A DNA stretch of 64,000 bases from Candidatus Hydrogenedentota bacterium (lineage in GTDB: Bacteria; Hydrogenedentota; Hydrogenedentia; Hydrogenedentales; SLHB01). Below, one piece after another: positions 1 to 64,000 of the stretch. The notes under the pieces are model-generated. The model did no database searches, had not been told where the DNA came from, and saw nothing but the letters and a program-made list of their open reading frames with translations. The stretch's first letter is position 1. Each line of letters opens with the position of its first letter. The position numbers were made by a program, and so were the translations under genes. Location: assembly GCA_045863335.1 (NCBI GenBank), contig BTVY01000030.1:30799-94798 (forward strand), in the 5' to 3' direction.

Positions 1-6
1 GCCCAG

Positions 7-1047
7 TTGCTCCCGGAGGTGGAGAACGTTGTTGTCTTCAAGGAGACGGACAAGTTCGCCGGGTGGCCCGCCAACAACGGGATGTGGGCCTGGGGCAACG
101 AAATGGTGGTCGGTTTCGTGGTCGGACAGTTCGATGACGAAAAGCAAGACGGACACCCCATCAAGCCACCCTCAACGCAGCGGCAGGCGCGTACTCTGGA
201 CGGCGGTCATACATGGACCATTGAGAAACCTTCATTTCTTGATGAGGACGAGAAGGAAGCGGAGCCCACGGCGTTGACGGAGCCGATCAATTTCACCCAT
301 CCCGATTTCGCCTTCAAGTTCCGATCGGGACAGGCCAGCTTTTACTACAGCCTGGATCGGTGCAAGACCTGGAAAGGGCCGTATACATTTCCGGCCTTTG
401 ACCGGCCCGGGGTACTGGCGAGGACCGACTATATCGTCAACGGCGAGCGCGACATGTTTGTCTTTCTCACATCGCCGAAGGACAACGAGGACGAGGGCTG
501 GCCGTATTGCGCGCGGACGCAGGACGGCGGGTTAACCTGGGAACACGTGGGATGGATTGGCGAGCAGCCGCCGGTGAACGGTTATGGGTACGCGATCATG
601 CCGTCGACGGTGCGGCTAGCCAGTGGCGCGTTTCTTTCCATCATTCGGCACGGCGGCCAGTTCGACGGCGAGAAACGCTGGTGGCTGGACGCCTACCTTT
701 CACCGGACGAAGGCAAGAGTTGGTACCTCCTGGACAAGCCGTACATCGACAACGCGGGGAATCCTGCGAGTTTAATTAAGCTCGACGACGGCCGTCTCGC
801 GTTGATCTATGGATGGCGGCGGGCACCCTATGGCGTACGCGCCATCCTCTCGGATGATGAGGGACAGACGTGGAGTCCGGAGATTGTATTGCGCCACGAC
901 GCGGCCGTATGGGACATCGGCTATCCGCGGAGCGCGCAACGGCCGGATGGAAAAGTCGTCACGGTTGTGTACTACAACGTCGCTTCTGCAAAGGAACGAT
1001 TCATCGCCGCGACGATCTGGGATCCGCCCACGGCACCGGAGGATTAG
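7..1047 (+). CDS. BNR/Asp-box sialidase-like (beta-propeller) protein, probably 5'-truncated by the window edge
   Basis: Asp-box repeats (TLDGGHTW, SLDRCKTW, TQDGGLTW, SPDEGKSW, SDDEGQTW) and DIGYP motif. The frame is open to the window start. Confidence 0.8.
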   Translation: MLPEVENVVVFKETDKFAGWPANNGMWAWGNEMVVGFVVGQFDDEKQDGHPIKPPSTQRQARTLDGGHTWTIEKPSFLDEDEKEAEPTALTEPINFTHPDFAFKFRSGQASFYYSLDRCKTWKGPYTFPAFDRPGVLARTDYIVNGERDMFVFLTSPKDNEDEGWPYCARTQDGGLTWEHVGWIGEQPPVNGYGYAIMPSTVRLASGAFLSIIRHGGQFDGEKRWWLDAYLSPDEGKSWYLLDKPYIDNAGNPASLIKLDDGRLALIYGWRRAPYGVRAILSDDEGQTWSPEIVLRHDAAVWDIGYPRSAQRPDGKVVTVVYYNVASAKERFIAATIWDPPTAPED

Positions 1048-1117
1048 CACCTCGTACTTCGGGTCCCAAAGAAGTTGACGTTTGCCGCCGTGAACCACGC
1101 TTCGGCATGGGTAGCGA

Positions 1118-1347
1118 CAAATCCGAAATTCGAAGCACGAAATCCGAAACAAGCACGAATGACCAAAATCCAAAAACGGTCTCGCGCCGCAAGAGATTGC
1201 GTCGAAGCCATTGCCTTTGCGGATTCGATCCTGGCCTCGCGGAGATCCGGGCGCTTCAACGCGAATACGGCTGTGCCCGGCCAATATTCGTTTCGAATTT
1301 CAGATTTGAGATTTGTTTCGGATTTCGTGCTTCGAATTTCGGATTTG
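1118..1347. repeat. MITE-like element with perfect 35-bp inverted repeats made of heptamer-like units
   Basis: CAAATCCGAAATTCGAAGCACGAAATCCGAAACAA (1118-1152) is the exact reverse complement of 1313-1347. It lies between convergent genes. Confidence 0.85.
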
Positions 1348-1380
1348 GTTCAATAGAGGACCATGTCTACAGTCAGCAAT

Positions 1381-2586
1381 TCACGTCGCGTAACGTTCTC
1401 GCAGGTAGGTTTCGAGATCCCTGAGACGATGGGCGTGGGTGTGGTGCGCGGCGATGCGGCGTCGTGCGGCGTGGACGATTGAGGTGCGGGCCTCGGGGTG
1501 CCTTTGATAGTAGCGCACCTTGTCTTCCAGTTCGTCCAGCGTGGTGTAGGTCACCGTCTCCGTTTCCGGGTCGAAGAACTCTTCCAGGTCGCCTTGCGCG
1601 TCCGTGATTAGAAATCCACCGGCCGCCGGGCAGTCGAACACGCGCTGATTAACCGAGGTCCGCATTTGGAGGCTGGTGGCGTTCAGGTTGATGGCCGTGC
1701 CGCGGTAGAAGGGCGCGAGACTGTCGAAATATCCGATGTCGCCGTAGCAGCGGTTGTGCACGGCCTGCCAGGCGTCGTCGCCGAAGACGTCTACACCATG
1801 CGGCGCGAGGCGTTGCACCATTTCCACCCGAATGCGGCGCGTGGCTTCGTAAACGAGACAGAGTTCCACATTGCGACGGTCGCTAGCATCGGCAGCGGAC
1901 AGCAGCGCGGGATCAAGAATCGTCTCGACACCTTGGGCGAAGGCTTCGCGTGTGACGCGGCCCTCGTCAAACGCTTCCCGCGCGGCTTGCTTCAGGGCCG
2001 GATTCGCTTCGAGTTTTTCCCACGCTTCTTCGGCATGCTCAATCATGGACACGCCCACGAAAGCGAGGTCGCGATCCCATGCTGCGGCGGGTGCGCCGTT
2101 AAACAAACCGGGATCGGTCGCGTGCGGCATGAAACACACGTGCGGGAACCCGTGGGCTTCCAGGTGTGGAATGTAGGCGCGCTCCCAAGTGGCCGCGACG
2201 CTGTAAGGCGAGCCGTGGACGGTACGGTTAAAAAGGATCATGCGTGGCGTGTCGGTGAACCAACTGACGTAGGGGATTCGCGCGTCCTCGAAAAACCGGG
2301 CGAAGAGTCCCATCTCATCCATGCCGGCATAGTTTGACGTGAGGATGAAGTGGGGTTTGAAGGACCCCACGGTTTGGAACAGCGCGGCAATCTGGTCGCG
2401 GGTGAGCCCTCCTGTCATCACTGACGGGACGGCGGCGGTCTCCCAGCCGAGCGATTGCGCCGCGCGCACCCAACTCTGGTCGAAGAAGTACTGCGTTTCG
2501 AGGACCAGCATGCGCGTCGGGCCCGCGAACTTGGGATAGTCCAGGATGGCCCGCATGCCTTCGGTGATGGTGAGCCGTTTATCCAT
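1381..2586 (-). CDS. CgeB/YkvP-family glycosyltransferase (GT1-like C-terminal domain)
   Basis: SWFTDTP, HATDP, INLN...VNQRVFDCPAAGGFLITD and HTHAHR motifs. Confidence 0.8.
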   Translation of the reverse strand: MDKRLTITEGMRAILDYPKFAGPTRMLVLETQYFFDQSWVRAAQSLGWETAAVPSVMTGGLTRDQIAALFQTVGSFKPHFILTSNYAGMDEMGLFARFFEDARIPYVSWFTDTPRMILFNRTVHGSPYSVAATWERAYIPHLEAHGFPHVCFMPHATDPGLFNGAPAAAWDRDLAFVGVSMIEHAEEAWEKLEANPALKQAAREAFDEGRVTREAFAQGVETILDPALLSAADASDRRNVELCLVYEATRRIRVEMVQRLAPHGVDVFGDDAWQAVHNRCYGDIGYFDSLAPFYRGTAINLNATSLQMRTSVNQRVFDCPAAGGFLITDAQGDLEEFFDPETETVTYTTLDELEDKVRYYQRHPEARTSIVHAARRRIAAHHTHAHRLRDLETYLRERYAT

Positions 2587-2657
2587 GCCTTTGCCGCGAT
2601 CGCCGGCTGATTCCCTGTACTACGCCAAACGTAGCAATCAAGAAACGCCGGGAGACG

Positions 2658-4028
2658 TTACAGAACCCCCCAACTGAGCGCCAGAGCCGCCAGGCTCAAA
2701 CAGATGAAGAAGCCGCACATATCGGTAATGGTTGTAAGGATTGGGGCAGCGGCCAAGGCGGGATCAATGCCCATGCCTCTGATCGCGAGGGGCAGAACGG
2801 CCCCAACGCTGGTTCCGATCATCGTATTCGCGAACAGTGTAAAGGCCGCAATGGCCGCGAGGTAGAAGTGCCCTTTCCAAATCATGCCGATTCCAAGGAT
2901 CATGGCCCCAAGCACGATACCGTTGAATAACGCGACCGAAGTTTCCTGCCACCAGACACGCAGAAAATCCCGAGGCTTGACGAGCCCGAGGGACAGTTCC
3001 CGGATGCTCACGGCGACCGCCTGACTCCCGGCGCACCCACTCATATCGGAAATCACGGGCAAAAACACCGCCAGCGCAATCACCTGTGCAAGTGTCGATT
3101 CATACAGCGCAATGACGCTGGCGGCCATGATATTGAGGAACACGTTTGGGGTCAGAAATGATAGCCGGCGAAACGCGCGTGAAACGATCGGCATGCTGCG
3201 GAGTTCTTCGCCGCCCACGATACCGCCGAAGCGCAAGAAGGTCCGTTCCGCAACTTCGCCGTGGGCCTCTTCCACGTCGGCCCGTTCAACGACGCCGACG
3301 AGCTTGCCGAAATTGTCGACCACGGGTACGCCGAAGAACATGTGCCGGTCGAAAACCTGTTCGAGTTCTACCAGCGTGGCATCGACGCTGACGCTGATGG
3401 GATTCAGGATCTGGATCTTGGCCAGGGGTGTGCTGCCGGGCGACAGGACGAGATCGCGCAGACGGACCACGCCTACGAGATTCCCCTTGTCGGACACGAC
3501 ATAGACATATTGCACACCGTAGTCTGAATACGTCTCGGCATTTTCGCGGAGGTCGTTAAGGACGTCGTGAACGCGGAGGGACTCGTTGTACGCGAGGTAC
3601 TCCGTGATCATAAGACCACCCGCGGTGTCGGACGGGTAGACCAGCAATGCTCGCGCGTCTTGCGCTTCTTCCGGGCTCATCTGAAGCAAGATGGCTTCCA
3701 GGTCGCCGTGGTCGAGTTCGCTCAGCACGTCCGCGCGGATGTCGCTGTCCATCTCGTCCATGATGGCGGCGGCCTGGGGGACAGGCAGGTCTTCGATGAG
3801 GTCGGCGCCGACGGCTTCATGGAGTTCCTCGATGACGTCGGCCGCGTCTTCGGGATCGAGGAGGGTCAGCACGGCGGATTGGTCTTCTTCGTTCAACCGC
3901 GACATGGCGCGCGCCAGTTCGGATGGCGATAGTTGGGCGAGGTAGGCGGTGAGGCCAGGACTATCCTGCCGTTCGACGAATTCCTCGATTTGTTCCCATG
4001 TCTCGATGTTTGGCTGATCCGTCATCAA
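2658..4028 (-). CDS. mgtE: magnesium transporter MgtE
   Basis: Acidic N-domain, TAGGLM and CBS pair, TM region with DMSGCAGSQA and DPALAAAPILTTITDMCG. Confidence 0.93.
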   Translation of the reverse strand: MMTDQPNIETWEQIEEFVERQDSPGLTAYLAQLSPSELARAMSRLNEEDQSAVLTLLDPEDAADVIEELHEAVGADLIEDLPVPQAAAIMDEMDSDIRADVLSELDHGDLEAILLQMSPEEAQDARALLVYPSDTAGGLMITEYLAYNESLRVHDVLNDLRENAETYSDYGVQYVYVVSDKGNLVGVVRLRDLVLSPGSTPLAKIQILNPISVSVDATLVELEQVFDRHMFFGVPVVDNFGKLVGVVERADVEEAHGEVAERTFLRFGGIVGGEELRSMPIVSRAFRRLSFLTPNVFLNIMAASVIALYESTLAQVIALAVFLPVISDMSGCAGSQAVAVSIRELSLGLVKPRDFLRVWWQETSVALFNGIVLGAMILGIGMIWKGHFYLAAIAAFTLFANTMIGTSVGAVLPLAIRGMGIDPALAAAPILTTITDMCGFFICLSLAALALSWGVL

Positions 4029-4167
4029 TATTGCTCCGCATAGGGATTCAGAGACACACAGGGGGCACGCGAGGCCGACCGAACCGCACGCGATGAAGAG
4101 TGTAGCAAACGAGTAGGGACGGTTTCGAGGCGTATGTGCGTTTGATAGCCGAATTCGCGATCTGCCC

Positions 4168-4330
4168 GAAGAACATCCCCCTTGTCCCCTTCAAAGGGGG
4201 AAACGCCGCAACGCCTTGCGTTGCTGCCCTAACCATCCGAGGCCTTCGAGACGCGTACAAAATTCTGCGTTATCTGAGTAATGCGTCTCAGCAGATTCCC
4301 CCTTTGAAGGGGGCAAGGGGGATGTTCTTC
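4168..4330. repeat. inverted pair of GAACATCCCCCTT..CCCCCTTCAAAGGGGG repeats (REP-like family A)
   Basis: 4168-4202 and 4296-4330 are reverse complements at 34/35 positions. Each copy contains a CCCC-TTCAAA-GGGG hairpin. Confidence 0.85.
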
Positions 4331-4512
4331 AGTCCGTATGTCGTGCCGCAGTGCTCATCTGATTGATGCTCGCGGCATCTCATACTCGCCGGTTTGAACG
4401 GTGGCGTGGGTTTGTCTCCGTTGATTGAAAAATGGAAGGCGGGTCGCGGCTGGCCTATAATTGGCGGTGGGAGTTTGATTGTGTCTACGCTGCATTGTAA
4501 GGAGTCCTGGCG

Positions 4513-6048
4513 ATGAGCCTGAATCTTGCCCACTATTTGGAGATGTCCGCGGAGTCCGTGCCGGATCGGACGGCGGTGATGCTGGACGAGTACCGGTTTA
4601 CGTATGCGGAAGTAAACGCCTTCGCGAAACGGGTCGCGAACGTGCTGGTGGACAAAGGCATCGAGAAGGGCGACAAGGTCGCCATCATGATCCCGAACAC
4701 GCCACACTTTCCGATGGTCTATTACGGCATCCTCAACGCGGGCGCGACGGTGGTGCCGGTAAACGTGCTGCTGAAATCGCACGAGATCCAGTATTACCTG
4801 GAAGACTCCGATGCGAAGGTGTTCGTGGTGTGGCGCGGCTTTTACGATGAAGCCGTCCAGGCCTTCCATGAGACGGACACCTGCCATCATCTTCTGGTGG
4901 TCAGCACGCCGGAAGATATGGAGTCGCCGCCGGAAGGCGAAATGCTGATGCCGCTGCTGTTGGGCGTTTCACACGAATTCGATCTCATCGAGACCATGCC
5001 GGACGATACGGCGGTCATCCTCTACACGAGCGGCACGACGGGCCATCCGAAGGGCGCGGAGCTGACGCATTTCAATATGTTCTTCAACGCGTACTATACG
5101 AAGGAGAAAATCATTCGCTCCGGGGGCGAGGACGTGATCCTCGCCGTACTGCCTCTGTTCCACTCTTTCGGCCAGACCTGCATTTTGAACGCGGGACTCA
5201 TGGCGGGATCGACGATCACGATGGTCCCGCAGTTCGACACAGAACGGGTTATCAAAACCATCGAGCGGGATCGCGTTACCGTCATTGCCCTCGTGCCCAC
5301 CATGTACGCCTTCCTGCTCAACGCCGCCGACCAGCATGCCTGCGACTTGTCGTCGTTGAGGATGGCGGTGTCGGGTGCGTCCTCGTTACCGGTGGAGATC
5401 ATCAACCGGTTCAAAGAACGCTTCGGCGTGCAGATCCTGGAAGGCTATGGCCTGAGCGAGACAAGCCCGGTGGCGTCGTTCAACGTGACGGACCGGCCCT
5501 GCAAGCCCGGGTCCATTGGGTTGCCCATCTGGGGGTGCGAGATGCGGATCATGCGGGAGGACGGATCCTTTGCGGGCGCGGACGAGGTCGGCGAGATCGT
5601 CATCCGCGGGCACAACGTGATGAAGGCGTACTACAAGAAACCAGTGGCCACGGCGGAGACCATCATCAACGGCTGGCTCCATACCGGGGACCTCGGCAAG
5701 TACGACGAAGACGGATACTTCTACATCGTAGACCGTATCAAGGACATCATTATCCGCGGCGGCATGAATATCTATCCACGCGAAGTCGAGGAGGTGCTCC
5801 ACGGCCACCCCGCCGTGCTCGAAGTCGCCGTCGTCGGCATCCCGGATGTCCTGCGCGGCGAGGAGGTCAGGGCCTATATCGCGCTCCGGGACGGCCATTC
5901 CGCGTCCGCAGACGAACTGCAGGAATACTGCGTCGAGCGCCTGGCGAAGTACAAGTGCCCGAAGGAAGTCGAGATCCTGCCCAGCCTCCCCAAGGGACCA
6001 ACGGGGAAACTACTGAAGCGGGAGTTGCGAGGGCTGGCCGCGAAGTAG
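4513..6048 (+). CDS. fadD: long-chain fatty-acid--CoA ligase
   Basis: YTSGTTGHPKG, EGYGLSETSP, WLHTGDLG, IVDRIKD and LPKGPTGK adenylation motifs. Confidence 0.88.
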   Translation: MSLNLAHYLEMSAESVPDRTAVMLDEYRFTYAEVNAFAKRVANVLVDKGIEKGDKVAIMIPNTPHFPMVYYGILNAGATVVPVNVLLKSHEIQYYLEDSDAKVFVVWRGFYDEAVQAFHETDTCHHLLVVSTPEDMESPPEGEMLMPLLLGVSHEFDLIETMPDDTAVILYTSGTTGHPKGAELTHFNMFFNAYYTKEKIIRSGGEDVILAVLPLFHSFGQTCILNAGLMAGSTITMVPQFDTERVIKTIERDRVTVIALVPTMYAFLLNAADQHACDLSSLRMAVSGASSLPVEIINRFKERFGVQILEGYGLSETSPVASFNVTDRPCKPGSIGLPIWGCEMRIMREDGSFAGADEVGEIVIRGHNVMKAYYKKPVATAETIINGWLHTGDLGKYDEDGYFYIVDRIKDIIIRGGMNIYPREVEEVLHGHPAVLEVAVVGIPDVLRGEEVRAYIALRDGHSASADELQEYCVERLAKYKCPKEVEILPSLPKGPTGKLLKRELRGLAAK

Positions 6049-6080
6049 GGGTTGCTCGCAATGGCCCGAACTTGGCAATG

Positions 6081-6236
6081 TCATCCGGGATCCAATAGGC
6101 CCAACAGAGCTTCAAGTCCACTGCCAACGACATCGACCGCGGCATCGAGTGCTTCTGGCGGCGCGCCGAGGCGGTTGACCCAAACGGTTGGGTAGCCGAA
6201 CCAGCTTGCGCCGGCGGCGTCGCACCCGGCAAAGGC
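6081..6236 (-). pseudogene. C-terminal remnant of a haloacid dehalogenase type II-like gene
   Basis: AFAGCDAAGASWFGYPTVWVNRLG matches the HAD type II C-terminal pattern (WDAAGA..FG..T.WVNR). No N-terminal DxxGT region is present upstream. Confidence 0.6.
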
Positions 6237-6456
6237 TTTGATGGCGGGGTTATACTGCGCTGTAGCATTCGGCGTCGCCACGGGATGAACGAGTGACGCG
6301 CCCACCGCGGTCGAGGGTCATGGGAAAATCTCCTTTTGTGGGTCTCGCCGAATCTCTAGTCTTTGACCGGGCCTTGGTCGCCGAAATGTGTTCGGGCGTT
6401 TCGAGGGTCGTGCCGCAGCACATCCAGAATAAATACGCGCAGCTGATCGACAGGTA

Positions 6457-7473
6457 TCACTTGGGAGACTCGGAATGATGAGTTTCTCTGACGAGACGAA
6501 AACCTACGCCCAAGTTCGCCGCCTCTAGAGGGAACCCACCAGGGATGCGAGTCCATCCGGTAAACGCATCAATCGGGGTGACATAATGCCCCCCACGAAT
6601 CACCAGATGGTGCTCCGTCGTGAACAGCGCGGGTTCCGCAAAGTCAGGTTCCAGGAGTAAGCTGGCAAGGTCATTGGCGTCGTCGTAATCGAACCAATAG
6701 TTTCCGCACCATTCCGACGCATTCCCTATCAGATCGTTTACGCCGTCCTGGTTTTCCCCCGCGGGAAAGCTTCCCACAGTTACTACCCTCGGAGCGGATC
6801 GATGGAGCTCATCCTCATAGTGTTGGAACAGGAACGCGCGCCCCCGTGGGTCCTCTTCCCCCCACGGATACGTGCTTTCTTTCCGGCCACGAGCGACATA
6901 CTCCCATTCGATTTCCGACGGAAGTCGATGTTTTACACCTGTTCGTTCTGTCAGCCACTCGCAATACCGCCGTGCTCCCTGATAGGTCACGTTGACGGCA
7001 GGTGCGTGTTCGTACGATGCCTTGGGCTCATATCCGGTGTCGCTGTGCAGGATTGTCGCGAAACTATCGATAACAATGTACGGCGCGCTAGTTTCCGCGG
7101 GTGATGCCGTGCTGTTCAGAAACTCGCAGAACTCCTGCGCGGTAACTTCGTATTTCCCAATTTCAAACGGGGACACAATGACGCTCTGCCGCGGTCTTGC
7201 TAAAGTGATCCATGGAGCGAGTAACTCACTGAACCGGATACTTGCGTCGTCGGGGGCGCCGAGATTCACTTCACCCCCGGGGACGCGTATAAACGAACCA
7301 ATGTCCGCGACACCCCGATTCGGAGGAATGGGGAATTGCTCATAGCTTCTGGCCTGTTTGGTGGGAAATGCACGATCCACGACGAAGAGGAATCCTGCAA
7401 CTGTGAGCGCGCAGCTACCAGCAAGAAACCAAATCAAATATGTGACAATTTGTTTCACAGGCCCCCCTGTCAA
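6457..7473 (-). CDS. FGE-sulfatase (SUMF1/EgtB/PvdO) domain protein with N-terminal membrane anchor
   Basis: KYEVT, RLPSEIEWEYVARG, YPWG, DLIGNASEW, VIRGG and GFRLV motifs. The catalytic Cys pair of true FGE is absent. Confidence 0.85.
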   Translation of the reverse strand: MTGGPVKQIVTYLIWFLAGSCALTVAGFLFVVDRAFPTKQARSYEQFPIPPNRGVADIGSFIRVPGGEVNLGAPDDASIRFSELLAPWITLARPRQSVIVSPFEIGKYEVTAQEFCEFLNSTASPAETSAPYIVIDSFATILHSDTGYEPKASYEHAPAVNVTYQGARRYCEWLTERTGVKHRLPSEIEWEYVARGRKESTYPWGEEDPRGRAFLFQHYEDELHRSAPRVVTVGSFPAGENQDGVNDLIGNASEWCGNYWFDYDDANDLASLLLEPDFAEPALFTTEHHLVIRGGHYVTPIDAFTGWTRIPGGFPLEAANLGVGFRLVRETHHSESPK

Positions 7474-7884
7474 CGCTCAAGTTCGGAGAGCATGTTGAAA
7501 CTCGAGCTTGAGACACGAAGTTCTGCGCCTTCGCGCTTGGTGCTCCTCCAATAGTGACATGTTCTTCTGTGCTTCGCAAGAGCGTTAGTCCGCCTCTAAG
7601 GAAGAGGAATGGGAACTTCGGCGTTTGCCGTGAGTTCTGGGTACCTCGGGGACTTGGACGGGGACGCCCAAGCCACAGGCGCGGGGCGGCGGGTTGCACG
7701 GCAAAGGCATGGATTTGATATACTTGAGGGGTCGGTGCAAGTGTGCGTGGGGCAGGGCGTGCCGGTGGGCACGCGGGTCGTTTGCAGGGCCATACCCCAG
7801 GCGCATCGGATTCCCGGGCGAGATGCGTTTCGCCTGCGCAACGTTTGACGGTTTACCGCGTTACGAAGAGAGGTTTCTCATCTG

Positions 7885-9813
7885 ATGATGTCGAATAATG
7901 GCGAGCACGTCGCCCCTCAGGATTATCTGAACACGCCCATCCTGGACACGATCAATTCGCCCCGGGATTTGAAGACGCTCAAGGTGGAGCAACTAAAGAC
8001 GCTGGCCGAGGAGATCCGACACAAGATCATCGCCACGGCGTCGGTCAACGGCGGGCATCTGGCACCGCACCTGGGCGTGGTGGATCTGACGCTGGCGCTC
8101 CATTACGTCTTCGACACGGAAGACGACATGCTGGTGTGGGACGTGGGGCATCAGTGCTACGCCCACAAGCTCGTCACCGGGCGGCGGGACATGCTGCCCA
8201 CCATCCGCAAGAAGGGCGGCTTGAGCGGGTATCCCAAACGCAGCGAGAGTCCCTACGACGTGTTCGGCGTGGGCCACAGCTCGACGTCGATCTCGGCGGG
8301 GCTGGGCATGGCGGTGGCGCGGTCGTTGACGCAGCGCGGCGGCCGGGCGATCGCGGTCATCGGCGACGGCGCGATGACTGCCGGCATGGCCTTCGAAGCG
8401 CTGAGCCATGCGGGGCACCTTGGCACGGATCTCATCGTCATTCTCAACGACAACAACATGTCCATTTCGAACAACGTGGGCGCGGTGTCGGCTTATTTCA
8501 ACCGGCTCATCACGGGCGGGCTGTACACACGGGCGCGCGGCGACCTCCATACCTTCATGGAGCGGACGCTGGGGCAGCACCTCACCCGGGCGGCGGAACG
8601 GCTGGAGCATTCCGTGAAGGGTTTCCTCACGCCGGGGTCCATGTTCGAGGCCCTGGGCCTGCGCTATGTGGGCCCGGTGGACGGGCACGACATGGACACG
8701 CTGGTGGAGTGCCTGGGCAATCTCAAGAAGACCTCGGGTCCGGTGTTCTTCCACTGCGTCACGAAAAAGGGCAAAGGCTACAGCTACGCCGAACAAGATC
8801 CGCAGACCTACCACGGCGTACAGGCCTTCGATATCACCACCGGAAAGTTCCAAAGTTCGAGCGCCGCACCCGTCCCGACATTCACGAGCGCGTTCGCAGA
8901 CGCCATGATCGAAGCTGCCCGGGAGAACGAAAAGGTCGTGGGCATTACGGCGGCCATGCCGACAGGCACGGGTCTGAGCAAGTTTGAAAAGGAGTTCCCG
9001 GAGCGCACCTTCGACGTGGGCATCTGCGAGCAGCACGCGGTCACCTTCGCGGCGGGCCTCGCGACCCAGGGGATGCGGCCGGTCTGCGCGATTTACTCGA
9101 CCTTCCTGCAGCGGGCGTACGACCAGGTCATTCACGACGTGTGCATGCAGAACCTGCCGGTCGTGTTCGCCATCGACCGCGCGGGCGCCGTGGGTGAAGA
9201 CAGCCCGACGCAGCAAGGCGCGTTTGATGTCTCGTTCCTGCGGGCCGTGCCCGAGCTAAAGGTGCTGGCGGCGCGCGACGACGTGGATACGCGGCTCATG
9301 CTGAAGTGGGCATTGGAACAACCGGGTCCGGTGGCGATCCGGTACGCGCGCAGCAAGGCGCCAACGATTGGATCGGCGGACGGCCGTGATATCACAAAAG
9401 GCGAAGTCCTGCGCGAAGGCAACGACGCGACTTTGCTGGCGATCGGTCCTGTCATTTCGGCTTGCCTGGAAGCGGCGGAAACCTTGCAACGCGAAGGGTT
9501 CTCGATTGGCGTTGCGGACGCGCGTTCGGCAAAGCCGCTGGACGGGGAGCTGCTGGATAGGTTGAAAGGCGCGCCCATCATCACCGTGGAAGAGAATACG
9601 TTGCCCGGCGGGTTCGGATCGGGCGTGCTGGAGCACTTTGAAGAGGCGGGCATATTGGAAGACGTCCGGATCAAGCGGCTCGGTTTCCCGGATGCGTATC
9701 TCGATCACGGCACGCGGGACGAGCAGCTCGCGGACATCGGCCTGACGGCGGAAGGCATCGCGGCGTCCGTCCGGCATTATCTCGGCCAGCACGTAACGCA
9801 GCCGGTTCAGTAG
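7885..9813 (+). CDS. dxs: 1-deoxy-D-xylulose-5-phosphate synthase
   Basis: GGHLAPHLG, WDVGHQCYAHK, GDGAMTAG..NDN, GPVDGHD, DVGICEQHAV and YSTFLQRAYDQ motifs. Confidence 0.97.
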   Translation: MMSNNGEHVAPQDYLNTPILDTINSPRDLKTLKVEQLKTLAEEIRHKIIATASVNGGHLAPHLGVVDLTLALHYVFDTEDDMLVWDVGHQCYAHKLVTGRRDMLPTIRKKGGLSGYPKRSESPYDVFGVGHSSTSISAGLGMAVARSLTQRGGRAIAVIGDGAMTAGMAFEALSHAGHLGTDLIVILNDNNMSISNNVGAVSAYFNRLITGGLYTRARGDLHTFMERTLGQHLTRAAERLEHSVKGFLTPGSMFEALGLRYVGPVDGHDMDTLVECLGNLKKTSGPVFFHCVTKKGKGYSYAEQDPQTYHGVQAFDITTGKFQSSSAAPVPTFTSAFADAMIEAARENEKVVGITAAMPTGTGLSKFEKEFPERTFDVGICEQHAVTFAAGLATQGMRPVCAIYSTFLQRAYDQVIHDVCMQNLPVVFAIDRAGAVGEDSPTQQGAFDVSFLRAVPELKVLAARDDVDTRLMLKWALEQPGPVAIRYARSKAPTIGSADGRDITKGEVLREGNDATLLAIGPVISACLEAAETLQREGFSIGVADARSAKPLDGELLDRLKGAPIITVEENTLPGGFGSGVLEHFEEAGILEDVRIKRLGFPDAYLDHGTRDEQLADIGLTAEGIAASVRHYLGQHVTQPVQ

Positions 9814-9857
9814 GCCTTCTCGCCGGACGTTGGCTGGAGTCTTCTTCCGGCAACTAA

Positions 9858-10013
9858 AGAACATCCCCCTTAGTCCCCCTTCAAAGGGGGAATTTGGCGC
9901 GACGCGTTGCGCCGCGCGTAGGGCAGGCGTCGTCGCGGCAAGAAGACCCGCACAAAACAGGAAGACTGAGGAAGATTAATCCCCCTTCGAAGGGGGATCA
10001 AGGGGGATGTTCT
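9858..10013. repeat. second inverted pair of REP-like family A repeats
   Basis: AAGAACATCCCCCTTAGTCCCCCTTCAAAGGGGGAA (from 9858) and TCCCCCTTCGAAGGGGGATCAAGGGGGATGTTCT (to 10013). Confidence 0.8.
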
Positions 10014-10092
10014 CTAACTCCCGGCCACAGGGGAGACGAGTGGCGCCACCTCGCACAACCGCCAACACCCTTATCTAACACAGACTCTCCCC

Positions 10093-10122
10093 TTGACAAA
10101 TTCCGGGGGGATCGCCTAGTCT
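10093..10122 (+). promoter_or_regulatory. putative sigma70 promoter
   Basis: TTGACA-18 bp-TAGTCT, ending 32 bp upstream of the ATG at 10155. Confidence 0.4.
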
Positions 10123-10154
10123 ACGGTTGGTCTTAGTTCGGAGCCAGTCTTCTC

Positions 10155-11075
10155 ATGCAAGGCAAACCGTCTCCACAGGGCACCGAAGTACTAGAACAGT
10201 ACATCCAGCGATGCCGCGGATTTCTGGACGGCTGGGTGCGTTTCAACCAAATCATCGCGGCCTATCCCAGTCCGGGCGTCAACAAGCTGCAACTGGAGAC
10301 CATGTTTCTCCAGATCAAGAGCACGCTGGCGCGGGAACACCAGATTCTCCGCGATCGGTTGGGGCCGGACTGCAAGTTCTCCGCGGATATCGTCAACATC
10401 ATTTCCGGCGCCACGACGCTGGATGCCATCTACGCGCAATCCGAGGTGGCGGTGCGCAAGCTGCACACGGAATGGCACCGCGCTTTCATCACCATCAACG
10501 AGACCCTGGGAAACCTCGAGGACAAGCTACGGCGCGCACTGGCCGGGGAGCGCGTCATGGTGGGCAACATCGTGATCCAGGTGCGCATCCGCAAGCCGGT
10601 CCCTGTGCGCCAGATCCTGACGGGCATCGCCGTGGTGCTCGCGATCGCGACCGTCCCGGCGACCATCTACGTGATGCGGAACTTCCTGGGGTTCTGGGCG
10701 CCCGGCGCCGGTGAAGGCATTGTCTACTCCGAAGCCATGACGGACGAAGAGAAGATTCAGCTGCTCCTGACAACGATGAAAAACGCCGTCGAAAATGGGG
10801 ACATCGACGCATTGATGACCACCTATTCCGACGCGTACTCCGACGAGGGCGGGCGCGGCAAGACGGATCTCCGGGCCATGTTGCAGGCCTACAAGGTGGC
10901 CGGAGGATTCGTTGGCTCGCAATTGGTGGTGGACAAGGCCACCATCCAGATCGAAGGCGACTTCGCCCGTATCGAACCCGTTCATTTTGTTGGAAGAGAA
11001 GATCAGCTCAGCATGATCGTCGCGGGAAGCCGTGAAGGCGACCGCTGGCTGATTTCGGCGATCGGCGGAATCTAG
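10155..11075 (+). CDS. hypothetical bitopic membrane protein with C-terminal NTF2/SnoaL-like domain
   Basis: Helical N-domain, one TM segment (ILTGIAVVLAIATVPATIYV), and a C-terminal AVENGDIDALMTTYSDAY...W.I pattern typical of NTF2-like folds. Confidence 0.65.
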   Translation: MQGKPSPQGTEVLEQYIQRCRGFLDGWVRFNQIIAAYPSPGVNKLQLETMFLQIKSTLAREHQILRDRLGPDCKFSADIVNIISGATTLDAIYAQSEVAVRKLHTEWHRAFITINETLGNLEDKLRRALAGERVMVGNIVIQVRIRKPVPVRQILTGIAVVLAIATVPATIYVMRNFLGFWAPGAGEGIVYSEAMTDEEKIQLLLTTMKNAVENGDIDALMTTYSDAYSDEGGRGKTDLRAMLQAYKVAGGFVGSQLVVDKATIQIEGDFARIEPVHFVGREDQLSMIVAGSREGDRWLISAIGGI

Positions 11076-11110
11076 TTCGCATCCGGGTCTCCCCCACGCT
11101 GAATTCCCGC

Positions 11111-12607
11111 CTACTGGGCCACGTCTCCCGCCGGCACTTGATCCCGGTGTTTTGTGAGGTCGGGACGCAACGTCACCGGAAATCCTTGCAGAACATTGCG
11201 GAATCGAAACCCCAAGGGTTTGTGGTAGTCCGGGAACGCGTCACCTTGCGCCATGGGCATGGGACAGTGCCGGCAGCGGATCAACATCATTCCGCCAAAG
11301 AAGAACACCGATCGCGGGAATCGCGTCATGGACGTGGTGACATAGCGCAATGCCCAGAAGAAGGGGTTGCGGGATTGGAGCTGGCTGCTGATATACACGT
11401 AGTCCGAGACGCGCTTCGGAATGAGCGCGAGCCAGCGCGCCCAGAAGCGGTAGCCGTCCATGCGGCTGCGGAACACAGGTCCGTGAATCATGTCTTCCAG
11501 GGTTCCGTGGAACTTCAGCAACCCGCGCATCATGGATTCGTACTGCGCGCCGGCGTACGAGGGATTTTCGAGCAGCGTGCGGATCATGCCGGTCACGGCG
11601 GTTGTGGCCCATACGCCGGAGGAACTGGGGAACCAGATTTGCACAAAGGTCCCGCCGACGAGGATCCAGTTGGCGCCGTACGCCCGGTCCCGGACGAAAT
11701 AGCGGTGGCGCACTTCCTGGGTCGCTACCGCCGTCTGGAAACTGGACCGGTAGTCGATGCCGCGGCGAGCGTAGGCGGCGTCGAGTAACCGCATGACTTC
11801 CTCTTTCGAGAGCCCGGCGTTCCTTTCCGATTGCGAATCGATGCTAATGCCCACGCTGAGCGTATCGCCGAGGGGGATCAACCAGGAGATGCCGTCGATT
11901 CCGTCGGTGTCGCGATCGAGACGCAGTAGATTCGTTCCGGATTGCCACCAACACATTTCGAGCGTCGTGGATTCCGTGTCGCGACGATAATGATCCCACA
12001 CCACGTATTGCTCGCTGCTGATCGACTTCATGCCAACGCCGGCAGCGTTGGCCACGACGCCGCGAGGACCGGAGGTGTCAAATACATACTGCGGCCACTC
12101 GATGGCGTCGCCATTGTCGAGTTCGATGCGCGTGACACGGTCGGTTTCAGAATCGTGGATGATATTCGCGATCTTTCCTTGAATGACGTGGCAGTTGGTC
12201 TCTGAGCACGCTTTATCATAGAGCGCCTGGTCGAAGCCCACGCGGTCCACGTGAATGAGGTACTTTGCAGATAGGGGCTGAAAATCGGCGGGGCGATGAG
12301 CGAAGTCCTCCACCGTTTCCTGAAAGGGCCGCGTCGGATCGCCGAAATGAGCAATCGTAGCGACCTCGCCGTTGAGCAGGCTGATATGGTTTTTCGGGAA
12401 GAAGTACTGTGGGTATAGCCGGCCGTAATGACGCCAGATGTCCGGGCTGGCGCACTCATTCATGGACTCTCCAAGCCGTGGGATCGAGGGAGGCGGGCCG
12501 CCTGCGACGAGATAATGTTCGATGCCCTCGCGCGACAGAGCGTCGCTGACGAGCAATCCCGACATGGAGGAACCTACGACAACCGGCAGATCTGCGTACT
12601 TCACCAT
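11111..12607 (-). CDS. divergent flavin-dependent halogenase / geranylgeranyl-reductase superfamily protein
   Basis: VVVGSSMSG (Rossmann variant), RLGES, HVDRVGFDQAL, VFDTSG, GISWLIPL, NWILVGG and PSSSGV motifs. Start reassigned to ATG 12607. Confidence 0.7.
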   Translation of the reverse strand: MVKYADLPVVVGSSMSGLLVSDALSREGIEHYLVAGGPPPSIPRLGESMNECASPDIWRHYGRLYPQYFFPKNHISLLNGEVATIAHFGDPTRPFQETVEDFAHRPADFQPLSAKYLIHVDRVGFDQALYDKACSETNCHVIQGKIANIIHDSETDRVTRIELDNGDAIEWPQYVFDTSGPRGVVANAAGVGMKSISSEQYVVWDHYRRDTESTTLEMCWWQSGTNLLRLDRDTDGIDGISWLIPLGDTLSVGISIDSQSERNAGLSKEEVMRLLDAAYARRGIDYRSSFQTAVATQEVRHRYFVRDRAYGANWILVGGTFVQIWFPSSSGVWATTAVTGMIRTLLENPSYAGAQYESMMRGLLKFHGTLEDMIHGPVFRSRMDGYRFWARWLALIPKRVSDYVYISSQLQSRNPFFWALRYVTTSMTRFPRSVFFFGGMMLIRCRHCPMPMAQGDAFPDYHKPLGFRFRNVLQGFPVTLRPDLTKHRDQVPAGDVAQ

Positions 12608-12697
12608 CACCCTACCCCACAGCTTTGACGGAAGGAACTTCCGACAGTCCTCACCCTTGCATGTCAAGCTTATCGGGAGCGGGAGCGGGAGTACAAG

Positions 12698-14230
12698 TTA
12701 CCAGTGAGTTGGAAGCTTCTGGAATTCGATGCCTATGCCCGCGAGGTCCGCGCTCATGTCGATGTGGCGACGGTTATTGCGTTTCGGTTTGAACTCTTCC
12801 GGCGTCTGGGTGGGATAGTTGTTGTTGAAGCAGGCCAGGCAGAATTGAGGATTGGGCATGCCGGTGGCGCTGACCATTCCTTCGATGGTTTGGAAGGCGA
12901 GCGAATCGACCTGCAGGAACTCGCGCATCTTATCAACCGACATGCTGTACGCAATCAGCTTGTTGCGTTCGGGCGTGTCGATGCCGTAGTAGCAGGAATT
13001 GATGATGGGCGGACAACTGATCCGGAAATGCACTTCCTTGACGCCACACTTCCGGAGCATCTTGACGATCTTCTTCGACGTCGTGCCGCGCACGATACTG
13101 TCATCGACGAGGACGATGCGCTTACCTTCGACGGCGGTGCGGGCGGGGTTGAGCTTGATCTTCACGCCGAAGTCGCGGATCTGTTGGTCGGGCTCAATGA
13201 AGGTCCGCCCCACGTAATGGTTGCGAATGAAACCCATGTCGAAGGGGATGCCCGATTCGTGAGAGTAGCCCAAGGCAACCTGGTTTGACGAGTCCGGAAC
13301 CGCCATCACCATGTCCGCATCGACGGGGAGTTGCTTGGCGAGGTTGCGGCCAAGCTGTTTGCGGACTTCATCAACACTGCGACCGAAAATGACACTATCG
13401 GGGCGGGCCACGTAGACAAACTCGAAAATGCACGGCGTCGGTTTTACCGGCGCGAAAGGTTTGAAGGACTGGACACCGTCACGGGTAACGACGACCACTT
13501 CTCCCGGTTCGATCTCGCGAATGGGTTCGGCGTCGATGATGTCGAGGGCGCAGCTTTCACTGGCGAAGATGTAAGCCCCGGCGAGGCGGCCCATCCAGAG
13601 GGGGCGGAATCCGTTCGGGTCGCGGACCGCGACGATCTCTTCGCCGTTGGTCGCGAGGACGGAATACGCGCCAATAACGTTCCTGAGCGCGTCGACGACG
13701 CTGTCGGCAAAGGACTCCTCCTGCGACTTGGCGATGAGGTGGATGATGACCTCGGTGTCGGTCGTGGACTGGAAGATGCGGCCTTCGCTTTCGAGTTCCT
13801 CGCGCAGTTGGCCGGCATTGGTCAGGTTGCCGTTATGGCCGAGGGCAATCGCGCCCTTCTTGTAGTCGCGCATGAGGGGCTGAACATTCTTCAAGACCGA
13901 CGTCCCGAAGGTCGAGTACCGGACATGTCCGATAGCGAGATCGCCCTGGAGCGGTTTGAGCCGGTGCGGTTTGAACACGTCGGACACAAGCCCGACTCCA
14001 CGATGGCCGCGAAGCTGGCCGCCGTCGGAGACGACGATCCCCGCGCCTTCCTGTCCCCGATGCTGGAGGGCGTAGAGGCCCAGATAGGTCAGGGTTGCGG
14101 CATCCGGATGGCCAAAGACGCCAAAGACCCCGCACTCGTCCCGGAGCCGATCACCATCCATCGGCCCCCGAGTAGGGTCACTTTCATCTCCCAAATCGCT
14201 GTGGCCATCGGCATCGGTCGGGTAGTTCAT
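12698..14230 (-). CDS. purF: amidophosphoribosyltransferase
   Basis: Propeptide then CGVFG, QHRGQEGAG, GHVRYST, HNGNL, VDDSIVRGTT and Fe-S Cys (CLAC). Start at 14230 overlaps the purC stop (TGATG). Confidence 0.97.
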   Translation of the reverse strand: MNYPTDADGHSDLGDESDPTRGPMDGDRLRDECGVFGVFGHPDAATLTYLGLYALQHRGQEGAGIVVSDGGQLRGHRGVGLVSDVFKPHRLKPLQGDLAIGHVRYSTFGTSVLKNVQPLMRDYKKGAIALGHNGNLTNAGQLREELESEGRIFQSTTDTEVIIHLIAKSQEESFADSVVDALRNVIGAYSVLATNGEEIVAVRDPNGFRPLWMGRLAGAYIFASESCALDIIDAEPIREIEPGEVVVVTRDGVQSFKPFAPVKPTPCIFEFVYVARPDSVIFGRSVDEVRKQLGRNLAKQLPVDADMVMAVPDSSNQVALGYSHESGIPFDMGFIRNHYVGRTFIEPDQQIRDFGVKIKLNPARTAVEGKRIVLVDDSIVRGTTSKKIVKMLRKCGVKEVHFRISCPPIINSCYYGIDTPERNKLIAYSMSVDKMREFLQVDSLAFQTIEGMVSATGMPNPQFCLACFNNNYPTQTPEEFKPKRNNRRHIDMSADLAGIGIEFQKLPTHW

Positions 14231-15120
14231 CAGAAATCCCTGTTCCCCGTGAGTTTTCGGTACGCCTCGATGTACTTTTCGCGCGTTTTCGCAACAACGT
14301 CGTCCGGCAACGGCGGTGGCGGAGAGTCCTTGTCCCACCCCGTCGTTTCGAGCCAGTCGCGGACGAACTGCTTGTCAAAGCTGGGCTGCCCTTTTCCGGG
14401 TTCGTACTGGTCCGCCGGCCAGAACCGGGAAGAGTCCGGGGTCAGGATTTCATCCGCCAGAATAAGGGTACCATCCAAGGTCCCAAATTCAAACTTCGTA
14501 TCACAAAGAATAACGCCCCGCTGCTCGGCATATTCCCTACCACGTGCATAAACGCTGAGTGCGGCTTCGGAGGCGGCGTCGGCCCAGTCTTTGCCGATGA
14601 TTCGGGCGGCTTCCTCGGGCGGGATATTGATGTCGTGGCCGTCGGTCGCTTTCGTCGCGGGGGTAAAGATGGGCTCCTCGAGGCGATCGGATTCCTTGAG
14701 GCCTTCGGGCAGCTTGATGCCGCAGACGGTACCGCTCTTCTTGTACTCTTTCCAGCCGCTGCCTGCGAGGTAACCGCGAATCACGAACTCCACGGGAAAC
14801 ATCTCGCATTTGTGAACCAGCATGGAACGGCCTTCAAACTGGTCTGCATGTTGCTGAAATTCTTCTGGGAAGTCGGCGAGGTCGGCGGAGATGAGATGAT
14901 TGCGCACGACGTCGCTGACCAAGTCAAACCAGAAGAGGGACATCTTCGTGAGGACCTTACCCTTGTCGGGGATGCCGACAGGGTTTATCCAGTCGAAGGC
15001 GGATATTCGATCGGTCGCGACGATGATGAGACGGTCCCCGAGATCGTAGATGTCGCGGACTTTTCCTCGGGCGGTCGGCTCGCGACCCGGAAGGTTGGTT
15101 TCACAGACGGCTTGAGTCAT
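14230..15120 (-). CDS. purC: SAICAR synthetase
   Basis: GKVRDIY, TDRISAFD, RGYLAGSGW, DTKFEFG and DEILTPDSSRFW motifs. RBS GAGGT precedes ATG 15120. Confidence 0.97.
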   Translation of the reverse strand: MTQAVCETNLPGREPTARGKVRDIYDLGDRLIIVATDRISAFDWINPVGIPDKGKVLTKMSLFWFDLVSDVVRNHLISADLADFPEEFQQHADQFEGRSMLVHKCEMFPVEFVIRGYLAGSGWKEYKKSGTVCGIKLPEGLKESDRLEEPIFTPATKATDGHDINIPPEEAARIIGKDWADAASEAALSVYARGREYAEQRGVILCDTKFEFGTLDGTLILADEILTPDSSRFWPADQYEPGKGQPSFDKQFVRDWLETTGWDKDSPPPPLPDDVVAKTREKYIEAYRKLTGNRDF

Positions 15121-15178
15121 CGGTACGTACCTCACTCTTTCGGAAATCCGGTCAGCAATTCGAGGGAATCTGCCCTAA

Positions 15179-16462
15179 TCAGAAGAATGTACCCTGCAGG
15201 TGTTCGCGATTCACCTCAAGCAAGTCGTCGAGCAGCGCGCGGCATCCTTTGGCGTTCGGCATGAGCGGATGGCCGAGCATGGCCAGGTACGCGGCTTCGC
15301 GGCTGCCCGTCACGGCGGCTTCGACGGTAAGCGTCTCGTAGGCTTTGATGTGCTGCATCAATCCGCGAATGGCGGGACTCGGCGCGGATTGTGGAATCGC
15401 TTGAGCGCCGTCCTTGCCGATGATGGCCGGCACTTCAACGGACACATCGTCGTCGAAGGTGGGTACCGCGCCGTTGTTGCGGCAGCACACGATCTGCTTG
15501 TTGCGGGCGTCGTTCTCGATCGCGTCGATGAGATAAAAGGCGGCCGTCGAATAGTGGGCGCCACCGCGCTTGGACAACTCGGGGGGCTTCTCGTTCAGCT
15601 CCTTCTGACGGTACTTCTCGAAAAGGCTTTCTTCGATTTCGACGACTTCCTCGCCGCGCGTCTTGTCCTTGCGCTTGATTTTCGCGAGGGCGGAATCGGT
15701 CGCGTAGAAATACTGAAGGTAGCCATTGCAGAAGGTCTTGAGCGTGGTCATGGCTTCGCGCATGGATTCGCAGATGGCCTCGTCGTCCCACTCCTCGTGG
15801 GCGCGTTCCATGAACCCCTTGAGGGCGGCTTCAGTGATGTCTTTTCCGCCGACAGAGATGGTGCGGACCCAGGAAAGGTGGTTCAGACCGACATAGTCCA
15901 GCTCCACCTCCTCCATCTTGCAGTCGTGATGCTTCACGACTTCCATGATAATTCCGACGGGGATATTGCAGAGACCGAAGCTCGTCACCTTGCTGTGTTT
16001 AATGAGCGCTTCGGTCACGATCCCCGAGGGGTTGGTGAAGTTAACGAGATAGCCGCCAGGGGCATACTGCTCCATGGCATTGGCAATGTCGAGGATGCGC
16101 GGAATCGTTCGGAGCGCGCAGCAGAACCCACCGACGCCGGTGGTTTCCTGGCCGATGATGTTGTGGCGCAGACCGAGTTTCTCGTCGTTGATGCGGGCCT
16201 GAATCCCGCCTACGCGCAACTGGGTTACGACGTATTTGGCGTCCTTGACTGCCTCTCGCAAGTCGCCCGTATGATGTACCGAGAAAGGCGTTCCATGGCG
16301 TTCCGACATGCGCTGGGCGAGCCCTGCGGTAATCTGGAGCCGATCCTGGTTGGGATCCATCATCCAGACTTCGGTTACGGGGATGCGGTCGAGGCGCTCA
16401 AAGAGGCCGTCGACCAGTTCCGGTGTGTACGAACTTCCGCCACCGATTACCGCGATCTTCAT
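15179..16462 (-). CDS. GH4 family 6-phospho-beta-glucosidase (LicH/ChbF-like)
   Basis: KIAVIGGGSSYTPE, GQETTGVGG, NFTNPSG, GLCN, GLNHL and KRGGAHYS motifs. Confidence 0.9.
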   Translation of the reverse strand: MKIAVIGGGSSYTPELVDGLFERLDRIPVTEVWMMDPNQDRLQITAGLAQRMSERHGTPFSVHHTGDLREAVKDAKYVVTQLRVGGIQARINDEKLGLRHNIIGQETTGVGGFCCALRTIPRILDIANAMEQYAPGGYLVNFTNPSGIVTEALIKHSKVTSFGLCNIPVGIIMEVVKHHDCKMEEVELDYVGLNHLSWVRTISVGGKDITEAALKGFMERAHEEWDDEAICESMREAMTTLKTFCNGYLQYFYATDSALAKIKRKDKTRGEEVVEIEESLFEKYRQKELNEKPPELSKRGGAHYSTAAFYLIDAIENDARNKQIVCCRNNGAVPTFDDDVSVEVPAIIGKDGAQAIPQSAPSPAIRGLMQHIKAYETLTVEAAVTGSREAAYLAMLGHPLMPNAKGCRALLDDLLEVNREHLQGTFF

Positions 16463-16768
16463 GAAACCCAAAACCTCCGATAAGCTATTTGATTACTGCC
16501 ACTTAAAGGAAAAACCAGCGCATGGGGGTACCTGATTTCCGAAGCGAACTGCGCTACGTTCCCGCCCAGAAAAAGTACTGCCGCGCAATGATACGAACAG
16601 TGCCCCATAAAGTCAACTTTTCTACGAACACAAGAGCAATACAAAAAGGGTGACAAGTGCGGCAATTTCCGTAGAAAGGACCCGATTTACTGGATTTACA
16701 GGGCGGGTACGCGGTATCGTAATACGGATGGATTTCGGGCACGACGATTGGGAGAGGTCCGTGGCAGT

Positions 16769-17524
16769 ATGATGATAGACACCGACGCGACAACGTTCAA
16801 TTTTGCGTGGGTGCTATCGGGTATCCTGCTTATTCCCTACCTGTTTTGGGGCATCTATCTCCTGCGACAACGGCTGGTGTACCACGCCGAACTGGACCGT
16901 GCCGTCGAGCTTTTCACCATTGCGGCGCTGGTATTCTTTTTCATCTTCGAGTTCACACTACTGAAGATGTATTTAGGCAACAGCCCGGTCAAACTGGTGT
17001 TCAGCACCCTGGGACTGGTCGCGTCGGCACTTGCTCTTTACGGACCTTTGTTAATCTCGTTTGGCTCCCATTTGATGGTGGACTTGGTCATGCCATCAGC
17101 GGAATTCGATCCGAGCGTGCCGCAGTACGGCGCCGCGGCGGGGTGTGAACTCCGGGGGGACTTTGAGGCGGCGGCACGTGAGTATGCAACCATCGCGCGA
17201 ATGTTTCCGAAAGACAGCCATGCGCCGTTGCGCGCGGCTGATAACTTCATGAAGAACGACGAACTGGAACTCGCCCTCCCCTACTTTCTACAGGGCCTCA
17301 AAAACGTGCGTTCCTCGTCGGAAGCGTTGCGGGTGACCAATCGTTTGTTTGAGATCTATCGCCGGAATCTGGATGACAAAGCGAAAGCGAAATCGGTTCT
17401 CGAGGAGTATCTGAAGCGGTTTCCAGACGCTGAATATGCGGGATCGGTTCGCAACCGGCTCGAACGGTTGGATTCGGAATCGCGTGACGAGATCGAGAGT
17501 GAACGAGAAGCGGCGGACAACTAG
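16769..17524 (+). CDS. membrane protein with C-terminal TPR-like repeats
   Basis: Three hydrophobic segments followed by TPR-like helices (GDFEAAAREY..., YLKRFPDAEYA). Confidence 0.65.
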   Translation: MMIDTDATTFNFAWVLSGILLIPYLFWGIYLLRQRLVYHAELDRAVELFTIAALVFFFIFEFTLLKMYLGNSPVKLVFSTLGLVASALALYGPLLISFGSHLMVDLVMPSAEFDPSVPQYGAAAGCELRGDFEAAAREYATIARMFPKDSHAPLRAADNFMKNDELELALPYFLQGLKNVRSSSEALRVTNRLFEIYRRNLDDKAKAKSVLEEYLKRFPDAEYAGSVRNRLERLDSESRDEIESEREAADN

Positions 17525-17955
17525 GGCGCGGGGTCGTTACCCGTTTTCGTGATCCGTTCGGTAGGAATGATGAGCCGTGATCCGCCGACGGCGCGCGCAA
17601 TATCGATGGCACGGACAGCGCGGCCAAAGTCAGCCGCTTCGTCCGCACGCAGGATGAGGGTTGCGTCGGGTTTTTCTTTCAAGAGAGCAACGATGGCGTC
17701 GCGCAAGCCGTCTTCATCGACAGGTCTTCCTCCAAAATAGTAGTTCCCCCGCTCGTCAACGACGATTTCTTCGGGGATGGATTGCGTTTCCGCGGAGGTC
17801 TCCGCTTCCGGGAGATCGACTTCGAGACCGTACCCGTGGCGGAATGTGGATGAGACCATAAAGAAGATCAGCAACAAGAACATCACGTCGATGAGGGACG
17901 TAAGATTGATGTGAGGACGGCGGCGGTGGCGACGCCCTCCGAAAGGTTGACTCAT
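17521..17955 (-). CDS. exbD: biopolymer transport protein ExbD/TolR
   Basis: INLTSLIDVMFLLLIFFMV, VDLP and LILRAD motifs. Start reassigned to ATG 17955. Confidence 0.9.
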   Translation of the reverse strand: MSQPFGGRRHRRRPHINLTSLIDVMFLLLIFFMVSSTFRHGYGLEVDLPEAETSAETQSIPEEIVVDERGNYYFGGRPVDEDGLRDAIVALLKEKPDATLILRADEAADFGRAVRAIDIARAVGGSRLIIPTERITKTGNDPAP

Positions 17956-18190
17956 TGCGCGACTTCCCTGTAATAGCGGGCGATTCGTTGCCCGGCAGCG
18001 GCGGGTTTTCCGGCGCGGCCGACAAAGCTGCAAGATGTTGATTATATTAGAGATATTGCAGACAGGAACGCAACCTCCGGGAGCATTCACTTTCGAGAGC
18101 AGATTTGCCTAAATGACCGATAGTCAGGTAAACTGCTGTGGGAAGGCTCGCGATTGAGGGTTAGAACGCCGAATTGGAGCGGGGATTACC

Positions 18191-19123
18191 GTGCAACAGT
18201 ACCGCGTCTGCGTCGCTGACGACAACGAAGATGGCGCATCCGTTTTGTGTGAAGGGCTAACCATGAACGGCTATTCAGCGTTCACGGTGCATACGGGTGC
18301 GGAGGCTTTGGAAGCGTGTTCAAAAGGGGATATCGATCTTGTCCTGCTTGATGTTAATTTTCCGGACATCAGCGGGTACGAGGTTTGTAAACGTCTCAAA
18401 GAGTCTCCAGTCACGAGCGAGATTACGGTAATTTTCGTCAGCGTGCGGGGAAGCGAAGAAGACATCCTGACCGGCTACCAGCTTGGCGCTGCAGATTACA
18501 TTACGAAGCCGTACAACCTGCCGATGGTCATGGTTCGTGTCGATGCGGCGATGCGCGCGAAGAAACTGCGCGAGCGGATGCCGAACGACACTGACATTAT
18601 CGTGGATTCGGCGTATACGGATCACCTCACGGGATTACGTAACAGCCGCTATCTTTTGGAACGGCTGCAAGAAGAAGTCGAAGAAGCGCATCGCTACGAC
18701 TATCCTGTCTCGTGCGTGGTGTTCGACGTGGACGACATTCACGCGATCGATCCGGATCTTGGGCCCGTGTCGATGGATGATTTGCTGGCGGAACTGGGCA
18801 TGGCGTTGCGCAATTACTCGCGCACCTATGATGTGCTGGCGCGATACGACGGCACCGTCTTTGCAGCGGTCCTTCCCCACACGCCGCTGGAGCAAGCGGT
18901 CAGTTACGCGACCAAGATTCTACGCGAAGTCGACGGTACGACGTTCTCCGATCCCAGTTTTCCCACGGAAGTGAAACTGAGCGTTGGTATCGTTTCGTGC
19001 CGGAATGGCAGCGCGCGCGGCGCGGACTTCGTGCTGGGCGAGGCCATGCGCGGCTTGCTTAAAGCCAAGAGCGCGCCCCCAAACCAGGAGCGCTTGGTTG
19101 CGTTGAATCTGTCGGAGAGTTGA
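18191..19123 (+). CDS. response regulator receiver plus degenerate GGDEF domain
   Basis: REC domain (ADDN, LLDV, DYITKP) and DHLTGLRN. The GG(D/E)EF signature is replaced by DGTVF, preceded by an RTYD I-site. Confidence 0.88.
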   Translation: MQQYRVCVADDNEDGASVLCEGLTMNGYSAFTVHTGAEALEACSKGDIDLVLLDVNFPDISGYEVCKRLKESPVTSEITVIFVSVRGSEEDILTGYQLGAADYITKPYNLPMVMVRVDAAMRAKKLRERMPNDTDIIVDSAYTDHLTGLRNSRYLLERLQEEVEEAHRYDYPVSCVVFDVDDIHAIDPDLGPVSMDDLLAELGMALRNYSRTYDVLARYDGTVFAAVLPHTPLEQAVSYATKILREVDGTTFSDPSFPTEVKLSVGIVSCRNGSARGADFVLGEAMRGLLKAKSAPPNQERLVALNLSES

Positions 19124-19129
19124 ACGCGG

Positions 19130-19165
19130 GAACATCCCCCTCAATCCCCCTTCGAAGGGGGACTT
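19130..19165. repeat. single copy of REP-like family A repeat
   Basis: GAACATCCCCCTCAATCCCCCTTCGAAGGGGGACTT, between convergent genes. Confidence 0.75.
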
Positions 19166-19215
19166 AAGACGGCCCCTATCCGCAGTTGCTGAAAAGCAGA
19201 TGAATTCTCACGAGA

Positions 19216-20490
19216 TCAGGTCGCGGTCAGCGCTTTCCGTCCAATATCCGTCCGGTAGTGGGCGCCTTCGAAGTGAATTCGCTTCACCCCTTCGTATGCT
19301 TTCGCAATCGCCGAAGGCACGTCTTTATCCACGGCGGTAACGTTGAGCACACGGCCACCGTTCGTGACGAGGCGTTCTCCGTCCAGCTTGGTTCCCGCGT
19401 GGAAGACGTTGACGCCTGTATCGCGTTCGGCCTGGGCGATTCCATCGATAACGACACCTTTCGGGTAGGAGCCCGGGTAACCGCCGGAGGCCATCACCAC
19501 GGATACGCATGCGCCAGGCTCCCAATCGATTTGCATGCCATCCAGGCTTTCATCGCAGCACGCAAGCATGAAGGGAACCAGATCGGATTTCATCCGCGGC
19601 AAGACGACCTGCGTTTCGGGATCGCCAAAACGGCAGTTGAACTCAATCACTTTTGGCCCTGATTCGGTGATCATGAGGCCGGCATACAGAATGCCCTTGT
19701 AGGGGCGGCCTTCCTTTGCCATGCCTTCCACGCAGGGAACGAGGACGGTCCGGTGAATCTCGTCGAGCATCGAATCGTTCACAATCGGCGCGGGAGAATA
19801 GGCGCCCATGCCGCCCGTGTTGGGACCCGTGTCGCCATCGAAGGCGGGCTTATGATCCTGGCTGGGTGCCATGGAGAGGACATGCTTCCCGTCGCTGAAG
19901 GCGAGGATCGACGCCTCTTGTCCAAACAGACATTCCTCCACGACGACACGTCTGCCCGCATCGCCGAAGACCTTTTCGGTCATCATGCTCTCGATGGCGG
20001 CGACGGCTTCATCCAAGGTTTGCGCGACGGTTACGCCCTTTCCCGCCGCCAATCCGTCGGCCTTGATGACGATGGGCGCGCCATGCTGTTTCACGTAGTC
20101 GATGGCCGAGGTCGCGTCGGTGAACTCTGCATAGGCGGCAGTCGGGATGTTGTACTTCGCCATGAGGGCCTTGGCGAAACTCTTGCTCGCTTCGAGTTCT
20201 GCGGCGGCGCCGGTGGGTCCGAAGGCGATGATGCCGGCAGCGTTCAGTTTGTCGACAATCCCTTTGGACAGCGGATCTTCGGGCCCGACTACGGCAAGGT
20301 CGATGGACTTCTCCTTTGCAAAAGCGGCCAAGGCATCCACGTCGCCCGCGCCAATGTCGACACATTCGGCAAGCGCGGCAATACCCGGATTGCCGGGCGC
20401 GCAGTAGATCTTCGTAACCAATGGACTCTGCGCAATCTTCCAGACGAGGGCGTGTTCGCGTCCCCCGCCGCCAATAACCAATACCTTCAC
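19216..20490 (-). CDS. purD: phosphoribosylamine--glycine ligase
   Basis: GGGGREHAL, APGNPG, KADGLAAGKGV, GPNTGGMGAYSP, EFNCRFGDPETQ and TNGGRV motifs. Confidence 0.97.
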   Translation of the reverse strand: MKVLVIGGGGREHALVWKIAQSPLVTKIYCAPGNPGIAALAECVDIGAGDVDALAAFAKEKSIDLAVVGPEDPLSKGIVDKLNAAGIIAFGPTGAAAELEASKSFAKALMAKYNIPTAAYAEFTDATSAIDYVKQHGAPIVIKADGLAAGKGVTVAQTLDEAVAAIESMMTEKVFGDAGRRVVVEECLFGQEASILAFSDGKHVLSMAPSQDHKPAFDGDTGPNTGGMGAYSPAPIVNDSMLDEIHRTVLVPCVEGMAKEGRPYKGILYAGLMITESGPKVIEFNCRFGDPETQVVLPRMKSDLVPFMLACCDESLDGMQIDWEPGACVSVVMASGGYPGSYPKGVVIDGIAQAERDTGVNVFHAGTKLDGERLVTNGGRVLNVTAVDKDVPSAIAKAYEGVKRIHFEGAHYRTDIGRKALTAT

Positions 20491-20493
20491 CGG

Positions 20494-21099
20494 TTACTCC
20501 TCTCGTGGCTCGCACTGCAAAAGATAATTGGCGATCACCCGGTCGTACTCGGCCGTCTGCGCGAAGGCTTCCTGCGCAAGACGGTAGCGGGTCTTGTACG
20601 TGACCTCGCCATCGTGGGCGCGTAACTCGTGCATGACGGAGGTGTAGCGATCGGGATTGACCACCACGGTCACGTAGCGGAAATTCTTGGCGGCGGACCG
20701 AATCATGGCCGTGCCGCCGATGTCGATCTGGTCGATCACTTCCTCGAGCGTCACGCTGGGTTGCCGGATGACGGATTCGACGGGGTGCAGGTTGACGATA
20801 CAGAAATCGATCCAGTGGTAACCGGCGGCGGTCAATTGTTCGACGTGCAGCTTCTTCTCGCGGATACCGAGCAGTCCGGCGTGGACTTTGGAGTGGAGCG
20901 ATTTCACGCGTCCGTCCATCATCTCGGCGACACCGGTGTAATCGCCGATGCTGACGGCGTCAATATCCGCTTCCTGCAGCACCTTGAGGGTGCCGGCCGT
21001 GCTGACGACCTCCACGTCGAACTCGTGGAGCAACCGGGCCAGTTCCACTACACCGGTCTTGTCATGACAACTGATGAGCGCGCGTCGGACTGACGGCAT
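20494..21099 (-). CDS. stand-alone PurH N-terminal (IMP cyclohydrolase / MGS-like) domain protein
   Basis: RALIS..DKTG, STAGT, GRVKSLH and IDIGG..MIRSAAKN motifs. It stops after YDRVIANYL, so there is no AICAR transformylase domain. Confidence 0.85.
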   Translation of the reverse strand: MPSVRRALISCHDKTGVVELARLLHEFDVEVVSTAGTLKVLQEADIDAVSIGDYTGVAEMMDGRVKSLHSKVHAGLLGIREKKLHVEQLTAAGYHWIDFCIVNLHPVESVIRQPSVTLEEVIDQIDIGGTAMIRSAAKNFRYVTVVVNPDRYTSVMHELRAHDGEVTYKTRYRLAQEAFAQTAEYDRVIANYLLQCEPREE

Positions 21100-21329
21100 A
21101 TCCGTACCTCCTGGTGGCCTGCGCCACCGGCATCGTTCCATTCTGGCTTTCCGCCAAAATCGGGGAAAGGATAATACTGGACGGAGCAAAGAAATGTCGA
21201 ATTATTCGCGTCAATTCTTTTCGCGGGTCCCGGAAGGCGGTTTCATTGCGGTGGGGCCTTATAAACACGCAGAATAGGGTTTCGTTCGGTGCGCGAATGC
21301 GCCGGAAGTCGAATTAGAAGGGGCCAATC

Positions 21330-22508
21330 ATGTTTCTCACGTCCGTTGCAGTGCTTCTCGTAACCTTGGGGCAACCGTTGTTTGAGCAGGAATTGATCTT
21401 CCCGCCCAATCCGCAGCACAACCATGGGTCCAGTATTGTGGAGGCGCCGAATGGCGACCTGCTCGCCTGCTGGTTCCACGGGTCCGGCGAGCGTCAATCG
21501 GACGATGTGCTCGTTCAGGGCGCGCGCAAACGGAAAGGCGAGACCGAGTGGAGCGAGCCCTTTGTCATGGCGGACACGCCGGACCTGCCCGACTGCAATC
21601 CCGTGTTGTTCGTCGACCCGCGGGGGACGTTGTGGTTGATTTGGATTACGGTGCAGGACAACCAGTGGGGCGGCTCCTTGCTCAAGTACCGGACCGCGAC
21701 CGAATACGCGGCGGATGGTCCGCCGCAGTGGGATTGGCAGGACGTGATCCACTGCCGGCCCCTAAATCTCGAGTCGCTCTTCGTCGAAGCCGTGAACGAG
21801 GCGGAGGAAAAGTACGCGGACTTCATCGCGACCAACGAGGAGTTGCGGTCGGAACTGGTGGAGTGGAAGTCGCGGGTGGAGAACAAGCTGGCGCGCCGGC
21901 TGGGTTGGATGACGCGCATCCATCCCATTATGACCTCGGACAACCGCATGATGCTCGGGCTCTACTCGGACGTGTGGAACACGTCGCTCGCCGCGTTCAC
22001 GGAGGACTGGGGCAAGACGTGGTCGTTCAGCGAACCGATCATCACGTATGAACTGGGCAACATTCAGCCCGCGTTCGTCATGCAACGCGACGGCGACATC
22101 GTTTCCTACATGCGGGACAATGGATTCCCCAAGAAGGTCCGCACGGCCACCTCGACCGACGACGGCGTCACCTGGGGGCCGGTTACCCATTTGGAGATCC
22201 CGAACCCCGGATCGAGCGTGGATGCCATCGCGCTGCAAAGCGGCGCGTGGGCGTTGGTGTGCAACGACACCCTGGATGGACGCCATCTGCTGACCGTGTA
22301 CTTGTCCGAAGACGAAGGCGCGACGTGGCCCATCAAGCGCGGCATCGAAACCTTCGAGCCGGACAAGGGATCGGGATCCTATCCGTCGCTGATCCAGGCG
22401 GAGGACGGCACCTTGCACTGCACGTATTCCTACAAGAAGGAAGCCGTGCCCGGCTCTACGATCAAGCACGTGTGGTTCAACGAGGAGTGGGTGCGGGGGA
22501 ACGGTTAA
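21330..22508 (+). CDS. secreted BNR/sialidase-like protein
   Basis: Signal peptide, HGSSIVE..NGDLLACWF.G, NPVLF, Asp boxes (TEDWGKTW, STDDGVTW, SEDEGATW) and SYPSLIQ. Confidence 0.85.
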   Translation: MFLTSVAVLLVTLGQPLFEQELIFPPNPQHNHGSSIVEAPNGDLLACWFHGSGERQSDDVLVQGARKRKGETEWSEPFVMADTPDLPDCNPVLFVDPRGTLWLIWITVQDNQWGGSLLKYRTATEYAADGPPQWDWQDVIHCRPLNLESLFVEAVNEAEEKYADFIATNEELRSELVEWKSRVENKLARRLGWMTRIHPIMTSDNRMMLGLYSDVWNTSLAAFTEDWGKTWSFSEPIITYELGNIQPAFVMQRDGDIVSYMRDNGFPKKVRTATSTDDGVTWGPVTHLEIPNPGSSVDAIALQSGAWALVCNDTLDGRHLLTVYLSEDEGATWPIKRGIETFEPDKGSGSYPSLIQAEDGTLHCTYSYKKEAVPGSTIKHVWFNEEWVRGNG

Positions 22509-22532
22509 CACGCGCGACACGCGGGTGTGGTG

Positions 22533-22538
22533 TATAAT
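22533..22538 (+). promoter_or_regulatory. -10 box of a probably leaderless TA transcript
   Basis: Perfect TATAAT ending 6 nt before the antitoxin ATG, with no Shine-Dalgarno sequence. Confidence 0.5.
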
Positions 22539-22544
22539 TAAATC

Positions 22545-22796
22545 ATGGACGCTATTTCTCCAGAATTGCTGAAGGAAATCGAGGCGCGCGTGGCAGATGG
22601 ACCGTTTGGCAGCGCCGATGAACTCTTGCGGTTCGCGCTTCGTGCCCTGGACCGAGATCGAGGCGTCGCTCAAGACATATTGGAGAAAGAGTTGCTCCAA
22701 GGGCTTGAAGGCGATGACGTCGAAATGACATCCGAGGATTGGACTGATATCGAGAATGCTGCACTTAAGGTGCTCGAGGCGAAGAAGTCTCGGTGA
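22545..22796 (+). CDS. parD: ParD-like antitoxin (RHH-type)
   Basis: IEARVADGPFGSADELLRFALR..LLQGLE pattern, acidic, GTGA overlap with the toxin. Confidence 0.8.
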   Translation: MDAISPELLKEIEARVADGPFGSADELLRFALRALDRDRGVAQDILEKELLQGLEGDDVEMTSEDWTDIENAALKVLEAKKSR

Positions 22797-23116
22797 GCGG
22801 TAAGGTCGTTCGTCGCGTTGAGGCGAAGCGCGACCTCATCAAACATTATGTCTATCTTGCCGAGCACGCTGACCTGGAGACGGCACGCCGGTTTCTCAGG
22901 GCAACGGAAGAAGCCTTTCTGCTCCTCGCCGAATTGCCCGAACTCGGTGCAAGTCGGCAATTCAGGAATCGTCAGCTCGCCGAAGTGAGAATGTGGCCGG
23001 TGAAAGGCTTTCGCAAATTCCTTGTCTTCTATATTCCAATCGAAGGTGGCGTTCGTATCATAAGAGTGATCCATTCCACCGAAGACTATTGGCGAGTACT
23101 TGAGAACGCCGAGTAA
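22793..23116 (+). CDS. parE: ParE/RelE family toxin
   Basis: AKRDL...YLAE...ARRF, P.LG, VRMWPVKGF, LVFY and IIRVIH motifs. Confidence 0.88.
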   Translation: MSGKVVRRVEAKRDLIKHYVYLAEHADLETARRFLRATEEAFLLLAELPELGASRQFRNRQLAEVRMWPVKGFRKFLVFYIPIEGGVRIIRVIHSTEDYWRVLENAE

Positions 23117-23131
23117 GGTCGGACTTGCAGC

Positions 23132-24328
23132 CTACTTCGCCTTCAACGCCTTGATACTGTCAATCATGTAGTCCACGGCTTCATCGGTCAATCGCGGATG
23201 GCTGGGGAGGGTGACGAGGCGTTCGAAGATTTGTTCGGCGACGGGGAATTGGCCGCGTTTGAAGCCGCGTTTTTGGAACGCGGTGCTCCAGTGGAGGGGG
23301 ATGTAGTGGGTGCCGACTTTGATGCCGCGCTCGACGAGCATGCGGTGGACGAAGTCATCTTTGGTGACGCCATAGACTTCGGGATCGATCTGCAGCGGGT
23401 AGAGATGGTAGACGTGCTTCATCCCCTCGGCTACGGTGGGTAGCGCGAGGCCCGGGACGTCGCGAAGGCCTTCGTTCAACCGTTCCGCGATGGCGATACG
23501 CCGTGCGTTTAGTTCGTCCAGCTTGCGCAACTGAATGAGGCCGACGGCCGCCTGGATGTCGGTCATGCGGAAGTTGTAGCCGCAGTCATCGAAATCCTGC
23601 CACCAGAACCGCTTGCCCTGGGGAAATTTCTCTTCGTCGAGTTGGCAGTACTTCGTGCTCTTGCCGTAGACACGGGTGCAGTGGGACCGGTAGAGCGCGA
23701 TGCGTTCGAACAAGTCCGGGTCGTTCGTGGTGATCATCCCGCCTTCGCCGAGGGTGGACATGTTCTTCTGCTCGTGAAAACTGAAACAGCCCGTCGCGCC
23801 GAGGCTGCCTGCCTTGCGGCCGTGATACTCCGCGCCGAGCGCGTGGGCGGCGTCTTCCACGACGGCAAAACCGTGCTCCTTGGACAACGCGTTTATCGCG
23901 TCCATGTCGCAGCATTGGCCGTAGAGGTGAACCGGAATCACGGCCTTGGTGTTGGGCGTGAGCTTCTCGCGCAGTAGTTCGGGATCGAGGTTGTAAGTAA
24001 CGGGATCGATATCCACGAAATCGACTTCCGCGCCGAGCGTGACACCTACGGCGCCGGTGGCAATCCAGGTCATAGGGGTGGTCAAGACGCGGTCCCCGGG
24101 GCCGACGCCCAGTCCGACCAGCGAGAGGAAAAGCGCCGCAGTGCCGTTGGAGCAGGCGCGGGCGTGGGACGTGCCGCAGTAGGCCGCGAAGGCTTCCTCG
24201 AATGCGACGCAGGCATTGCCGCTGGTGGGGGCGTTCTGACGAAGCACCTCAATGATCACCCGCTCCTCTTCTTCGCCATAGATGGAGCCGAACTTGTTTT
24301 CCAACTCGAACCGGATGTCGGGACTCAT
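23132..24328 (-). CDS. DegT/DnrJ/EryC1/StrS family PLP aminotransferase
   Basis: SNGTAAL, PVHLYG, EDAAHA, FSFHEQKNMSTLGEGG and GYNFRMTDIQAA motifs. Confidence 0.92.
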   Translation of the reverse strand: MSPDIRFELENKFGSIYGEEEERVIIEVLRQNAPTSGNACVAFEEAFAAYCGTSHARACSNGTAALFLSLVGLGVGPGDRVLTTPMTWIATGAVGVTLGAEVDFVDIDPVTYNLDPELLREKLTPNTKAVIPVHLYGQCCDMDAINALSKEHGFAVVEDAAHALGAEYHGRKAGSLGATGCFSFHEQKNMSTLGEGGMITTNDPDLFERIALYRSHCTRVYGKSTKYCQLDEEKFPQGKRFWWQDFDDCGYNFRMTDIQAAVGLIQLRKLDELNARRIAIAERLNEGLRDVPGLALPTVAEGMKHVYHLYPLQIDPEVYGVTKDDFVHRMLVERGIKVGTHYIPLHWSTAFQKRGFKRGQFPVAEQIFERLVTLPSHPRLTDEAVDYMIDSIKALKAK

Positions 24329-24330
24329 GA

Positions 24331-25230
24331 CTACTTCCCTTTCGCTGTTTCCAAAATGAGCGTCAATGCGTCGTCCAGACCGAGCATCGGCGTCCGGAGT
24401 TTCTGTTGCGCGAGCGCGTTGTCCAGGGATACATCCAGCGGGCGCGGCGCGCGACCGGGGATGCCGCTGGGATCGGTTTGCACGATGCGTTCGACGGGAT
24501 GGCCGAGCCGCGTTGCGATGCGTTGCATCATCTCGTAGCGGTTCAGCACTTCGCTCCCGCTCAGATGGATGAACCCGCGCAGATCGTTACCCGCCAGTTC
24601 GACAAGGGCGCGTCCTAGCGTAATCACATCGATAGGCGAACGGATTTCGTTGCCCGGTACGGTGACGTCCTTGCCTTCGTCCAGCGACTTCATCATGCGG
24701 GATAGAAAGGAGTTTCCGGAACCGATGACCGGGAGTCCCATCACCAGCGCCACGCGGGCGATGACGTACGTCCCCCCCGCTTCTTTCACCGCGTCTTCCG
24801 CCATGACTTTCGTGCGCCCGTAGAAGTTGATTGGGTTGACGGGGTCGTCTTCCTTGTACAGTCCCCGCTCGCCATCGAAGACGTTGTCGGTGGAGAGGTG
24901 GACGAGGCGAATGCCGTGATCCTCGCACAACTCGGCCACAATGCCGGGCAAATAGGCATTGACGTACTTCGCCGTTTCCTGGTTCGCTTGCGAATAGTCG
25001 ATATCGGCGATGGCGGCCGTATGAATCACGCCCACGGGATCGACTTCGTGAAAGGCGTGATGCAGGCCGTCTTCATCCATCTCCATGCAACGGTGCCAGA
25101 CAAGATGTTCCCTTTCGATGGCGGCCTCAGTTCGGGAAAGGACATGGACCTCCCACTCTTCCAGGGCGGACAGAATGACACTGCCGGCGACAAAACCGCT
25201 GCCGCCGGTAACCAGCAATCGTTTTCGCAT
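24331..25230 (-). CDS. RmlD-like extended SDR (NDP-sugar reductase family)
   Basis: LVTGGSGFV, HTAA, HLSTDNVFDG, YGRTK (YxxxK) and RP.DVSLD motifs. Confidence 0.88.
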   Translation of the reverse strand: MRKRLLVTGGSGFVAGSVILSALEEWEVHVLSRTEAAIEREHLVWHRCMEMDEDGLHHAFHEVDPVGVIHTAAIADIDYSQANQETAKYVNAYLPGIVAELCEDHGIRLVHLSTDNVFDGERGLYKEDDPVNPINFYGRTKVMAEDAVKEAGGTYVIARVALVMGLPVIGSGNSFLSRMMKSLDEGKDVTVPGNEIRSPIDVITLGRALVELAGNDLRGFIHLSGSEVLNRYEMMQRIATRLGHPVERIVQTDPSGIPGRAPRPLDVSLDNALAQQKLRTPMLGLDDALTLILETAKGK

Positions 25231-25342
25231 GAGATACCTCGGTTGAAGGAAAGACGAGCTTGGGGGAAACGCAAGCAGTATAGGGGCGGTGGCGAGGGCG
25301 CTTCAATCAAACTGACACCGCCGCGTAGAGCCGCAGGTGGCT

Positions 25343-26230
25343 CTAGTAGTTCTCGGTGTAATCCTTCTTGGGATCGAAGGGTTGCCGCTGGTCTTCCTGG
25401 AGCACCTCGCGGAAGGGGCGGCGCTCTTCGGGCACGGCGAGGGGCGAGACTTCCCCGTTCTCGGGGGTCCCGGCGCTGTACTTCTTGGGATCGAACTTGG
25501 GATCGTCCTTCACGGTCTCTTGAAAGGGCTTTCCTTCGGCGACGATCTCATGAACCGACTTCTTCGTGCCGGGTGCCGTCCCGCCGCCATACGCGGAAGC
25601 ACTCGCGCCGGTCTGGGGCGCATCTTTCAGCTCGTTCACCGTGGGTTTCCAGGAGCTGAGGTGAAGTCCCTGGGCGCGGATGTTCTCGACATCCCCCTCA
25701 CGGATCATGGCGCTGACTTGCTGATAGGAAAGGGGATTGTTGTTCTCGTCGTAGAAATAAGCGCCGCCCTGATCGAGCATGGCGCGCACGGCACGGACAT
25801 CCTCCTCGCGAGCGGCCTTTTCCTCCGGGGTCTCCTCGGCAGGTTCGCTCGCAGGCGCGGCAGTTTCGGGCGCAGTTTCACCCTCGGGTGTTGCGGTCTC
25901 CTCGCCTGCCGCGGGGACCTGCTCTGGGGATTCGGCCGATTCAGCGTCTTCGGTGGCAGGTTCCTCCGTAGCGGGTTCACTTGAAGTTTCCCCAGGCGTC
26001 GCACTTTCCAGTTTGCCGTAGCTACGGGACTTTCCATCCTGCACGGACAACGCCGATTCGTCGATCTCCTGAACGCCGCCATTTCGTTCCACGACGGTAA
26101 ACGTGTTGCCGCGTCCGATGAGGTCCACCGCAGCGCCGTCACCCCACGCGGGGACGGTTGCAGCGGCAAAGATAACTCTTAGCAGGGCAGAGAGATACAA
26201 CGTCTGTTGGGTAACTGGTCTTCCGCTCAT
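25343..26230 (-). CDS. hypothetical secreted protein with an acidic Pro/Glu/Ala-rich linker
   Basis: Signal-like N-terminus, low-complexity linker and a duplicated PF.E....FDPKK motif near the C-terminus. Confidence 0.6.
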   Translation of the reverse strand: MSGRPVTQQTLYLSALLRVIFAAATVPAWGDGAAVDLIGRGNTFTVVERNGGVQEIDESALSVQDGKSRSYGKLESATPGETSSEPATEEPATEDAESAESPEQVPAAGEETATPEGETAPETAAPASEPAEETPEEKAAREEDVRAVRAMLDQGGAYFYDENNNPLSYQQVSAMIREGDVENIRAQGLHLSSWKPTVNELKDAPQTGASASAYGGGTAPGTKKSVHEIVAEGKPFQETVKDDPKFDPKKYSAGTPENGEVSPLAVPEERRPFREVLQEDQRQPFDPKKDYTENY

Positions 26231-26414
26231 GGCGTGACTCCATCTGGAAGTGCCGATCCCTTGGCACTGGAGGGATTATACCATGAGAAAGCGGGTGCGT
26301 AAATAAAATATTGACAAAATTGCGAATACCCTCGCGCGCGTCTGGTTCACGCGTCGTTCCAGTGGTATGATTGCTGGACTGGTACAGCGATGGCATTCGG
26401 ATACAGGAACCATC

Positions 26415-27848
26415 ATGGAATCATCCGCCGCGATACGACCTGAAACGGGCGAGTACGATCGGCTCGTGACCTATGCGCGAGAACGGCCGGACCCCGTGCC
26501 GGAGGAAGTCGTTCAGCGCGTGTGGTACGACCAGTTGTTTCCTTCGGAATCGTTGCAGACTTCCGAGGGCATGCCAGTGCGCGTGATCTCGCCGGGTTGG
26601 TGGAACGATGCGGAAGGCCCTGACTTCCTGGGCGCGCAGATTCAGTTCGGCGGCACCGTGCGCACAGGCGATGTGGAAGTTCACCTGGACCACCAAGGGT
26701 GGCGGCAGCACGGCCATCACCGCGACCCGCGGTACGACAATGTGATCCTCGAGGTCGTCCTGGCAACGAAGGCCCCCGCGTCACCATCGACCACGGTATC
26801 GGGCCGCAAAGTGGCCTGTCTTCTGCTTGCGGATCGGCTCGACACCGATCTTGGACAAGTGATTCAATCCGCGTTCGCGGACGACTATCCGCACGCGGTG
26901 AGCATGACAGAAGGATACTGCGCGGCATTGTCGCGCAAGCACGGCGCAGATCATGTACGGCGCTTCCTGCTGCTCGCGGGCGAATGGCGGCTCCTGCAGA
27001 AGTCGCGCACACTGGCGGAACGCGCGGCTCGTGCAGGCATGGATCAGGCCGTCTATGAAGGATTCCTCACGGCGTGTGGCTATAGCCGGTATAAGAATCA
27101 CTTCGCGTCGGTCGCACGCGGCCTTCCTTACGAGCGGGTGCGGCAACTGGCGCGCGAGGACCCGATGCTCGTGGAAACAGCCTTTCTTCAGGTTGGCGGT
27201 CTGCTGCCTCAGGCGTTACCGGACGAAACTGCGATCCCTCATTTTCGCCGGCTCGCGGAACTGCGCGCCCGGCATCTTGACGGATTGCGGAGTCTGCCGC
27301 TCGCGTGGTCGCGAACTGGGGTGCGCCCGAACAATTATCCGGAACGCAGGCTGTCGGGCGCGGCACGGTTTCTTGCGCGGACGGCGCGCAACGGTTTGCC
27401 GGCCACGCTGGATGCGATCTGGCGCGAGGCGTGCAGCCCGCTGGAGCGGCGACGCGCCTTCGAAGCGTTGTTTCCAAGCGCCATGGGATTCTGGGCGGAG
27501 CACTGCACCTGGACGGGCAAGCGGCTGCCTACGCCCAACGCGCCATTGGGCGCGAGCCGGATCCGCTCCATCATCGGGAACGTGTTCTTGCCCGCGGGAC
27601 TTGCATCGGCGCGGTCCCGCTCCGATCGCGAAATGGAGGAGCGGGTGCTGGAACTTTTCGCGGCCCTGCCCAAGGAGACGGGGAATCACGTAGTCCGGAT
27701 CATGATCCCGCGCATTTTCGGCGACCTCAAACCACCGCGGATCGACTTCCGCACACAGCAGGGATTGCTTCAGGTGTTTCAGGACTGGTGCGAGCCCAAT
27801 CCTTCCTGCCGGAACTGTCCGGTCATTTCCTACCTGGACAGTCCCTAA
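26415..27848 (+). CDS. DUF2851 family protein
   Basis: PGWWNDAEGPDF, GDVEVH..W..HGH..DPRYDNVIL, RPNNYPERRL and C-terminal C-x5-C-x2-C. Confidence 0.8.
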   Translation: MESSAAIRPETGEYDRLVTYARERPDPVPEEVVQRVWYDQLFPSESLQTSEGMPVRVISPGWWNDAEGPDFLGAQIQFGGTVRTGDVEVHLDHQGWRQHGHHRDPRYDNVILEVVLATKAPASPSTTVSGRKVACLLLADRLDTDLGQVIQSAFADDYPHAVSMTEGYCAALSRKHGADHVRRFLLLAGEWRLLQKSRTLAERAARAGMDQAVYEGFLTACGYSRYKNHFASVARGLPYERVRQLAREDPMLVETAFLQVGGLLPQALPDETAIPHFRRLAELRARHLDGLRSLPLAWSRTGVRPNNYPERRLSGAARFLARTARNGLPATLDAIWREACSPLERRRAFEALFPSAMGFWAEHCTWTGKRLPTPNAPLGASRIRSIIGNVFLPAGLASARSRSDREMEERVLELFAALPKETGNHVVRIMIPRIFGDLKPPRIDFRTQQGLLQVFQDWCEPNPSCRNCPVISYLDSP

Positions 27849-27863
27849 TAATTCCCTCCCGGC

Positions 27864-28319
27864 TCAATTGCCCAGACTCTGCAAGCAGGCGACAACGGCG
27901 CGGGCGTCCTCGTCGCTGAGACGGAAGGGTGGCATGGGACCCCGGGGAGGTTTTCCGGTGCGTGGCACGATTCCTGTCTTTAACAGCGTAATCACATCAT
28001 CTCCAGTGCCTCCCGCGAGAGGTCCAAGGGCGGGCGCGTGACTCGCCCAAGTCGCCATCTTGGGGTAGGTGGCTTTCGCCGGAATCACGCCGCCTTCAAA
28101 CTGTTGACTGAGAATTGGCTGGCCGTGTTCATCTTTGGGAGAGTGGCATACGACGCACATGGCGACCGAGTGGGTAAGATACTCGCCGCGGCGAATCTGA
28201 TCGGCATTCGAGGCCGAGTCGGCCTGGGCGGATGCCGCCGGGATCGACCTCAACAACGCGAACAGGGCGGCCAAAGTGAGGACAGTTCCGATGGATGCAA
28301 ACGTTACGATCCTTCGCAT
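27864..28319 (-). CDS. secreted monoheme c-type cytochrome
   Basis: Signal peptide, RGEYL...CVVCHSP (CxxCH) and distal PMP. Confidence 0.85.
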   Translation of the reverse strand: MRRIVTFASIGTVLTLAALFALLRSIPAASAQADSASNADQIRRGEYLTHSVAMCVVCHSPKDEHGQPILSQQFEGGVIPAKATYPKMATWASHAPALGPLAGGTGDDVITLLKTGIVPRTGKPPRGPMPPFRLSDEDARAVVACLQSLGN

Positions 28320-28516
28320 AGCATGCTCCTTGTATCCGGGAAAGCCAAAAACGCCTTTGCGTCCTGAGTTCACCATGGCCTTCAATGTGCGGGGTAACGA
28401 GGGCGAAATGCAAGCCCTGAGATCGGATGGTTATTCGCAAATTGCCTGGAGGTTCGCGCTAATTTAGGATGTCGGAAAGGATTTCGCAACCGTACCGGGA
28501 AAGGGGTGTCCAGTTT

Positions 28517-30328
28517 ATGAACGGCAAATTGGTTCACGTCGCGTGTGGCTTGATCCTCTGCGCGCTGACTGCGCGAGGCGATGTCTTTACGACCGTAGAC
28601 ATTCGGAACGTCGACGTGCGCGGGGAGATTGGCAATCGGATTTCCGCGACCATCAACAACAACCTTATGGCACTCGAGGCGGACCAGGATTTCCTGAAGC
28701 CCTTTCAAGACCGGACCGCGACGGGCGGCTATGTGGGGCTCGGGAAGCTTATCGATGCCGCGGTACGGTTTGCCGCGTACACGGAAGATCCCAAGGTGCT
28801 CGAACGGAAGGAGCACCTTGTGGACGCGATCATCGCGACGCAGGAGCCGGACGGCTACATCGGCATGTTTGCGCCGGAGGCTCGGCTGTGGTCGTTGTGG
28901 GATATCCACGAGATGGCGTACCTGGTCTATGGGCTGACCATGGACTACCGGTTCTTTGGCGAGGAGACGTCGCTGGATGCGGCGCGCCGAGCAGCGGACT
29001 ACGTCATCGCGGGCTGGAACGCCAATCCCGAACGCGAACCGGGCGGCGGATCGATTACGGTGTATATGGCGGTAACGGGTTTGGAGCCCGCGCTGCTGGC
29101 CTTGCACGAGGCAACCGGCGATGCGAGGTACCTGGACTTCTGTTCGAATCAGCGCAAGCTCGCGGAATGGGACGGGCCGATTGTGGAGGGCCGCTGGGGA
29201 CCTATCCAGGGGCACGCGTACGCGTACATGGCCCGGTGCATCGCGCAGTTGCGGATGTACCGCCTCCAGCCGAAGCCGCAATTGCTCGTACCGTCCCATC
29301 GCGTCATGGAGTATCTGCTCGAACAGGACGGACTCGTCGTGACGGGGACGTGCGGGCAGCACGAGTGCTGGCATAGCACGCAGGAAGGCGCCGCGAACTT
29401 GGGCGAGACGTGCGCGACGGCCTACGAACTGCGGTTCTTCGACGAACTGATGCGCATGGAAGGGAAACCGCTGTACGGCGACCTCATGGAGCGGGCGCTG
29501 TATAACGCGTTGTTCGCCGCGCAATCACCCGATGGCCGCCGGATACGCTATTACTCGCCCCAGGAAGGCGAGCGGCAGTACTTCGAAGGCGACACCTATT
29601 GCTGCCCCTGCAACTACCGGCGAATCATCGCGGAATTGCCTGGCATGATCTACTACCGATCGGACGACGGGATCGTGGCGAATCTGTACGCGCCCTCCGA
29701 GGTAACGTTCTCCGTGAGCGGGGTCCAGGTGAAACTGGTTCAGGAAACGGAGTACCCGACCAACGGTACGGTTCGCTTGCGTGTGGAACCGGAGGCGCCC
29801 GTAGAATTTTCAATCCAATTGCGAGTCCCAGGTTGGTGCGACGGCGCGCGGGTGCAAGCGGAAGGCGCAACCATGATCGGCGACGGCGCGCCAGGGACCT
29901 TTCTCACGCTGCATCGCGAGTGGAAGCAGGGCGACGAAATCACACTCGAGTTGCCCATATCGCTGCGCATGGTCCGCGGCCGCAAGGCGCAGGCCGGGCG
30001 GGTGGCGGTGATGTACGGACCGCGGGTGTTCTGTTTGAATCCGGAGCTGAATCCCGCGCTGGCCAAAGAAGATTTGCGCTTGATCACAATCGATCCCGCG
30101 ACGCTGAAAGGGCCGATTCCCGATTCGAGCGTGCGGCCCGGCGGGCTGGCGTGTACGGTGAGCGCGTGGCGGACGACGAACTGGTATCCCATGGCAAAGC
30201 CGGATTGGGAATTGACGCTGACGGAGTTTCCCGATCCGGGTGGACAGGCGACCTATTTTCACGTGCCCAATCCCAATGATTCGCAATTCGTAGACGACGA
30301 ACTATCGGTGGACGGGACCGCGGGCTAA
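28517..30328 (+). CDS. GH127 (beta-L-arabinofuranosidase-like, DUF1680) glycoside hydrolase
   Basis: QEPDGY, GHAY, ETCA, ERALYN, CCPCN and LRVPGW motifs, with signal peptide. Confidence 0.88.
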   Translation: MNGKLVHVACGLILCALTARGDVFTTVDIRNVDVRGEIGNRISATINNNLMALEADQDFLKPFQDRTATGGYVGLGKLIDAAVRFAAYTEDPKVLERKEHLVDAIIATQEPDGYIGMFAPEARLWSLWDIHEMAYLVYGLTMDYRFFGEETSLDAARRAADYVIAGWNANPEREPGGGSITVYMAVTGLEPALLALHEATGDARYLDFCSNQRKLAEWDGPIVEGRWGPIQGHAYAYMARCIAQLRMYRLQPKPQLLVPSHRVMEYLLEQDGLVVTGTCGQHECWHSTQEGAANLGETCATAYELRFFDELMRMEGKPLYGDLMERALYNALFAAQSPDGRRIRYYSPQEGERQYFEGDTYCCPCNYRRIIAELPGMIYYRSDDGIVANLYAPSEVTFSVSGVQVKLVQETEYPTNGTVRLRVEPEAPVEFSIQLRVPGWCDGARVQAEGATMIGDGAPGTFLTLHREWKQGDEITLELPISLRMVRGRKAQAGRVAVMYGPRVFCLNPELNPALAKEDLRLITIDPATLKGPIPDSSVRPGGLACTVSAWRTTNWYPMAKPDWELTLTEFPDPGGQATYFHVPNPNDSQFVDDELSVDGTAG

Positions 30329-32157
30329 GCGCGAATCGGCATTGTTATCGTGATGGTAGCGCCGCGGCCCAGTTCACTCTCCACGTCGATGGCGCCTCCG
30401 TGGTTGGTAATCATGGCGTACGCGACACTGAGACCGAGACCAATCCCCTCTCCCACTTCCCGAGTTGTGAAGAAGGGCTGAAACACCTTGGCGCAAGTTT
30501 CCTCGTCCATGCCCGGCCCTGTGTCGGCAAATACAATTTGAACGGAGGATCTGTCGGTACGGCTGGTGATCGTCAGCCGGCGGCGGTCTGGTTCGACCTC
30601 CAGCAGGGCCTGATGGGCATTGTTGATGACGTTCAAGAATACCCGCTGGACATCCTGACTGTCGCAGTGAACCTGGGGCAGGTCCGGAGCGAGGTCGAGT
30701 GTCACTGCGATGCGGTCGACATTCAGCGCGTATTCAAAAAGCCCGTAGGCCTGTTGTATCAGTTCATTGATGTCGCAGGGCAACCGTTCGCGGTCCCCGC
30801 GCTTTGCAAAGGCAAGCAGATTCTCTCCGATTCGCCGGCAGCGATTGGCTTCGTCGATGATTTTCTCGAGCTTGTCTTTGTGGGCCGGTTTCTCGACAGC
30901 CTGATGCAATAATTCTGCGTACCCTAGAATGCCTGCAAGCGGGTTGTTCAATTCGTGTGCAGCCCGCATGACGATCTCGCCGAGGGCTGACATCTTTTCT
31001 TGTTGCAGCAATTCGCGCTGCATGGACTTCTGCTCGGCGATGTCGACAAGGAGCATGACAACGCCGTCGAGGCTCCCGTCGTCGAGTTCGAGGGGCGCTG
31101 CAATCACGTCGCAGTGCAGCTTCTTGCCGAACCGGGTGCGGAAGGTCACGCAGGCGCGAAAGTCTCTGCGGGCATCCACGACCCGCTCAAGTAAATCTCG
31201 ACCGGACGCATCGGTCCGTTCTCCCAGTTCACAAAGATCGAGACCAATGAGCGCGTTGACGGAGGGGGCGCCGCAGAGCCCTGCAGCAAGCGCGTTCGCA
31301 TCGCGAATGGCGCCGTCGGCGTCGGCGATAATGACACCGTAGGGAGAGATTCCGAGTAAGGTTTCCACATAGCAATTGGTGCGGCGAATTTCCGTTTGGA
31401 ACCGGCGTTCCAACCGTAGATCGCGGGCGATACCGACGACGACGTCGGTAGATCCGGCGTGATTGGTCAAGATGCGGGTGTCAATCTCCATGAGTATGCG
31501 TTCGCCATCTTTGGAATACACCTCGATCGTAAATGGCGATAAGTTTCCGCCGCCGGGTGCGGTCATCCGTTCCTCGACCAGGTCGATGTACTTGGAAACC
31601 ACAACGTCGTAAATGGAGAGTCCCTGCATGAGGTCTTCTCGCGTGTACTTCACCACAGCGAGTCCGGCGTCGTTTATATAGAGTATGTTTCCGGCTGCGT
31701 CGTGGACAAATACAAGGTCGCGAATGTTGTGGAGGATTCCCGCGAGAAAATCGTAGAGCCGCTGACTATCCGGATGAGCGGTCTGGGCCATGTTATCGAC
31801 CAGATTGTGGTACAAGCTGACCGTTTCGAGATTAAGCACCGAGGGCGGCAAGGACTTGCGAATACACGCGCGCAAGTGGAGGACGTTACCTGCGAAGACT
31901 TTGCCGTTGGAGTAGGAGCGAAACAGCTCGATTGTTTCCGTTTCCGCGGCACGCAGCAATCGGCCGATCAGGGCGTCATCCGCCCCGGCCTCGCGCAAGG
32001 GCATCACGTCGAGCGGCAGTTCGTCTTCCAGGCATCCGCCAAGCTGCCGGACGACCTGCGTCAGCGGCTCAGTATAGGCTTCGCTGTCCGCATGTTCGGC
32101 GGCCGCCTTGGCAATGTCTTCCGCGCTGCCCAGTAGTATGTCAATGCACGTAGTCAT
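30325..32157 (-). CDS. PAS-PAS sensor histidine kinase (NtrB-like)
   Basis: Two PAS domains, AHELNNPL H-box, NVINNA, DTGPGM, FQPFFTT and GIGLGL. Confidence 0.92.
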   Translation of the reverse strand: MTTCIDILLGSAEDIAKAAAEHADSEAYTEPLTQVVRQLGGCLEDELPLDVMPLREAGADDALIGRLLRAAETETIELFRSYSNGKVFAGNVLHLRACIRKSLPPSVLNLETVSLYHNLVDNMAQTAHPDSQRLYDFLAGILHNIRDLVFVHDAAGNILYINDAGLAVVKYTREDLMQGLSIYDVVVSKYIDLVEERMTAPGGGNLSPFTIEVYSKDGERILMEIDTRILTNHAGSTDVVVGIARDLRLERRFQTEIRRTNCYVETLLGISPYGVIIADADGAIRDANALAAGLCGAPSVNALIGLDLCELGERTDASGRDLLERVVDARRDFRACVTFRTRFGKKLHCDVIAAPLELDDGSLDGVVMLLVDIAEQKSMQRELLQQEKMSALGEIVMRAAHELNNPLAGILGYAELLHQAVEKPAHKDKLEKIIDEANRCRRIGENLLAFAKRGDRERLPCDINELIQQAYGLFEYALNVDRIAVTLDLAPDLPQVHCDSQDVQRVFLNVINNAHQALLEVEPDRRRLTITSRTDRSSVQIVFADTGPGMDEETCAKVFQPFFTTREVGEGIGLGLSVAYAMITNHGGAIDVESELGRGATITITMPIRA

Positions 32158-32326
32158 CGGCTCCGTCTCCCCACCACGCACCAACTTCACGGTACCGAAT
32201 CGAATGGCGCGGCTGCAAGTGATAAATCTTTGTAACAACGACCGTATGGACGCTTAGGTGGGGCGAGGCTATACTGTCATCCTTTGAAAAACCGCGTCTG
32301 GGTTCGCACTCGGGAGAGAAAATACT

Positions 32327-33646
32327 ATGCAGTTCCTTCGGAATCACATCATCGCACTAACAATTGGACTGGCGTTGCTCGTGCAGGGCGCGTCGGCGGG
32401 TCCATTTCAGGTTGGTTTCGCGAAAGTCGATATCACGCCGACCGCGGCGATGCCGATGTGGGGGTACGGAGCCCGCCATGACGCGTTGTCCACGGGCGTG
32501 CGCGATCCCCTCTTTGCGAAAGCGGTAGTCATCGATGTGGGCGAAGACAAGCTGGCCCTGGTGGGGTTGGACCTCGGGCGTTCGCCCCGGGCGGACATGA
32601 TGGCGCGCATTCGCGCCGCGGTGGCCGAGCAGTCCGGAATAAACTACGTGATGCTTTCGGGTTCCCATACGCACCACGGTCCGGTCATCGAGTTGCAGGA
32701 TGAGGAAGGAAAAGGCAAGGGCAAGTTCGACAATGCGGTCGCCTATGTACCGGAACTGGAACGTAAGCTGATCGCGGTAATCAACGAGGCGGCGTCGAAG
32801 GTACAGGACGCGCGGATCGGCTGGGGTTCGGCTGAAGTGCACATGAACCGGAACCGCCAGGCGAAGAGTGAACCGAAACCGACAGACCCGGAATTGACGG
32901 TGCTGCGATTCGACGATCTCGAAGGCAAACCGATCGCGTTGATGGTGAACTACGCGGCTCATCCGACGATGCTGCCGGGGGAGGATCTTCGGTTCTCGGC
33001 CGAGTGGCCAGGGCAAATGATGTACACCATCGAAGAAGCCATGAACACGAACGCGGGGTTCCTGCAAGGGGCAGCGGGAGACATGTCCTGCAAACCCACG
33101 GAAGAGACGCAGGGCATCGAGCGCTTTGGCAAAGCCATCGGCGAGGAAGCGATCGAAGTTGCAAGGGGTATCGAGACCAAGGTACCCGAAGCACCGTCCA
33201 TCCAGGGAGCGGACGAGGAGTTTGAATTCCAAACGCGGATTCCGGTGGACAACCCGTTTGTAGCCGGTCTGCTTGCGGAGGCCTTCTTCCCCGAGTTTGG
33301 GAAAGCGGCGTTTGACGAAATGAAAGGCGACCGGATTACGCCGCATCTCACGACGATTCTGATTAACAAGGAGCTGGCCCTCGTGGGCGGCTCAGGCGAG
33401 TTCTTCTGCAATCACTCCAACCGATTGAAGGAACGGGCGCGCGAGGTAAAGGTCGTCTTCGTCGGATACTGCAACGGCCATCACATGTATTTCCCGACCA
33501 TCGAGGCGGCTTCGGAAGGTGGTTACGGCGCGGACGCGACAGTAAGCTGGGTGCCCCTCGGCGCGGGCGAGCAGATGATGAACAGGGCGTTGATCAATAT
33601 CTATACGATGCTCGGGAAGTACGATCTGAACCCGATTGCCGAGTGA
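32327..33646 (+). other. neutral/alkaline ceramidase-like secreted hydrolase
   Basis: KVDITP, DPLFAKA, SHTHHGP, NYAAHP, FLQGAAGD and GYCNG motifs. Confidence 0.8.
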
Positions 33647-33674
33647 GCCGGAAACCGGTTCCACGCGAGCCACA

Positions 33675-35951
33675 TCAATCTGTTTCGATTCGGAAGATCG
33701 AGACGCTCAGAGGGCTGACGGGCACGCTGCTTGCGAGTCCCGAGAGGGACTCTTCTTCGATCGCCACGACGGGATCGCTGCCGGGATCGTTGTAGGCCAT
33801 CCGGTCCGGGCCGGTAATCCGCCATACCGTTGCGGTATCCGCGAGTTGTACATCCGGAATATTCACATTTAGATCGATTGCGCTGCGGGTTGGATTAACC
33901 ACACCGACGGTGATCGCGGACTTGTCCTCGTTCCAAGCCGCCGCCACGTTAAGGGGCGCCAGATTCCCCGATACGTCGATTGGCGTAACACCGTAGCGCG
34001 CTCGATAGAGCTTGAGGACGAGACCCGTAGTCTCAAACGCTGCCGCGGTCTTGCTCGTCTTGATGCAGCCGATGACGTTGACGGTCTGGGCATAGTTGGC
34101 CATCAAAAAGACATCGCTGTGGCGCGTCATTTCGTGAATGCCGCCCGCGATTCCCAGCGCGTCCTGTAAGAAGTATCGCGTCCCAAGTTCACCGAATCGG
34201 TGTGGTCCGTACCAGTAGTTGTATTCGTCGAGCGCGATGGGGATTCGATTGTCTGCGGCCGCGGGTATCGTGTCCCAGTAGCGACGGTGCGCCTCCGCCT
34301 TGGCGCGAACGGCGTCGGCGATCTGCCGCACGTGGGCGATCAAACCCGGCTGTTCGCCGCAGTAGAAGTGTTCGCTGAGCAGGTCCATGTGGTCCGCGCA
34401 CTCGGCGAGCATGGTCTCACTCCAGGGACCAGTCGCGCCGACACCGATTAGCGTGATGGCGGGGTCGATGGAGCGCATTCCCCCGGCAAAGACATTGTGC
34501 TTTTGCACGTACTCGCTCAGCGGCATGTGGCCAAGCTGCCAATCGCCGTACATCTCGTTACCGATGCCCCACCACCTGACCTTCCATGGGGCCTGCCGGC
34601 CGTTCGTCCAGCGCAGTTGCCCCATGGGCGAGCCGGGGCTTCCGTTCACGTACTCGACCTGGGTCTGCGCTTCTTCGACCGTACCAAGCCCGCTGTTCAC
34701 CGCGATGTAGGGCTCGGTACCGAGTTCCTCGCAAAACGCCATGAATTCGTGAATGCCGAAGTCGTTGTGCTCGATGCCCTGCCACGCGGGATTCTTGCGG
34801 GGCGGACGCCGATCCGGATCGCCGATGCCGTCTCGCCAGTCGTAGCCGCTCACAAAGTTGCCACCCGGCCAGCGGTATACCGGAGAGTCGAGTTCCTTCA
34901 AGAGCGCAAGCGTGTCGGCGCGCATGCCGTTGACGTTGTCCGCAGGCATAAGTGACACTGTGCCGACCCAGGCGCCGTTTGGCGCGGAGATGATCAAGCG
35001 TGCGTCGTCCGTCGAGGCGCGCGCGGCAAACGACAAAGGATACTTCCGATAACCGCTGGTGAGCGATTCGATCCGGCAAACGCCCTTATCCCCCTCACCA
35101 TCGCCCCAGACGAGGGCGACTTCGACGGGTCCCTCGCCGGCCAACACGATGCGGCCGGTGTAATCTTTACCGTCGAGGATGCCGAGTCCGTGCTGTTCGA
35201 TGGAGCCTTTCACGTATGGTGTATGCTCGCCGACGTAAGAGGATTCCGCGACCATCTCCGCGAATCCGGTCGAGCGCCACGGCGAATCTTCGGCGTCCAC
35301 CGCGTGGTAAAACTTGCGGTCTTCCAGCATCTCCGCCCAGATCCCACCGTAGATGCAGCGTCCCAGATGCTCGATGAATTGACCGTAGATGTATTTCGAG
35401 ATCGGCGGACCGGTCTTGGAAACGTCGATGGTCGCGGAGGGCGTGAGACTCTGGTCACCAATCCGTTCAAGTGTGAGATCGTCGTACCAGGCCGTGCCCT
35501 TCGCCTGCCCCCAACCGCCGAGCAGGCAGTTGATGGTGATGATGTCAGTTGGCCCGGTCTCGAATTCGACAGAGACCTGCGTCCAATCCGTCGTGCCGGC
35601 GATCGCGGGAGTCTTTACCGTGGGACCGCCATGGAGGTTTAGCAGGGCGCCTTCACCCGAGGTAGGCTCCAGGTTCGCAGTTCTGATCCATCCCGAAAGG
35701 CGGTAGATCGAGTACGGCTCGACGTCGGCCGTACGAAACCACGCCGCGTCGCACCCAGCTTCAGAAGAAATGCGGACACAGCGGCTAGTCTCGCGCCCTT
35801 CGGCCACGTAGTCAAATGTGGCGTTGCCACCCCAGACGTGCGTATCCCAGCCGACAGGTTTGTTTGTGGGGTCCTCGAAGGACGGGTTCAAGAGGACGTT
35901 GCCTTCGGCTGCTCCGAACGTAAGTCCGGCTACTACGGCCAACACCAACAT
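33675..35951 (-). CDS. GH51 alpha-L-arabinofuranosidase with N-terminal CBM-like domain
   Basis: IYGQFIEHLGRCIYGG, RWPGGNF, WGIGNE, ALDEYN and AQTVNVIG motifs. The N-terminal NPSFE...WYDD segment is CBM4/9-like. Confidence 0.9.
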   Translation of the reverse strand: MLVLAVVAGLTFGAAEGNVLLNPSFEDPTNKPVGWDTHVWGGNATFDYVAEGRETSRCVRISSEAGCDAAWFRTADVEPYSIYRLSGWIRTANLEPTSGEGALLNLHGGPTVKTPAIAGTTDWTQVSVEFETGPTDIITINCLLGGWGQAKGTAWYDDLTLERIGDQSLTPSATIDVSKTGPPISKYIYGQFIEHLGRCIYGGIWAEMLEDRKFYHAVDAEDSPWRSTGFAEMVAESSYVGEHTPYVKGSIEQHGLGILDGKDYTGRIVLAGEGPVEVALVWGDGEGDKGVCRIESLTSGYRKYPLSFAARASTDDARLIISAPNGAWVGTVSLMPADNVNGMRADTLALLKELDSPVYRWPGGNFVSGYDWRDGIGDPDRRPPRKNPAWQGIEHNDFGIHEFMAFCEELGTEPYIAVNSGLGTVEEAQTQVEYVNGSPGSPMGQLRWTNGRQAPWKVRWWGIGNEMYGDWQLGHMPLSEYVQKHNVFAGGMRSIDPAITLIGVGATGPWSETMLAECADHMDLLSEHFYCGEQPGLIAHVRQIADAVRAKAEAHRRYWDTIPAAADNRIPIALDEYNYWYGPHRFGELGTRYFLQDALGIAGGIHEMTRHSDVFLMANYAQTVNVIGCIKTSKTAAAFETTGLVLKLYRARYGVTPIDVSGNLAPLNVAAAWNEDKSAITVGVVNPTRSAIDLNVNIPDVQLADTATVWRITGPDRMAYNDPGSDPVVAIEEESLSGLASSVPVSPLSVSIFRIETD

Positions 35952-35990
35952 CGGACCCCTCCCCCGTTTTGCGCCGCGAGTCGAAGAACC

Positions 35991-36031
35991 AAAAAACGCC
36001 CGGGGGCCGCAGCCATGACGGCCCCCGGGCG
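35991..36031 (-). terminator. Rho-independent terminator after the PMM/PGM gene
   Basis: 13-bp GC stem CGCCCGGGGGCCG/CGGCCCCCGGGCG followed by T6 on the minus strand. Confidence 0.85.
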
Positions 36032-36036
36032 GGCGA

Positions 36037-37404
36037 TCATTTGTTCAAGGCTTTGACCTTGGTCTCGATGAGCTTCTGAATCTCGTTGAGCCGCTTCTTC
36101 GACTCGGCTTCGCAGCGCATCACCAGTACGGGCGACGTGTTCGACGCGCGAAGCAAGCCCCACCCGTCTTCGAACTCGATGCGGGCGCCGTCGATGGTGT
36201 TGACGTTGAGGCCGAGTTCTTTCTTGAAGTACTGCGTGGCTTCCGCGACGATGTCGAACTTGCGGGACTCGTCGGTCTCGATCCGGATTTCCTCGGTCAC
36301 GAACGTTTCCGGCACGTTGGAGAGGTGATCGTGGAGGGTCTTGCGGCCTTTCGACAAGAACTCGAGCAGTCGCGCGCCGGAGTAGATCGCGTCATCAAAC
36401 CCATACCAGCGGTGCTTGAAGAACATGTGGCCGCTCATCTCACCGGCCAATTGCGCTTTGTGCAGTTTCATGGCGGCCTTGATGAGGGAGTGGCCGGTTT
36501 TCCACATGATCGGTTTGCCGCCGTGTTTGGCAATGTCTTCGTACAACGAGCGCGAACTCTTGACTTCGCCGATGACGGTCGCGCCCGGCTTCTCCTTGAG
36601 CACGTCGCGCGCAAAGAGGATGAGGAGTTTGTCGCCGAAAATGACATTGCCCTTTTCGTCGACGGCGCCAACGCGATCCACGTCGCCGTCGTACGCGATG
36701 CCGAGATCGGCCTTGGTCTTCTTGACGGTCTTGATAAGTTCCTTCAGATTCGCTGGGACCGTTGGATCGGGATGGTGGTTGGGGAAGGTGCCGTCCACGT
36801 CGCAATACAGAGGAATCACTTCGCAGCCGAGCTGCCGGTAGAGTTCCAGCCCGACGGGACCGCCGACGCCATTACCGCCGTCGAGCACGACCTTCAGTTT
36901 GCGCTTCAACTTGATGCCGCTCGTAATGCGCTTGAGGTATTTCGGCACGAGGTCCATGCGGGTGATCGTGACGGACCCCTTCGCATTGGGGAACTTGCCG
37001 GCTTTGGCGATCTGCATCAGCTTCTGGATTTCCTTGCCGTGCAAGGTCGCCTTGCCGATGGCCACTTTCATCCCGTTGTACTCTTTGGGATTGTGGCTGG
37101 CGGTAATCATGACGCCGCCGTCGACGGGAAGCGTGAAGAGCCCGAAATAGACCAGCGGCGTGGGAACCTCGCCGATGTCGATCACGTTGACACCGCAGGA
37201 CGCAATGCCGTCGATGATGGCGTTGGCGTAGGCCTTCGAGGTAAGACGCCCGTCACGGCCAACGACAACGCAGTTGTGCTTCTTCTTGCCGCGGAGATAG
37301 GCGCACATGGCTTTTCCCACGACTTCATAGGTCGATTCATCCAGGTCTTTGCCAGCGATCCCGCGGATATCGTATTCGCGGAAAATGTGTGGCTTGATCT
37401 CCAT
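36037..37404 (-). CDS. phosphomannomutase/phosphoglucomutase (AlgC-like)
   Basis: FREYDIRG, TASHNP, DGDVDR, GEMSGH and RASNT motifs. Confidence 0.95.
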   Translation of the reverse strand: MEIKPHIFREYDIRGIAGKDLDESTYEVVGKAMCAYLRGKKKHNCVVVGRDGRLTSKAYANAIIDGIASCGVNVIDIGEVPTPLVYFGLFTLPVDGGVMITASHNPKEYNGMKVAIGKATLHGKEIQKLMQIAKAGKFPNAKGSVTITRMDLVPKYLKRITSGIKLKRKLKVVLDGGNGVGGPVGLELYRQLGCEVIPLYCDVDGTFPNHHPDPTVPANLKELIKTVKKTKADLGIAYDGDVDRVGAVDEKGNVIFGDKLLILFARDVLKEKPGATVIGEVKSSRSLYEDIAKHGGKPIMWKTGHSLIKAAMKLHKAQLAGEMSGHMFFKHRWYGFDDAIYSGARLLEFLSKGRKTLHDHLSNVPETFVTEEIRIETDESRKFDIVAEATQYFKKELGLNVNTIDGARIEFEDGWGLLRASNTSPVLVMRCEAESKKRLNEIQKLIETKVKALNK

Positions 37405-37570
37405 ACCGCTCTCCTTGTTATGGCTGCGCAGCCGGACCTCTTCGCCGCCGGCTGCCGTAGAGGTACTGTTCGCGTCTGCCGGCAAACGGGGAGGTAGCCG
37501 GCATTCCAAACCTGCCTTTACGGGCAGGGTATCAAGTATTCCGCGTTTGCTTCAACGCGTCCGCGGACAT

Positions 37571-37603
37571 AAGAAATGCGCCCCCCTCGAAAGGAAGGCG
37601 CAT
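37571..37603 (-). terminator. terminator of the rplM-rpsI operon
   Basis: ATGCGCC..GGCGCAT stem followed by a T-rich run on the minus strand, just after the rpsI stop. Confidence 0.75.
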
Positions 37604-37626
37604 AAAGGCACTGAGTAAAGTCTGGT

Positions 37627-38025
37627 TTAGCGCTTCGAGAACTGGAAGCGTTTGCGCGCGCCGGGCTGGCCGTACTTCTTGCGCTCGACCTCGCGGGCGT
37701 CGCGCGTGAGCAGGCCGGCTCTGCGGAGTATGGGACGGTACTTCTCGTTCGACTCGACAAGCGCGCGGGCAATACCCAGGCGAAGCGCGCCCGCCTGACC
37801 GGCAAGACCGCCGCCGTCGCAGATGGCGCGAACGTCGTACTTGCCCATATTGTCGGTGACCTCGAAGGGCTGGCGGGCCATCATGACGAGCACCTCGCGG
37901 GCCATGTACTCTTCAACGGGCTTGCCGTTCACGACGAGCACCCCCGTTCCGGGCTTGAGGCGTACGCGCGCCACGGCCGTTTTCCGGCGTCCGACGGTCA
38001 CGATTTCGTTGTTAATCTCTGCCAC
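37627..38025 (-). CDS. rpsI: 30S ribosomal protein S9
   Basis: [22 protein letters not shown] and [17 protein letters not shown] motifs. Confidence 0.98.
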
Positions 38026-38078
38026 TGTGATATCCTCTTTTGCTGTGAGGGCCCGTCGATTGCGGGCTCACTGAACCA

Positions 38079-38507
38079 TCATATCGAATAGGGCTGGGGA
38101 TTCTGGGCCTCGTGTTTGTGATCGGGCCCCACGTACACGCGCAGGTGCTTCGCGAGTTTGCGTCCCAGCCGGTTGTGGGGGAGCATGCCTTTCACGGCCA
38201 GGGTCATGGCGCGCGTCGGGTGCTTCTCCATCAGGCGATTGTAATTGTATTCGGACAGGCCGCCCGGATAACCAGAGTGGCGGTAGTACATCTTCGCTTC
38301 CGCCTTCTTTCCGGTGAGCTTGGCCTTGTCGGCATTGATGATGATCACGTGATCGCCACAATCCAGGTAAGGCGTATACTGCGGCTTGTGCTTGCCGCGC
38401 AGGAGCTTGGCGGCTTCAACGGCCACGCGCCCCAACACCTTTCCGTCGGCATCGATGACGTGCCATTTCTTTTCGACTTCCCCCTCTTTGGGGACGTACG
38501 TTTTCAC
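38079..38507 (-). CDS. rplM: 50S ribosomal protein L13
   Basis: WHVIDA..LGR, LRGKHKP.YTP..DCGD and [10 protein letters not shown] motifs. GTG start at 38507 with GAGGA RBS. Confidence 0.98.
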
Positions 38508-38733
38508 GCGACAATTCCTCCGTTCAAAGCGAACCGGCAGGTCCGCGAAACTCCAGAAACCATGTGTGCTCGACACTCGGGCGGGGCGGCCTACCAACCG
38601 CGCCGCCAACAACTTACGCACCCGGCAGGTAACGGGGTCTGCCCTCTGGGTTGCCGCATCGCTGCTAGCAGGCCGCGTGAACCCACCCCTCCGCAAGTGC
38701 GGTTTCGGGGTGAAACGTCCAACGCGACGGGGG

Positions 38734-38762
38734 AATATACCAAACGTCGGCTCCGATGTCAA
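38734..38762 (-). promoter_or_regulatory. sigma70 promoter of rplM-rpsI
   Basis: TTGACA (38762-38757), 17 bp spacer, TATATT (38739-38734), with a TG extension. Confidence 0.75.
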
Positions 38763-38805
38763 AATCCTTGCGGCGGAGCGGTTTGGGTTTCCCTGTCCGC
38801 CGACC

Positions 38806-39930
38806 CTACAACTTGATGATGTACCCCTGCTTGTGGAGGCGGTTGGCCACAGCCCAGCAGAACCAGTAGCACACGCAGAAGCCGAATGTGGCCCAGGCGT
38901 AGTCGCCCAAGGTGGCTGCCTCGGGTTTGATTTTCTCGAATTCCTCGCTGAAAAAGTAGCTGCCGTTCAAGCCCATCAACGCGTATTGCAGGATATAAAT
39001 CACGAGCGGGTTTTCGCCCACGATGGTGAGTGTCGGGAACTTGAAGTTCATCAAGTCGCAGCTAACGTAGAAAAACAAGAACGCGACGAAGGCCAGGCCG
39101 GTGTGGAGCAATTGCGACGGAGCGATGGCCCATCGGTGGGAGTAGGACCACCACTTCCCGTATTCGGCGTAAGGCGCGTAATCAACCGGCGTCAGTTTGT
39201 AGGCAATCCAACTGGCAACGCAGAGCCCCACACCACAAACCGCCGACCACGTAAGAATCTTCCGGGTGTCCCGGGATTGCAGTAAGTCGTAGGCAATCGT
39301 TCCAAAGAGCAGGATGAACGCCTGACTGATGGGTCCGAGGGGTCCACCGTTCATGCTCTTGTGACGCAGCCAGTCGCCGTAGCCAGCATAGGTTTGCCCA
39401 TCGTACGTGAAGTGGGAACCCGGTCCCGTATAGTGGAAGAACAACGTGAAGATACCGAGATAGATAAACGCAGTGACGACGCGGGTCGAGACCTTCTTGT
39501 CGATAAAGGGCAACGCCAACATGCCGGCGAGCGCGATGTCGACGAGCGCGTCCCACCAATCGATTCGCATGTTGGGACCGTAGATCGCGATACCGACGAT
39601 GAACAGCGTGAAGTAGCGCTTGAGCGCTTCCCAACGGGCAGCGCCAAGGCCTTTCTTTTCGATGCGCCGCTGGAGGGACAGGCGGAATCCCATTCCGACG
39701 ACAAACATGAACAAGGGCGCAATGGTGTCGGCATAGGACGCCTTGTCCCGATGGTGGTGCAGAATGTCGGGCATGAAATCGAAATGGCCGAGATAATTGA
39801 CGAGAATCATCCCAAAAATCGCGTATCCGCGAAGCTGGTCCATGGACGCGATGCGGGCCCCGGCCGACAGGATCCCGGTTTTCGGCGCCGTAGTGGTGGC
39901 GGATTGTGCCGTAGATTCTGAAGCAGACAT
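38806..39930 (-). CDS. heparan-alpha-glucosaminide N-acetyltransferase-like (DUF1624/DUF5009) membrane protein
   Basis: [30 protein letters not shown] and G.NPL.IY motifs, polytopic. Confidence 0.8.
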
Positions 39931-40128
39931 GTTCCCCTCCTCACACTGAACGTACAGATCGGACACGACGCAGCGCCCCCCGGCACTTTTGTGTCCTTCA
40001 ATGGTGCGAACCCCGAACTATGGTTGCATAAATGACCGTGCAGAGTCCAAAAAAGGGGGTCCTCATGTTGATAATGGGTCGTAGTTCAGCGGATTCCGCG
40101 GCAACAACCGGAGTTCCGGGGGTCCTCA

Positions 40129-40641
40129 TTACAGAGTTCTCAGAAAACCAACCACGTCGCGTGGACGTTTCAGCCGGAGTAGCATTTGCCCCGGTCCGAG
40201 TTCCGTGAGCATGGATTCAAGCTTGACGCGCTCGGTCCGCGGAAAGGCCCAGGCATATTTGAGAAACTCCCAGTCGAACTGTTCTCGACACTCGTCCGCC
40301 ATGTCGGGCCGGGTTTGGCCATGAGTATGGAGGATTCGTTTGAAAATGCGGTACATCGCGATTCGCCGCGGGAAATCGAGATGAATGACCGTGTCGGCGC
40401 GCGGCAAGCGGTAGCGCAGCGTGGACGCATAGCTCCCGTCCATCACCCACCGCTCGCCGGAGACCAACTCCTGTACGCGATCGTGCCACCAGTCGCAATC
40501 CGGCATCGTCCAGCCAGGCTGCCAGTATTCTTTGTCCAGGTGAATGACTGGCAGATCTAACCGCTCCGCCAACTCGCTGGCAAGGGTCGACTTGCCGGCC
40601 CCGCAGATGCCGACGATCAGGATGCGTTGCATGGACGGCAT
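40129..40641 (-). CDS. FlaR-like P-loop protein (topology modulation protein / adenylate kinase family)
   Basis: RILIVGICGAGKSTL, HLD..YW.PGW, WVMDGSY and TRPDMA..C.E.FD.EFL motifs. Exact start uncertain (40632-40653). Confidence 0.85.
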   Translation of the reverse strand: MPSMQRILIVGICGAGKSTLASELAERLDLPVIHLDKEYWQPGWTMPDCDWWHDRVQELVSGERWVMDGSYASTLRYRLPRADTVIHLDFPRRIAMYRIFKRILHTHGQTRPDMADECREQFDWEFLKYAWAFPRTERVKLESMLTELGPGQMLLRLKRPRDVVGFLRTL

Positions 40642-40715
40642 GGTAGCAAGCATCGAGGACGAGTCACCATTCTTCGCCCCGTTGCCTCTACAATGTGGAA
40701 GACGGAGGAAGCAGC

Positions 40716-43586
40716 ATGTTGTGGAAGTTGCGAAAAGTTTCGGACGCGGAAATCGTGCGGCGCGTGCTGGCGGGCAAGCGGGACGAGTTCGGCGTCCTGG
40801 TCGAGCGCTATCTCGCGGTGGTGCAGGCGGTCGCGTATGCGCGTACGGGCAACCGGGCGGATGCGCAGGATGTCGCACAGGACACCTTTCTGACTGCTTT
40901 TGAGAAGCTGGACACGGTGCGGGACGTAGCCAGTATCGGCGCGTGGTTGACGACCATCGCCCGGCACCGTGCGGTGCGGTTGATGCAACAGCGGCAGCGC
41001 CGCGTGGAACTTCAGGAGCGCAACCTCCCACAGGAACCGGAGGTTCATATGCCGAGTCCGGAAAAGGCAGAGATCCGAGAATTGCTGCGGCAGGAAGTGC
41101 TGAGGCTCGATGAGGACTATCGAGAGGTGCTCATGCTGCACTACTTCGCGGGCAAGAAGATTCGCGAGGTGGCAGCCCTGCTCGACATCTCCGTCGATGC
41201 CGCAAAGAAACGGTTGCAGCGGGCGCGGGAAGCCCTCAGCGCGTCGTTGACCACGCAACTTCCTGAATTGTTGGAAACGGACAAACCTCGGGAGAAGCAG
41301 GTTTCGCGGATCATGGGTATCGTGGCGCTTGCGACCCCCTCGTGGCAGGGCGCGACGGCAACGATAGCGGGCGGAGCAGCCGTCGCGGGTGGCGCGATGG
41401 TGCTGAAAGTCACACTTGCAGCGACGGCTCTGGTTGTTTCCGGCGGGCTGTGGTGGACCTGGCGCGCATCCGATACCGACGCTGACCGGCTGCCGGTTGT
41501 CGAAACCCGCACTGCATCCACCAACTCGGCAGACTCGACGGAATCGCCGTCGGATTCACGTGTGGCTGCGCAAACCTCCCAAGAAACGACTCCACCGCCG
41601 AGTCAGTCACTTTCGGAAGCGTTTCCCAACATTGCAGCAGAATTGAAAGAGTTATTCTCGTCTGTAATTAACGAGGGTTTGTCAGTTTCCGGAACTGTTA
41701 TTGACACGGCGGGAAATCCCGTGCCGTCGGCAAAAGTGGTGGTTCACATAGACGATCCATACAGGCACGAAGAAATTGAAGCCGACGTAAACGGAAAATT
41801 CGCCGTAGGTGACCTGCCTCAGACCCACTCGCTCTATACAGTCGCCATATCGCCCAAGCACGAGCCTCTGTTGTTTGAGAGCGACGTGGAGGGCCCGTTT
41901 GAACTCCAGGACACAGGAGTTACCGGTGTTGTACTTACGCTCGACCGCCCGCGAAATCGCACCATGTCCGGAGTTGTCGTTTCTGAGAACGGTGATCCGC
42001 TTGAAGGAGTTGGTGTGTTGGCCAGTGCGCAGCGGCTGCGACCCAGCGGCGGCAATGTATGGACGGACGCACGCGGCATGTTCTCCATACCCGGTCTAGC
42101 GGCGGGCAATTACAGGATCGGCCTCTCTCCCCCTGGCCATGAATCGTGGCGTATAAAAGGGGACTCCCCGGTCTATACCATTCCCGTTGACGTGGACCTT
42201 ACCGGCTTGGTCGTCACCTACGAGGACCTTGGCACGCTCGTGATAAGCGGCCGGATTACGGACACCAAAGGCAATCCAGTTTCCGGCGCGCGTTTGGAGG
42301 CAATGGGCGCCAAGGCAACGCGGGAATCCCCGGAACGCTCGAATCGGGAAGGCCGCTTCACTATCGACGGTCTTCCCTCTGGAGACGATTACCGGGTAAC
42401 GGCGTATCACAACAAGTACACTACACAGGAGATCGCCGACGTTTCCGCGGGACAGACCGACGTCAACTTTGTCTTGGCGGGTCGCGGTGGCGTCACAGGA
42501 ACCGTGGTCGACGCTCGCACGGACCTTCCCATACCAGCGTTCGAGATTGGTTATTCGGCCGAGATCACTTCGGCGCGGGGAACCCAGTATACCGGCATAC
42601 GATGGGAATCCGTCGAGAACGCGGATGGCGTGTTTAGTTTGCGGGACCTGCAATCTCTGAGGACCAACTTGTATGCCAAGGCCGCCGGGTACAGCCCTAA
42701 CCAAGTACGCGTCGAAATTACACCCGGCAGCACGATGACGGGAATTACATTGCGCCTGGCGTCCAGTCCGAAAATCGACGGTATCGTTGTCGACAGTGAA
42801 GGTTCGCCCATCGCAGGCGCGATGGCGTTTTACGGGGGACTTCCCCACCTAAGCGACAGAGAGAGAACCGCCGCCGCGAGAACCCCCGAGGACGGACGCT
42901 TCACGCTGGATACGTTTCCCGAAGACGCGACCGGATTTACTGTCTACCACCCCGACTATGCACCGATCACGGTTTCGTTGTCCGAAAACAACGCCGACCC
43001 GTATCGGGTTATCCTCGAAGAAGGCGGCAGTCTAACTGGCCGATTGAGCATCGCGGGCGCGCCACCCGGGAGCGCCTACTTGAACCTCGGCTATTCCTCC
43101 CTCGGGTACCCGCTGAATATTAACACCCAGGCATCAGCCACCGGTGAATACGCGTTTCCGCATTTGCCGGAAGGGGACGTTCGATTGGATGTGACGATGT
43201 ATTCGGCGGAAGACCCACAGACGAAGCGCACGGTAACTCGAATTCTTCACGTGGAAAGCACCGGCGAAACGACGTTTGATATCGACCTTGCAGAATTGAC
43301 CGCCTCGCTGGAGGGCATCGTAACGCTGAACGGTGCGCCGATTGTGGATGCATGGGTAGCACTCGAAGTGGGTCCGGATGGCGAGGCCGAGTACTTCCGC
43401 ACGCAAACCGATTTGGACGGTGCATACGTAATCGAACAGTCGCCAGGGGGCCCGGTGAACGTCATCATAGGGTATGAAGCGGAAGGGATCAGGTACCATC
43501 GGCAGATGAACCTATTGGTGCAGTCGGATGCCCTGTCACGGTGGGACGTCGATCTTACCGATTCCGATGTCTTGGAAATGCCTTGA
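40716..43586 (+). CDS. membrane-anchored ECF sigma factor with extracytoplasmic carboxypeptidase-regulatory-like (beta-sandwich) repeats
   Basis: Sigma region 2 (AQDVAQDTFL, AWLTTIARH), region 4 (EVAALL..S..A.KKRLQRAR), a TM segment, then repeated SG.V.D..G.P..GA / D..G.F modules. Confidence 0.88.
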   Translation: MLWKLRKVSDAEIVRRVLAGKRDEFGVLVERYLAVVQAVAYARTGNRADAQDVAQDTFLTAFEKLDTVRDVASIGAWLTTIARHRAVRLMQQRQRRVELQERNLPQEPEVHMPSPEKAEIRELLRQEVLRLDEDYREVLMLHYFAGKKIREVAALLDISVDAAKKRLQRAREALSASLTTQLPELLETDKPREKQVSRIMGIVALATPSWQGATATIAGGAAVAGGAMVLKVTLAATALVVSGGLWWTWRASDTDADRLPVVETRTASTNSADSTESPSDSRVAAQTSQETTPPPSQSLSEAFPNIAAELKELFSSVINEGLSVSGTVIDTAGNPVPSAKVVVHIDDPYRHEEIEADVNGKFAVGDLPQTHSLYTVAISPKHEPLLFESDVEGPFELQDTGVTGVVLTLDRPRNRTMSGVVVSENGDPLEGVGVLASAQRLRPSGGNVWTDARGMFSIPGLAAGNYRIGLSPPGHESWRIKGDSPVYTIPVDVDLTGLVVTYEDLGTLVISGRITDTKGNPVSGARLEAMGAKATRESPERSNREGRFTIDGLPSGDDYRVTAYHNKYTTQEIADVSAGQTDVNFVLAGRGGVTGTVVDARTDLPIPAFEIGYSAEITSARGTQYTGIRWESVENADGVFSLRDLQSLRTNLYAKAAGYSPNQVRVEITPGSTMTGITLRLASSPKIDGIVVDSEGSPIAGAMAFYGGLPHLSDRERTAAARTPEDGRFTLDTFPEDATGFTVYHPDYAPITVSLSENNADPYRVILEEGGSLTGRLSIAGAPPGSAYLNLGYSSLGYPLNINTQASATGEYAFPHLPEGDVRLDVTMYSAEDPQTKRTVTRILHVESTGETTFDIDLAELTASLEGIVTLNGAPIVDAWVALEVGPDGEAEYFRTQTDLDGAYVIEQSPGGPVNVIIGYEAEGIRYHRQMNLLVQSDALSRWDVDLTDSDVLEMP

Positions 43587-43641
43587 GGCGAAGAACTCGC
43601 CTGCCAGCTACCGCGAAGCCACTCAACGACACATAGCAATA

Positions 43642-43677
43642 AGTACCGGACCAGCCATCGTGGCCTGGTCCGGTACT
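43642..43677. terminator. hairpin between convergent genes (possible bidirectional terminator)
   Basis: AGTACCGGACCAG / CTGGTCCGGTACT 13-bp stem, with weak U tracts. Confidence 0.5.
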
Positions 43678-43701
43678 CATCACTTCACCGATTCTGTTGA
43701 G

Positions 43702-44481
43702 TTACGCGATCGTCGCGTCAGTTTGCGCAGTCGTCGTTTCCGTCACCTTTTTCGTCGTCAATTTCGGGATGAACATCGGCGTCTTCTTGCGCCACTGCAT
43801 GTAGGCCCGGCCGTGTTCGTTCATAAGGTCGCGTTCTTCCAACTGGATGGCGATCAGGATATACGCGGTGGTCATGACGGCGAACACGAAGTGGGCCGCG
43901 GTCATGGTCGGCGTGCCCCAGAAGGCGCAGAACCAACCGACGTACAAGGGATGCCGGATATGCTTGTAAAAAAACGGCGTCCGAAACTTCAGCGGCGTGT
44001 ACTCCTTGCCGCGCAGGTGCAACCAGACCTGCCGCATGCCGAAGAGATCGAAATGGTTGATCATGAAGGTCGATGCCAACACCATCAGCCATCCGAAGGC
44101 AAACACGCCGTACATGAACGTTTGGCCCGCGGGATGCTCGATCTCCCACACGGTGCCGCCCATGGGCTGCCACTGCCAGAACATCAGCGCCAGGGCCGCG
44201 TTCGTGAACAGGACGTAGGTGCTGCGTTCCGCCGGTTTTGGGACGATCCGGGTCCACATCTTTTTGAACGACTTCCGGGCCATGATGCTGTGTTGCAGTG
44301 CAAAGACCGTCAGCAATCCGACATTCACGGCAAGCGCCGTCCAGAGTGGTACCCGCGGTTCCGCGTCCAGCGAATTCGACACGATCGTGTTGCCGACGAA
44401 TCCGACCGCATACACAAAGACGGCCAGAAACAGCACGTACGATATGGCGCCGTACAGAAAAAGCGTGATCCTACCTGACAT
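43702..44481 (-). CDS. mddA: methanethiol S-methyltransferase (MddA-like, ICMT/NnrU family)
   Basis: [53 protein letters not shown] and EERDL motifs. Confidence 0.8.
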
Positions 44482-46948
44482 TGTTTTCGTGCCTCCCTCT
44501 CTTGGTGAAAGCCTGCCAGAGCAACTGGTCCAGCAACTGCTGGGTCCGCGCCCAGGTTTCCGGCAACGTTTTGTCACCGCCGAGGTCCGCGATCGATCCC
44601 GTCACCGGCACATCCCCTCCGGTTTCGGGGTCGGCCGACGGCCCCTTTTCGGCCTTCGCACTCACCTCGTTTGATTCGATGCGCTTCAATTTCACGTCCC
44701 CTTGGGTACTGCTTCGGGTTTCGGGCGCCCGCAACCGGCGGTCGCGTTTTGGGTAAAACAAGTGGCGTGCCAAATAGAGGGTAAACGCGGAAGAAACTGT
44801 TGCTTGGGGAGTTAGAGGGACATCAGGGACATCAGAGACAGCAGGGTCGGGGTTCGAGATCTCGCGAGTCGCGAAATCTCGTGAATGTAGCGCAGGCGTC
44901 CTCGCCTGCATTCTGGACTGGCGCAGGGCACGAACGGAGAACAGGTATTCGGGCGGGGACGCCGGCGCGACCTTGGGCACGCTCCGCGTGGCGTGCGTTC
45001 GGGACACGCGGGGGCGGTGGATACCCAAGGTCTTCATGCGGGACGTCAGCGTCGAGGGATTCATGCCGAGAAGCCGGGCGGCGCCGCTGTCACCGGAGAC
45101 TTTCCAATCGGAGGCGTCCAGGGCGCGGACGATATTCGCGCGTTCGAGTTCCTGAAGATCCGCAACGGTCTTGATGGTGCCATTGTCGGCGGAATCACGC
45201 GTGAGAGAGGTGGGGATATCAGAGCCGCTCTCAGGAAGTGCTCGCGTGAGGTTCAGCCGCCCATCTTTCGCTGTGATCACGGCGCGCTCGATGACGTTCT
45301 GCAGCTCGCGGACGTTGCCTGGCCAATTGTAAGCACGCAACCGCCGGGCGTCGTCTGGCGTGAGCGATTGAACCGGGCGGCCTATCTCCTTGCCGTATTT
45401 CTCGGCGAATGCTTGGGCCAACAAGGTAATGTCGTCTCCCCGTTCTCGGAGTGGCGGGATTTCGAGGGGAAAGACGTTGAGCCGGTAATAGAGGTCTTCG
45501 CGGAACGTCCCCTCCTCGGTGCATTGCCGGAGGTCGCGGTTGGTCGCGGCGATGACCCGCACGTCGACCTCGCGCGTGTGGGCGCTGCCGACGGGCTCGA
45601 ACTCGCCCTCCTGCAAGACCCGAAGCAGTTTGGATTGCAAATCGATGGGCAGCTCCCCCACTTCGTCGAGAAAGATCGTGCCGCCATCGGCGAGGGCGAA
45701 GCGGCCGTCGCGCTTCTGGGTGGCGCCGGTGAAGGCGCCTTTCTCGTGGCCAAAGAATTCGCTTTCGATAAGCGTCGCGGGAATCGCGGCGCAGTTGACG
45801 CGAATAAGCGGTTTACTCTTCCGCTTGCTGCGACTGTGAATGGCGCGGGCGATGAGTTCCTTGCCCGTACCGGTTTCGCCGAGGATCAGAACCGTGGCAT
45901 CGGTACCGGCAACTTGCTCAATCTCCTGGGTGACGCGAAGGATGGGCGGACTGTTCCCGATGATCTCGTCGAAATTGTGGAGTGCTTGAATCTCTTCGCG
46001 AAGGTATGCGGTTTGGTCTGTGAGGGCCTGGATGCGGCGCTCGGCGTCGAGGCGGTCATTGACGTTACGCAGGATGAGCGTGTGGAAAGCCGCGCCCCGC
46101 ATTTCATAACGGGACAGCGTCGCTTCGGCCGCGAAAGACTCGCCCCCGGCGGTGCGCGCTTCCAGGCCGCCCGCAATCCACAGGAAACGCTGGCCATCGG
46201 GCAGCACGTCCAGCTCTTCGAGGAGACCGCAAAGCTTGTCTTTGCTCTCTTGCGACAAGTAGCGCCCAAAATCCTTGCCGACGACATCGGACTCGCGGGT
46301 GCCCAGGATCTTCTCCGCCGCAGGATTCATCATGGTGATGATGCATTCGGAATCGAGATCGATGATGGCGTCGAGAGCGCTGTCGACCAGCCGCCCGAGT
46401 TTTTCCTCCCGTTCGCGCAACTCCGCCTCGGCGCGGAGCCGCCGCAGTTCCGCCGCGGCGCGGGCCGCGAAAATGCGGAACAAAGCCTGCGTCTTGGGTT
46501 CCTCCGGCATCGGGCGGATATCCATCACCGCGAGATGGCCCAAGACTTTTCCGTCCATGTCGAGCAGAGGCGCGCCCATGTAGCTGACTGCGCCAAGCTG
46601 TTTCACGTCGGGATCGTCGGGATAGAGTTCAAGGACGTTGTCGGCGTAGTGGACCAGCCGGGACTCCTCGACAACGACTTCGCAGGGCGTGCCGTCGATC
46701 TCGTGCTCGTAACCATCCAGCCATTCGCCGTTCATCCAGAAGGCGAGCGCGCGCAACTTCCGGGATTCTTCGAGGTATTCCGTCACCCAGGCGCCGTGGG
46801 TATGTAGAGCCTTCGCGAGATTCTCGACAAGCGCGGCAAAGAACCGGTCCCCGGTCGCCGTGGCGGTCCCTTCGAGGATCGACTTCAACGCTTCATGTTC
46901 GTCGAGATCATGCAGTGGTAGTTGTTCGGACAAATCTCCACACTCCAC
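44471..46948 (-). CDS. sigma54-dependent activator (GAF-PAS-AAA+-Fis HTH, FhlA/HyfR-like); the recognisable protein ends near 45008 and the ORF reads on
   Basis: [45 protein letters not shown] and [16 protein letters not shown] motifs. Confidence 0.92.
44758..44772 (-). promoter_or_regulatory. sigma54 (-24/-12) promoter upstream of mddA
   Basis: TGGCACGCCACTTGT versus consensus TGGCACGnnnnTTGC, with one mismatch at -12. Confidence 0.65.
44855..44881. promoter_or_regulatory. palindrome, candidate upstream activating sequence for the sigma54 activator
   Basis: CGAGATCTCGCGA-G-TCGCGAAATCTCG (12/13 symmetric), about 85-110 bp upstream of the -24 box. Confidence 0.5.
44887..44972. repeat. GTAG-type REP-like doublet
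   Basis: GTAGCGCAGGCGTCCTCGCCTGC and an inverted degenerate copy GGGCGGGGACGCCGGCGCGACC. Confidence 0.55.
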
Positions 46949-47047
46949 CTTGTCCCCTCACCAGTGGGGGCACCCTCGCAGGATGGATTGTAATCATACA
47001 CGAATCTCGCGGAATTCCGTAGAATAGGGTCCCGAAGGCGAGGGAGT

Positions 47048-48397
47048 ATGGCAAACAGGGTAATCATCGTTGGCGCTGGGTTAGCCGGACTTACTGCGGC
47101 GCGGGAATTGCTGCGGCGCGGCGTGGAGGTGCCGGTCGTCGAAGCGCGGGATCGCGTGGGCGGCCGCACGCTGGCGCAGGCGACGGCAATCGGGGATTCG
47201 TTAGATCTGGGCGGGCAATGGATAGGGCCGACGCAGGATCGGATGGCGGCCTTGGTGGACGAGTTCGGGCTGCAAAGCTATACGCAATACAACTCGGGAA
47301 CGAAGCTATCGCGCGTTTGCGGGCGGAATCGGCAGTACACGGGTTCGATTCCTTCAATGCCGCTGTTGAGTCTCCTCGATTTTCAACTGCTTTTGAACCG
47401 CTTGGACCGCCTTAGCAGCACGATCGACTTGGAGGCGCCGCATGGTACGCCGCGCGCGAGCGAGTGGGACGGCATGACGGTAGAAGCGTGGAAGCGGCGG
47501 CATGTGAAGACGGCGACCGTGCGGGCGACCTTCGACACGGCCGTGGCCGCGATCTTTGCCGCCGATCCGGCGGAATTGTCGTTTCTGCACTTTCTGTTTT
47601 ATCTGCGTTCCGGCGGCGGGTTTCTGCGATTGGCCGAGGTCATCAACGGCGCGCAGGAGACGCGGGTTCATGGCGGAATGCAGGCGATATGCGAGCGGAT
47701 GGCGCAGGAATTGGGCGAGCGTGTCTTGATGAATGCGCCCGTTCGTGCGATTCGGCAATCGGACACCAGAGTGAGCGTCGTCACAGACCGCGGCGCGTTT
47801 GAAGGTGAGCGCGTGATCGTCGCTGTTCCGCCGGTGTTGGCGGGACAAATCGACTACAGCCCGGAGCTTCCGCCTGCACGGGTGCAACTGACGCAGCGCA
47901 TGCCGATGGGTTCGGTTATTAAATGCATCGCGATCTATGCGTCGCCGTTCTGGCGGGACGCGGGACTATCCGGCGAAGTGGTGACCGATGTGGGTCCCGT
48001 GAAATTCACGTTTGACGACACGCCGGAGGGCTGCCAGCGCGGCGCGATTGTCGGGTTCATCTCAGGCGCGGACGCACGCTTGTGGGCGGAGCGAAGCGAA
48101 GACGAGCGCCGAACGGCGGTGCTGAGTCAATTCGCCGACTTTTTCGGTCCTCCCGCGGCTCAACCTGTCGAGTACATTGACAAGGTCTGGGCGGCCGAGC
48201 GTTGGTCCGGCGGATGCTACGTGGGCCTCATGCCGCCGGGTGTCATGACGACGTTGGGGCATGCGTTGCGCGAACCAATTGGGCGGATCCACTGGGCCGG
48301 CGCGGAGACCGCGACCGAGTGGAACGGGTACATGGAGGGCGCAGTGCGCTCGGGGGAACGGGCCGCGGGCGAGGTGCTGGCGCGGATGGGTAGGTAG
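47048..48397 (+). CDS. flavin-containing monoamine oxidase family protein
   Basis: VGAGLAGLTAA, EARDRVGGR, DLGGQWIGPTQ, MGSVIK and HWAGAETATEWNGYMEGAVRSGERAA motifs. Confidence 0.92.
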   Translation: MANRVIIVGAGLAGLTAARELLRRGVEVPVVEARDRVGGRTLAQATAIGDSLDLGGQWIGPTQDRMAALVDEFGLQSYTQYNSGTKLSRVCGRNRQYTGSIPSMPLLSLLDFQLLLNRLDRLSSTIDLEAPHGTPRASEWDGMTVEAWKRRHVKTATVRATFDTAVAAIFAADPAELSFLHFLFYLRSGGGFLRLAEVINGAQETRVHGGMQAICERMAQELGERVLMNAPVRAIRQSDTRVSVVTDRGAFEGERVIVAVPPVLAGQIDYSPELPPARVQLTQRMPMGSVIKCIAIYASPFWRDAGLSGEVVTDVGPVKFTFDDTPEGCQRGAIVGFISGADARLWAERSEDERRTAVLSQFADFFGPPAAQPVEYIDKVWAAERWSGGCYVGLMPPGVMTTLGHALREPIGRIHWAGAETATEWNGYMEGAVRSGERAAGEVLARMGR

Positions 48398-48583
48398 ACA
48401 CGGACCTACACGGACCTACACGGACCTACACGGACACGCACGGACACGCGCAGTCGAGCGCAGTCGAGCGCAGTCGAGCGCGGACTCCCAAAAAAAAGGC
48501 GTGGGCAACGCCCACGCCCGGATATTGCCAATCCGCAATCCGAAATCCGCAGTCCGCAATTCCCCCTCCAGCCTACAGCCTAC
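48398..48583. repeat. composite short tandem repeat array (10-mers then 7-mers)
   Basis: (ACACGGACCT)x3, ACACGGACAC/GCACGGACAC variants, (GCAGTCGAGC)x3, then AATCCGC/AATCCGA heptamers and CCTCCAG-CCTACAG-CCTAC. Confidence 0.85.
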
Positions 48584-49686
48584 TCCTGCTGATTCTTCGG
48601 CCAAGGCGATTCCAGAATTGCGGCTTCATCGAAGCTGATGTGCAGGATGGTCGTGCGCAGGTTTGTGGTGCACACGATGTGAATCTTGCCGTCCTTTGTT
48701 TGAATCGCGTAGGGGTACGCGTAGGAATTCTCGCCGCCCATGACGTCCCGCCGATGCGGATAGGTCTTGTCGTCATCGGTCGAGATGGCGACGGTCAGCG
48801 GGGTGCGTTCATTCATGTTGTCGTTATAGACCAGCATGAGATGGCCGTTCTGCAAGCGGAGGAAGGCGACCGCTGAATTTGGGTTCTTGAACTCCGTGTC
48901 GACCGCGTCGCTCCAGGTGTAGCCGCCGTCGCGGGATTCCGCCCGGAGGGTGTACCCTGTCTCCGTGGGTTCAAAATTACCGCCGCGGCGGATGTAGGCG
49001 ACGAGGTATTCATCGGAAATCTGTGCGGGTTCCGCCTGGAGGTTGCCCGTGGGCGAATGGATCAGATTGGTCTGCGTCCACGTCTTTTCCGTCGGGTTGT
49101 AGCGCATGAAAAACGACGCCGTGTCTTCGGCGGTCCGTTCCGTATCTTCGCCACGCTCGATGTACATGGGGAGCAGATAGTCGCCATTGTTCAAAACAAT
49201 AGGCGCGCCTTTGGCCATGGCGCCTTCTTCCATGTGGAACATGAAGGAATCAGACCAGGTCTTCGCGCCGTCCTTGGAAATCTTCGCCTTCACGCGGGCG
49301 TTGGACCAGGTATCGCCATAGCGGTTCACGTAAAAGAGCCAGACGACGCCGTCGGGCGCTTGCCATACAATCGGATTGCCTTCGCCGCGATCGGGAGTGT
49401 CCGCGATGACTTCGGGGAAGGTCCATTGGGTATCGCCTTTGACGAGACGGGACCCGTAGACGGCAGTGTCGTCTTCATACTCGCCCGACCCACCGTAGTA
49501 TGCGATGTAAAGGTCGCCGTTATCGAGTTCGGTGATGGAGGCGGGATGTTTGTATCCGCCCGGATGCTCGGCTCCAAAAACGCGTTCACAGGTAATGCTG
49601 GTCTTGATGCGGTGATCGATAGTCGGGTCCGCTATTGCCGAAATGGCAACGAGCAGCGCGACAACTGAAATCAATACGCGTTTCAT
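48580..49686 (-). CDS. secreted BNR/sialidase-like protein
   Basis: Signal peptide, HPASITELDNGDL, GNPIV, Asp boxes (SKDGAKTW, SRDGGYTW, STDDDKTY) and YAYP. Confidence 0.85.
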   Translation of the reverse strand: MKRVLISVVALLVAISAIADPTIDHRIKTSITCERVFGAEHPGGYKHPASITELDNGDLYIAYYGGSGEYEDDTAVYGSRLVKGDTQWTFPEVIADTPDRGEGNPIVWQAPDGVVWLFYVNRYGDTWSNARVKAKISKDGAKTWSDSFMFHMEEGAMAKGAPIVLNNGDYLLPMYIERGEDTERTAEDTASFFMRYNPTEKTWTQTNLIHSPTGNLQAEPAQISDEYLVAYIRRGGNFEPTETGYTLRAESRDGGYTWSDAVDTEFKNPNSAVAFLRLQNGHLMLVYNDNMNERTPLTVAISTDDDKTYPHRRDVMGGENSYAYPYAIQTKDGKIHIVCTTNLRTTILHISFDEAAILESPWPKNQQE

Positions 49687-49779
49687 TCGATTACTCCCCT
49701 TCAACGTTGCTTGGATTGGATAAGTGCGCCTTTCGGTGAGAGAACAGCATAGCGACTTTTCGAATCGCGGGGCAAGCGT

Positions 49780-49857
49780 CTGGAGGCCGGAGACTGGAGA
49801 CCGGAGGCTGGAGGAAGAAGAAGACACGGGCCCGCACGGACCCAGACGGACGGACCA
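49780..49857. repeat. heptamer tandem array plus degenerate ACGGAC-type repeats
   Basis: CTGGAGG CCGGAGA CTGGAGA CCGGAGG CTGGAGG, then ACACGGGCCC GCACGGACCC AGACGGACGGACC. Confidence 0.7.
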
Positions 49858-49865
49858 AAACGGTT

Positions 49866-51380
49866 TCAGCTTGCGGGCGATGCTATATGAGAGGGCGCGG
49901 GATCCTGCCACGGCTGGTCCGTGTCGAGACGCCAGTTTGCCAAGGCTTCGGTCCAGGCTTGCCATCTGCCAGCGAGGTCCTCCTGCGTTTCGGCGTAGCG
50001 AAGTTCGCCCGCGTGGTTCTTGTATTCGAGTGGATCCTGCGCCAAATCATAGAGTTCGGCGTACTTCGGGTGCGGCTCCACATAGCGGATGTATTTCCAC
50101 CGCTCGGTGCGGATGCCGTCGCTCGCGGGGATGACCGGTTCGCGCACTGCACCGAAGTGGTGTTCGAAGAAGCACTCTTCGCGCCAGTCCGGCCTGCCGC
50201 CGCGGACCCAAGGCGAAAGGTCACGGCCCTGGACGGCGTTGGGAATGGACTCGCCGGCCAATGCCATCATGGTCGGTGAGAGATCGATGTTCAGCGACAT
50301 GGCCTCGCAGCGGCGTCCTTTCAGCCGCTCAGGTACGCGCGGGTCGTGGATGATTAATGGGGCACGGATGGATTCCTCGTGCAGAAGCCACTTGCCGGCA
50401 AGTCCTCGTTCGCCGTTGAAGATTCCCTGGTCGGAAGTAAAAATGACGATCGTATTTTCCGCGACACCCTGCTCCCCGAGGGCCGCCATGATGCGGCCGA
50501 CTTCGCGGTCTACCCCGGAGATGAGGCGGTAGTAGCCCTTCACCGAACGCTGGTAAGCCTCGGGCGTGGCGAAACGCATGTGCCAACGGCGGCGGCCTTC
50601 GGAATCGCGGATGAAGGCGGGGAACCGGTTGTAAAAGTACGGCGCCTCCTTGGGCGGCGGCGGGATTTCGTCGTCCTTGTACAGGGCGTCCAGTGCCGGG
50701 TCATAGAGGTATTGGCGAGGGTCTTGGTCCTGCACATGCGGCGCTTTGAAGCTCAAGGACAAACAGAAGGGCTGGTCCGCGTTCGCGGTTTTAATGTAGT
50801 CAACCGCCTTTCCGCCAAGCTTCGCGGTCAAGTGCGGTCCGCCTTCCTCGCCCTGCGCGAACTCGCCAGTGGGTTCTTTCTGGAAATAGAATCCTTGTCC
50901 CTCGAAACCGTCGAAGTAGTCGTAGTCGTTTACGGGCAGTTCGCCACCAAGGCCGTACTTCCCGATGAAGGCGGTGCGGTATCCCGCTTCGCGCAGCACG
51001 GAGGGATAGGTGATACGCGACAGCTCCGGCGTCAGCGGCGTGCCGAAGTCTTCGATACCATGGCAGCGCGTGTGAAGACCCGTGAAGATGCTCGCGCGGC
51101 TGGCCGCACAGATGGGCGTCGTGGCGAAGTGGTTGGTGAAGAGCGTCCCGCCTGCGGCGAGGGCGTCTAGATTCGGCGTTTGCACGATGGGATTCCCCAT
51201 GCATCCGAGCGAGTCCCATCGCTGGTCGTCGGTGAGGAGGAACACGATGTTGGGCTGTTTGCCGCCGTGCGTCGACGCCTGCGTGAGTCCCGCGCATCCC
51301 AAACCCGCCGCAGCGGCGCCAATGGCCGCGTTCTTCAGTAAGTCCCGCCGTGTAATGCCCGAGCGTTTCGCCTCTACCAT
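49866..51380 (-). CDS. Tat-exported Cys-type sulfatase
   Basis: TRRDLLK Tat motif, PNIVFLLTDDQR, CAASRAS..TG, GY.TAFIGK, FTSDQG and ELYDL..DP.E. Confidence 0.92.
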   Translation of the reverse strand: MVEAKRSGITRRDLLKNAAIGAAAAGLGCAGLTQASTHGGKQPNIVFLLTDDQRWDSLGCMGNPIVQTPNLDALAAGGTLFTNHFATTPICAASRASIFTGLHTRCHGIEDFGTPLTPELSRITYPSVLREAGYRTAFIGKYGLGGELPVNDYDYFDGFEGQGFYFQKEPTGEFAQGEEGGPHLTAKLGGKAVDYIKTANADQPFCLSLSFKAPHVQDQDPRQYLYDPALDALYKDDEIPPPPKEAPYFYNRFPAFIRDSEGRRRWHMRFATPEAYQRSVKGYYRLISGVDREVGRIMAALGEQGVAENTIVIFTSDQGIFNGERGLAGKWLLHEESIRAPLIIHDPRVPERLKGRRCEAMSLNIDLSPTMMALAGESIPNAVQGRDLSPWVRGGRPDWREECFFEHHFGAVREPVIPASDGIRTERWKYIRYVEPHPKYAELYDLAQDPLEYKNHAGELRYAETQEDLAGRWQAWTEALANWRLDTDQPWQDPAPSHIASPAS

Positions 51381-51390
51381 GCCGCCTCCT

Positions 51391-51978
51391 CTATCCAATT
51401 TCCTTAAGTTCCCGCTCGTAGTCTTCCGGCGTATCCATATCGCGCAGCACCCCCGGCGCCTGTACCGGCAAGCGGTGCACGTGTTCGGGATGTCCATAGA
51501 TTAACCCGCGCAGCCCCGTGTCGTCGAACTTGGTCATCACATCGCCGCGATATGACATGGAGATGATGATGGGATGCCCGGTGTCGTCCTCGTAGAGCGG
51601 GACGACGATCCCTTTCTCCACCGCGCGGAATCCCGCGATGAGTTGATCGATCGTCGGAGCATCGATCGAGGGCTGGTCGCCGAGGACGATCATAAAACCT
51701 TCGGCTGCCGGCGTGACTGCTTGCAGTCCGGCCCGTATCGACGTGAGCATGCCGTCCTTGTACCTCGGATTCTCGACAAAGGTTACGGGCTTCCCAAGCA
51801 ACGCGGCTTCTACGGCCTGAACGTCGTGCCCGGTGACCACAATGGTTTGGGCGATTTCGCTGGTGAGGACTTGCGACACGATGTGTTCGATAACAGTCTT
51901 GTCGCCATAGGGCAACACCAGTTTCTGACGCCCCATGCGGCGGGACTCACCCGCAGCCAATACAATCGCAGCGATCAC
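51391..51978 (-). CDS. mocA: molybdenum cofactor cytidylyltransferase (MocA-like)
   Basis: VLAAGESRRMG..K, GM.TSI..GL, LGDQP, GHP and DMDTPEDY motifs. GTG start overlaps the xdhC stop. Confidence 0.85.
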   Translation of the reverse strand: MIAAIVLAAGESRRMGRQKLVLPYGDKTVIEHIVSQVLTSEIAQTIVVTGHDVQAVEAALLGKPVTFVENPRYKDGMLTSIRAGLQAVTPAAEGFMIVLGDQPSIDAPTIDQLIAGFRAVEKGIVVPLYEDDTGHPIIISMSYRGDVMTKFDDTGLRGLIYGHPEHVHRLPVQAPGVLRDMDTPEDYERELKEIG

Positions 51979-53030
51979 TGGGGAACGAACTCCGCCATGG
52001 GTTTCACGGCGCCGGTCTTCTTGCGACGGACGGCGACAAGTTCCGCCGCGATACTGGTCGCGATCTCCTCCACAGAGAGTGCGCCAATATCGAGCCCCAC
52101 GGGCGCGTGGACGCGCTGAAAGTCCTGCTCGGTAGCGATGCCTTCGTCGAGGAACCCCTGGCGGATGATATGAACCTTCCGGCGGCTTCCAATCATCCCG
52201 ATATACGCCGCGGAAGAGTGAATGCACTCCTTGAGAACCACGCCATCATGGCGGTGACCGCGCGTAACGATAAGAATGTACGTGCTCGAATCAACGGGAA
52301 ACTCCGCAACCGCCTTCGGAATGTCGCCGCAGATGGTTCGCACGCCGTCGGGGTACAGGCTCGCCTGCGTAAACGCGGGGCGGTCGTCGATGACGGTCAC
52401 CTCGAATCCCAGCCACGTTGCAAGTTTCGCCGTAGCCTGCCCCACGTGGCCGCCTCCCGCGATGAGCAGCGTGGGTGTCCGCTCGATGGGTTCGAGGTAC
52501 GAGGAGATGTCGTTGACCATGATGAGTTGGGGCCGCGCCTTGTCGAGACAGGCCTGAAGCTGTTCGAGCGTAAGTCTGACGTCCTCGGAAAGAGGCGCGC
52601 CATCTTCCCAGCAGATGGCCTTGCCCAAATTGATGGGATCGCCATCGGCCAGTGTAATCAACACACCGCGACGGCCTTCATGTATAAGCGCGGATGCGCG
52701 GGCAAAGGCATCGCGATTCTTCGCTGGTTCAGGATCGATGAAGACCCGGACATTTCCGCCGCAAATGAGACCATCGTCCCAGCCGTAGTCATCGTTGAGA
52801 TGGAGGTCGAAGAGCAGCGGCGTGCCGCTATCGAGCGCGTCCAGAGCGCGGCGACGGGACTCCGCTTCGAGACACCCGCCGCCCAGCGTGCCGTGGATCG
52901 CACCGGATGGTTCGAAGATTGCCTTGGCGCCGGCCTTCTGCGGCGTCGAGCCAGTAGCCGTGACCACCGCAGCGAACGCGAAGGGCGTCTTGGCGTCTAT
53001 GAGACTGACGAGTTTGGAATAGAAGTTCAT
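51975..53030 (-). CDS. xdhC: XdhC family molybdoenzyme maturation factor
   Basis: GSTPQKAGAK, GTLGGGCLE, GLICGG, GGGHV, YIGMIGSRRK and APVGLDIGA...EIA.SI.AEL motifs. Confidence 0.93.
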   Translation of the reverse strand: MNFYSKLVSLIDAKTPFAFAAVVTATGSTPQKAGAKAIFEPSGAIHGTLGGGCLEAESRRRALDALDSGTPLLFDLHLNDDYGWDDGLICGGNVRVFIDPEPAKNRDAFARASALIHEGRRGVLITLADGDPINLGKAICWEDGAPLSEDVRLTLEQLQACLDKARPQLIMVNDISSYLEPIERTPTLLIAGGGHVGQATAKLATWLGFEVTVIDDRPAFTQASLYPDGVRTICGDIPKAVAEFPVDSSTYILIVTRGHRHDGVVLKECIHSSAAYIGMIGSRRKVHIIRQGFLDEGIATEQDFQRVHAPVGLDIGALSVEEIATSIAAELVAVRRKKTGAVKPMAEFVPQ

Positions 53031-53074
53031 GGGGGAAGTCTACGGGGCGAACCACGAGGTATCAAATCGGAGTT

Positions 53075-53125
53075 ATGGACTTTATGGACGAAATGGACTA
53101 TATGGACTATATGGACGGTATGGAC
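53075..53125 (+). repeat. 9-bp period tandem array (ATGGAC-nnn)x6
   Basis: ATGGAC at 53075, 53084, 53093, 53102, 53111 and 53120. Confidence 0.9.
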
Positions 53126-53171
53126 CAAAAAACCGCAGATTGATTCGGACGGAGGAGTCGGGGGAAGCGAT

Positions 53172-53846
53172 ATGCATGGCGATGAACCGTTGATCCCCAA
53201 ACACGGCGGTTACCGAAAGCTCAAGACCTTTCAACTTGCACAAATCGTCTACGACATTACGGTGAGGTTCACCAAGCGCTACGTAGACGGCTGGAGCCGG
53301 ACCCGCGATCAGATGATTCAGGCAGCGCGTTCAGGTGTGCAGAATATTGCGGAAGGCTCGCAGGTTTCCGGGACGTCCAAGAAGAGCGAGATGGTGCTGA
53401 CCGGAGTCGCCCGGGGTAGCCTGGAAGAGCTTAGAGTTGACTACGAAGATTTTCTACGTCATCGGAATTTGCCTCTGTGGGAATGGAGCGATCCCAGGCG
53501 GAAGGCCTTGGTCGACGCCCGATGCACTTCCGCGGATGATGTTGCCCGATGGGTGAAGCATGTACGAGATGCAGCAAGGAAGCGCAGCCAGGATCAAGAA
53601 GCTTCGCCCGACATATCGGCGGGAGTGTCCATATCGTCCATATCGTCCATATCGTCCATTCCCGCCACCTACCCCGAAATTACCGCTAACGCCGTTCTCG
53701 TGCTAATCGGTGTGACGTGCAGCCTCTTGGATCGCCAACTTAACGCACAAGGCGAAGCCTTCAAACATGAGGGAGGCTTCAGCGAGCGCCTCTATCGTGT
53801 TCGTACGCAAAAACGCGATCAGCGACGCCGTCCCGATTCTTCCTGA
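53172..53846 (+). CDS. four-helix-bundle protein (Avd / 23S-IVS-protein-like) with suffix domain
   Basis: GGYRKLKTFQ, RTRDQMIQAARSGVQNIAEGS, VARGSLEELRVDYEDFLR, and suffix AN....LI.....LLDRQL.....F..EGGFSERLY..R. Confidence 0.88.
   Translation: MHGDEPLIPKHGGYRKLKTFQLAQIVYDITVRFTKRYVDGWSRTRDQMIQAARSGVQNIAEGSQVSGTSKKSEMVLTGVARGSLEELRVDYEDFLRHRNLPLWEWSDPRRKALVDARCTSADDVARWVKHVRDAARKRSQDQEASPDISAGVSISSISSISSIPATYPEITANAVLVLIGVTCSLLDRQLNAQGEAFKHEGGFSERLYRVRTQKRDQRRRPDSS
53627..53659 (-). repeat. inverted copy of the 9-bp array inside the four-helix-bundle gene
   Basis: GTCCAT at 53627, 53636, 53645 and 53654 (reverse complement of ATGGAC); it encodes SISSISSISSI. Confidence 0.9.
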
Positions 53847-54011
53847 AGGCCGATCACCCTCTCCTTGCACTATCCCCGGGCCGGTGTTAATGTGGATGTC
53901 GCTGTAAGGGTTCGTCGCAAGCTGTCGTCAGGAGCATGTGCGGACTGAATTGCTCGGTCCTTCCCTGTCGCGATACGAATCCCTGTTCGAAAACGCTGGA
54001 GGATTGTTCGT

Positions 54012-54632
54012 ATGCCGACTCATGACAAGCCGGAGGAACATTCGGGGCTGTCCCGGCGTGGATTCCTCAAGACGGTGGGTGCGGGAACGGTCGCCGGAGG
54101 CCTGGTCCGCGAAAGCGGAGGCGCCGCCACCGTCGCTGCGCAAGGTCCGGAAGTCGCCGGCCCCGCCGCGATTCCCCTCAAACTCTCGATCAACGGAAAG
54201 ACCCATTCGCTGAATGTCGAGCCACGCGTTACGTTGCTGGACGCACTGCGCAACTACCTGGATCTCACCGGCAGCAAGAAGGTCTGCGACCGCGGCACCT
54301 GCGGCGCTTGCACGGTGCTGCTGGACGGGAAGCCGGTGTACTCGTGCACGCTGCTCGCGGTCGAAGCGCAAGGCCACCAGATCACGACCATTGAAGGGCT
54401 CGGTTCGCCGGAAGAACTCAGTGCGCTGCAAAACGCCTTTGTCGAACATGACGCCCAGCAGTGCGGGTTCTGCACGCCCGGGTTTGTGGTGGCGTGTACG
54501 GCCTTCGTCAAAGACCATCCAAATGCGACGCTCGAAGAAGTGCGCGCGGGGCTGGGCGGCAACCTCTGCCGTTGCGGAACGTACCACGGCATTACCGAAG
54601 CGGTGCTCCAGGTCGCGAAGGGAGGTGCGTGA
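54012..54632 (+). CDS. Tat-signal 2x[2Fe-2S] subunit of a xanthine-oxidase-family molybdoenzyme (PaoA/YagT-like)
   Basis: SRRGFLK, CDRGTCGAC..C, QCGFCTPG and NLCRCG motifs. Confidence 0.95.
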   Translation: MPTHDKPEEHSGLSRRGFLKTVGAGTVAGGLVRESGGAATVAAQGPEVAGPAAIPLKLSINGKTHSLNVEPRVTLLDALRNYLDLTGSKKVCDRGTCGACTVLLDGKPVYSCTLLAVEAQGHQITTIEGLGSPEELSALQNAFVEHDAQQCGFCTPGFVVACTAFVKDHPNATLEEVRAGLGGNLCRCGTYHGITEAVLQVAKGGA

Positions 54633-56770
54633 TGGCGAAGAACGCATGGCCCGCAGCAGACAAGCGCGAGTTGATTGGCGAACGCATCAGCCGTTTGGAC
54701 GGTCCGATAAAAGCCACTGGACACGCCAAGTATGCCTACGATATGAACCGGCCCGGCATGCTGTATATCCGGCTGGTCTGGGCGCCCTACGGAGCGGCCA
54801 AGATTCAATCCATCGACACCAGCGCCGCGAAAGCGATTAAAGGCGTCGCGGGCGTTTGGAACGAAATGAACGAAGGCGACGAGATCGTTCATGCAGGACA
54901 GATCGTGGCAACGGTTGCCGCGACCTCCGAGGAAATCGCGCAGGAGGCCTGGCGCGCGGTCAAAGTCGCGTACGAGGTGAAGCAGCCGCAGATGAACGAT
55001 ACGGTCCTCGAGAACGCGGACGAGAAAGAACAGCGCGACGAGATACCCGACGCGGCGACGGTGGACAAGGCTTACGCGGATGCCGAGGTGAAGATCGACG
55101 GCCATTACGGCCTTGCTCCTATCACCCACTGCTGCATGGAAGCGCATGGTCAATTCGCAGAAATGAAAGACGGCGACCAATATATTTGGCCGTCGACGCA
55201 GAACGTATCGGCGTACGCAGCCGGACTGACCGATGCCGCGGGATTGCCGGCAAGCCAGATTCATGTGGACTGTCAATACATGGGCGGCGGGTTTGGTTCG
55301 AAGTTCTCGTCGGACCAGTGGGGCGCAATCTGTTCGCGCATCTCGAAAGAGACGGGCAAACCCGTCAAGCTCATGCTGGAGCGCGACCAGGAGTTGATGG
55401 TTGCGGGCGCGCGCCCATCGGCGTTCGCCAACGTCAAGGCGGGCGCCACGAAGGACGGCAAGATTACAGTGTTTGACTCCATATGCTGGGGCTCGGGCGG
55501 CATGGGTACGTCGCGCGGATTAGGCGTACCGTACGTGTTCGGCAACGTGCCGAACATCCGCCGTGTCGCGCGGAACGTTCGCACGAATCGCGGCTCCCAA
55601 CGGGCCTGGCGCGCGCCCGGGCATCCGCAGGCATGTTTGGTCACGATGGCAGCGCTGGACGATCTCGCGGCGGCAGCCAACATGGATGCACTCGATTTCT
55701 TCCTCAAAAACCTCGACCTCACGGAACGGCCCGACGTCTATCGCGAAGAACTGCAGATCGCCGCGGACATGATCGGTTACAAGGAGAAGGCCCACCTGCG
55801 CGGCGAATCGGGTGACGGACCGGTGAAGCGCGGTCTCGGCATATCAATTCACATGTGGGGCGGCGGCGGCCACAAGTCTGAATGCGCCTGCACGATCAAT
55901 CCGGATGGTTCCGTATCGGTGGCCATTGGCACGCAGGATCTGGGCACGGGCACGCGGACGGTGGTGGGAATCGTCACCGCCGAAACGCTCGGATTGCCCT
56001 TGGAACGCGTGCAGGTCAACATCGGCAAGGATCAATATCCCCCGTCGGGTGCGTCCGGCGGCAGCACGACCGTTGGCGGCGTTTCTTCGTCCTCGCGCGA
56101 CGCAGCAACCAACGCACTCAACATGCTGTTGGAGAAAGTGGCGCCGTCGCTTGGCGTCCCCGTGGATCAGCTCGAAGCCTGGGACGGGAAGATCCAGGTG
56201 ATTGGCGATCCGAGCAAATCCGTCACTTGGGAGAAGGCGTGCAGCATGCTCGGCCAGATCCCGATCACGGGCAAGGGAAGCAAACCGACCTCCGACGGCA
56301 CGGAACTCGACAACAGTGGCGTGGGCGGTGTGCAGATGGCGGACGTGAGCGTGGACACGGAAACGGGCCGCGTCACCATCAACGAGTTTGTCGCGGTCCA
56401 GGACTGCGGGCTCATCATCGATCTGAAGACCGCGGAGAGCCAAGTCTACGGCGCGATGATCATGGGCGTCACCTACGCGCTGTATGAAGAAGCAATCTAC
56501 GATTCCGCTACGGGACGGATGCTGAACGCCGACATGGAATTCTACCGGCTCGCGGGCCTGGCGGACGTGGGGACCTTGAAGGTCCACATGATGACGGGCC
56601 CCGGATACGACGAACGCGGCGTAATCGGGTTGGGCGAACCGCCGGTGATTTCACCGGGCGCCGCCATCTCGAACGCCGTCGCCAACGCGTGCGGCGTCCG
56701 TGTCTCGACCTTGCCGCTTACTCCCGATCGGGTCATCGCGGCCCTGGAACAAGGAGGGAAACTCGCATGA
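54632..56770 (+). CDS. molybdopterin-binding large subunit (PaoC/YagR-like)
   Basis: KATG.AKY, H..MEAH, GGGFGSK, WRAPG, QDLGTG, SGGS and GLGEP motifs. ATG overlaps the upstream TGA. Confidence 0.93.
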   Translation: MAKNAWPAADKRELIGERISRLDGPIKATGHAKYAYDMNRPGMLYIRLVWAPYGAAKIQSIDTSAAKAIKGVAGVWNEMNEGDEIVHAGQIVATVAATSEEIAQEAWRAVKVAYEVKQPQMNDTVLENADEKEQRDEIPDAATVDKAYADAEVKIDGHYGLAPITHCCMEAHGQFAEMKDGDQYIWPSTQNVSAYAAGLTDAAGLPASQIHVDCQYMGGGFGSKFSSDQWGAICSRISKETGKPVKLMLERDQELMVAGARPSAFANVKAGATKDGKITVFDSICWGSGGMGTSRGLGVPYVFGNVPNIRRVARNVRTNRGSQRAWRAPGHPQACLVTMAALDDLAAAANMDALDFFLKNLDLTERPDVYREELQIAADMIGYKEKAHLRGESGDGPVKRGLGISIHMWGGGGHKSECACTINPDGSVSVAIGTQDLGTGTRTVVGIVTAETLGLPLERVQVNIGKDQYPPSGASGGSTTVGGVSSSSRDAATNALNMLLEKVAPSLGVPVDQLEAWDGKIQVIGDPSKSVTWEKACSMLGQIPITGKGSKPTSDGTELDNSGVGGVQMADVSVDTETGRVTINEFVAVQDCGLIIDLKTAESQVYGAMIMGVTYALYEEAIYDSATGRMLNADMEFYRLAGLADVGTLKVHMMTGPGYDERGVIGLGEPPVISPGAAISNAVANACGVRVSTLPLTPDRVIAALEQGGKLA

Positions 56771-57741
56771 AGTCCTTTGAATATGCGGCGCCTCAGAATC
56801 TGGATGACGCGATCGCCCTCCTCGCCCCCGGTGAAGGGGCGTTCGTTCTCGCGGGCGGCACGGATCTCGTTACGTCGATGAAGCAGGGCATCGTGTCGCC
56901 GGCACGGCTCGTCAGCCTGAAGGCGATCGAAGAATTGAAGGGCATCGACACGTCCGGCGATACCGTGAAAATTGGAGCCATGACGTCCCTGGCCGAACTC
57001 GCCTCGAATGAATCCGTAGCGAAGCTGTATCCCTCGATCGCAACGGCGGTGAACAAAATCGGAAGCGCACAGATCGTGAACATGGGAACCGTCGGCGGCG
57101 ACCTGTGCCAGCATCCCCGGTGCTGGTACTACCGTAATGGCTTTGGTCTCTTCGGCATGGAGAACGGACAACCGTTGATTCCCGACGGCGAAAACAAATA
57201 TCACGCCATCTTCGGCAATGATGGCCCGGCCAAGTTTGTGTGCGCATCCAGTCTCGGACCCGCCCTCGTGGCGTTGGGCGCAACGGTCACGGTTCGGGGC
57301 GCGGACAATCAGCCGCGCGACATTCCAGCCACCGAGTTCTTCAAGACTCCGCAATCACCCGAGGATCCATTGACGGCGGTCGCTGTCGGTGAAGTTGTTA
57401 CACACGTAGCAATTCCAGCGAAGGCCACCAAGAATGCGACCTACGAGATCAGAGAGCGGGAAGGTTTGGACTGGCCGCTGGTGACGGCTACGGTCGTATA
57501 TACCGACAACGGCGGAAAAGCCCAGGATGCACGAGTCGTGCTGGGTCACGTCGCTCCGGTGCCGTGGATTGCGACAGGCGCGGCCGCCGCTCTCGAAGGA
57601 AAAGCGGTCGATGAATCATCCGCGTTGGAGGCTGGCGCGGCCGCGGTGGAGGGCGCTACGCCTCTAAGCAAGAACGGGTTCAAAGTGCAGCTTGCGAAGG
57701 TCGCGGTTAAGCGCGCTGCGTTGGCGGCGGCACAGGCCTGA
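56767..57741 (+). CDS. FAD-binding medium subunit (PaoB/YagS-like)
   Basis: LAGGTDL, IGAMT, QI.NMGTVGG, PRCWYYR, G.N..HAIFG, VLG.VAPVPW and N.FKV motifs. Confidence 0.92.
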   Translation: MKSFEYAAPQNLDDAIALLAPGEGAFVLAGGTDLVTSMKQGIVSPARLVSLKAIEELKGIDTSGDTVKIGAMTSLAELASNESVAKLYPSIATAVNKIGSAQIVNMGTVGGDLCQHPRCWYYRNGFGLFGMENGQPLIPDGENKYHAIFGNDGPAKFVCASSLGPALVALGATVTVRGADNQPRDIPATEFFKTPQSPEDPLTAVAVGEVVTHVAIPAKATKNATYEIREREGLDWPLVTATVVYTDNGGKAQDARVVLGHVAPVPWIATGAAAALEGKAVDESSALEAGAAAVEGATPLSKNGFKVQLAKVAVKRAALAAAQA

Positions 57742-57767
57742 TCGGCCCCATATTGGAGGTAGGAACC

Positions 57768-57971
57768 ATGGCAAATCCAGCCAGTGACAACTTATTCACG
57801 TGTAAACATCTGCGTTCCAAGGAGATGTACTACCAGGCCGACCAGCGCGACGGGGATCAGTACTCCGGCGGCGCCTACTGGTGCGCCAAAAATCACGAGT
57901 CCTTTGGGCCGGACGGCGGCGTCGTGGAGCGTTCGGAATGTACGCCGGATCGGACGTGTTTCCAAGAGTAA
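57768..57971 (+). CDS. small four-cysteine protein (67 aa)
   Basis: RBS GGAGG..AGGA, co-oriented after the FAD subunit; CKHLRSKEMY..YWC..GPDG..C..RTCF. Confidence 0.7.
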   Translation: MANPASDNLFTCKHLRSKEMYYQADQRDGDQYSGGAYWCAKNHESFGPDGGVVERSECTPDRTCFQE

Positions 57972-58034
57972 GTGCAAGTCTGTCCGCGCGCCGTAGCGCG
58001 TGGGGGTAAAAACTTCTCTCGTGGAGGCTCTACC

Positions 58035-58715
58035 ATGAAATACACGGCCCTGCTTGCTGTCTTGGCCTTGGTGCTTTTCCCCGGTGTCACGCCAAGCACG
58101 TTGGTTGACGCGGGTATTCACGGCAAATATGTGGAAACCCGATCCTGTGACGTGTTCACCGGACCTTGTTTCGCCAATGGCGAAGTGGGCGTTACGGGAA
58201 CCGAAGCCATCCTGACCTGGTCGGTGGACCAGGGCGAATGGAATGGCGTTTCGCTTGATGGACTGAACGTGATCGCAGTCGTTCGCGCGCACAACACCCT
58301 CGGGAATCCGTATCAAACTGCCTTGCCTGCCAAGTGCGTGTTGATTGTGGATTCCGACGCGACCGATGCACAACGGACAGCGCTTGCCGATCTGGCGAGC
58401 AACCTCGGTGGCGACTTGACCTCCGACGTCGTAGAAGTGAAGATGGCGCCCATTACCGCACAAATCGGCGAATGCAAGGCCTCCGGTTGCGCGAAGGTCG
58501 AAGCCGAGGGACTGGTGGAAGTCGCGACCCGGTGCCTGGGCGGTGACGACCACATCTGCGGCAACGAAAGCACCTTCTATCCCCCGCTGACGAGTGTGGA
58601 TGACGCCATGCCGGCCTATACAAACGTCGCGAGCTACCAGGGCGATGGACTGGGGATTACGTTCAAAAACCTGGATCGGCGCAGCGCCTTTCTCGCGACC
58701 TTTTCCCGTTCGTAA
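58035..58715 (+). CDS. secreted Cys-rich DUF1326-like protein
   Basis: RBS GGAGG, signal peptide, G.YVETRSCDVFTGPCFAN, G.W.GV.LDGL.V, IVD..AT..QR.AL and CGNE..FYPPL. Confidence 0.7.
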   Translation: MKYTALLAVLALVLFPGVTPSTLVDAGIHGKYVETRSCDVFTGPCFANGEVGVTGTEAILTWSVDQGEWNGVSLDGLNVIAVVRAHNTLGNPYQTALPAKCVLIVDSDATDAQRTALADLASNLGGDLTSDVVEVKMAPITAQIGECKASGCAKVEAEGLVEVATRCLGGDDHICGNESTFYPPLTSVDDAMPAYTNVASYQGDGLGITFKNLDRRSAFLATFSRS

Positions 58716-58864
58716 TCAGCGGAATCACGATGTATCATGGGAGTTCGGATGCCTCAACGGTCCCCGGACTCCTATTTTCTCTGGGCGCCAATTGAATTTG
58801 CGGAAATCGCAGGCGTCTTGATGAAGACCCTTGTCTGATCGCAAAAACGAGAGGAGATCACGCA

Positions 58865-59557
58865 GTGATGCGGACGACTTTTTCACGATTGATGTTGGTC
58901 GCCATGTGCGCAGCTTTTACGCTTCCGCTGGTCGCGCATGCGGAACCCCTGACGCTGAAGCAGGCGGAGGTCACCCCGCCCGACGAAGTCGTGAGTGAGA
59001 TGCGCGACGTGCTCAACCCGAAGGCGGTGCAATTGTTGGACGGCGATAAGCCGGTCTTTGAGTTCTGGTTCCGCAAGGACATTCCGCTGAAATCAACGCC
59101 CAGCGAGGGCGCGTCGGCGCTCTCGTTGATCGACGAGGTCACCTACCTCGGGGCGGTCAGGGTTCACGAACGGCGCAAGGATTTCCGGAATGACGACATC
59201 GAGCCGGGTGTGTATACGATGCGGCTCGGAATCTTGCCGACGGACGGCAACCACCTTGGCACGTCGCCGTTTCCGTACATGGCGATCCTGGTCCCCGCGC
59301 AGTACGACGAGGGGCTCGACGCGATTCCTGATCACGACACACTCGCGGAGTTGAGCGGCCAGGACACCTACGCCGAGCATCCGAACACACTGAGCTTGCA
59401 GCCGCTGGAAGGAGACGAGGCGGAAGGCGATTTCCCGCGCACCGGCGAAGGAGGAGACGACTGGCAGTTGGTCTACCTCAGGCTACCCGCCAAAGCAGAC
59501 GGCGCTGAAGCGGAGCTGGCGTTCAAGATGGTCTACGAAGGTCACGGCGAGATTTAG
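58865..59557 (+). CDS. secreted hypothetical protein
   Basis: RBS GAGGAG, signal peptide ending AHA, DFR...I.PGVYTMR...P.DGNHLG and HP..LSL. Confidence 0.75.
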   Translation: MMRTTFSRLMLVAMCAAFTLPLVAHAEPLTLKQAEVTPPDEVVSEMRDVLNPKAVQLLDGDKPVFEFWFRKDIPLKSTPSEGASALSLIDEVTYLGAVRVHERRKDFRNDDIEPGVYTMRLGILPTDGNHLGTSPFPYMAILVPAQYDEGLDAIPDHDTLAELSGQDTYAEHPNTLSLQPLEGDEAEGDFPRTGEGGDDWQLVYLRLPAKADGAEAELAFKMVYEGHGEI

Positions 59558-59578
59558 AAGAATCGACAGCAACAAGCA

Positions 59579-59658
59579 CGTCATTCTGAGCGAAGCGAAG
59601 AATCTCCCATATCCAAAGCCGAAGGTAGATAAGATTCTTCGCTTCACTCAGAATGACG
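59579..59658. repeat. 27-bp inverted repeat element (GTCATTCTGAGCGAAGCGAAGAATCT family)
   Basis: 59579-59605 and 59632-59658 are reverse complements with one mismatch, between convergent genes. Confidence 0.85.
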
Positions 59659-59699
59659 GCGCCGCGGTTTTCCCGCATGAATCGTGGTCTGTGAGGCAC

Positions 59700-61676
59700 T
59701 CACGGTTCAAACAGCCCCTGAATATCCTCCCAGCTATCGGTTTCGATGATGCCGGCGCGGTCCATGTTGGCGATGCCGGTGTGTTCCAGTTCGCGGCGTA
59801 TCGTTGCTAACTTCGCAATCGCCTTTATGCGTTGTTCCATCGTCGCATCAGGATCATTCACGACTGCAGCGGTCATCACGCACTGTTCCGCGTGACGAAG
59901 ACCTTGCCGTAGGAATTCAACCCGCTCCGCGTAGACCGGTTCGTCCGCGTCTTCGGTGTCTTTCTTTGCACGCTCGAGAATTTCCCATGCGGGCGCGAAG
60001 ACCTCCGGCGGATACAACGCATCGGCAACCAGCGCATAATTCGCGTAACGGCGGAAGCGGTCTTCCTGGGACCGGATGGTATCCGCGGACCGAGAGCTGT
60101 TCTCGATCGCGTAGTCTTCCCAATACGTGAAGTACTCTTCGACAGCGGACGCCGCCGGGCCGAACGCGCCGTAATACTCATCAAGCAAGGCTTCGATGTC
60201 CATCTCCGGGCGCACGTGGATACGCGCCAGGACATAGAGATTCGGGCCTTGCGCAGCCCACTGCCCTTGCAGCGAGTCGAAGTCCGTCCCGGTCATGCCG
60301 TGGCGCGCATAGAACTGAAACGCATCGGCGAACTGGTGCACATAGACCAGCGGCATCGTGTAACCATCGAGGAACCAATTGGGCCGGTAATAGACGCTCG
60401 CGCCGGACCGCTGCCAGCCCATCCACTGCTCCTTGATCCATTCCTGCTCCGCATCGGTGCGCGGGAACCAGCCTGCCCAACGAAACCAGGGAACAAAGCC
60501 AATGACGATGTTGGGATGCAGTTTGATCTCCGGGTCCGGCGCCCAGAAATAATTCACGTAGGCGTACATGTGGACGCGCACGTTCGGGTCGATCTCGGCC
60601 GCTTTGGAACGAACCGCCTCCAGAAACCGCGCGTAGCGGTTGGATGCCTGCGTCGGTTCGTAGGAGCGCTCGAGTCCGGCCGGGAGATTGCTCAAGTCGG
60701 GCGGCGGGCCGTTCCATTCGAGGCACTTCTCGCACAGGCACGCGCCGGAGTCGTCGTTCTCCCCCACTCCGATGTTTACGGGTTCACCAGGATACTTCTG
60801 ACGAAACGTCTCCCAACGCCGTACGATCTCCGCGTGGAGCCCCTCGTTGGACACGCACATGGTCACGCGATTCGGACGGCTGGGATCGAGGGGTCCGCGG
60901 GTGCCGTCGGCGTTCAGTTGAAACCAGTCCGGATGCTCCTCACCGTACTCTTCCCACCAGCCTTCGAACGAGTGGCCTGAACCGGAACTGGGTTGGGCGT
61001 AGTAACTGTCGTCGGACATTCCCATGCGATGGCGGCGGAGAAAGAGCGTTTGATTCTTCGCGTAATCCTCTCGCGCCTCGGGCGAAAAGGCCACGCGCTC
61101 GTGTGCTTCGGCAAACCCCTTTGGTCCAAGACCGGGCCGCAGCAGCCGCTGGTTGAAACGCGGAACAATGGTCTCGTCCAACGCTGGAATAAGCACCGAG
61201 TCGGTCTTCGGAACGTGTTCGCCGAGCGGACCCGGCCAGAGCCAGCGCACGCCGAGATAACGTTCGAGCACTTCGTAAACGCCCCAGAGCGTACCCGCGC
61301 GCGTCATGCGCTTGTTCAGGGGATCGCCCTCGGCGTCCTTGCCCACGATGAAGAGGTCTTCGCCAACGGTTCGCAATACGACTGCTTCGCTCGATGCCGC
61401 GTCCACCTCAATCCCTGCATCGCGGGCAGCCTGGGTGGCGCCAAGATAGATAACCGGCCGCCCGGGTTCTCGCGCGGCGGGTTCGTTGACGACTTTGAGT
61501 CTCGCACCGGTGGCCTTCTCGACGTGGTAAACCAGCTCTTCGGCCGCGAAAGTGGCGATGGGATACGGATTCTCGGGAAGTACGATAAGGGCCGTCGGTT
61601 CGGCACCGGCAACCAAAGCGACGGGCTCGGATACCGCGAGTGTCGCAAACACAGCGGTCATGATCGTTGCGAGCAT
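59700..61676 (-). CDS. DUF4838 family secreted protein (putative glycoside hydrolase-like)
   Basis: AAEELVYHVEKATG, GTLWGVYE.LE..LGVRWLWPG, HPDWF, C.SN, NDD...CLCEKC and YYGAFGPAA motifs. Confidence 0.8.
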   Translation of the reverse strand: MLATIMTAVFATLAVSEPVALVAGAEPTALIVLPENPYPIATFAAEELVYHVEKATGARLKVVNEPAAREPGRPVIYLGATQAARDAGIEVDAASSEAVVLRTVGEDLFIVGKDAEGDPLNKRMTRAGTLWGVYEVLERYLGVRWLWPGPLGEHVPKTDSVLIPALDETIVPRFNQRLLRPGLGPKGFAEAHERVAFSPEAREDYAKNQTLFLRRHRMGMSDDSYYAQPSSGSGHSFEGWWEEYGEEHPDWFQLNADGTRGPLDPSRPNRVTMCVSNEGLHAEIVRRWETFRQKYPGEPVNIGVGENDDSGACLCEKCLEWNGPPPDLSNLPAGLERSYEPTQASNRYARFLEAVRSKAAEIDPNVRVHMYAYVNYFWAPDPEIKLHPNIVIGFVPWFRWAGWFPRTDAEQEWIKEQWMGWQRSGASVYYRPNWFLDGYTMPLVYVHQFADAFQFYARHGMTGTDFDSLQGQWAAQGPNLYVLARIHVRPEMDIEALLDEYYGAFGPAASAVEEYFTYWEDYAIENSSRSADTIRSQEDRFRRYANYALVADALYPPEVFAPAWEILERAKKDTEDADEPVYAERVEFLRQGLRHAEQCVMTAAVVNDPDATMEQRIKAIAKLATIRRELEHTGIANMDRAGIIETDSWEDIQGLFEP

Positions 61677-61719
61677 GATAGTATTCCTTCCGAACCTCGC
61701 CGCTGTCTGGGCTTTGCGT

Positions 61720-62445
61720 CTATGGCTCCGGGTTAAAGGCGTGGATCTTCACGTTGCGAACCGCGCCGCCGGTGCGCCAGGTCGAAATTCCGAAGGGTAC
61801 GCAGGGCTGCACTTCCCATCGGATGCCGATGGTGCGTCCGGTGGTTTCGATGTCGACCATTTGTTCGTCATCGATCCAGGCCTCAATCTTGTCCGGCGTC
61901 ACGCGCACGCGGATGCGGTACCAGCGGTCCATTTCGAAATCACGGAACTTGGCGGTCTCGTTGTTGTAGGCGTCGTAGTAGTCGATGGACGAAATGCCGA
62001 CGCAGGTGCCGCCCCAACCGCCGACCACGAAGGAGCAGGGGTCTTCGCCGTAAGGAAAGGTCAGCGCGCAAAAGAAGTCGCTGCCTTCCGTGCGCTTGGC
62101 GTCGAGGGTCACTTCGTAGTTCATCCGAACCAGAGGGCCCCACCACGTGATGCCCGTCATATCGTTGCCGGGGGCCATGTAGACGGTGCCGTCTTCGACT
62201 CGGACTTCCCCGGAGTCCGTGAACTCCGCGACTTTCCACCCCTTGGACTCGACGAACTCGGTCCGCGGCCCTTCGCCTTCGTCGCCAATATTGTGCGTAA
62301 TGACGAAATCCACATCGGGCATTGGGCTTTCTTCGGCGGCCGCGGCATCGCCTTCCTCACCGGTGCTGGCACAAGCGCCGGCGAAACCGATCAGCAGCAA
62401 CGCGCACAGGAACCGCAATCTATAGGTATATTTCTGCGAAGTCAT
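61720..62445 (-). CDS. DUF1080 (3-keto-disaccharide hydrolase-like) lipoprotein
   Basis: Lipobox-like FAGAC, NYEVTLDA, GSDFFCALTFP, GGWGG..VGISSID and WYRIRVRV motifs. Confidence 0.75.
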   Translation of the reverse strand: MTSQKYTYRLRFLCALLLIGFAGACASTGEEGDAAAAEESPMPDVDFVITHNIGDEGEGPRTEFVESKGWKVAEFTDSGEVRVEDGTVYMAPGNDMTGITWWGPLVRMNYEVTLDAKRTEGSDFFCALTFPYGEDPCSFVVGGWGGTCVGISSIDYYDAYNNETAKFRDFEMDRWYRIRVRVTPDKIEAWIDDEQMVDIETTGRTIGIRWEVQPCVPFGISTWRTGGAVRNVKIHAFNPEP

Positions 62446-62606
62446 TTGACAGTCCTTTCCAGTACCGTGTGGACCATGTGTGGCCGCCCACCCGCCAAGG
62501 TTCTGCCCGCTATGCTATCTACACCCGCCCGCGCAAGTCCAGCCGGGGAGAAAAGTCTGCGTCTTGGGCGTACGTTTCTACGGGATCGCATTGGTTTCGC
62601 CTCGCC

Positions 62607-62677
62607 GCCACAAGAGAACCTAGATACGCGAAAAGAGAATACGAGTTCCGTTTACGTTCTTTGCGTTCTATTGCGGC
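62607..62677. repeat. degenerate inverted repeat with 9-bp AGAACGCAA-type units
   Basis: GCCACAAGAGAACCTAGATACGCGAAA versus the reverse complement of TTTACGTTCTTTGCGTTCTATTGCGGC. Confidence 0.45.
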
Positions 62678-62763
62678 CAATTCACTTCTTCCGGTGGTTG
62701 TGGATCCGTACGGAAAAATCTTCTCATAGAACCTGCGTTCGCCCTCTGCCTGCGCCAGGTCCT

Positions 62764-62810
62764 GGTATCGCAATTTCTAGATCTGAGATCTCAGATTTGA
62801 AATCGATACC
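62764..62810. repeat. palindrome made of ATCTGAG/ATTTGAA-type heptamers
   Basis: GGTATCG-CA-ATTTCTAGATCTGAGATCTCAGATTTGAAAT-CGATACC. Confidence 0.6.
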
Positions 62811-62992
62811 GGATTCTCCGATCGCGAACGCTGTTGCGGCCGACATGATCTCTATGCTGGGACAGGCAGACTCGGTCCAATTTTTCCGGAAGCAGGCGTC
62901 GGACAGGCGCGCACGCCGCACGGGACAGACTTGGCGAACCTCCGGCAACTCGGGAATTGTGCCAATACTATGCCCTCTGCTATCATGTTTTC

Positions 62993-63937
62993 ATGCGGGA
63001 TGATTCTGTAAGTGTCATACCATCGGTGGCAGAGTTTGTCGAGCGCAAGAGCTGCATAAATTGTGGCTCCAGCCGGCTCAGCGATCTGTCCAGCGGCCGT
63101 ATCGGCGATGATCCCTTGCGCTCGTTCCTGGAAAGCGATCCCTGGGGCGAATCGCCGCTCCCATACATCGAGCACGCCGAATGGGCGTATACCCGCTGCG
63201 AAGACTGCCAGCAAACCTTCCACCGCCGAATCCTTGCGCCGGAGTGGGTGCAGAAGCACTACACGGACTGGGTCAGCCACGAGGCCATGCAGCAGTTTTC
63301 CGCGGACCAGAATACACCGGAAGGTCAGTTTCAGCGCGCCCGCGAGAACGCGATGCACGTCTTGCGCATCGAAAAGCTCACGCGCGGCATCCGCGGCGGG
63401 GACGCCGTTCGGGTGCTTGATTTCGGGTGCGGGTACGGGGATTTCCTCGCGGTGTGCGACTGCTTTGGATTCGAGGCGAGCGGCATCGACTTCTCGCCGG
63501 ACCGACGCCGCGAGGGCCGAGTAGAGATTCTGCCAAACATGGACGCGCTGAAGGCGACGGCCCGCGCGGAGAAGGGATTTCACGCGGCGACGCTCTTCCA
63601 GGTGTTGGAACACGTGACGGAGCCGTTGGAGATCCTGAAGTCCGTGGGCGAACTCGTTTTGCCCGGCGGGTTGCTGGTCCTCGAAACGCCGGATTGCACG
63701 GGCGTCACCGGTATCAAGACGCTTTCCGATTACCGGAACATTCATCCCCTCGACCACATCAACGGCTTCGTGCCTGCGACCCTATGCAGCATCGCGCAGC
63801 GCGCCGGATTCGACCCCATCGACCGCGGCGAAGCCCACGTCACCGCGGACTGGAAGCGGGCCGTGAAAACCGAGGTCAAACGGCTCATCGGCCGGTTCCG
63901 CATGCCCACCACGCAGCAATATTTCCGCAAACGGTAA
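62993..63937 (+). CDS. class I SAM-dependent methyltransferase with N-terminal CxxC...CxxC
   Basis: CINC, CEDC, VLDFGCGYG, FQVLEHV.EP, L.PGG.LVLETP and HINGF motifs. Confidence 0.88.
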   Translation: MRDDSVSVIPSVAEFVERKSCINCGSSRLSDLSSGRIGDDPLRSFLESDPWGESPLPYIEHAEWAYTRCEDCQQTFHRRILAPEWVQKHYTDWVSHEAMQQFSADQNTPEGQFQRARENAMHVLRIEKLTRGIRGGDAVRVLDFGCGYGDFLAVCDCFGFEASGIDFSPDRRREGRVEILPNMDALKATARAEKGFHAATLFQVLEHVTEPLEILKSVGELVLPGGLLVLETPDCTGVTGIKTLSDYRNIHPLDHINGFVPATLCSIAQRAGFDPIDRGEAHVTADWKRAVKTEVKRLIGRFRMPTTQQYFRKR

Positions 63938-63947
63938 GAACCCCGAA

Positions 63948-64000
63948 ATCGAGTAGGAGGGGGAGGATAGTTCCTCCCCCGTCCTCTCACACCACCGTAC
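63948..64000 (-). mobile_element. 3' end (part of domain V and domain VI) of a group II intron, class IIC-like; continues beyond the window
   Basis: Minus strand reads GTACGGTGGTGTGAGAGGACGGGGGAGGAACTATCCTCCCCCTCCTACTCGAT: DV 3' arm, DVI hairpin with bulged A, and AY terminus. Confidence 0.85.

What the first reader, a model, noticed from the sequence alone, without database searches (positions are those of the whole stretch)
53075..53846. Four-helix-bundle (Avd/IVS-like) gene bracketed by inverted 9-bp tandem arrays, one translated inside the protein
Seen: six ATGGAC-nnn units lie upstream of the ATG. Four reverse-complement GTCCAT-nnn units lie in frame inside the gene, between the bundle core and the suffix domain, where they encode SISSISSISSI. 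The gene occupies the divergent gap between xdhC and the molybdoenzyme operon and has no obvious functional link to either. Known: this fold family includes the DGR accessory protein Avd and proteins encoded in 23S rRNA intervening sequences, both tied to structured RNA. Inference: the arrays could pair in several registers to close a ~500-nt loop holding the RBS and bundle core. That would define a transposase-free mobile or RNA-processed cassette recognised by its own product.
Basis: partly seen in the sequence, partly recalled or inferred. Interest (0 to 1): 0.8.

Follow-up and report, generated by a model that had tools for sequence, protein, structure and literature searches.

The report
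Hairpin-armed four-helix-bundle gene cassette
A small gene of unknown function sits between unrelated metabolic genes as an insertable block whose two mirror-image runs of a 9-base repeat can pair, and one run lies inside the gene itself, where the DNA motif rather than the encoded peptide has been conserved across many bacterial phyla.

Summary
Six ATGGACnnn units lie at 53075-53125. Four GTCCATnnn units lie at 53627-53659, in frame in a 224-aa four-helix-bundle "suffix" protein (53172-53846). That is 9 pattern matches against 0.03 expected.

It is one member of a gene-in-a-repeat-hairpin design. This scan has already noted that design on other DNA (127 notes).

- In this genome, 9 of 11 four-helix-bundle or PDDEXK_3 genes have 26-46-nt inverted arms built of tandem units, each locus with its own unit.
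- The block ~53075-53858 is missing from the xdhC-paoA gap of the two closest congeners. It is present, arms included, in a third.
- New here: the in-gene arm belongs to the subfamily, not to this locus alone. In 80 relatives from at least 15 phyla, TGGAC and GTCCA runs lie in the same loop and always in one frame (38/38, 43/43).
- Codon use there is forced: Ser is TCC in 95% of cases against 16% elsewhere.
- The array-coded stretch is a disordered loop between helices 3 and 4 of the bundle, so the "suffix" supplies helix 4.

The mechanism is inferred. The arms probably pair in the RNA, as in an rRNA intervening sequence (IVS). Recognition by the gene's own product is untested.

The parts
53075..53125 (+). 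5' arm: six ATGGAC-nnn units (period 9). It forms the left end of the inserted block.
   Evidence: Absent from the empty sites of G003 and G005. Present as 8 units in G004.
53126..53171 (+). Leader between the arm and the start codon. It holds GGAGGAG at 53151-53157 and GGGGGAAG at 53160-53167, which are possible Shine-Dalgarno sites.
   Evidence: Read. No sigma-70-like promoter for the + strand was found in 52950-54050.
53172..53846 (+). Gene for a 224-aa four-helix-bundle protein of the 'suffix' subfamily.
   Evidence: TIGR04258 and TIGR02436 are above their cut-offs. AF2 model: pLDDT 80, pTM 0.74. 2gsc_D: Z 16.6, rmsd 1.5, 112 of 115 residues aligned over model 12..194.
53223..53462 (+). 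Codes helices 1-3 of the bundle (aa 18-97).
   Evidence: DSSP on the model: H18-37, H43-64, H70-97. The TIGR02436 match covers aa 18-88.
53463..53596 (+). Conserved helical insert (aa ~98-141) between helix 3 and the array loop.
   Evidence: H108-116 and H121-141 in the model. Invariant D107, P108, R110, L113, R117, C118, A125 and W127 in 43 aligned homologs.
53627..53659 (+). 3' arm: four GTCCAT-nnn units, the reverse complement of the 5' arm. It is translated in frame as SISSISSISSI inside a disordered loop.
   Evidence: pLDDT is 43-47 over aa 141-160. The frame is the same as in 43 of 43 linker GTCCA runs in relatives.
53673..53816 (+). 'Suffix' domain (aa 168-215). Its first helix is helix 4 of the bundle, followed by one more helix.
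   Evidence: TIGR04258 match at aa 168-215. H167-200 and H203-219 in the model. The structural alignment to 2gsc_D runs to model residue 194.
53075..53858 (+). The whole block that is present or absent among congeners. It runs from the first repeat unit to about 12 nt past the stop codon.
   Evidence: Intervals compared. The xdhC-paoA gap is 981 nt here, against 210 nt (G003) and 214 nt (G005). A contig in run X15 joins 53049 to 53864.

Best explanation
Window ~53075-53858 is a hairpin-armed four-helix-bundle gene cassette. This is the same design as the ORF-bearing intervening sequences of 23S rRNA, but here it sits in an ordinary intergenic gap.

Shown:
- It behaves as one block that is present or absent among congeners.
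- Its arms are 9-nt tandem arrays with an ATGGAC core.
- In this 'suffix' subfamily an arm lies inside the ORF, in a disordered loop between helices 3 and 4 of the bundle.
- The nucleotide motif (TGGAC/GTCCA) is conserved there, not the peptide.
- The arrays travel with the protein clade across phyla.

Inferred mechanism: the arms act in the transcript. The 5' arm pairs with the in-ORF 3' arm, in any of three registers, to form a ~33-41-bp imperfect duplex. That duplex closes off the ribosome-binding site and the coding region for helices 1-3. Such a duplex is the kind of substrate RNase III cuts in rRNA intervening sequences. Ribosomes that read through the 3' arm must melt it, so translation and pairing or cleavage would compete. 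This would give post-transcriptional control of the gene.

How the block is gained or lost is unknown.
For: Arrays and their non-randomness.

Same packaging in this genome:
- Nine of 11 four-helix-bundle or PDDEXK_3 genes have 26-46-nt inverted arms made of tandem units, each locus with its own unit. One more has a 14-nt perfect pair. One (C25) has its arms in the linker and downstream.
- Of 12 inverted array pairs with loops of 300-1000 nt, 7 hold a four-helix-bundle gene and 1 a PDDEXK_3 gene. These two families have 11 members among ~5100 crude gene calls.

Block indel:
- G005 and G003 (XdhC 91% identical) have 214- and 210-nt gaps without the block.
- G004 (XdhC 80%) has it at the same site, with 8 upstream and ~7 in-ORF units.
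- An empty-site contig occurs in run X15.

Pairing: the MFE structure pairs the arms, z -2.95. Three registers reach dG -44 to -49, and the best duplex -52.2 kcal/mol.

Constraint at the nucleic-acid level, in 80 loci from at least 15 phyla:
- 54 of 80 have a tandem array in the linker.
- Exact-core runs are ordered: L+ 38, L- 43, U+ 15, D- 16, against U- 10 and D+ 4. None lies in the core.
- All 38 L+ and all 43 L- runs are in one frame.
- 23 of 80 linkers have a stronger internal inverted repeat than all 200 synonymous recodings, and 37 of 80 beat at least 190 of 200.
- In runs defined by peptide alone, Ser is TCC in 168 of 177 cases against 134 of 854 elsewhere. Gly is GGA in 138 of 150 against 96 of 752.

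Gene and arrays travel together: 4 changes of core type on a tree built without the linker columns, against 12-15 in 1000 shuffles.

Precedent, from passages of PMC4990558 read: the Coxiella IVS has a 28-bp terminal stem cut by RNase III, an S23p ORF in the loop, and tandem heptamers (GACAGAT) upstream of that ORF.
Against: - No RNA ends, cleavage products or transcript boundaries were obtained. The only RNA-library evidence is one 198-nt contig (53063-53260, identical), and DNA carry-over is not excluded.
- No promoter was located, so it is not shown that the 5' arm is transcribed with the gene.
- The spacers of partner arms in 7 gene-less ATGGAC hairpins match only weakly better than non-partner arms (0.587 against 0.495; 340 of 5000 permutations reach this). 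Selection for a continuous stem is therefore not evident.
- The commonest family layout is a compact hairpin inside the linker (21 of 80). The U+/L- layout seen here occurs alone in 2 of 80.
- 15 of 80 relatives have no run of three exact cores. In 43 of 80, the linker's inverted repeat is not above recoding controls.
- Slippage copies units exactly, so identity within one arm is not independent evidence of selection.
- The two gene-less hairpins tested are syntenic in congeners. They are stable, not visibly mobile.
Confidence: 0.5

Rival explanations
1. The arrays are binding sites for the gene's own product. The protein forms a ring, as its solved relatives form homopentamers. Each subunit reads one clade-specific hexamer (ATGGAC) in single-stranded RNA or DNA, with the 3-nt spacers free to vary. 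This would resemble the way TRAP (the trp RNA-binding attenuation protein) reads spaced triplets; that comparison is recalled, not taken from any call. The gene would then autoregulate through the arrays in and before its ORF. The gene-less arrays elsewhere would be further targets. This can coexist with RNA pairing.
For: - The hexamer core is invariant while the spacers vary, in 38 ATGGAC loci of this genome.
- Arrays are stereotyped at 3-4 units (modal 4) in relatives.
- Core type is specific to the protein clade: TGGAC/9, AGGAC/9, GGGAC/9 and CGGAC/10 change 4 times on the tree, against 12-15 in shuffles.
- In G001 the only two triple ATGGAC matches in the genome lie in the linker of a close homolog there (63% identity).
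- The fold equals Xcc0516 (2gsc, Z 16.6) and resembles Avd in the DGR ribonucleoprotein (8ube_D, Z 12.8).
- The pentameric toroid of the Xanthomonas protein is stated in PMC4990558.
Against: - No binding was tested.
- G003 (72% complete) and G005 (91% complete) lack the cassette at this site, and their best hits are only 47% and 62% identical. Yet they hold 43 and 58 pattern matches, as many as G004 with 46.
- Related sequences share labels, so clade-specific arrays can reflect common descent alone.
- Modal array length is 4 units, not 5.
- No orientation bias of arrays relative to neighbouring genes was seen with crude gene calls.
Confidence: 0.2
2. The arms act in DNA. They extrude as hairpins or cruciforms on single strands during replication. 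There they serve as the cis sites by which the block is inserted, excised or copied by host or trans-acting enzymes. Tandem units would arise and be homogenised by slippage.
For: - The block is present or absent with its left border exactly at the first repeat unit.
- The DNA duplex of the arms is stable (dG -32.5 kcal/mol).
- Very similar proteins (52-66% identity) occur with the same arrays in at least 15 phyla, which argues for horizontal movement of gene plus arrays.
- Copy number differs between orthologs: 6 and 4 units here, 8 and ~7 in G004.
Against: - The right border of the block is ~12 nt past the stop codon, about 200 nt beyond the 3' arm. The arms therefore do not delimit the indel.
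- No target-site duplication is visible, and the empty sites carry ~13 nt not found here.
- No recombinase or transposase lies within ~3 kb.
- The cassette has diverged in step with its flanks between G000 and G004 (core 82%, XdhC 80%, PaoA 87%). This fits old residence plus loss rather than recent insertion.
- The two gene-less hairpins tested are syntenic in congeners.
Confidence: 0.15
3. The in-ORF array is a tolerated passenger. On this view a palindromic repeat element landed once in a permissive surface loop, like the Rickettsia palindromic elements that are translated inside genes (recalled, not taken from any call). It persists by slippage without any function. The upstream array is an unrelated intergenic repeat of the same genome-wide family.
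For: - The array-coded residues are disordered in the model (pLDDT 43-47).
- Linker length varies widely among relatives (75-249 nt).
- Some linkers carry nested extra arrays: a 12-nt array inside the hairpin loop in L045 and L046.
- 26 of 38 ATGGAC loci in this genome are solitary arrays.
Against: - A neutral insert should decay at the divergence seen (proteins ~60% identical across phyla). Instead the cores stay exact, in one frame in 81 of 81 runs, with Ser = TCC at 95% and Gly = GGA at 92%.
- The upstream arm belongs to the same indel block and is kept in the G004 ortholog.
- Upstream + arms recur in 15 of 80 relatives.
- With crude gene calls, the ATGGAC arrays are not seen well inside other genes: the 'inside' cases lie mostly in the first few hundred nt of a longest-ORF call or in short ORFs.
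Confidence: 0.1
4. Chance juxtaposition of two unrelated short tandem repeats.
For: The genome holds 586 short arrays, so arrays are common.
Against: - Expected matches to the pattern in the window are 0.03, against 9 seen.
- The same bracketing occurs at 9 of 11 genes of two small families.
- Both arrays are conserved in the G004 ortholog.
Confidence: 0.01

Closest known systems
ORF-bearing intervening sequences (IVS) of 23S rRNA (Coxiella burnetii, Leptospira; S23p ORF). Passages of PMC4990558 were read.
   Same: The protein family and fold are the same (2gsc Z 16.6, 2rld Z 15.1). The gene sits in the loop of a long stem made by inverted terminal sequences. The Coxiella element even has tandem heptamers upstream of the ORF, and copy number varies between strains.
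   Different: - This element lies between protein-coding genes, not in an rRNA helix. Rfam finds no rRNA here; the only hit is 5.8S at E 0.28.
- The arms are 9-nt tandem arrays.
- The 3' arm is inside the ORF and is translated.
- The stem encloses only helices 1-3.
- RNase III excision is not shown here.
Hairpin-armed four-helix-bundle cassettes noted earlier by this scan on other DNA (e1-730272, e1-728555, e1-2031928, e1-3312833 and others).
   Same: A small four-helix-bundle gene lies between inverted arrays of short tandem repeats. It is gained or lost as a block. Gene-less hairpins with the same unit occur elsewhere in the genome.
   Different: Going by their summaries, those notes describe 7-8-nt (one 7-15-nt) arrays outside the ORF. 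Here the unit is 9 nt and one arm is coding. The arrays sit in a loop within the bundle domain. That in-ORF placement is shown to be ancestral to a clade spanning at least 15 phyla.
Avd, the accessory protein of diversity-generating retroelements (DGRs).
   Same: A four-helix-bundle fold. 8ube_D, the Avd chain of a DGR ribonucleoprotein, aligns at Z 12.8, rmsd 2.5, 107 residues.
   Different: No reverse transcriptase or template/variable repeat lies next to the gene. The neighbours are xdhC, a MobA-like transferase and a 2Fe-2S subunit.
Rickettsia palindromic elements translated inside genes (recalled; no paper was read for this).
   Same: A palindromic repeat is carried in frame inside a protein-coding gene and placed in a surface-exposed, tolerant segment.
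   Different: Those elements are scattered through many unrelated genes. Here the arrays are otherwise intergenic. The in-ORF copy is tied to one protein family, at one loop and in one frame.
Intergenic heptamer repeats of bacteria, such as TAACTGA in Beggiatoaceae (PMC4679880; passages read).
   Same: Abundant short tandem repeats in intergenic regions, shared patchily between phyla.
   Different: That paper reports direct repeats upstream of start codons, with a single inverted case. The terms four-helix, S23 and intervening sequence gave no hit in its main text.

Membership tests
TIGR04258 four helix bundle suffix domain protein | HMM score above the curated cut-off | tested here: met
   66.5 bits against a cut-off of 40, aa 168-215, profile positions 1-48 of 49.
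TIGR02436 / PF05635 four-helix-bundle (23S rRNA IVS protein) family | HMM score above the curated cut-off | tested here: inconclusive
   TIGR02436 scores 29.1 bits against a cut-off of 24, but only over profile positions 4-69 of 109. PF05635 scores 28.6 bits, below its gathering score of 33.8. The database's precomputed Pfam column lists PF05635 for all 120 listed homologs.
TIGR02436 / PF05635 four-helix-bundle (23S rRNA IVS protein) family | Four-helix-bundle fold that superposes on solved members | tested here: met
   2gsc_D: Z 16.6, rmsd 1.5, 112 of 115 residues. 2rld_B: Z 15.1, rmsd 2.0, 110 of 112 residues. Both span model residues ~6-194, so helix 4 comes from the suffix. By Foldseek alone the same entries rank first but only at E 0.02. 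A sequence search of the PDB found nothing.
TIGR02436 / PF05635 four-helix-bundle (23S rRNA IVS protein) family | Homopentameric ring, as in the solved Xanthomonas protein | not tested
The pentamer is taken from PMC4990558.
ORF-bearing 23S rRNA intervening sequence | Inserted in a helix of 23S (or 16S) rRNA | tested here: not met
   The flanks are xdhC and a 2Fe-2S subunit gene. There is no rRNA match at gathering score in 52900-54100.
ORF-bearing 23S rRNA intervening sequence | Terminal inverted repeats form a stem that encloses the ORF | tested here: inconclusive
   A 33-41-nt imperfect stem is predicted. It encloses only aa 1-151, and helix 4 lies outside it.
ORF-bearing 23S rRNA intervening sequence | Excision by RNase III | not testable with these tools
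   The runs available are contigs and give no ends.
DGR accessory protein Avd | Encoded next to a DGR reverse transcriptase with template and variable repeats | tested here: not met
   The named ORFs within about 3 kb are a sulfatase-like gene (read by eye), a MobA-like transferase, XdhC and the oxidoreductase subunits. No search for reverse transcriptases was run on the whole genome.
Hairpin-armed four-helix-bundle cassette (class noted by this scan) | Inverted arrays of short tandem repeats around the gene, and the same design at paralogs | tested here: met
   Nine of 11 genes have 26-46-nt arms.
Hairpin-armed four-helix-bundle cassette (class noted by this scan) | Gained or lost as one block | tested here: met
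   Empty sites in G003 and G005, a filled site in G004, and an empty-site contig in X15.
Transposon or miniature inverted-repeat transposable element (MITE) | Terminal inverted repeats at both ends of the indel, a target-site duplication, and a transposase in cis or trans | tested here: not met
   The right end of the indel lies ~200 nt beyond the 3' arm. No duplication is seen at the borders. No transposase lies nearby.
In-frame palindromic elements (Rickettsia type) | The same element is scattered in frame through many unrelated genes | tested here: not met
   With crude gene calls, the ATGGAC arrays scored as 'inside' lie mostly in the first few hundred nt of longest-ORF calls, which are probably leaders, or in short ORFs.

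The most novel reading that the evidence does not exclude
Gene and repeats form a self-recognising module. A ring of the four-helix-bundle protein would read its own clade-specific hexamer array (here AUGGAC/ATGGAC, one unit per subunit). One such array is deliberately kept inside the coding sequence, so that the protein's binding, RNA pairing and translation are coupled. The dozens of gene-less arrays with the same core elsewhere in the genome would then be this protein's targets. The whole module moves between phyla as a unit. If so, a very large orphan protein family and the unexplained short tandem repeats of many bacteria would be two halves of one system.
Probability: 0.22. Interest if true: 0.85.

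Novelty: new variant of a known kind. Interest (0 to 1): 0.68.

Why it matters
The four-helix-bundle 'IVS protein' family is very large. None of the papers read here assigns it a function.

This locus gives a concrete handle on it. There is a cis element whose nucleotide sequence, not its peptide, is conserved inside the ORF across at least 15 phyla. There is also a natural pair of filled and empty sites.

The question 'what are these genes and these tandem repeats for' therefore becomes directly testable: recode the array, map RNA ends, and test binding.

There is also a practical point for annotation. Upstream and downstream arms are sometimes called as N- or C-terminal extensions, such as MDG...MDG heads and STKSTK tails.

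Tried and rejected
- RNA evidence. One search for runs and one lay of four runs gave only contigs. No ends, strand or level can be read from them, and contigs break at both arrays. The joint 53125->53626 in X3 carries 22 other letters that match the loop of another ATGGAC hairpin of this genome (C55). It is therefore not an excision product.
- Promoter, terminator and Rfam scans of the region found nothing useful.
- A sequence search of the PDB found no match at E <= 1. Foldseek alone gave only E 0.02. The fold match came from VIA-align.
- Partner-specific spacer complementarity was weak and the sample small: 7 hairpins, 340 of 5000 permutations as high. The script then stopped with an error before the TAGGAC and ACGGAC families were done, and I did not repeat it.
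- Array orientation relative to neighbouring genes showed no bias, using crude gene calls made by a script of my own.
- The 'one master gene, many miniatures' idea is not supported in a simple form. Loops of gene-less ATGGAC hairpins share nothing with the cassette interior. Arrays persist in G003 and G005 without the gene. Two gene-less hairpins are syntenic in congeners.
- The idea that the suffix arose by read-through of a 3' arm into foreign sequence is rejected, because the suffix supplies helix 4 of the bundle.
- Four other large loops (C22:93027, C48, C36, C3) hold no recognised family. ORFs from the C22:93027 and C3 loops gave at best a sub-threshold Pfam match (DUF4088, 17.1 against 23.8 bits); the C36 and C48 loops were not scanned.
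- Literature. Searches found no paper describing tandem-array hairpins around this gene family or an array inside the ORF. The terms were: intervening sequence, four-helix bundle, tandem repeats, 23S rRNA; TIGR02436, PF05635, TIGR04258, GxxExxY, 23S_rRNA_IVP, S23 ribosomal protein; STRR, heptamer repeats, inverted arrays; intervening sequence protein, HEPN, Avd. Subscription journals are not covered, and no supplements were opened.
Full report
**1. What is there**

The window is G000:C30:30799-94798, from a 6.75-Mb, 60% G+C draft genome of 105 contigs.

- At 53075-53125 there are six ATGGAC-nnn units.
- At 53627-53659 there are four GTCCAT-nnn units, the reverse complement.
- The pattern ATGGACNNNATGGAC matches 9 times in the window against 0.03 expected. 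Eight of those matches lie in the two arrays.
- The second array lies in frame in the ORF 53172-53846, where it reads SISSISSISSI.
- The 224-aa product passes the curated cut-offs of TIGR04258 (suffix domain, aa 168-215) and TIGR02436 (four-helix-bundle protein, aa 18-88). It falls just under Pfam's cut-off for PF05635.
- To the left, on the other strand, is xdhC (51975-53030). To the right is a TAT-signal 2Fe-2S subunit gene (54012-54632).

**2. It is not a one-off in this genome**

The genome has 8 loci with a four-helix-bundle gene: three of the suffix type, and one (C66) broken into two frames. It also has 3 PDDEXK_3 genes.

- Nine of these 11 genes lie between inverted arms of 26-46 nt built from short tandem units.
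- One further gene has a 14-nt perfect pair.
- One (C25) has its arms in the linker and downstream instead.
- Each locus has its own unit: TAGGACnnn, CACGGACnnn, TATGGGG, GAATTAn, ATTGCGG, GTCTnnA, ATCGGT, GCAGAT-type and GCGTTCTTT.

Genome-wide there are 586 arrays (at least 2.8 copies, period 5-14) and 65 inverted pairs within 3 kb. Of the 12 pairs whose loop is 300-1000 nt, 7 hold a four-helix-bundle gene and 1 a PDDEXK_3 gene.

Arrays with the ATGGAC unit occur at 38 loci: this cassette, 11 gene-less hairpins with 13-90-nt loops, and 26 solitary arrays, mostly of exactly four units.

This scan has recorded the same gene-in-hairpin design before, in at least 122 other genomes. I tested it afresh here.

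**3. It is a discrete block**

XdhC of congeners G005 and G003 is 91% identical to the one here.

- In both, xdhC and the 2Fe-2S gene are 214 and 210 nt apart, with no trace of arrays or gene.
- Here the gap is 981 nt.
- The flanks align up to the base before the first ATGGAC unit. They align again from about 12 nt after the stop codon.
- The empty sites carry about 13 nt that are not present here, and I see no target duplication.

The more distant congener G004 (XdhC 80%) has the cassette at the same site. It has 8 upstream units and about 7 degenerate in-ORF units, and a +1 frameshift after the core, which may be a real break or an assembly error.

The cassette's core protein (82%) has diverged like its flanks (80% and 87%). 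The simplest history is old residence followed by loss in the G003/G005 line, but independent gain is not excluded.

A contig in run X15 joins 53049 to 53864 with 17 other letters. It is an empty-site relative.

Note that the right border of the block lies beyond the suffix domain. The arms do not delimit the indel.

**4. The in-ORF array is a property of the subfamily, conserved as nucleic acid**

The suffix domain is found in 84 of 135 genomes of the window's phylum. In the phylum sample and among close homologs, arrays around these genes are almost all of period 9 or 10, with a GGAC-type core. Several lie in the linker.

I then took the 80 best genomic relatives (52-66% identical). By their record titles they come from at least 15 phyla, including Verrucomicrobiota, Planctomycetota, Chlorobiota, Bacteroidota, Nitrospirota, Acidobacteriota and Bacillota.

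- 54 of 80 have a tandem array in the linker.
- Runs of at least three exact cores at 9-nt spacing were counted by place. TGGAC is in the linker in 38 and GTCCA in the linker in 43. TGGAC is upstream in 15 and GTCCA downstream in 16. The opposite orientations are rarer (10 and 4). There are none inside the core, and no run at all in 15. The commonest layout is a compact hairpin inside the linker (21 of 80). The layout seen here (upstream +, linker -) occurs alone in 2.
- All 38 plus 43 linker runs are in one reading frame, the frame used here.
- In 23 of 80 linkers the internal inverted repeat is stronger than in all 200 synonymous recodings of the same peptide. In 37 of 80 it beats at least 190.
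- When runs are defined from the peptide alone, Ser is TCC in 168 of 177 cases against 134 of 854 elsewhere in the same genes. Gly is GGA in 138 of 150 against 96 of 752. The third base of the variable codon is G in 142 of 177, against 33% elsewhere.

What is conserved, then, is GTCCA/TGGAC and not Ser-Ile-x.

Two caveats apply. Slippage copies units, so identity within one array is not independent. The 80 loci were also chosen as the best matches to this protein.

**5. Protein structure**

The AlphaFold2 model was built from an alignment of 43 sequences (mean pLDDT 80, pTM 0.74). It has helices at 18-37, 43-64, 70-97, 108-116, 121-141, 167-200 and 203-219. Residues 144-162, which include the array-coded stretch, have pLDDT under 50.

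- VIA-align superposes 112 of 115 residues of Xcc0516 (2gsc_D) on model residues 12-194, at Z 16.6 and rmsd 1.5.
- It superposes 110 of 112 residues of BT_0352 (2rld_B) at Z 15.1.
- A DGR Avd chain (8ube_D) follows at Z 12.8.

The first 'suffix' helix is therefore helix 4 of the bundle. The array sits in a loop inside the domain, after a conserved two-helix insert.

**6. Arrays travel with the protein clade**

I built a tree of 111 suffix-type proteins without the linker and tail columns. Broken genes under 150 aa were dropped, and 83 rows could be labelled.

The core type (TGGAC/9, AGGAC/9, GGGAC/9, CGGAC/10) changes 4 times on this tree. In 1000 label shuffles it changes 12-15 times. Because related sequences share labels, this shows co-inheritance, not recognition.

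Two observations bear on recognition, in opposite directions.

- In G001 the only two triple ATGGAC matches in the genome lie in the linker of a close homolog there (63% identity).
- G003 and G005 lack the cassette, and no close ortholog was found in them. Yet they hold 43 and 58 matches. Their completeness is 72% and 91%.

Two gene-less hairpins that I checked are syntenic in congeners.

**7. How it probably works**

Shown: the anatomy, the block indel, the nucleotide-level conservation, and a predicted stem. The MFE fold pairs the arms (z -2.95). Three registers pair 29-31 of 33 positions.

Inferred: the arms act in RNA as in rRNA intervening sequences. In Coxiella a 28-bp terminal stem around an S23p ORF is cut by RNase III, and tandem heptamers precede the ORF (passages of PMC4990558). 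Because the 3' arm here is translated, ribosomes would melt the stem, which couples translation to pairing or cleavage.

I put this at about 0.5. The rivals are:
- a ring-protein/array recognition model (0.2), which can coexist with RNA pairing;
- a DNA-level role in gain and loss (0.15);
- a tolerated passenger (0.1).

No RNA ends, binding or movement were observed.

**8. Novelty**

The closest described thing is the ORF-bearing rRNA IVS. The closest undescribed thing is the class this scan has already noted.

My four literature searches found no paper on tandem-array hairpins around this family or on an array kept inside its ORF. Coverage excludes most subscription journals, and I opened no supplements.

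I file it as a new variant of a known kind. What is new is the coding, nucleotide-constrained arm inside the bundle domain and its conservation across phyla.

Noticed in passing
window 1118-1152 and 1313-1347: A 35-nt, 100% complementary inverted repeat built of AAATCCG-type heptamers, with 160 nt between the arms and no obvious gene in the loop. It is a gene-less hairpin whose heptamers resemble the CCGCAAT/ATTGCGG-type arms around the four-helix-bundle gene on C62.
   Followed up: partly
window 48398-48583 and 49780-49863: Intergenic stacks of several different tandem arrays side by side: ACACGGACCT x3.8, GCGCAGTCGA x3.4, CAATCCG x4.6 and CTGGAGG-type x5. They flank an ORF on the minus strand that I did not identify.
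   Followed up: no
G000:C22:11434-11769, C12:46373-46711, C4:112258-112611: Three PDDEXK_3 (PF13366) genes are packaged like the four-helix-bundle genes. They sit between inverted arms of 40, 31 and 14 nt. This is a second cargo family for the same kind of hairpin.
   Followed up: partly
G000:C66:12737-13032: The four-helix-bundle gene here matches the family models in two pieces in different frames, yet still lies between GTCTnnA-type arms. It is probably a decayed cassette.
   Followed up: no
L045 (G002:C127) and L046 (G001:C452): In these suffix-type genes the linker hairpin (CACGGAC-type arms, period 10) has a further 12-nt array (7-15 copies) nested in its loop. All of it is translated in frame as (A/G)PQ(S/G) repeats.
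   Followed up: no
L044 (G001:C799); proteins P0023, P0030, P0059, P0060, P0097: Downstream minus arms are read in frame as C-terminal S-T-K tails. Upstream plus arms are sometimes called as N-terminal 'MDG..MDG' or 'LWTGWT' extensions. These are likely annotation artefacts, or real tails coded by the arrays.
   Followed up: no
L004 (G004:C18), about 3096-3100 in the locus: The orthologous cassette has a +1 frameshift just after the core, so the frame ends early. This is either a pseudogene or an assembly error.
   Followed up: no
G000 genome-wide: Some abundant array families had no gene-bearing copy in this draft: CTGGAGG/CCGGAG (21 arrays), CGGGAT (21) and AATGATG (8). Contigs often end in arrays, so copies may be unassembled.
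   Followed up: no
G000:C3:203951-204967 and C22:93027-93516: Inverted array pairs with 917- and 421-nt loops. Their ORFs match no Pfam family above cut-off (DUF4088 at 17.1 bits against 23.8). They may be unknown or decayed cargo.
   Followed up: partly
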